NCBI RefSeq assembly: GCF_035084215.1
Contig: NC_090359.1
Span: 15,438,001-15,502,000, forward strand
DNA length: 64,000 bases
Direction: 5' to 3'
Source: Heptranchias perlo
Taxonomy: Eukaryota
Shown: in pieces, positions 1 to 64,000 of the stretch
Layout: each line of letters opens with the position of its first letter
How positions within the stretch are numbered: position 1 is the first letter of the stretch
The notes under the pieces: model-generated
What the model was told of the DNA's origin: nothing
The model's input: the letters and a program-made list of their open reading frames with translations, nothing else
Database searches by the model: none
Translations under genes and position numbers: made by a program

Positions 1-465
1 ATCCTTTGCTGATTTCTAAAACTCTCCCAATCCTCAGGCTAACTACGCTTTTTGACTACATTGTAAGCCTCTGCTTTTCATCTAATATTATCCTTAAATT
101 CTCTAATTAGCCACAATTGTACCACTTTTCCCGTGGAGTTTTATTCCTCAAGGGAATGTATATTAGTTGAGAATTATGAATCATTTCTTTAAATATTTGC
201 CATTGTTTGTCTGCCGTTATATCTTTTAATCTAATTTCCCAATCTACCTCAGCCAACTCGCCCCTCAAACCTACATAATTGGCTTTGTTTGTTTCAGACC
301 CTAGTTTCGGACTTAACCACATCACTCTCAAACTGAATATGAAATTCTATCGTATTATGTTCACTCTCCCCCAGAGGATCCATTACTATAAGTTTATTAA
401 TTAACCCTGTCTCATTACACAATACGAGATCTAAAATAGCCTGTTCCCTGGATGGTTCCTCTACC
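1..465 (-). mobile_element. CR1 (HER1-like) LINE ORF2 fragment, endonuclease C-terminal/linker region
   Basis: ORF 107-331 peptide KANYVGLRGELAEVDWEIRL...QWQIFKEMIHNSQLIYIP is typical of the CR1 ORF2 linker; decayed. Confidence 0.75.
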
Positions 466-2338
466 AATTAAGTACTTTTAAAGTCTAGTTGCTGCTTTAC
501 TGTCGGAAACACGGCAGTACATTGAACACAGTAAGGTCCCACAAACAGCAATGTGATAATGACCAGATCATCTGTTTTAGTGATGTTGGTTGAGGGATAA
601 AAATTATAATTGAATTTAAAAGACCGGTCCAGCAGTAAGATACGGGTTTTCACCCACCTGCCATGTTTCTAAACCCGACCTTACCACTGGGGAAGATACC
701 AAGCAAAGGCTGGGCCAGGGAGGCAGGAACTCTCCACAGGTGGTGGGGAGATCAAGGGAGAATTGCCTAGGTTGCTCTGACACCCTCTTCTCGTGGCTGG
801 ATTCAGACCAGAAATGGTGGAGGTCGAAGACCCAGAGAAGGGGAGAAATGGCCTCAGATATAGAAATGACCGAGGCTCAGTGTTCATCACTGTGGAATAG
901 TTTACAATTCAGCAAATATATTGTCCACACGGAGAAAATTGTCCACCACAGCCAACTTATCAGGCGGGTAGAAGTGAACTCTTCGAGGAGTCGCGTTTCC
1001 CTTAAAAACTCTCCAGCCAAATGGTAAAGTCCCTTTAAATTTACAATCCTGCCACACCAGTCATCGCCAGCTTTAATGTGTTGTGTCAGATCCTCTATCC
1101 AAGCAGTTTTCTGCTCCTGTCACTGTGACTCATTTCTGTTACACACCAGAGAGAGAGAGAGAATGTACTGCAAGTCTATTTATAAATCTCAGCCCATCTC
1201 CCCATCACTCACTGAAACATTGTTGGTGCAGAGGGGTGATTAAGCAACACATATTTCTCCCTGTACCTTTCTGCCAGCTGAAATGTGTCCATTATAATGA
1301 GAACAGGTGATGTGCCACATAAGTCCAGTGCCTGGCATGTGATCCTTGGCACATTTATACACAGAGGCACCCTCAGAAAAGGTGGCAAATACCATGGCAC
1401 TATTTTGGATGGAGAGGGCCTGAGGCTTAATTGCGACAGGCCTTTCCCCACAATATATGTGTGAGTGACAGGAGACACAGACGGAGACACGGGAGAGACA
1501 GACGGGGAGAGAGAGACAGACAGACATGGGAGAGACAGACGCAGATATTAAAACGTACCCTTGTTTTAGATGGAGTATGACTTAAAAGCAAAGTAATGCA
1601 TTGTTTCATTGACTAGTAATGTGGTGAATAGTTACGAATAGACCCGAACTCATTCATAACACCTGCAAGAATAACTTGCAGTTATAGCTTTCCCTCCAGT
1701 GGCACATGTGGACTATCATGCAATGTGAAACAGGGTGATTTTAACTCTCCCTGATCGCAGGAGCAGTTAAAATGGAGCAGCTCCATTTCCTGCTCCATTC
1801 CCGTCAATCGGCCGTTTTAACGCCACTCATCTTGGCTTTTAACGAGTCTCCCGCCGGACTCCTCGGTCACATCATAACCCCTGAAATTTAACCCACTTCT
1901 GAGCAGGAAGGCCACCCCGCAGGGGGAACCTGTCGAGAAGCCTGCAAGACACACTGAGGTAAGTTTAAAAAATAAACTGACCTTTGAGTAAATAAGGAGA
2001 AATTGTTTCCACTGACAGGAGGGTTGATAACCAGAAAAAAACAGATTGAAGATAATTGACATCTAATCCGAATACATTGGGCCCGGGGTTACCAGGGCTG
2101 CGGATTCTCGGCGGGGGGGCTATCGGGCACGTGGGTAACGCGCCCGGTGAAATCAGTCAGCTCCCCACGCGATTGGAGCATAATTGGATCCACTTACCTG
2201 GTCTTCCGGGTTCCCCACTGCTGATCTGCCCGTCGGGCGGACTGCGCGTGCACAGTCAGATCCGTCAGCTGGAGGAGCTCTATTTAAAGGGGCAGTCCTC
2301 CACTGACACATGCTGCAACAAATAGAAAAAATTACAGC

Positions 2339-2597
2339 ATGGAGCAGCCCAGGGGGAAGGCTGCTCCCAGTTTAATGATGCCTCACTCCAGGTATCAATA
2401 CATGGGGTGAGGTGAAGGGGGAGGACCGAGATCGACCCCCCCCCCCCGCCCCCCCGGCGGGCGGGAGGAAGCGGCATGCCTCTGCCACCAGGAAGGCCTG
2501 GCTCGAGGTGGCAGAGGAGGTCACCAGCACCACCAACATATCGCCCACCTGCATACAGTGCAGGAGGCGCTCCAATGACCTCAGTAGGTCAGCCAAA
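2339..2597 (+). pseudogene. Harbinger Myb/SANT-like DNA-binding protein, exon 1 remnant (frameshifted)
   Basis: ATRKAWLEVAEEVTS...TCIQCRRRSNDL matches the Myb/SANT trihelix pattern; ends at a GTGAGT donor (2598); frameshift after ATGGAGCAG. Confidence 0.65.
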
Positions 2598-3126
2598 GTG
2601 AGTACACTTACTCATTCCCCTACACTCCATCTGCCACATCACTGCCCCCACCCCACATCTCCTTCTGCACTGCCAACACTACTCTGTCACATCACCCCTC
2701 ATACCCACTCAAACCTCATCCTCATCTTACCTGCACCTACTCACCTCGCCAGTACTCATCCCGCCACTACCACTCAACCCAATCCTCATACAATGTCATG
2801 GCTCTATCTCATACTCACCCTCTCATGCATCTCTTTCACAGTCAGCCTCACTCAACCTGCCACTACCTGTGCTGCAGCCACAGGGCATGCATCACATATG
2901 TGCAGCAGGAAGCGTAAGGCAAACGTGTCGTGAGCATGAAGGGGATGCACAAGGGTGTTTGAGGGTTTGTCATGGTGTTTACCTGTATTTAATTTCTGAG
3001 CAACTCACATCACAGATTATATTGGCACCACTGCTGCCATGTCTTCGCGAATCTTGTCTGGTTTGTGCAATAATGCCCTTTCCTGAGGATCACTATGAAG
3101 ACCCACAACTGATGCCACCCATTGTG

Positions 3127-3594
3127 TCACTGCAGAGTGGGTGTAGGTGTATTTGCAGGGCTCTTTTGTGCAGACAGCTGAGAGACGTCAGCGATGTCCC
3201 CGGTTGCACCCTGGAAGGATGCGGAGGAGAAGTTGTTGAGGGCAGTGGTGACTTTGACAGCGACAGGTAAGAAGATGGTGCTCGGGCCAGCCAGGAGCAG
3301 CTTGGCATGAAGGAGGCTGCAGATGTCCACGACTACATGTCGAGTGACTCTGAGCCTCCGTGTGCACTGCTGCTCAGAGAGGTCCAGGAAGCTGAGCCTC
3401 GGTCTGTGGACCCTGTGGCGAGGGTAGTGCCCTCTGCGACTCATCTCTATCTGCGGTAGCCCTCCCTCCTGCTGTACAGGTGGACGTGTCACAGCGCACT
3501 GTTGTGGAGCTCCACGTGTCAGAGGTGGACGGTGAGGCTGGTGATGCTGTTCGCCCTCCGAGGAGGTCATGACTGCAGCTAAGGCGGCCCCCAT
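3127..3594 (-). pseudogene. Harbinger (HARBI1-like) transposase N-terminal remnant
   Basis: YPRHRVHRPRLSFLDLSEQQCTRRLR...LPVAVKVTTALN.F.S.SFQGATGD is the HARBI1-family N-terminal region; no DDE domain. Confidence 0.7.
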
Positions 3595-4254
3595 CCGGAA
3601 GATGTACATCTGAGGGGGTCCGCAAGGTAGGTACATATCTCTGGACCCCGGGGTAAGTGTGCAAGTTGGTGACTTTGGTTGTCAGGAGGAGGGTGGTGGA
3701 GGCCAAACTTTGTCCCAAGTGACTGAGTGGCCTCCTGCAACGGGTGAGGGTCTCCCCCACCCCCAACCTGTCAAATGGACCTTTGCTGCTGCCACAGGCT
3801 GACAGCTGCAACAGGTCCATTTGAACTGGGAGTGTTTCCCCCAGTGCGGGAAACAGTCCCAGTTTCCTTTAAAATCCCACCCCTCCTCACATAATCCCTG
3901 AATCAGGTCAGTTAATGACCTGAACAAGCAAAATAAATACGTTCAAGTGGCATCCCGCTGGCTATAATTGCCTGTGGGATTCCCACCAGCGGGGGCTGCG
4001 CGCGCACGCCGGCGCGTTAGTGGGGAACCCGGAAGTGCGTGGTCCCACTCCGGGATTTCCCGATTTTCGGGGCCCCCCCGCCAGGAACGCACCCGATAGC
4101 GGGTGCTAAAATGCTGCCCATTATATACAAGATGGGTAAAAAGAGTTAAGATACAGATTAGCCATGATCTAAATGAATGGCAGAACAGAATTGCGGGAAT
4201 GAATGATCTACTCCTGAGGGTGAGCGTGCAGTTCAATGGGCCCTTCCTCTCACT

Positions 4255-4965
4255 TGATTCAGTTCTATGGGCGCCTACAGTCACTGGGGGACAGTTCCAT
4301 GGACCCTGACAGTCACTGGGGTACAGTTCCATGGACCCTGACAGTCACTGGGGTACAGTTCCATGGACCCTGACAGTCACTGGGGTACAGTCCCATGGGC
4401 GATGATTCTCACTGGGGTACAGTTCCATGGGCGATGATTCTCACTGGGTACATTTCCATGGGCACCTACTCTCACTGAGGTACAGTTCTGTACACTCTGA
4501 CTCTCACTGGGGTACAGTTCTGTGCACTCTGGCTCTCACTGGGGTACAGTTCTATGCACCCTGACTCTCACTGGGGAACAGTTCTATGCACCATGACTCT
4601 CACTGGGGAACAGTTCCATGCACCCTGACTCTCACTGGGGAACAGTTCCATGAGGACCTACTCTCTCAGTTCCATGGACATTGTCTGTCACTCGAATACT
4701 ATTCTGTGGATCCTGACACACTCTGCGAACAGTTCCATGAACACTGACACTGGGATACAGTTTCACGGACACTGACTCTCACTGGGATACAGTTCCATGG
4801 ACACTGACTCTCACTGGGATACAGTTCCATGGACACTGACTCTCACTGGGATACAGTTCCATGGACACTGACTCTCACTGGGATACAGTTCCACGGACAC
4901 TGACACTCACTGGGATACTGTTCCACGGACACGGTCTCTCACTGGGATACTGTTCCACGGACGCT
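4255..4965. repeat. Minisatellite, ~30-31 bp unit (GGGTACAGTTCCATGGACCCTGACAGTCACT-like), about 20 copies
   Basis: Directly visible tandem units that drift in sequence along the array. Confidence 0.9.
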
Positions 4966-5740
4966 GTCACTAATAATGAAATACCATGGATGAATAAAGA
5001 GATAAGATCAGAATTGAAACTAAAGAAAAAGGCATACACTCAGCACCTGGACAATAAAGAAGAGGATGACAAAAGGGAATACGAAGAGGTTAGGAAATAA
5101 GTTTAAAAAACCTATTCGGAAGGCAAAGAGGAATTACAAAATTAAATTATCAAAAAATACTTTTTAAAAAGTAAAGTATTCTACAGACACATAAATAACA
5201 AAAGGAAAATCATGATAGGGGTAGGGCCACTAAGGGATGCACAAGGTAAACTCACAGGTAACGGCAGAAATGTGGAATCATTACTTTGCCTCAATATTGA
5301 CACTAACAAGATGGATAAGACATTAGAAGCAGAAATCAAAAATGTTGGAAAGACATTTATGATCGAAAAGGGGAGATAATTGATAAATGAGTCAAACATA
5401 GAAAAGAATAGAAGGATATGCTGATAGGTTTAGATGAAGTACCTGAACTATCTCCTCCTTGAAGGCCTCCCTTTGCTCTTTAACTGTTTTACCTGTTAAT
5501 CTTTGTTCCCATTCCATAAGGGCCAGATCCCTTTTCAACTCACTGAATTTAACCCTCTTCCGGTTAAGTATCTTCAACTTTCATTGTCCTTGTACTTTTC
5601 CATAATTACTCTAAACCTAATCATATTGTGATCACTGTTTCCAAAACACTCTCCCATTGAAACTTGCTCCACTTCATTCCCCAGAACTAGATCCAGCACT
5701 GCTTCCTTCCTCGTTAGGCTGGAAACATACTGATCAAGAA
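4965..5740. mobile_element. Decayed CR1 LINE fragments (+ 4965-5420, - 5440-5740)
   Basis: IPWMNKEIRSELKLKKKAY and FSELKRDLALMEWEQRL are CR1 ORF2-like peptides. Confidence 0.65.
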
Positions 5741-5759
5741 CCTCAGACATTTACAAAAG

Positions 5760-8340
5760 CTGAAACTATCCCAGCAGCTCAATCCAATACAGCACCTCCA
5801 ACTAACCCAGTAACTTAAGCTAAAACTGCACTTGCAGTAAATAGATTACCTCAAACTTAAGATGCTGCCCTAAGTAATCCAGCACCTCAACATAATCTAA
5901 TACCTCAAGCAAAAACAGCACCTCAGACCAGCCCAGAACCTCAAAATAACCTAATACTTCAAAATAATACAGCCTCCAAACTAATCCAATACCTCAAGCT
6001 AACCTAGCACCTCAAGTTAGTCCAGCACCTTAACCTAACCTTGCTCTTCAAGTAGTACAGTACCTCTAACTGGCCCAGCACCTCAAGCTAATACAGCACC
6101 TCAAGCTAACACCATGTATCTCTGAAACTGACCACAGCACCCTGAAACTGACTCTGGTACTGCAAACTGGGTTCAGGGACCATAACTGAGGCAGTGTTCA
6201 ATGACTGACTATCCCATCTCCCCAAATGAGTCAGCATCCTAAAGCTGTCCACAATATGCCCCAAACCGATCACATCATCCGCAAAAAAACACAATACCCA
6301 GAAACTGACCCAGCCCCCACACACTTACCTCACCATCCACACATTGATCAAACACCCAAAGCTAACGATCGCATCACACATTGGGCTTCTGCATCCTGTA
6401 AAATGATAACTGCACTGTCACAGCAAACCACAGCATCTGTAAACGGACCTTAAACAGTGCACATTACCCCAATACTGAGCAGAGAAACCCCAAACCACAA
6501 CACCCACAAACTGACACAGAACAACAAACATAGACAACGATCTCTGATGACTCAACACGCCCAGACAGATGCCAACACTGAGGGATTGTAGAAATCTCTG
6601 ACGCTCAGCCTTCGGTCTCAGCCTTGTCATGTGGGTTCATTCTGGGTTCGAGATATGTTTCGTGCGTTGAATATTTTTAGGCTGATGAATCAGTGTAAGA
6701 CTTTAGTTCAATCTTGGATTCTGGGCTTGTTTTCAGTTTCAACACAAATTTGGGTTCTTGGCTTTTCTTTATGTTTATAATTCATTTTACATGAGTTGGT
6801 CACTTTAGAATTGGGATTGGTTCAGGGTCCCAGTTCAGTTTTATAATCTGGGTTAGTTTGGTCAATTTGAGATTCTGTGTTGTTTTGAGTTTCTGGCTCA
6901 GTATCTGGTTGTAACATGCTGCACACAAACTGACCATAAGAGCTCCAATTAACTCAGGACCCTCAAGACTAACATTCTCCACGCATCCAAAAACACCCAG
7001 CACTGCAAAATATTCCACAGGACCCCGGCAAAGACTGATACTCACAGACTGATCTCGATGATCCCTAACATTACATCATATCTCAAAAACAGCAGAAGAG
7101 CCTGAAACAAACGACAGAACTAACAAGTGAACCAGTGGAGTCAGCTAGGGTTCTGGGCCAGGTCGGGTTTCCAGGTCTGCTTGGTGTTTCGGGTCTGCTT
7201 TGGGTTTGCTGTATTTTAATATTCTGAGTCCGTTCAGGATAATGGATCAGTTTAGGGTTTAGATCAGCCTGTGATTCTGAGTTGGTTGCAGTTTTGCTTT
7301 GGTTCCGGGTTCCAGGTCAGTTTAGGATTCTGGAACAGTTTAACGTTCTTCCACTCTGAGAGGGAAATCCAGAGGACCGGAGCTCTTGGATTGACTCGAG
7401 TTCCTTTGGAACTGCAACAATTTAGGCGACGGAAAGTGTCAGTATGAGGGTCTGGGTCAGTTTATGTTTCGGTACAGGTTTAGGGTTTTATCTTCGATTT
7501 AGGGCTCTGGATCACTGGGTTTTGGGATGTTTAGGGTATCCAGTCATTTCAATTTACATATTAATTTGGGGCTTAATGTGAGTTTAGAATTGTGGGTTAC
7601 TTTGTAGTTATGTTGAATGTAAGATTCTGGATCATTTTCAGGTTCTGACTCAGTATTTCGTTGATGGTCAGTTTAGGGTACCTGTCACTTTTGGGATTCT
7701 GGATCAGTTTCGGGTTCCAGGTCAGTTTAAGTTTCTGGGTCACTCGGGGTTCGTGAGCTGATTTAGGGTTTTGTGCAGCTTAGTGTTTTTGGTCTCTAAA
7801 GTACTTTGGATCAGAGGGTCTCAAGAAGGGCAGAGGGCTCTTGTTCACAGGGAGTTCTGTGTATGTTCAGGATTCCAGGGCACTTTTATGTTCCAGATCA
7901 AGTTGAGGTTGTTCAGAAGTTTGGGCATTCATGTTCAATTCAGTTTAGTTTGGGTTCAGGTAGGGTTTGTGTCTCTGGGTCATTTTACAGTTCCTGGTTT
8001 ATTTGAGGTTTGTATGTGAGTTTAGGGTCTTCCAGTGTTGGGCACCGTGTTGTTTAGGTTTGAGGATCAGATTGAGAGTTGTTGCTTGTTTTGTTCAGAG
8101 TCATTGTTGGGTTCTGGTTAAGTTTAGGTTTGTGACTCGCTCTGGTTCTGCTTCAGTTTGGGGAAATGGTTCAGTGTCTGATTAAGGGTTAGTTTGGGGA
8201 TTTAGGTCAAGTTATGTTTCAGTGTCAGTTTTGGATTGTAACATTGTGTGTTTGCCTTGTCGTGCAAGTGTCTACAGAAGATTGGGGTTCTGGGTCACTT
8301 TGTAATTCTGGTCAGTTTAGGTTTCAGGTCCAGTTTGGAA
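5760..8340. repeat. Highly diverged ~17-18 bp satellite (CTGGGTCAGTTTAGGGTT-like) with orientation switches
   Basis: Recurring GGTCAGTTTAGG(G)TT / AACCT(C)AAACTAACCCAG motifs; AC-rich and GT-rich blocks alternate. Confidence 0.65.
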
Positions 8341-8512
8341 ATCTTCAATATCATTTCCACCTCAATATTTATCTAGTTAATCTTCACAGCTTTAATTGAG
8401 GATTTATTCCACATTTTTTTTAAGTACAAAATATCAACTTTATTCTCAGTAATAATACATACAGAGACACTGGAAAAACCTGTTTTTCATTTTGAATATC
8501 TCCCCACAGGGA

Positions 8513-8662
8513 GGTGCACCGTTCCCAGAGACACTGCAATACTGGGTCGATGCGTGGAGTGGACGGAGCAAGCCCCTATTCCATCTCCCTGTTCCAAAAA
8601 TCAAATTAATATACGGTCCCCAGATAAGGGACGTATCAGATATTAAACTGATAAGAACAGAT
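8513..8662 (-). ncRNA. RNU2: U2 snRNA, 5'-truncated (nt 38 to 3' end); pseudogene
   Basis: Reverse complement reads ATCTGTTCTTATCAGTTTAATATCTGATACGTCC...GATTTTTGG (Sm site)...GCTTGCTCCGTCCACTCCACGCATCGACC...GGAACGGTGCACC; nt 1-37 are replaced by a retroposon poly(A). Confidence 0.95.
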
Positions 8663-9835
8663 TTTTTTTTCAAAAAATATACTTTATTCATAAAATTTGT
8701 AACACTACTTGCAATACAGTTGTCATCACATTTCAAACATACACAATACAGATTATACAATTTGCAAGATACATAAAGTACAGTTCAATTATGATTCCAA
8801 CAATACAGTTACACATTGTTCATAATTACAGTTCATGACACTCTAGGGTGCCTTATTGCATTACAATCAATAAGCTTATTGATTACAGATTCATTGCAGT
8901 ACATTACGATTCATTACATAAATTTGTATTTTACATTCTGCCCGAGGTGGGTTTTCCCTGATTGCAGCCCCTCGGTTTACAATTGCGGGAGAGCTCTAAA
9001 CGATAGCCTTTCCCCACAGAGCCTTTGCGGCGGCCGCACCCAGCTTCAGTGCATCCCTGAGCACGTAGTCCTGGACCTTGGAATGTGGCAGTTGAAAAAC
9101 ACTCGGTCGAGGACAGCTCCTTGCACTGGAAGACCAGCAAGTTTCGGGCAGACCAAATGGCATCTTTCACCGAGTTGATGGTCTTCCGGCAGCAGTTGAT
9201 ATCTGTCTCGGAATGCTTCCCTGGGAATAGCCCATAAAGCACAGAATCATGTGTTACAGAACTGCTCCCTTGAGGGAGAAACTAGAACCAGGGGCCACAG
9301 TTTAAAAGTAAGGGGTCTCCCATTTAAGATGGAGATGAGGAGAATTTTTTCTCTGAGGGTCGTGAGTCTGTGGAACTCCCTTCCCCGGAGAGCAGTGGAG
9401 GCAGGGTCATTGAATATTTTTAAGGCTAAGTTGGATAGATTCCTGATTAACAAGGGAGTCAAAGGTTATCATAGGTAAATGGGAAACTACGGTTGAGATC
9501 ACAATCAGATCAACCATGACCTTATCAAATGGCAGAGCAGGCTCGAGGGGCTGAATGGCCTACTCCTGCTCTTAATTTGTATGCATGAACCTGGACAGAT
9601 ACCACTGCATCTCTCTCCATATCGTCTTTGCAAAGGGACATTCCAGGAGGAGATGGGTGACGGTCTTGTCTCCACCGCAGCTTCCTCGGGGACAGCGCAC
9701 GTTGGCACTGAGAGGTCGGGAGTGCATGAAGGATCTGGCGGGAAGGGCCCTTCTCACCACCAGCCAAACTACGTCTTGGTGCTTGTTTGAAAGCTCTGGC
9801 GATGAGGTGTTCTGCCAAATGACTTTGGCAGAAAG
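8662..9835 (-). mobile_element. Keno-like Tx1-clade non-LTR retrotransposon (U2-specific), 5'-truncated, interrupted by CR1
   Basis: ORF2 C-terminal pieces KVIWQNTSSPELSNKHQD...CPRGSCGGDKTVTHLLLECPFA (zf-RVT) and LYGLFPG.H.ETDINCC; AATAAA (8683-8688) and A-tail abut U2 nt 38, the known Keno target position. Confidence 0.88.
9268..9584 (+). mobile_element. CR1 LINE 3' end nested in the Keno element
   Basis: TRGHSLKVRG..F..EMRR.FS.RVV.LWNSLP...FKAKLDRFL followed by a CR1 3'UTR; splits the Keno peptide SRF/SSSVT. Confidence 0.85.
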
Positions 9836-10184
9836 CCTCATCGCTGCACAATGGGGGAATCCTTCCAATCGAACACGAAGGATTGTTAATGTTGTATCCA
9901 CATCACGTACTTCTGTGCCCCAATTGTTTGTTGTGACACACAATCCATTTCTCTTGTTGTATTTTATACTATTACTGTGCGAGTTTCTGTTCTTATGGAG
10001 GTGTCTGTGGGTTCCCGTGGGCTGGATGTTGGTAATTTCAGCCTCTAATGCCTGTGTTTGAATACAGCCCACACTGACAGGAGGCAAATCTGTTCTACCT
10101 GCTACTTGTAAGGATCCCACATTAAACAGTCTGGGCAGCATCAATCCATTATTTACTGGGAATGGGCCCACTGCAAATATTGTG

Positions 10185-10990
10185 TTTAATTAATGATCTC
10201 ACTCAGATAAGATCAGAGCAGGTGGAGTCAGGGGACAAAGAGCAGAATTAATAGCAAGCTGGGTACAAAACAGAAAACAGAGAGTAAGTGTTAAAGGTAG
10301 TTACTCAGACTGGCAAAAGGTCTGAGTGGTGAATCACAGGGATTGGTGCTGGGACCACTGTCTTCACCATTTATATAAACGATTTGGACTTGGGAATTGG
10401 AAGTATAATTTCAAAATTTGCGGACAACTCCAAACTGGGGGGTATAGTTAATACTGAGGAGGAGTGCGACACAATACAGGAAGATATAAATAAATTTGCA
10501 CAATGGGTGTGTAACTGGCAAATGAATCTCAATATAGATAAGTGTGAGGTTTTAAATTATGATGGGAAGAATAAGTGGGCCACTGCTTCAATAATGGGGT
10601 AAAGGAGCAGAGGCGTCTCGGGGTACAGATACACAAATCACTAAAAGTAACGACACAGGTTAATAAGGCCATTAAAAAAGCAAACCAACACTGGGGTTCA
10701 TTTCCAGAGGGATAGAATTGAAAAGCAGAGAAGTTATGTTAAACTTGTATGGAACCTTGGTTGGACCACACTTGGAGTACTGTGAACAGTTCTGGTCTCC
10801 ATATTATAAAAAGAATATAGAGGCACTCTATAGAGTAGGTGAAAAAAAGATTTACGAGGATGATACCAAAACCGAGAGGTTATGCTTAACAGGAAAGATT
10901 GAACAGGCTGGGGCTCTTTTCTCCAGAAAAGAGAAGACTGAGAGGTGACCTGATGGAGATCTTTAAGGTTATGAGAGGGTTTGATAGAAT
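10185..10990 (+). mobile_element. CR1 LINE RT fragment (decayed)
   Basis: ISKFADNSKLGG, KCEVL and LVGPHLEYCEQFWSPY motifs. Confidence 0.85.
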
Positions 10991-11165
10991 TAATAATAAT
11001 AGTAACAAAACTTCACTAATTTAATCTTCTAATATGCAGAGCATATCTTTGCTTAGTTCATGAATAATGAACCTAGGCCCTGTGAGTAAAATTGCAACTG
11101 ACTGTCCACAAAGTTTAATGGAAACTGAGCAACTTGTGTTGATGTATCACCAGCCTGAAAATATA

Positions 11166-11919
11166 GGGCTCGATTTTAAAAGTAAAGAACGGGTGGGTTG
11201 GGGGCGGGGGTGCATTGAAAATTGCCACCATTTCAGACCTGCCTCCAACCCGCCCATTTCCCGTTTTCACAGGGGCGGGCGACCAACCCGCTCCCAGGGG
11301 GCGGGTCGGGCCTCATAACCTTTCAAGGAGGCTTCAGGCATCCATTTTTTACTAATTCCCGATTTCCACCCTGGGTGGCCAGGATTCCTGGGCCTTCTGT
11401 TTTACTCCTCGTGAAAGGAGGTGAGAAGGCCCGAGAGTAACAGGCAGGTGCCTGGAAAGGCACAGCTTGTGGGCCCTGAGGAGCAGGAGTGCTTCCCCCA
11501 GGCCCAACAAGTCTACCTGCACCGACACCCCTCCCCCGATCCCGGACCCCCGACCCCGATCCTCCCCCTCCGACCCCCGACATTCCCCTCAATGATTGCT
11601 GACCCCTGCAATGACCCCCGATCCCATCCCACATGACTAGCGACCCCCGTGCCCACCTATGCCCATCTATGCCCCGTGCTCACCCGTGCCCCCCATCCAT
11701 GCAAACAAAGACTTACCTGAAGACGTCCTCTCCCTGGCTGGTTTCCCGTCCCACTGAGACCAGCCTGTCAATCAACCGGTCAGTCAGACGGGAAACAAAA
11801 AAAATAAAAGATGTCCTTCCGTCAAAATCTTAAGGATGTCACGGAAACCCGTACTAATGGGTTTCCTGACCTCAAATTGACCCCCGCCCCTTTCCCGGCT
11901 CCGTTTTAAAATCACCCTC
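11166..11919. mobile_element. Harbinger-type MITE
   Basis: Imperfect TIRs GGGCTCGATTTTAAAA / TTTTAAAATCACCCTC with ATA target duplication; related partial copy at 34955-35335. Confidence 0.7.
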
Positions 11920-11979
11920 ATAATCTCTGAACATCAACCATGGAGTGGAGTGAACAAATAGGTGGCAGCTGCAGTTGAA

Positions 11980-12575
11980 GGCAGAGAAATGGAATATATA
12001 GAGAGAGATGGGTAGTGAGAGGGAGGGATGTGGAGAGACAGAGAAATGGAATATACAGAGAGAGGGAGGGTGGATAAAGAAAGGGAGCAACTTAAACAGA
12101 GAGGGGTGGACGGCAGACAGAGAGATCCAGGAACGGGGCAAAATGAAGGGATTGTGTAGAAAACGGTTCTGCAAAATTGCAGAGAACAGAGCCAGGCACA
12201 GAGAGAAAGTGGATAGGGACAGAGTGGGAGGGAAGAGAGAGGGTAAAGAGCGATTGATGGGGATGATAGAGAGGGATGAAAAGGAAGTGAGAGAGTGAGG
12301 GGTAAGGAAACAGTGAGGTGGACTCAGAGGTGAGAACTCGGTTGGGAGAGAATGGGAGATGGGGAGCAAGGTAGGGAGGGGTGCGGATCGAGTGAAAGGG
12401 ACAGGGAGGAAGAGAGATACACTCGTGTGCAAGGAGTTGGAGGCAAATAAGCAGGGCAGCAGGAATAGTGAGATAGGCAATGGGAGATAGAGAGGGATGA
12501 AGACAGATACAGACCGTGTCAGAGAGAGAGATAGAGACTCGAACGGGAAGGTGGGAGACAGAGAGACAGGCCCAC
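11980..12575. repeat. GA-rich low-complexity tract
   Basis: Strongly purine-rich plus strand with a short internal duplication. Confidence 0.7.
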
Positions 12576-12921
12576 GGACAGCTGTGTTCATGCTGCAGGT
12601 CAGCCATTCTTTAAGATGATCTCAGCTATTTAGATTCACAGATTATTCATTTAATGGAGATTTCTTACAGTAACGAGAGAGCAGATCCCCAGTGACACCA
12701 GGACCAGAGTTTTATTAACACAGCACATGGAGATTTCTTACACAGTCCAACCCCTTACTGGCAAAGTCACACATTGTACAAAAGGGATCCAACAAACTCC
12801 TGAAATTTGTCACTTAGTTACAAAGAGGGTTATTCATATATCAGTGATAACGCCCTTTGTACAACATGCTGTCTACAGGAACTGAGCTAACTTGAGCCAT
12901 GTTTATTTTTTAAAAAAATCT

Positions 12922-13152
12922 ATGTCCCTGACCCCGTCTCCCCGTGCGTCCCTGACCACGTCTCCCCGTGCGTCCCTGACCCCGTCTCCCCGTGCGTCCC
13001 TGACCCCGTCTCCCCGTGCGTCCCTGACCCCGTCTCCCCGTGCGTCCCTGACCCCGTCTCCCCGTGCGTCCCTGACCCCGTCTCCCCGTGCGTCCCTGAC
13101 CCCGTCTCCCTGTGTGTCCCTGACCCTGTCTCCCTGTGTGTCCCTGACCCTG
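12922..13152. repeat. 24-bp minisatellite (CCCTGACCCCGTCTCCCCGTGCGT)n, about 9.5 copies
   Basis: Near-perfect tandem units. Confidence 0.95.
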
Positions 13153-13777
13153 TATTTGGCGTTTTCCCCTTTCACTGTCTCTTTCTCTTTCTGACTGAAA
13201 CTTGTCTGATGAGTGGTAACACTGTCATACAAGGTACTTTCTGAATCCTCACTGCCTGTCTGTACAATTCACCTTCTCCCCCTAACCTCTGTGGTGTTGC
13301 CGTGGATTTCTTCCAAACACACATTGGCCTCACCCCTTCCTGCTTTGTCAACGTCTCTTCCTTTGAGCATTATCTCTGGACTCCTCCTCTTCGATCACCT
13401 CCCTGCTGATCCCCATACCCCGCCCTCCCATTGCTCCACTGATCAGATCTCATTGACTTCCTTTGGTTTCCTGACCCTCAACACATTCCCGAAAAGTCCC
13501 TCCAAGGTTTGCCTGTCCTACCTCTGCAAACGCCTCCATCTCCATGTCCCACACTCTTTGATCCTCCAACACTGGCCTTCTGTGCATTCACTCATTCCTC
13601 GGTTCCCCTTCTGCGGCAGTGCCTCCAGCTAACCCGGCTTTACTCTCTGTTAATCCCTTCTGAGTGACGGAAACTTCATCTACTCCTGTGAAATTCCTCC
13701 ATCGACTATTCTAACTGAGTCATTGGCCTGATTTTTAAAAAAAAGGCTTAACGTCTGTTTTGAAACATCAACAGACC

Positions 13778-14272
13778 TTCTGCGCCTGGATGCTTCCGTG
13801 TTTCATGTCTACAAGGAGTGTGAGAGGTTGCAGCCCCTGTTCCACTATTTAAAGGGGCTGCTCCACAACTTCTGGCTGCGTTTCAGTCCCACGCTCCTCA
13901 TCTTTGGCCACCGGGTGAGGAGGAGGGCGGGTCAGTCGGAGGATCTCCTCGTGGGCCTGTCCAAGGTGGCCATCCACAGGTCCAGGTTAGACGGGGCCCG
14001 TGGGGGCGGTCGCTCCAACTGTCGGCCTCTCTTCCCCGGATTTCTCCGCGCCTGGGTGGCCCTGGAGATGGAGCACGCGGTGTCTGCCGGTTCGCTTGGG
14101 GCTTTCCGCGACCGGGGGGCACCGCAGGGGCTGGAGTGCATCCTGGACCGATATAATAAAATTTAAATTTGACACTTATTTTGGGTTGTTTGGTTTTTCT
14201 GCACAGGAACACACCCTAAACCCCGCTTCTTGTGAAAGGGGGGCCTAAAAACACAAAAAAATCAAAAAAAAT
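13778..14272 (+). mobile_element. Tx1-clade LINE 3' end (same family as 50783-52632)
   Basis: SVFHVYKECERLQPLFHYLKGLL..FWL.FSPTLLIFG...QGLECILD..NKI; 3'UTR GGGGGGCCTAAAA then A-tail. Confidence 0.88.
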
Positions 14273-14870
14273 CAAGCGTCATTCTGACTGCACTTCCAGT
14301 AAACACTTCAGAACCGAGCTGAGTGGAGGTCTGAGCAGAGCAAAACGACAGCCCTTGCCTGCCTCCTGAATCCGGGAGAAGGCAGAAAAAAAAACCATCA
14401 GTGATTCCCAGACTATTGAGGACCAACGGCTGTTAAAATATCACAGACAGAGTTACAGGAATGTTTTAAGGGGGCCCAGAAATAGTTAAAAAAGAGAGAA
14501 TTAACCCCACAGATGCTGTAGGCGGGGCTCGATTATTACTCCGGTCCGGTGGAAACTAATATCCAGTCGCTAATTCACAGCCCTTCCTCCGGACAATTAC
14601 ATTTCGGGTCAGACTCCCTGAGGACGTTTTTAAAAAATGATCTGAATACAGGAACATGTTTTGATAATGTTACTGTCTGTTGCTTTTGCTCATTTTTTGT
14701 CGGCTGCTGTAAAATTAAATTTTGATCTAACTTTTGAGAAGAAATGTGTTTGAAGGAGATATCGATGGCCCTGATGCTGAGTCCCTTTGGTAAATTGAGG
14801 TGATAATTGTGATCTGGAATTGAGTTGTGATGTTGGGAAGTCAGTTCCAGCTTCACTTCAGCCGTTTTCC

Positions 14871-17240
14871 TCATTTGACCAATTTACCAATTAGAGTAAA
14901 CGGATATTTAATCACATTGAGCAGCTCCTCTCTGAACTTACTCTGGGTCACTGTGTAAATGGCCGTGTTCGTGCAGGAACTCAGAAGCTGAAGCAGAATT
15001 CCCGCTTGTTCGAAGGTTGCAAAAGGGTTAAACAAAGATCGGTGGTTAAAGACACCTGAAATTCGATAATATAAAAAATATACGACCGTTGTCATCCAGA
15101 GCAGGATAAAACTGGCGGATATGGCAAAAAGTAAAACGATGGACCTTCTGCGGTTCTTCATCTCAGGGTCCTTGTCATTCTCACCATTGCTGAGGTCCCG
15201 GAGGCTCCTTCGGGCCCGACTGGCCACTGAAATGCGTCTGACGGTGAGAGCATTAAACAATAAAATCAAACAGAATGGAAGCAACGGGGTTAACAGCTGT
15301 TCAATCCAAGAAAATGCGATCCATGCGGGTCGAATATAAAACTGTGATGATACACGACAACCCCGTGGTATATTGTTAACAGTACGGTAATGATCATACA
15401 CGAAGGGCCGGGGAATGTTCTTTAAACCGAACAGCGCGCTCAAAGTCACGATAATCACAAGTGAAGTTTTCTCGGTGCAATATTTTGTTTTCAGCTTCTG
15501 ACAACTAATGGCTACAAAACGATCAAAGGTAAAAGCGACCGTTAACCAAACAGAACTGTCTGTGGCAGTCGGAGCCAGGAAGAGAATGAATCTGCAAACA
15601 GGAGTGTGGAGCAGGAAAGTGTCCCACCAATAAAGATGAGCAATCCGATATAAGATCACATTACAGACAATCACCAGGAGATCCGCCGTCGCCATGGCCA
15701 CCAGGTAGCGAGTGATACATTTGGAGAGACCGCACTTTCCACGGGACAGGATCACAATCGCCAGCAAGTTCACTGAGAGAAAGAGAGAGACAGAAACAGT
15801 GAAATCACTAACCGGGCTGATCAATGAGCTCTCAGTTTAACCGATGTACATGGGCTATGATTGTGTTTATTTATTGGTTTTTCCCCTTGGCTTCTGCCTC
15901 CTGTTCCGAAGGAGCAGCTCATTCTGGGAGGTTCCTTTCGGGTGACGGTGGCCCCGGGATCCCTCACCCGACAGCTGAGTCTTCACTTGTGATCCTTGAG
16001 ATTAAGTTTATTCAGTCGATTCCGACACTGGGAGGTCCGCGGGGCAGGACGTCACCAACGATGAAAGTGAAAGGCGACAAGACGAGTTAAATCAGGAAAT
16101 ACAGACAAGGTGACTCTGGATTTGGCTTAAATCGTAATGCGGGGGAAAACCTAATGATTTGACCCACACAATACCAGAGACTTTGATTTTAGAAAATACA
16201 TTGAAAACACGAGCCTGGTATTGAGTTGCTGCCCGTCATCTTTCAGTAATTAATTAGATGAGGTTTCCAGTGGAGTATTGTGAATGCATCATGACACAAT
16301 ATGTCAAGGAATTTAATTCTGTAACGTGCTCCAGTTATAACCAGGTCCAGTCTTTATATCTCAGCACAAGGCGTGAGAAAAACAAAGGACAGTCGGATCC
16401 TCGGAATAAGAGATCGATCCCAGGAGCCGCGCGGAATAAGAACAAATCACCGCCAACTCTCACTCATGGTCTCCAGTTCATCCCCCTCCCGAACCAGTGT
16501 CAAGACTGGTTTCCCCACTCTCCACAATAACACACATGGACTGAAGTATACAGTCATCGTCATTCAACTAGTCCAAACAATACTTTAAACATCAAATACA
16601 TCAAAAGTCCTGTGAAGCCATTTTGCTGAAATATAATTATGATCTGAGAGGAACATTTGACGGGAACACAAGATTGTACCTTCGAGTGAGGAGGACAGTT
16701 TCTGTCATATGTTTTATTTATCTGATGCGTATTCCGTTTGTTCCCTGTCTTTCTATCCTGAAGACACTGACTCATGCCGGGATACACAGCCACAATCTGC
16801 TCTCCGGAACCCCAGGCGATCGGTCCTCGGGAAACACGACAATCTCACCCGGTCCTTCCTCACCCGATCTCCACAACAGGCGCGCTTTCCACCAGGAGGC
16901 AGTGGATTACACTCAGGACTGTGCGCCCTGCCTGTTTTACCCCTGCCTGGCCAGGGAGCACCAAGGACACATTTAGACCCCAGACTCGACAGTTCAGCAC
17001 AGAGCGAGGGTGAGTTACTCGGTGCATTGACCAATGGGACAAGGATGGAAGTTTTAACTGTATCACAAAACGGTGAAGAATAACATTCTACATTTACCAG
17101 GCTCAGAGCACAAACAGCAATATCGTTAAACATTCTGTTACTTACACCGTACGTGCTGATAATGACTTACCAGGTACTCCAATTGCTGCCAGAACAGGGT
17201 AATAAACGAATTCTATCTGCGTAAATGGAGACAAATGCAT
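14871..17240 (-). CDS. Class A orphan GPCR, GPR139/GPR142-like (323 aa, 2 exons)
   Basis: Exon 1 17240-17171 (MHLSPFTQIEFVYYPVLAAIGVP, GTAAGT donor) joined to exon 2 15772-14871 (CAG acceptor): 972 nt in frame. 7TM pattern with YLVAMATADLL, TFDRFVAI and SSCTNTAIY. Confidence 0.9.
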
Positions 17241-17299
17241 TTCTGTGTGGAGACGATGTCTTTCGGTGCTGTGAAGAGGTATGCGAACTGCGATAGTCA

Positions 17300-17421
17300 C
17301 CTGAGGAAGGAGGAAGCCTCCGAAAGCTTGTGAATTTAAAATAAAATTGCTGGACTATAACTTGGTGTTGTAAAATTGTTTACAATTGTCAACCCCAGTC
17401 CATCACCGGCATCTCCACATC
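17300..17421 (+). mobile_element. Penelope-like element terminus with hammerhead-like core
   Basis: CTGAGGA-A-GGAGG/AAG/CCTCC-GAAA at 17301-17325; flanked by ATAGTCA direct repeats (17293-17299, 17422-17428). Confidence 0.65.
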
Positions 17422-17454
17422 ATAGTCAGGTAACGAAGTTAAAACAGCGGGATA

Positions 17455-17464
17455 CTTATATGTA
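17455..17464 (-). promoter_or_regulatory. Putative TATA-like box of the GPCR gene
   Basis: Minus strand CATATAAG; predicted 5'UTR is about 60 nt once the Penelope insert is removed. Confidence 0.35.
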
Positions 17465-18669
17465 AATAAACCCCTAATGGGATAATTAGATCGCATCCCG
17501 ACTGACATCACATATTATTTACAGACTCCTGAACAAATAAGTTTTGGTCCCATCTGACCTTTGACTATCACACTCATTAAGGTGACGGAACATTACACAT
17601 CGACCAGCTAAGTAACCTTTTGGAACAATGAATTGTATAATGAAAGAGTCACAATTTTTAAGTTTAATAAATTACATGAAGATTGAAACCACAAGCACAC
17701 AGTGTAAGAAATATCGAAACCCAGTTCACCAATGTAACATTTTTACTTGAATCTTCTGTACTCCCATTCCCAGGCCGGTCCTGCTGTTCCCTCTCTCGCC
17801 CTACTATGTAATTTAGCACAGTCCGTGTCACCTTGTTTCACTCATTCCCCCTCTTTCTGTCTCTCTCAATTCCCAGGCCTCTCTCCCTCACACAAACTCC
17901 TTTTACTTGACTCCCAAATTTCTCTCTCTGTTAATCTACCTCTTTTATTCCCTCTTTCTCTGGAACTCCATTTTCTTCCTGATTTCCTCTCTTTCTGGCT
18001 AACGTTAGTTAACTCAAAATGATTTTTGAGACTGAGATTGATAGATTTTTATTTGATGAAGATATCAAGGGATATGGATCAAAGGCGGGTAATTTGAGTT
18101 GAGGTACAGATCAGCCATGATCTGACTGAATGGCGGCACAGGATCGAGGGGCTGAATGACCCACTTCTGTTCTTATAAGATAATTTTTCACTTCTTTATT
18201 ATTGGCCGCAGCTCACACTATGGTCTCAAACGAGTTGTTACTCACTCTTTTCTGCCAGCTGGTGGAATTTACGTTAAAGTCCGGCTGATCTCTGCATCTC
18301 AGTGAAAGACAGAGCCAAGCATAGTTCTGGGAGCCTTTGATACTTGTCTGACCGCTGCAGGCAGACCACAGCTCTTAAAGGGACAGTGCACCAAAAATCC
18401 AGAACCACAAGCTGAAGGGAAGCAAGCAACAATGTCCCGACAGGTCACTCAGCAGCTGGGCAGCAGCTCATGGCCTAGTGTTTGACGACAGTCCTTTTAT
18501 CATTTACTCTAAAACCCGAGTCACACACAACATTCTAGAAACACTCAGCGAGTCGGGCCCCATCTGTGGAGAGAACAGACCAATTAACTGAGATCTCAAT
18601 GAGACGAGGAACAAGACACGGCCCCCTGTGAGAAACAAAGAACTTTCATTTATATAGCACCTTTCACAT

Positions 18670-18845
18670 CCGCCTTTAAGACACTCCGTAAAACCTGCGT
18701 ATTTGACCGAGCTTTTGGTCACCTGTCCTAATGTCTCCTTATGTGGCTCGGTGTCAAATTTTGTTTTAAAATCGCTCCTTTGAAGCGCCTTGGGACGTTT
18801 CACCACCTTAAAGGTGCAATATAAATGCAAGTTATTGTTGATGTT
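18670..18845 (+). mobile_element. L2 LINE/SINE 3' tail
   Basis: GTGGCTCGGTGTCAAATTTTG...GAAGCGCCTTGGGACGTTT...ATAAATGCAAGTT(GTT)n; similar tail at 25210-25337. Confidence 0.7.
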
Positions 18846-19059
18846 ATTCACAGCAAGATTGTTCGTTTCATTTCTTCCTCATTATTGTGGTTCTGACATC
18901 GAGGTGAAGAGTGACAGAGAGCAGATTTTAAAACCGTTGGAATATCAGTGAAATTAAATTGTGGCAAGTGAGAAACTCCGAGTCAGTATTGCTCTGTATT
19001 TCCTGCATCCAATATTGCAGATAAATGAAAGTGAAGCTTTTGAAGGCAGAAAGTTTAAT

Positions 19060-19131
19060 CGCCCCATCGGAGGAATTGAACTCCTGTCTTTCCACGTGAC
19101 AGGCGAAGACACTCATCACTATACTGCTGGA
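19060..19131 (-). pseudogene. tRNA-Asp(GTC) pseudogene
   Basis: Diverged copy of TCCTCGTTAGTATAGTGGTGAGTATCCCCGCCTGTCACGCGG...; acceptor and anticodon stems broken. Confidence 0.8.
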
Positions 19132-19134
19132 TAA

Positions 19135-19448
19135 GGCCATCCCTGATCACTTCCTTGTATCCCTCTGTACCCACATCACCCTTCCCCCTCCAAAACCCAC
19201 TTCATTCTGTGTTCGCCCATCAAAAAAACCCTCCCCCCAAGTCACTTACAATCACAATTTCAAAGTCCCAACTGTCCAGCCTTTGGCCCTCCATTCACCA
19301 TGACATTTCTGCAGCGACCGATCTGCTCAATCACACTCTCACCTCCACTTTTTATGCGGTTGTCCTCGTTAAAACCATTACTCTCTCTCACACTGTTCGG
19401 CCACCCTGGTACAGTTCTCGTCTCCTCTCCCTTAAGCCCAAGGGAAAG
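19135..19448 (+). mobile_element. L2 LINE fragment
   Basis: DISAATDLLNHTLTSTF...PWY peptide; homologous to 30030-30990. Confidence 0.7.
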
Positions 19449-22400
19449 GGTACGGTCGCATAGTGATTATGTTACTGGACGAGTAATCCAGTAGGCCCGG
19501 ACTAATAATCGGGAGTCATGAGTTCAAATCTCCACCACAGGAGCTGGGGAATTTAAAATCAGTTATTTAAATAAAATCTGGACTGAAAAGCTACTGTCAG
19601 AAATGGTAACCATGAACATACCGGATTGTCATAAAAACCCCTCTGGTTCACTAATGCCCCCCTCAGGGAAGGAAACATGCCGTCCTCAGACCAATAGCAA
19701 TGAGGTTGATTCTTAACGGTTCTCTGAAATGGCCTAACAAGCGACTCAGTTGCACAATCCCGCTACGTAATAAGAATAAAACAATACGGGCCACACGCAC
19801 CGAACAAGGCTCAGGCAATCCAAGCACAGTTGACCCTACGAAGTTCACCTCACGAACATTAGGGGACTTGTGCCAAAATTGGGACAGCTGTCCCAGAGAT
19901 TGGTCAAGCAACAGCCTGAAATAGCGACACTCACAGAATCATGCCTTTCAGCTAAAGCCCGAGACTCCTCGATCATTATCCCTGGGTATGTCTTGACCCA
20001 CCAGAGGTGGCAGCACAGTGGTATACAGTCAGGAGGGAGTGGCCGTGACAGTCCGCAACAGTTGACTCTGGACACCATGAAATGTCATGGTTTCAGGTCA
20101 AACAAGGGGAAGGAAACCTCCTGCTGATTCCCACTTACCGACCTCCCTCAGCTGATGAATCGTTACTCCTCCCTGTTGAGCACCACTTGGAGGAAGCAGT
20201 GAGGGTAGCAAGTGCACCGGATGTACTCTGAGTGGGGAAACCTCACTGTCCATCACCAAGAGTGGTTTGGTAGCACCACTGCTGGCCGAGTCCTGAAGGA
20301 CATAACTGCCATACTGGGATTGTGGCAGGTGGTGAGAGAACAAACATGAGGGAAAAACCTTTTGGACTTCGTCCACATCAATCTACCTGTCGCAGATGCA
20401 TCTGCCCATGACAGCATTGGTTGGACCGACCACTGCATAGTCCTTATGGAGACGAAATTCCGACTTCACACTGTCCAGCATATTGTGTGGTGGCCGTGCT
20501 CAATGGGATAGATTCAGAACGGATCTATGCAACTCCAAACTGGTGCTGTGGGCCAACAGCAGCAGCTGAATTGTATTCCACCACAATCTGTAACCTCATG
20601 GCCCGGCATATACCTCACTCTACCATTACCAACAAGCCAATGGATCAACCCTGGTTCAATGAGGGGTGTAGAAGAGCGTGTCAGGAGCAGCACCAGGAGT
20701 ACCTAAAATGAGGTGTCAACCTGGTGAAGCTACAATTGTCCTACAACACAGGACTACATGCAAGCCAAACAACAGAAGTAGCATGCTGGAGAGCACAGCT
20801 AAGCAATCCCACAACCAACGGAGCAGATCAAAGCTCTGCAGTCCTGCCACATCCAGTCCTGAATGGTGATGGACAATCATCCTCAATGATGGCAGAGCCC
20901 AGCACGTGAGTGCAAAAGACAAGGCTGAAGTGTTTGCAACCATCTTCAGCCGGAAGTGCCAAATGGATGATCCTTCTCGGTCTCCTCCTGAGATCCCCAC
21001 CATCACAGAAGCCAGTCTTCAGCTAATTCGATTCACCCCACGTGATATCAAGGAACGGCTGAGCGCATTGGATTCAGCAAAGGCAAAGGGCCCTGACAAA
21101 ATCCCAGCTGCAGTGCTGGAGACTTGTGTTCCAGAACTAAATGCGCCTCTAGCCAAGCTGTTCCAGTACAGCTACAACACTGGCATCTACCCAACAAAGT
21201 GGTTAATTGCCCAGGTATGTCCTGTCCACAAAAAACAGGAGAAATCCAATTCATCCAATAACCGCCCCATCAGTCTACTCTCAAAGATCAGCAGAGTGAT
21301 GGAAGGTGTCGTCGACAGTGTTATCAAGCAGCATTTACTCACGAATCACCTTCTCACCGATGCTCAGTTTTGGTTCCACCAGGATCACTCGGCTCCAGAC
21401 TTCATTACGGCCTTGGTCCAAACATGGACAAAAGAGCTGAATGCCAAAGCTGAGGTGAGAGTGATTGCCCTTGACACCAAGGCAGCTTTTGACCGAGTGT
21501 GGCATCAAGGAGCCCTAATAAAATTGAAGTAAATGTGAATCAGAGACAAAACTCTCCAGTGGCTGGCGTCATAGCTAGCACAGAGGAAGATGATAGTGAT
21601 TGTTGGAGGCCAATCATCTCAGCCCCAGGACATCGCTGCAGGAGTTCCTCAGGGCAGTGTCCTAGGCCCAACCATCTTCAGCTGCTTCATCAATGACATT
21701 CACTCCATCATAAGGTCAGAAGTGGGGTGTTCGCTACTGATTGCACTGTGTTCAGTTTCATTCACAACCCCTCAGATAATGAAACAGTCCGTTCTCACAT
21801 GCAGCAAAACCTGGACAACATCCAGGCTTGGGCGGATAAGTGGCAATTAACATTCACGCCAGACAAGTGACAGGCAATGATCATCTCCAAGAGAGAGTCC
21901 AACCACTTCCCCTTGACATTTAATTTCATTACTGTTGCCGAATCGCCCACCATCAACATCCTGGGTGTCACCATTCACCGGAAACTTAACTGGTGAAGCC
22001 ACATAAATACTGTGGCTGCAGGAGCAGATCAGAGGCTGGGTATTCTGCGGCGACTGACTCACCTCCTGACTCCCCAAACCCTTTCCACCATCAACAAGGC
22101 ACTAATCAGGAGTGTGAAGAAATACTCGCCACTTGCGTGGATGAGAGCAGCTCCAACAACACTCAAGAAACTCGACACCATCCAGGACAAAACAGCCCGC
22201 TTGATTGGCACCTCATCCACCTTAAACATTCACTCCCTCCACCACCGGCGCACCGTGGCTGCAGTGTGTACCATCCACAGGAAGCAATGCAGCAACTCGC
22301 CAAAGCTTCTTCGTAAGGACCTCCCAAAACCTCGACTCTACCACCTAGAAGGAAAAGGGCAGCAGGTCCACGGGAACAACACCACCTGCACAGTCCCTTT

Positions 22401-22628
22401 CAATTCACACACCATCCTGACTTGGAAGTACATCGCTGTTCCTTCATCATCGCTGGGTCAAAATCCTGGAACTCCCCATCTACCAGCACTGTGGGAGTAC
22501 CTTCACCATACAGACTGCAGCGGTTCAAGAACGGAAGCTCACCACCACCTTCTCAAGGGCAATGAGGGATGAGCAATACCTGCTGGCCTTGCCAGCAATG
22601 CCCACATCCCATGAAAGAATAAAAAAAA
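19449..22628 (+). mobile_element. Near full-length CR1-group (L2B/Crack-like) LINE with single EN-RT ORF, frameshifted, tRNA-like 5' head
   Basis: APE endonuclease remnants (IATLTES, SIIIPGY), RT motifs KAKGPDKIP, RPISLLS, DTKAAFDRVWH, GVPQGSVLGP; ends CCCACATCCCATGAAAGAAT(A)n. Confidence 0.85.
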
Positions 22629-23009
22629 TCATCCAAATAACCTCTGGTCTGTCTCTCCCTATGTTTGAGTCACTCTATGTTTATATGTATGCGTGTGTGT
22701 CTGTTTCTTTGTGTAGGTGTGTCTTTCTGTGTATTTTTGTGTCTGTCGATGCATGCGTGTGTCTCACATTTTCTATGTTTTCCTGAATGCGTCTGTTTCT
22801 CCTTCTTTCTCTCTCTCACTCTCTCCCGCGCTCCCCACATAATTTTACTCTGGACATAATTGAACAAAGAGATGAAAAAGTGGTCGGGAAGTCTTTTTTC
22901 AACAGTGGCCTGTGGAAAATTAAACAAACTGTCATCAAACAATCGTTCAAAAAGAATCAGTAAAACATGAAGCATCTGTGGTGAATGTACGGTAACACCC
23001 AGCATCGAT

Positions 23010-23081
23010 TCCTCGTTAGTACAGTGGTGAGTATCCCCGCCTGTCACGTGGGAGACAGGGGTTCAATTTCCCGACGAGGAG
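23010..23081 (+). tRNA. tRNA-Asp(GTC), variant, possibly non-functional
   Basis: 72-nt TCCTCGTTAGTACAGTGGTGAGTATCCCCGCCTGTCACGTGGGAGACAGGGGTTCAATTTCCCGACGAGGAG; several substitutions relative to the canonical vertebrate sequence. Confidence 0.7.
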
Positions 23082-24156
23082 GTTATTGCTGCTTTAGAAG
23101 TTTCACTTTCATTTATCTGCAATATTGGATGTTGAAAATACAATGAAAAACTGACTCGGCCTTTCCCACTTCCACAATTTGATTTCACAGCGATTTTAAA
23201 ATCTGCTCTCTGCCTCACTCTTCAGCTCGATGTGAGAACCACAATGATGGGCAAGAAATAAAATGCAGAATTGTGCTGTGGACAGACCGGGTCTGAGTCA
23301 CCAGCCCGAAACAGGGAGAGACCGATCGAGAGAGAGAGACAGACAGAAAGAAAAAAGATGGAGATACAGAGAGAGACAGGTCTCGGAACAGGCGCAGATG
23401 AGAAAGCAGACTCGGAAGATCTCACATACAGCAATGAAAAGGATGCATGTTTCAGTGAATCTATTTTAACTCCTTCTTTGATGACAGTTTGTTTAACTTT
23501 CCACATGCCACTGTTGAAAGAAGACTTACTTTCTATCTCTTTGTTAGTCAAGGTCCAGAGAAAAATTATGTGGGGAACAGGGAAAAAGTGACAGAAAGAA
23601 AGAAAGAGAGAGACACTCAGAAACGGGTAGAAAAAGTGAGACACACGCAGACATATTCACACATACACAAACACACACATTCATAGCTACATACACACTC
23701 ACACAAAGACACACCGGCATGTACACACAAACATACACCCTCCAATAACCTGAAAGTAACACAGGACTACTTGCCAAACAGCAGAAGCAGCATGCTATAG
23801 ACAGAGCAAAGCAATCCCACAACCAACGGATCTTCTGCAGTCCTGCCACACCCAGTTGTGAATGGTGGTGGTCAATTAAACAACTAACGGGAGGAGGCTC
23901 TGTGAACATCCCCATCCTCAATGATGGTAAAGCCCAGCACGTGAGTGCAAAAGACAAGGCTGAGCTGTGAGCAACCATCTTCACAGAAGCAAGTCTTACA
24001 TCGAGGTGAAGAATGACGCACAGAGCAGATTTTAAAACCGCTGGAATATCAGTTCATTTAAATTGAGGAAAGTGGGAATCTCCGAGTTAGTTTTGCACTG
24101 CACTTTCCACATCCAATATTGGAGATAAAAGCTTTTGAAGGCAGCGAAAGTTTAAC

Positions 24157-24228
24157 CTCCTCGTTGGGGAATTGAACCCCGGTCTCCCACGTGACAGGTG
24201 GGGATACTCACCACTATACTAACGAGGA
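24157..24228 (-). tRNA. tRNA-Asp(GTC)
   Basis: 72 nt; anticodon stem compensated (CCCAC/GTGGG); one T-stem mismatch. Confidence 0.75.
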
Positions 24229-24420
24229 ACTACTATACTGATTCTACACTCACCCCAGATGGCGTTAAAAATGCTTCATGTGTCAGTGAATTTCTTTTAA
24301 CTATTTATTTGATCACAGTTTGTTTAATTTTCCACGGGCCACCGTTGAAAGAACCTTTAACATTTCCATCTCTTTGTTAGACAACGAACAACTGACTCTG
24401 TCTTTCTTTCGTTCTTTCTT

Positions 24421-24480
24421 TCTCTTTTATCGTGGTGAGTTGCCCCGCCTTAGTCCGTGGTTTAATTCCCCGACGGGGAG
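24421..24480 (+). pseudogene. tRNA-Asp pseudogene lacking the anticodon arm
   Basis: GTGGTGAGTTGCCCCGCCT...TTTAATTCCCCGACGGGGAG; same lesion at 36109-36167 and 38251-38310. Confidence 0.7.
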
Positions 24481-24614
24481 GAAGCATTTATTAGACGCCA
24501 ACTTTAATTTTATGTCTTCGCCAAGCTTCTTCCTAAAAAAAACTACAGAGAAAAATAAACAGCTGATTGTTGCTTTCAGAATATTATTGAACGGGGACTG
24601 GATGCAGAGCAATT

Positions 24615-24698
24615 GTGATTTTAACTAACTAGTGATTAAGGTGATAGTTTGGAAATCCATTCGTTTACCCCGCGGAGGTTCGAATCTGGTAGATTTCA
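24615..24698 (+). pseudogene. tRNA-Ser pseudogene
   Basis: AGTGATTAAGGTGAT...GAAATCCATT...CCCCGCG.AGGTTCGAATC resembles tRNA-Ser(AGA/TGA). Confidence 0.6.
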
Positions 24699-47472: not shown

Positions 47473-50325
47473 CTAGTTAAACTGGGTTTGCTTGTGTTTC
47501 CTGTTCAGGAACAAGGCAATCCAAGAAGCAGAGATCAGAGAGACAGCGCTCACAGTCAGGGCCAAGATCAGGACCACCTCAGACGCCACACCTATAAAGC
47601 AACAAGAAACCAATGGTTAGTGAAGGAAATACTGAGGGGAAAATGGAAACTAGCAGTCGGCCAACTCACCACCTGGAGACCTCTCCTGCATCCTTTGCTC
47701 AACATCATTAAGGGGCTCAGTTGCCAGGTCTGTCACATGAGGATCCAGAATGACCAAGGGTCCAAGTGAGGCCTCACCCTCCCACTTCAACTCAGCATCA
47801 CTCTCTGCAATATCAAACATTCCAGTTAGAGAGTAAAGGGTGACCTCCAACAATCAAGAGGATCAATGTCCTACCAGGTCCAGATACAAGATCCCTCCTT
47901 CCTCTGGAATCAAGTCGGAATTCCCTACTGGCACTGCAGTTGCCCAGATGACAACAGGCACACACGTCATTGGTCGATTCTTCCAATGGGGTCCAGCTCA
48001 ACCAGAGAATCAGTTTATCAACCATGTTGTCCATCACCCTTTAATATAACACATCCCTGAGTGAGAGAGAGGGAACTTACATATTCTGGAAAGTACAAGC
48101 TTTGTTCATTGAATCTCTCCGATCCACTGCAGCAACTTTCAGGTGACAGGTGATGAAAATCTGAGGGACACATTCAATACAAGTTGTTATTTAGTGACCT
48201 CCTCCCAACATGGGGAACCCAATGTTTGGCTTCCTCTTACCAAGGAACGGTCATCTCCAAAGAAGCGGAACGCATCCAGATCAAACTGGAGTTTGTCCAG
48301 CTCACGTTCACCTCTTGGCAACACAAAGGTTGAAAAGGAGTCCTCAGCTTTGCTGTCCAGGAGGCAACTGAAGAAAGATTTAAAAAGGGACAAAGTGAAT
48401 TAAGTGAACCGATTGAGACAGAACCAGCTGGAGAAAGCAGAGAGCTCCTTACCCATGGGAGTCAATGATGTATCTTGGGGTGGAATCCTTGTCTGGGCTC
48501 AATGTAGCTGCACAGCTGTCAATGTAGAGCTTCAAGGGCATGTGGTTGGTCATTGAAACAGAGGCCTCAATGTGAATGAGGTCACCCAGGTAGTAGACAG
48601 TCGAGGTGCGCTCTGTAAGCCAGTCATCTGAAGTACAAGAGGAAAAGGGTTGGAGACAGTGGGCGTAACTCCCAGTGGGAGACCACAGAAAAGCACTCCC
48701 CATCCACCCATCACATACCGTTCATAAGACGCAGTGAGAATGACAGAAGCCCTTCTCCAGACTTGGTAGAGCTGAATGGGATCCAGGTGGGCTTGATAGG
48801 GTCACTGCTCACATTGCCCTTCCTGAAAGGACAGTACAGTAATTTCAGGACAACTTCACAGAACTGCACCTGCTGTAGACCTTATTTGCAATAGAGTAAA
48901 GATTCTTACCTAAAATAGTGGCACTCAATGGGAATGACTGCTCCATTAGTTCTCACAATAACAGATCCACGAGCATTTGGGGTGTGGTTCAGGTGGGTGG
49001 TGTCGACCAGGAAATCGCCAGCCATCTGAAAGACATCAGGTTATGGAATGAAGAGCTGGCCTCATTGAACAAAAGCTATTTCTGGTCATTTTCCGACCCT
49101 GTTAAGCAGCAGTTTAAGGGGTTTCAGATGCTCCTCAATGACACATGATTGAAGTAGCTCCACCATTGGTAGAAGTTGCCTGGAGCAGCCTCTGTTCCTC
49201 GACTCAGTCCACCTTCTATTACAGGGGACTTCAGGCCTGCAGTCAGAAACCCCTGAAATGATTGGCACTGCCAGATTTGATGAGCATTCTTTCCCATTTC
49301 GATTAGAGCTTTCACCTTAAGGGGCTCAAGTTACCCCTGATATGGAGCACAAAACACAACATCACATTGAAATCTCATCTGTGTCCGTGGAATCAATGGT
49401 CTTGGCAGGTGTAACAACCAAAAGTGGAGTTCCCCTTTAATACACTGTATCCCAATTATTGTTCCACTTGTTTCATCTTTCAAGGGAAGTCTCAACAGGA
49501 ACTTCCACACTGAACATTCATTGACCACAAGTTGAGGCAGCAGGCCTGAATATCCACAGGAAGGAACGGAAAAGATAAATCAATTGAGGCACAAAAGAAC
49601 AGAGTGGTTTGGAGAAATGCAGGTGAAGGTTCAAGGTCAATAGAATTGAATCTCAGAGTTAGAGAGTAGCAATGACCCATTTAAGAAAGATGCAGTCCCT
49701 CAGTGACAAGTTGAAGTTCTTTTTAAATATAAAGCGAAGATTGACATGTCAACAGAAAGAAGTAGTTTCACACAGGGTGATACTTCACAGTGGGCAAAAA
49801 TTTATACACAGATTTAATTCAGGGATCTCCTCAGTGGCTGGAGTTTCACCCGATGTTAATGAGTTCAGAGTGGGCAGTAATCTACACAGTGAAATTGGAG
49901 CAAGAGTTGAGGAATCACATTACCTGCAATCTGCTGCCACATTCATGGAGCCCATAGTCAAAGAGGACAGTGTGGTTCTGAGAGTAGATCCCAGTTGGCC
50001 GATAACCTGCTGTCCCCAGGGTCAGGTCAGCAGCTTTAATCAGGTGCCTGGTTCTAAATAAATCCATGTCTACCCTCACCAGCAGGTTCTGCTCTCCACA
50101 CTGCACCATCACAATCTGCAGTGGAGACAGACTTCTCCCCTCAGACACACTGAAATGGGAACCAAAGGGAGGGACAGGGGGAGGGACTCTCTGGGGTACA
50201 GGGGTGGGTTTTACTCTTCTCCATGGAAATCTCTGCCCTCTAAACTGTTGCCAAATATCAGAGCAACAAACCGCTCCAACTAACACCAGCACCGGGAACA
50301 AACCTCTCACTACAAAATCCCCCAT
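47473..50325 (-). CDS. zp3: Zona pellucida sperm-binding protein 3 (ZPC)-like, 459 aa, 9 exons; possibly decaying
   Basis: Exons 50325-49924, 49025-48910, 48822-48719, 48627-48453, 48367-48241, 48160-48081, 47996-47875, 47804-47670, 47591-47473 splice in frame (1380 nt). Signal peptide, ZP-N (VQC, HECG, IECHY), ZP-C (CACC), furin site RGRR, C-terminal TM; AATAAA at 47454-47459. Confidence 0.9.
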
Positions 50326-50438
50326 GATACCAAACAACTCAACTATCACTTTACCCACCAACCAGCACCTTTTTTTTTTCTCTTTTTTTTTTCCTTTTTT
50401 TCTTTTTCTTTTATCACTTTACCCACCAACCAGCACCC

Positions 50439-50750
50439 TTTTTTTTTCTTTTTCTTTTCTGTTTTTTAGGCCCCCCTTTTACAAGAAGCGGGGGGGGGGG
50501 GTGTAGGGTGTGCTTAAGTGCTAAAAACCAAATAAAACGAAACCAGGCATCAAATTAAAATTTTATTTTCCTCGTCCAGGATGCACTCCAGCCCCTGCAG
50601 TGCCCACCGGTCGCGGAAAGCCTCAAGCGTACCGGCAGACACCGCGTGCTCCATCTCCAGGGCCACCCGGGTGCGGAGCAACCCGCGAAAGAGAGGCAGA
50701 CAGGCCGAGCGCCCGCCCCCACGGACCGCGAGCATCCTGGACCTGTGGAT
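50439..50750 (-). mobile_element. Tx1-clade LINE 3' end inserted in the zp3 5'UTR/TSS
   Basis: RVALEMEHAVSAGTLEAFRDRW..QGLECILDEENKILI*, 3'UTR GGGGGGCCTA and A-tail abutting the zp3 leader. Confidence 0.9.
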
Positions 50751-50782
50751 ATCCAGGATGCACTTCAGTTTCGTCTAGTTTT

Positions 50783-52632
50783 CTGGTGGGTCAGTGGCGG
50801 GTTGACTCCCTGCCGGAGGAGCTCAGGCCTTTCGCCTGGAGTACCATGCACCTCCGGTACCTGGGAGTCTACCTCGGCCCTGCCGAGGAAGCCTGGCCGG
50901 CGAACTGGGAAGAGCTGGAGGCCAAGGTCGCCGCTCGCCTGGCGCGCTGGACAGGACTGCTCCGAGTGTTATCCTACAGGGGTCGAGTGCTGGTCATAAA
51001 CCAGCTGGTGGCCGCCATGTTGTGGTACCGGTTGGTCACTTTGACCCAACCCCCCGAGTTTGTCGCCAAAATTCAGAGGAAGTTCGTCGACTTCTTCTGG
51101 GCCAGAGGGATACACTGGGTCGCTGCCGCGGTCCTGAGTCTCCCGCTTAGGGAGGGCGGTCAGGGGCTGGTGTGCGTCCGCACCCAGGTGGTAACTTTCC
51201 GCCTTCGGACGCTGCGGCCATACCTGTACGTTGAGCGTCCTCTTAGATGGCGTGAGCTGGCGACGTATTTTTTCCGCCAGCTGCACGGCCTGAACTACGA
51301 CACGCAGCTCCTGTTCGTCTCGCTGGTGGGCGGCCGCATGTCTTTGCAGGAGCTGCCTGTCTTTTACCAGGATCTGCTCAGGGTCTGGAACATGGTCGCC
51401 TCCGGTCGGAGTTCTCGCCCGTCAGGGGTTGCGGCCGTCCTGCAGGAGCCGCTGCTCGGGAATCCGTTCCTCCGCGATATCGGCTTCGGCCACTCGCGGC
51501 TGTCGGTGCGGAGGGCCGTGGCCGGTCGGGTGACCAGAGTCAGGGACGTCCTGGATGGCGGTGGGTCGGGTTGGTTGGAGCCGTGGGCGCTCGCCGCACG
51601 GATGTCCTCGTGGCGTGCCGGGGACGCGGCCATCGCCATCCGGGCGTTGAAATCGGCGCTCGGCCCTGACTCCACTCGGGATGTGGAGGCGGCTCAGGCG
51701 TGCGGAGCCATCCCGTCCGACCTGACCCCCGTTCGAACGGAGTTCCTCCTCGGCGCCAAACCCCGGAACCTCCCTCGGGGGGCCGCGCCTCACAACTTGA
51801 GCCGTCTCTCGGAAATTCCCTCCGTGCCGTTTCACACCGCGCGGAGGGATTTCCTGTACGGGCTGCTCCTGCACACCATCCACTTCCTCGCCCTCGTCTC
51901 TCGGCCGGACACGCCCTGGCGTACCATCCTGCCGTCCGGCGGAGACGGTGGTTCCCAGTGGGGGACTCTCTACTCAGGGATCCTCCCGTGTTCCATCGGG
52001 GATCTGGGGTGGAGGGTGGCGCACGGAGCAGTCGCGTGCAACCGGCGGTTACGCCATTTCACGGACACCCAGGCCGCTTGTGATTTCTGCGGCCTGGAGG
52101 AGTCCGTGTTCCATCTGTGCACTGGGTGTGCGAGACTGCAGCCACTGTTTGATTATTTGAAGGGGCTGCTCCTCAAGTTCTGGCTGCATTTCAGTCCCAC
52201 GCTCCTGATCTTTGGCCGCCCGGTGAGGAGGGGAGCGGGCAGGTCGGTGGACGTTCTCGTGGGCCTGCTCCTGGGCCTGTCCAAGGTGGCCATCCACAGG
52301 TCTAGGATGATCGTGGTCCGTGGGGGCGGTCGCTCGGCCTGTCTGCCTCTCTTCCGCGGAATGCTCCGCGCCCGGGTGGCCCTGGAGATGGAGCACACGG
52401 TGTCTCCCGGTACGCTCGAGGCTTTCCACGACCGGTGGGCACCGCAGGGGCTGGAGTGCATCCTGGACGAGGAGAATAAAATTTTAATTTGAACACTTGG
52501 TTTTGGTTTGTTTGGTTTTAGTATTTAAGCACACCCCACACCCCCTTCTTATAAAAGGGGGGCCTAACAAAATTAACAAAAAGAAAAAAGGAAAAAAAAA
52601 AATCTGAAAGTGAAAAAAAAAGAAAAAAAAAA
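50783..52632 (+). mobile_element. Tx1-clade LINE, 5'-truncated, with uninterrupted ~570 aa ORF2 C-terminus (young copy)
   Basis: RYLGVYLG, LSYRGRVLVINQL, EGGQGL, zf-RVT CDFCGLEESVFHLCTGC; stop at 52492, 3'UTR hairpin and A-tail. Confidence 0.93.
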
Positions 52633-53065
52633 ATCTGAAAGTTTCTCTTTGTTTCAATCTCTTGAAATCATAACTTTGAATTATTTGATAATAATTTGAT
52701 ATTTTCACTGAAGTGGCTTTTCATAATCTGGTCAAGTTTATTACTTGTTAGTGATTGTGATGTTGAGACAATATTCAAAGCAATCAAGTTGTCTTGAGTG
52801 AATTTGCAAACCATCCATTGGTCAGAGAAATGGAAATTCCATCCCATGGATGGTGTGAATCGTCCCCAGTTCTAATATAGAGAATGGGTGTGTCTGAGGA
52901 TTGGCAGCATGGGGGCATCAACTGGGCAAAGCATTGTGGGATGCATCATTTTTAGTTTTGATTCTCATGAAATGTTGTTTGGTAAAATTCAGGATATTCA
53001 GCGAGAATGAGAGGCAGTGAAGATTACTGAATGCAATGTCACCCACACAAACATCTCCATTTGTG

Positions 53066-53435
53066 TCAGCTGTGGCTCAGTGGCAGCACTCTCACCTCAG
53101 AGTCAGAAGGTTGTGGGTTCAAGTCATCATCTCGAGACTTGAGCACATAATCTAGGCTGACTAAGGGAGTGCTGTACTGTCGGAGGTGCCGTCTTTTGGA
53201 TGTGATATTAAATCGAGGCCTCATCTGCTCTCTCAGGTGGACGTAAAATATCCCACAGCACTATTTCGAGGAAGAGCAGCGGAGTTCTCCCCAATATCTG
53301 GACCAATATTTATCCCTCAACTAACATCACTAAAACAGATTATCAGGTCAATATTTCATTGCTGTTTTTGGGTCCTTGCTGGAGGCAAATTGACTGCCGC
53401 ATTTCTTACCTTACAACAGTGACTACACCTCAAAG
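53066..53435 (+). mobile_element. DeuSINE (SacSINE1-like)
   Basis: A-box TGGCTCAGTGG, B-box GGTTCAAGT, Deu domain GGTGGACGTAAAATATCCCACAGCACTATTTCG. Confidence 0.8.
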
Positions 53436-55226
53436 GTGCGAACTATGCAGCAGTCAAAGCTACCAGATAATCCACACTGACTCCTAAAATTATGGCTCAA
53501 CAACGTATGAAATGTGGTGACATTGATATCCCAAAAGTGCCTTTAGAGATCATAATATCCTACTATTACAGCACAGAAAGAAGCCATTCAGCCCATTGTG
53601 CCTATGCTGCCTCTTTGAAAGAGCTATCCAATTAGTCCCACTCCCCTGCTCTTTCCCCCTTCAAGTATTTATCCAATTTCCTTTTGAAAGTTATTAAATC
53701 TGCTTCCACCACCCGATGAGGCAATGCATTCCAGATCAGAACACTGAAAAAAGTTTCGTGTCACTTCTGGTTCTTTTACCAATCACCTTAAATCTGTGTT
53801 TGCTGGTTACTAACCGGTCTGCTACTGGAATCAGTTTCCCCTTATTTACTCCATCAATATAAAGATATCAACATGGACTGACTGAAGACGGCAATTCTAT
53901 CACACCCAGTGCAAGTCACAAGTTCCTAAACTTCACTTGGAAACACTGGATAATTACAGCTACAGCATCAACATTTGAATCCATTCATAGGGGTGAAGGA
54001 GATGAATGGAGAACCCATAGGGTTTGGAAAGGTTGATTACAATTTGGTATGGAACGCACAATAGGACTAGAGGCAAATCGACACATTTATGGAGGAGCTG
54101 ATTGTATTGTGTTTATGAATTGATGGCATTGGGATGTGGAGTTTCAGGCAAAATATCTATTTAACTTGGTTTAAATGAAATGGTGATCCAGTAGAATTTA
54201 GAATTGTAATCTAGTATTAACTGCACAATGGGATAAATACAAATTGATAGATTTATGGATGAGCTGCTTATATTGGGTTTATGAATTGATGGAACAGTAG
54301 TGGTATGGAAGAGTTTAGGAGCCTTATCTATTCAACTTAATGGTTCAAGTTCGTTGTTTAGTGCATTTACTACGTCTCCCAGAAGGAAGATTTTGTTTGC
54401 TGGAGTTTAGTTAGAGGTATTTTTTCTGTACCATACCCAATTTATTATTCATGGGGGAGATTAACAGGGGGTTGGGGGGCAGAAGATGAAAATGAAGGGA
54501 AATAGAAAAACAGGGAACCTGCACTCCCCCATATGAGACCTATTTGACTCCAAACGAACAGTTTATTAGGAGTAATAGTGAGTGATTTCATAAGCTACCC
54601 CAACGACCTACTGAGGTCTGTAGCATCTTTGGAAAAAAAAGCATCTGGATTGTTCTTCCCCAGGCAGATACTATTCTTAAAAAAAAATGCCTATTGGACT
54701 GAAATTACTAGTTCACTTTCCTTGTGTTTTATTGGAACAAAATGTTACAGCAGCTGATTTTGCATCATTAATGAGTTAAACAGTTGATAATATGCAGTAC
54801 TAATAGGAACAGTAACTCATTACTGTATTGTTCTTTGCATTGAAATCAGCAGTAATCATTTTACTGCATAAATACAATTTACACTCAAGGCAGACACATT
54901 GGCCCTCAACACCCAAGTCACTACATTGATATGATCCCAGAAGAAAAAATGTCATAGGGCAGAATCTCACCCTAAAGCCAATACATAGCCCAATGTAATT
55001 TGTTACAACAGCTGAATTATGTTAATCTGAAAAATAAGCAATCACTCAATTTACAAGGAGCCAAAACCCAGTCTTCTGTAACAGTTTATTTCCAGTTACT
55101 ATTACATTTCACATCAAGAGCCCAGGTCTCACAGCTCTTAGTACAAAGTCACCATTGCTACAGGATAGGGGTTCTTCAGACTATAAACAGGAGTACTGAA
55201 CAATAAGCTTTATCCCTGCAGTCAGT

Positions 55227-57784
<2,558 letters not shown>

Positions 57785-57857
57785 CTTTAAATTAACTTTA
57801 ACAAAACTAAACAACTCTATTGAAGCAAGAAACTGAAAAACAGCCACCCAAAGCTCC

Positions 57858-58027
57858 ATATTTATACTGCTGGTTAATCCTGGGCGTGGCAGCCTAGATG
57901 ATGAGTGACAGTTGGCAATACCCAATCAGAAATTACATCCTCTCTCAGAACACCAATCAAGAAAAGGGAGGAGGGGAGATGACACCCAGAGCCAGTCAGA
58001 ACTTTGAAGGAGGAGCATCATTGGCTG
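57858..58027 (-). promoter_or_regulatory. Ferritin copy 1 promoter (TATA + CCAAT boxes)
   Basis: TATAAATAT at 57866-57858; CCAAT motifs near 57922, 57954 and 58020. Confidence 0.65.
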
Positions 58028-58087
58028 ACAATTCAATAAAGATCCAATTGCTTTGACTTTCCTCAAACTGTAAAATCTGTTTCCGTA

Positions 58088-58257
58088 ACCGGTGGGCACC
58101 GCAGGGACTGGAGTGCATCCTGGATCGATGTAATAAAATTATAATTTGACACTTATTTTGGGTTTATTGATTTACTGCACATAAACACAACCAAACCCCC
58201 CTCCCCTTCTTATAAAAGGGGGGCCTAAAACACAAAAAAAGGAAAAGAAAAAAAACC
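58088..58257 (+). mobile_element. Tx1-clade LINE 3' end upstream of ferritin copy 1
   Basis: CCGGTGGGCACCGCAGGGACTGGAGTGCATCCTGGA...CCCCTTCTTATAAAAGGGGGGCCTAAAA then A-tail; a further minus-strand fragment at 58545-58625. Confidence 0.85.
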
Positions 58258-60620
58258 ATGGCTGCTCTTCCATCCCACACTCCAAAGAAAAAAAAATCTG
58301 ATAGTGACCATATTCTTGACCATAATCGACCTTTCTTTGATGGACCAATAAGGGAGACTCTGGGTTGCCCCAGGGTCACCAAACATAAACCATCACAAGT
58401 GGCCCTCTCAGGGCACCACTAATATTGGATGGTCCAATCAAACTGAAAAGATACCAAAATAAGCATCAAGTGCCACCAAAAACAACAGGATACTTTCCCA
58501 ATTAAATCAGGATTCTATTATTAATGTCTGAAAGACAGTCTATACCCTGCGGTGCCCAGCGGTCGCGGAAGGCATCAAGCGTAACGGTGGACACCACATG
58601 CTCCCTCTCCGGGGCCACCCGGGCACTTGACCATAATGGACCAAATTGTCAATTGGTTGATCTGCCCCCATCCCATCGGTTATGGTCACTGATCGTGACG
58701 GTTCAAAGATCCAGAACCACAGGTTTAATTGTTGTTTGCGGGTCAGTGTCTTTGAATAATTCTGGATGGATCCGTGAGTTGGTTATTTGGCAAGTAGCTG
58801 CGGGTTTGAGGCAACATCCAAACAGATCAGAGCCTGTGAACAGCAACCAACAGCGAGTCAGGCGAATGGAAAGTGGGTGTGATGAACGTGTTAAACACAA
58901 GTCCTTCAATACTCCATCAATTCTAGGGTCAGTGAGCATCTGTACACACATCGGCTGGAAAGTGAAGGGGGCCACGGCATGTTGAGTTCTTGTTTTGTCA
59001 TCATGACATTTTACAAACAATAAAATGCAGAGCACTCCACGGGGAAGAGACTGTGGACCATTGACTGAAGGGATTTGGGGCGGGGGGTGGTTTGGTGTTG
59101 GGAGGGATTGCGGTGAGAGGCAAACACTGTGTGTAGTGTTGGTTGTATATACAGTGAGCGACAGTGGTGAACAGACTATCTGGTATTTCCTGGGTTTGGT
59201 AATCCCTTGTTTCAATGATTAATCTCTTGTACTTTTTGGACAGTCAAACACCAAGTGGAAAGAGTCGAGTGGTGAATTTTCTCATTAGAAAGGGGAGTTA
59301 CTGATATTTCCCTAAATCCGGTCAGGGAAGGATGGGGCCCCGTGGATATTTTGTGTTCCAGATCACATCAGAATACTGTCGGATCAACAACAAACAGCAG
59401 GCTAAAAAAAAATCAAAGGTGGAACCTAGTGAAGGAAAGATGAAGCAACGAAAAGTGGGGTCGATGGACTGATCTGATCATATGATCCCTGTGTGAGAAT
59501 AACCTGAACATCACTGGTGCAAACTCAGTTAAAGATTTAAACAGACCAAGTAGTTGGTGGTTTAGCCTTTAATTAGATGGCTCTATTCTCCAACTCTTCA
59601 GTAGACTTATAAGTGGCAGTTTTGGCAATTGGGATCTCGTGTTATTTGGTTCCAGGCCAAATAAGATTACACAAAGATTGTATTCGCAAGGAGAGGGGAA
59701 TGGGGCAAGAACTGTTTAATGAAACAGAATCCAGCAAGGGAAACTTAGAGGGGCTCTTAGATTTGCAACAGCAAATGGAAGTATTTTAGAGGCTATGGGG
59801 TCCAGGATATAAAAGGTGCATGAGGTGAACAGAGACTGGAAAATAAAAATTGAGATTGAAACAAATAGCAGGAGCTGGACCAAAGTTCTGCACAGGAAGA
59901 AAAAGATGGGCTGAAGAGAAGGAGGAAAGAGCCAGGTAACCCTAGCAGGAACAATTGGAGATTTGGTCTTACTTTGCTCCAGGATTTTTGTAACTACTTA
60001 AATTTGAATACCTGCTTCAGGGAACACTTCCCTGATGTCCTACAATGGACAAGTCAGCAGCAATGTGTGGGGTTGTTTATTCAGAAGGTTAACTACTGTA
60101 ATCACCATTGATGCCCACATCCCATGAACGAATAGTAATTAAAAAATGCACACTCTCCAAAAGGGATTCAAGCCTATGTGGAGGAAGAGGTCTTACTGTA
60201 ATCAGATTACACTTTAATCTCTACTACAGAACACCAAATATTGAAAGCTGTTAGGTACAAAATCTAATTTTGGCCTGATGGCCATCCTGGGCTGCTACAA
60301 AACCAAATTAAGCCTTCTGGAGGGGAAGGGGTTAAAACATCCATGTGCCCAAACAAATCAGATTTTATCACGGTGACAACCTATTTCTTAGAATTTTTTT
60401 GTTTGACGCAAGGCCACGTGCATTGGTGTTAGAATGTGCACAATTACTGAAGAAAAGGAACCAGTTCAACATCAAAATGTTTTATTTCAGCTGCAAGAAC
60501 ACTCAACTACAATGTTTGGAAGTTAATCTTAGACTTTGAATTCCATTCCCAGTTCAGAGAGATGGCAACATAAAACTTCAATGCACAAGTTGAATATCTG
60601 CAACATGGACAACAGTCCAG

Positions 60621-63600
60621 TCACTCCTCCCCCAGGCTGTGCTTGTCAAACAGGTACACTCCCATGCCATTCTCAGGGGCTCCCAGTCTCTTCAGGTTGG
60701 TGATGTGATCTCCAAGCTTCTTGATCATCTTCACTTGTTCATCCAAGTAGTGGGTCTCCAGGAAGTCACACAACTGGAAAGGGAAAAATAAAAATCAAGC
60801 TCGCTACTTGAATCATTAGGTTCCTTTAATCTCACTTCCCTACTGGGGAATACTCAAGGTCTCATTACAAAATATGGCCAAGAGACTACTAGATCTAACT
60901 CCTTGCCCTCCCAGCCACTGGTATTGAAAATAAATGCTGCCCTGCCCCAGTCCCTCACCTAAAGTCAGTATCCATTTGAAGGTTCCCTTCAAGCCCAAGA
61001 TATCTCAACCCTTGAAACAGATTGATTTCAAGGACAGATTTTAATGCTCACCTTCAGTAGATTTAAAAAACCTCAGATTTAGAAATGGAAAGTATTGAGC
61101 TGCATTCAGTCTGATGTGATTTTAAAGGACAGTGCTAAATTACACAATCCCAAATTAAAAATAAACCCAAAAGCTAAATGCCACTGATGCATTAAGGACT
61201 TACATGAGGGTCTGTCCTCTCAGTGGACAGTTTGTGCAGATCCAGCAGACTCTGGTTCACATCCTTCTCCATCTGCAGAGCTCTCTGCATCGCCTCCAGA
61301 CCATTGCCCCACTCATCCTGCTCTGGCTTCTGAAAAGGGAAGTCTTTCAAGTCACAAAATGCTCAAGCTCCCATCTGCATCCCATGCAGTATTAATCTCA
61401 AACTAGCCTGAAACAAGAGGATGACTGGAGAGTGGAAGAAAATTGATTTTTGCCCTGATGTTAGCAACAAGTACTCTGTTCAGTTATAATGTAGAACATG
61501 TGGCTCATTAATGAGAAAACATCTTCTCTGCTGTGGAGAAATTTTCCACATTCTGAAAGCTGGATAGAGGCTGCACTGGGGACCAATCATTCAATATGAA
61601 AATAAGCCTCAATAAATTACATTTGGCCCAGTCATGATCTCAACAACTGGCAGGTGGGTCATTAACCAGAGGACACACATTGAAGATAATGGGCAAAAGA
61701 ACCAGAGGGAAGATAGAGATTTCATATATAAACAGTGAATTGTTACAATCTGGAATGAAATGCCTGAAAGGGAAGCTGATTCAATAGCAACTGTCAGAAC
61801 AGATTTTTATGTATAGAATCATGAAAAGGAATAATTTACAGCTCTATGGGGAAAGAGCAGGGCACGAGGGACTAATTGGATATTCTTTCAAAGAGCCAGC
61901 ACAGACACTATGAGCCAAATGGCCTGATTCTATGAACAAACCTTGATGTCCTCCAAGATGATTCGGCCTCCACGCTGATTCTGGAATTTCAGCAGTTTCT
62001 CAGCGTGCTCCCGTTCCTCATGTGACTGCTCCTTGAAGAACTCAGCAAAGTGACGCAGGGCAACATCATCCCGGTCAAAGTAATAGGACTGTAGGCACAA
62101 GAGTCAATTAAACAATCATACCAAATTAAGATAGAGAACAAACATCAGTACAGTGATTTCACCATGGATCAGGGAACCAAGGAGTTTGATCATTTTTAAA
62201 GAGTACTCATATTTCCTAACTCAGTTCACCTGGTGAAAGTAGACAACAGGTGGCCAGTGGAGAATGGAATCACCTCAGTCTTTGACCACACTGAGCAACT
62301 CAACTTAAACCCAAGCTTGAGCTACTTGGCCATTCAGGTACCTCCTGCCCACATCTCAATTGACACAAAGCATTAACCAGGAAGTCACATGACAGGTCCT
62401 CCTTCAGTGTTGGATACTGTGACCAAGGTGCCGAAAGCTACCTGTTCCACCACAAGTGATTCAGAAAGACCAGGGTGCACAATTAGTCAATTAACTCATG
62501 CAATGAGTCTCCTCCTTTTAGAGGGTCTGTGTACTAGATCAGAACTTGTGACATTCCAAGAAAATAAGTTGTAACAGAGACAAACAATGTGAGAGGATAA
62601 AACTCAAATTAGTTCAGATCACTAAATCAGGGAAAATTTAGATGTACATTTGACATCTGAAAAACTTTTCCAAATCAATAATCTGAACTCACCACAAACC
62701 CCCACCCCCTATTCACATGTCAAGGATCAGCACAGCCCAAGGAGGGCTGACCTCCTTCGTTCATGGTCTTGCCCAGTCCCATGTGGTCCAGGAGAGGGAG
62801 CATGCAGTGTCCAGCAGTACACTCATTTGAGGCCATGACCAGTAGGCACCAGTGAAGAGTGAGATATAAATTTCCTTTTGCTCATATTAGGCTTTATGTT
62901 CATTGCTTTGTAGCAATTGGGCACTTTCCTGATAACAACAGAGAGCAACCCAATGTCAGCCTTACTTGATTAAAAAAGGCACACATTTCTCCACTGTGTT
63001 CTATACATTCCATCAATTACAAGTTTCTTGCTATTGTACAGACAAGGGTTACACTCCATCCCAAACCTGAACAAAACTCCCTTCATTAAGCAAGAAACTC
63101 CACCCATTTTGAAAATTCCCAATTTGATTTTAGAAACTTTGAGAAGTTCAATTAAGCTTTTGGCTGGAAAAGACAGGTTACAAGATCAAGAGTATGGAGC
63201 TATGGCTAAGAATGCCCATGGATTTGTGTTTTGACTAAAGATTTCACCACAGGTGTTTCAAAGACCCCAACTATGGGCAAGTCACCTGTAACTCAAAAGA
63301 CACTCACTGGCCAATGTACTGAATAGGCTTTTTTTGGGGGGAGTGGGGAATGCATTTCACAGTCTCAATGTAAACTCCAACATGGAAACTATATAAAAAA
63401 GGACCCAGACAATCCATTTGAAAGGATAATGAAACATCACAACTATAAAGATACTTAAAAGAAATATTAGAACAGCAAATTCAATTATTTTACTGAATTT
63501 AAAAGGTTAATTCACTAGAATTCAGTAAGTCTACATTAGTTAATAAGACAAAATACCCAAAGAAACCCAAAGCTCACCATAGAAAGATAAACATAGGAGG

Positions 63601-63679
63601 AATAGAGCTCCATATTTGTCTGCTTGTTGACACCATCCTCACACTCCTTGTGGTAATTCTGACACACTTGAGAAGCCAT
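60621..63679 (-). CDS. Ferritin heavy/middle-type subunit, copy 2 (175 aa, 4 exons)
   Basis: Exons 63679-63578, 62088-61942, 61329-61204, 60773-60621 in frame; ferroxidase residues intact; AATAAA at 60481-60486. Confidence 0.93.
61650..61935 (+). mobile_element. CR1 LINE 3' end in ferritin copy 2 intron 2
   Basis: ACCAGAGGACAC...ATCTGGAATG...; ends GATTCTATGA next to the exon 2 donor. Confidence 0.7.
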
Positions 63680-63755
63680 CCAAACTACTTTTTTTTAAAT
63701 AGACCAGCAACTGACTATAAACAATATGAACATAAGGACCTCAAACCTAAGCTGC

Positions 63756-63835
63756 TATATTTATTCTTTCAGACCCAACCCATCTTTAACTACAGGATGT
63801 GACATCACGGATGATAAATGTTTGGCAGCCAATCA
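63756..63835 (-). promoter_or_regulatory. Ferritin copy 2 promoter (TATA-like + CCAAT)
   Basis: Minus strand AATAAATATA at 63765-63756; GCCAATC at 63828-63834. Confidence 0.55.
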
Positions 63836-63863
63836 AATAGCTGCTTTCTCATCACACGAACGG

Positions 63864-63942
63864 AAAAAAACCCTAACCCCTCCCCCTGAAAAAAGTGGGG
63901 GGGGCCTAAAAACACCAAAAAAAAAGGAAAAACACACAAAAA
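63864..63942 (+). mobile_element. Tx1-clade LINE 3'UTR/tail upstream of ferritin copy 2
   Basis: ACCCCTCCCCCTGAAAAAAGTGGGGGGGGCCTAAAACACC(A)n matches the 3'UTR of the copies at 14220, 52540 and 58195. Confidence 0.7.
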
Positions 63943-64000
63943 CCCAATATCTTCAGGATCCTCCTTTCATTCAATCACTTCTCTTGTTCTATTTCATAAG

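Follow-up and report, generated by a model that had tools for sequence, protein, structure and literature searches.

Insertion at defined positions near multicopy genes is known from the Dictyostelium elements TRE5 and TRE3, which are non-LTR elements, and from yeast Ty1 and Ty3, all of which are tethered to transcription factors; among LINEs of the Tx1 clade, Dewa targets the spacers of tRNA arrays. Further Tx1 targets named in the accessible part of Kojima 2015 (PMC4494074) are U2, microsatellites and DNA transposons, with tandem insertions around target duplications, and those of Kibi and Koshi are given in the available text of PMC3812793. Tf, P, Mutator and mPing elements prefer sites upstream of genes, no LINE being named in the accessible portion of that source (Cosby 2019, PMC6719617), and P-element dimers lie nearer to starts than single copies according to the part available to us of McGurk and Barbash 2018 (PMC5932611). 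As far as the accessible sections of two zebrafish studies go, vertebrate LINEs are usually located far from gene starts (PMC9341512), and ferritin and zp3 are abundant ovary transcripts (PMC1488847). Our literature search, which was incomplete in coverage and did not extend to Repbase or supplements, found no report of a promoter-targeting Tx1 element or of the shark family described here.

Here we analysed a window of 64 kb (the whole stretch of DNA presented above) using BLAST and profile searches and found seven insertions of one Tx1-clade retroelement lineage, five of which are situated no more than about 250 bp upstream of a zp3-like gene and two intact ferritin genes (Table 1); the other two lie off promoters, one in an intron and one 3′ of a GPCR gene. 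The window carries the marks of target-primed insertion, independent events, repeated use of single sites and crowding at three promoters. With roughly even confidence, we attribute this pattern to a weakly sequence-specific LINE whose insertions go to the margins of open germline promoters and last chiefly where genes are redundant and multicopy. The original prediction had placed a single family at all three promoters: the clustering at zp3, ferritin 1 and ferritin 2 holds, as does the antisense upstream copy at each of these genes, but more than one family is involved and copies also occur in an intron and beside the 3′ end of the GPCR gene.

Table 1 Genes, Tx1 copies and associated features in the window, in order of position
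Feature	Positions	Strand	Details
Tx1 copy, no recognizable promoter	13778 to about 14272-14275	+	about 650 bp 3′ of GPCR gene
zp3-like gene	47476..50325	-	ATG 50325; exon frames open; Pfam Zona_pellucida E 1.2e-10, one exon
Target duplication, 25 bp (25/25 identical)	50345-50369 = 50413-50437	-	flanks tail-only A tract
Short 5′-truncated Tx1 copy	50439-50756	-	sense to zp3
Long 5′-truncated Tx1 copy	about 50771-52632	+	antisense to zp3; 576-aa ORF2 C-terminus, 3′ UTR
Displaced zp3 upstream region	52645..53060	-	CCAAT boxes 52821, 52904; no TATA-like word
Ferritin 1, four exons	55231..57866	-	ATG 57784; TATA 57866; CCAAT 57926, 57957, 58024, 58048
Tx1 copy at ferritin 1	58080-58257; 58080..58300 with second A tract and target duplication	+	antisense; 214 bp from TATA
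Sister Tx1 family copy, 5′-truncated	58332-58625	-	sense to ferritin 1; own 3′ UTR
Ferritin 2, four exons	60622..63763	-	ATG 63679; TATA-like 63763; CCAAT 63833
Older decayed copy, same lineage	62710-62850	+	ferritin-2 intron 1; nhmmer E 7.3e-10
Tail-only Tx1 copy	63864-63942	+	antisense to ferritin 2; 101 bp from TATA-like box

The open frame for the ORF2 C-terminus in the long zp3 copy matches an alligator protein named ‘transposon TX1’ (E 5e-72) and a Takifugu TX1 protein (8e-33), whereas human L1 ORF2p matches the element ORF2 at only E 0.03-0.08. By this comparison, the ORF2 is nearer to Tx1 proteins than to L1 and the element is assigned to the Tx1 clade, the marks of which (A-rich 3′ tail, 5′ truncation and target-site duplication) are present. 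Protein P0001 has no Pfam match, and all of the window copies are 5′-truncated; close relatives contain RVT_1 and zf-RVT, and relatives of 1,320 amino acids have APE endonuclease, RT and zf-RVT together. A quick tree built from 25 C-terminal halves (with 3 short rows omitted and with neither an L1 outgroup nor labelled Keno, Kibi or Dewa rows) placed the element beside a whale-shark model and proteins from turtles, separately from the Tx1 of alligator and teleosts. Pattern scans of metagenome and viral contigs for the 3′ end came back empty, those of genome contigs gave a single bacterial match due to chance, and none of the 158 candidates from a protein-led metagenome scan for the element was confirmed.

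The window copies are 5′-truncated members of at least two related Tx1-clade LINE families and were inserted by target-primed reverse transcription, at different times. The earlier assignment to one family fails at 58545-58624, which belongs to a sister family with its own 3′ UTR; the copies other than that sister-family copy are just 83-91% alike. What had been described as a ‘fragment’ (58545-58625) is thus part of the longer sister-family insertion, which is bounded by its own 17-bp target duplication (58315-58331 and 58626-58642; 16/17 alike). Duplication lengths differ by copy (8, 9, 17 and 25 bp), and none was found at the 63864 and 62710 copies. The one copy predicted elsewhere in the window (13778-14272) is present, and its tail also has a short tail-flank repeat.

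At zp3, the long and short copies are arranged head-to-head, and the sequence at 50345..50437 is a tail-target-tail-target junction of the short copy. An approximately 18-nt piece re-copied from the element’s own 3′ part follows the short copy (50751-50768). The 3′ end of the long copy has two A tails with a 9-bp repeat of the right flank between them, and its CpG observed/expected ratio is 0.88, versus 0.48 for the window. At 91% similarity, the two copies probably derive from separate source elements; a duplication enclosing the pair was not found. Only 44 nt of the native zp3 leader is left before the insertions, and no TATA-like word remains on either side of them; we infer that the core promoter of zp3 was lost with the insertion. 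A TATA-like word in the element 3′ UTR was considered as the new zp3 TATA and rejected, as the word is altered in the sense copy.

Exon frames are open in both ferritins as well as in zp3. One ferritin exon has 100% identity to ‘ferritin heavy chain, oocyte isoform-like’, a protein of Heptranchias perlo, which identifies the window as shark DNA, and the leaders of ferritin 1 and ferritin 2 gave no match to the Rfam iron-responsive element (IRE), an absence that agrees with, but does not prove, an oocyte-type ferritin; the oocyte label of the window genes comes from these names and the missing IRE. Measured distances of the ferritin-proximal copies from the TATA or TATA-like box (214 bp at ferritin 1 and 101 bp at ferritin 2) bear out those predicted. 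The 3′ end of the 58080 copy consists of a tail, a 30-nt insert and a second A tract, in that order, and the copy is flanked by an 8-bp target duplication (58072-58079 and 58293-58300); a match of equal length occurred in 15 of 2,000 random windows. The 63864 copy was recovered at nhmmer E 1.8e-4 with a profile built without it and is 32 nt from the CCAAT centre. Introns had been thought free of the element; the older copy inside intron 1 of ferritin 2, roughly 0.9-1.05 kb downstream of the TATA-like box, contradicts this.

An alternative is that both ferritins inherited one old insertion through gene duplication. The two copies are indeed both antisense and at similar distances from a CCAAT box, and hitchhiking by gene duplication is real at other ferritin loci. 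However, the promoters, 3′ flanks and introns 1 and 3 of the two genes align no better than shuffles (intron 2 is marginal, with a score of 31 versus a shuffle maximum of 29), although the element tails are 77% alike; the copies have different 5′ ends, lie at unlike distances from the TATA box, and the similarity of the ferritin-1 copy to unlinked copies is 83-88%. As the flanks do not align, the comparison indicates that the two ferritin copies are independent insertions, and the identical junctions that the original prediction named as the sign of inheritance were not found. We therefore reject a single inherited insertion, which retains a negligible probability. Independent insertions also recur at the same promoters, with two families at ferritin 1 and, at zp3, two copies together with two pieces that consist of tail only.

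Target specificity is found in many Tx1 families, as described in the accessible part of PMC4494074, and its classical form would have the endonuclease read a short sequence that recurs in the three promoters. Two sites have a 9-mer after the tail in which 8 of 9 bases are alike, and its first four bases also follow the Tx1 tail at position 8662 in the U2 gene. Against this, the other five 3′ junctions differ, the duplications vary in length, and no U2, tRNA, microsatellite or DNA-transposon target lies beside the copies. The only U2 in the window (8509-8680), a site of the Keno type, has a different element, and none of the seven copies touches U2; direct reading of the copy flanks revealed no (TC)n or (TTC)n microsatellites of the Kibi or Koshi type; and seven tRNA genes span 23009-40447, with no copy in a Dewa-type spacer or anywhere between 14275 and 50370. 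A shared target sequence was rejected on the junction comparison, the predicted target consensus did not materialize, and we regard classical sequence specificity as very improbable.

The statistics of the crowding overstate the case, because the window was picked out by a scan: with neighbouring copies collapsed, three of five loci fall within -300..+50 of three starts (binomial p 5e-5, with gene starts inferred from TATA and ATG positions), a looser test with five promoters and 1-kb zones gives p 5e-3, and of 34 control repeats, compiled by hand after a self-BLAST of the window, not one is inside a promoter zone (Fisher p 0.001). There is no Tx1 copy at the start of the GPCR gene next to the 13778 copy (ATG 17240), or at the CpG-island promoter at 44200-44700 (CpG observed/expected 1.0). 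An orientation rule was rejected, as three promoter copies are antisense and two are sense. The main alternative is that there is no promoter bias and that a region locally rich in the lineage was caught by the scan. There are just seven insertions, two of them off promoters, which suits this alternative; the range of p-values with loci collapsed does not, and the copies within 48-64 kb are located at the starts of genes rather than in the longer stretches between them. We consider this local explanation possible, at well under an even chance.

Evidence from outside the window was sought in mis-predicted gene models that carry pieces of the element, protein models that give no distance to the start. 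Among 158 ferritin proteins, 15 have an N-terminal extension of more than 20 amino acids (11 of the 15 are named as sharks), and two of these extensions derive from this Tx1 lineage. The N terminus of XP_067828094.1 from Heptranchias is an antisense reading of the ORF2 end (E 7e-44), in a piece that exceeds in length any copy beside the window ferritins; the model has no exon 1, so this copy could be intronic. That of UPI00398E74A3 from Pristiophorus is the sense ORF2 end of a diverged subfamily (E 3.5e-13 to P0002). One further ferritin extension has its match in another LINE of the window. When only the element served as query, 125 matches were obtained, of which 122 were scanned; nine have a recognizable host domain. 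Two of the nine are ferritins, which stand for four Heptranchias models with one sense piece in common (96% alike). Because that piece is common to them, these four models represent one insertion multiplied by gene duplication. Ferritin clusters across species have 180 and 138 members, ferritins being multicopy in sharks.

In total, at least three events at ferritin starts lie outside the window (two in Heptranchias and one in Pristiophorus), and by these protein matches the lineage is met repeatedly at the 5′ ends of ferritins, in two orders of sharks. It is, as judged from the same models, not confined to promoters, because it is also found inside other genes: among six host events in cartilaginous fish, the piece is N-terminal in two (ferritin and IQCA1-like) and internal or C-terminal in four (DNAH6-like, ZNF585A-like, CADM2-like and BUB1B), a count to be read with the knowledge that a sense query favours C-terminal fusions. 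One ferritin in six events has a probability of about 2%, assuming that ferritins are 0.3% of genes, and ferritin chimaeras may be over-counted, because gene prediction is biased towards open frames rich in GC and towards multicopy genes that are broken. In the alternative of a local hot region without promoter bias, such gene-model bias, together with ferritin duplication, would account for the outside matches; the piece shared by four Heptranchias models and the four events without an N-terminal position point that way, and the diverged subfamily at a ferritin start in Pristiophorus points against it. That alternative as a whole seems to us a minority possibility. The proposed targeting of germline promoters is supported in part, by the clustering, the independent insertions and the outside ferritin cases, and weakened by the host chimaeras in which the piece is not N-terminal.

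In a promoter-edge LINE of the kind we favour, the endonuclease preference may be loose, in which case access would decide the site, and strong germline Pol II promoters, with TATA and CCAAT boxes, would be struck repeatedly at their accessible edge. Two strikes at one nick would sometimes occur and would leave junctions of the tail-target-tail type and, at zp3, the two copies head-to-head. Insertions would persist mainly at redundant multicopy genes, such as the ferritin arrays of sharks, and duplication of the host gene could then multiply the survivors. The outcome would be a bias and not strict targeting, comparable in its working to the preference that P elements and Tf1 have for promoters.

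Active tethering is a stricter version, in which an element protein binds an oocyte promoter factor, for example NF-Y on CCAAT, and cuts at a fixed distance. At both ferritins, the 5′ junction of the copy and the centre of the outermost CCAAT box are 32-33 nt apart, with the orientation shared; single nicks were struck repeatedly; and NF-Y sites are dynamic in alligator oogenesis, according to the available part of PMC13274144. However, this spacing has n = 2 and was noticed post hoc, 15% of random sites have a CCAAT box within 35 nt, the nearest such box to each of the zp3 sites is 186 and 474 nt away, and copies are present in an intron and 3′ of a gene. Tethering strikes us as improbable. 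A bolder and still doubtful proposal, to which we grant slightly more, is that a cartilaginous-fish Tx1 lineage swapped the sequence targeting of RNA genes for a positional targeting of oocyte Pol II promoters, cutting at the outer edge of the CCAAT/NF-Y footprint, with redundant ferritin and egg-coat arrays as a safe harbour. If so, core promoters can be deleted or replaced, as apparently happened at the zp3 gene of the window, and a vertebrate LINE would work like the P element or Tf1.

More generally, a preference of this lineage for germline promoters would represent a novel kind of targeting among non-LTR elements. The lineage would then record which chromatin is open in shark germ cells and bring about promoter turnover among multicopy egg genes. 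Without genome-wide enrichment, it would be a Tx1 family of the ordinary kind whose doubled 3′ junctions are unusual.

Genome-wide enrichment at starts is proven for elements of the P/Tf1 type, and the shark excess is known from one window. The mechanisms also differ: Drosophila P, fission-yeast Tf1, maize Mutator and rice mPing are, in the accessible sources, DNA transposons or LTR elements that use a transposase or integrase, whereas the shark element is a LINE. TRE5, TRE3, Ty1 and Ty3 target Pol III genes at a fixed distance, whereas the shark copies are about 0 to 250 bp from Pol II genes and, unlike those elements, flank none of the seven tRNA genes in the window. Within the Tx1 clade (Tx1L, Keno, Kibi, Koshi, Dewa and the crocodilian Tx1-Mar, as covered in the available text of PMC4494074), the ORF2 C-terminus is homologous to that of the shark element, and 5′ truncation, an A-rich tail, target duplications and multicopy hosts are common to both. 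Known Tx1 targets described there are defined sequences, whereas the shark copies share only their position upstream of Pol II protein-coding genes. As with SINEU-3 in the same source, the shark element re-inserts at one site and leaves the duplication between copies. The cluster is real, though partly mis-described at first, and has some support from other loci, and the habit of the element apparently resembles that of the promoter-preferring transposons.

The two ferritin genes are almost identical in their coding sequences, which differ at 15 of 507 bases (4 of 55 four-fold sites), and no alignment is seen between their introns, their leaders or their 3′ flanks. This combination points to homogenisation confined to the exons, by gene conversion or possibly by way of a cDNA. 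Part of the ferritin-1 leader resembles a decayed iron-responsive element; a search of this leader against Rfam returned no iron-responsive element match. Public protein models place ferritin heavy-chain-like genes in large arrays in many sharks, and the Heptranchias models number in the dozens, spread over at least three contigs. Our literature search found no paper on the shark ferritin expansion.

Four 3′ ends of the Tx1 family carry two A tracts each, separated at three ends by a repeat of the flank and at the fourth by an unrelated 30-nt insert. These doubled tracts may be a trait of the family, produced by reverse transcription that re-initiated at one nick. In a small sample of public protein models with a fused Tx1 piece, other hosts of the lineage that crowds the promoters here include axonemal dynein, IQCA1-like and BUB1B genes (P0201, P0240 and P0301). 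These are genes of cilia and sperm or of dividing cells, a set too small to speak for a germline theme.

Elsewhere in the window, a CpG island (GC content of 58%, CpG observed/expected ratio of 1.0) contains words resembling NRF1, ETS and CRE motifs; no adjoining gene was identified. Separately, duplicated blocks hold tRNA-Asp, tRNA-Phe, tRNA-Glu and tRNA-Leu genes together with decayed copies.

Coordinates of the features discussed, in window positions
Feature	Position	Remark
Decayed Tx1-type element in U2 snRNA gene	8509-9900	Distinct from the promoter-crowding lineage
Doubled-A-tract end	14255-14275	
Duplicated tRNA blocks	18700-40450	
CpG island	44200-44700	
Doubled-A-tract end	50345-50437	
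Doubled-A-tract end		Right end of the long copy at zp3
Ferritin 1	55231-57784	Minus strand
Ferritin-1 leader segment	57786-57840	
Doubled-A-tract end	58240-58300	
Ferritin 2	60622-63679	Minus strand

The decayed Tx1-type element at 8509-9900 is split by a CR1-like piece and lies in a U2 snRNA gene of which the 5′ end is missing, a site that fits the expectation from Keno.
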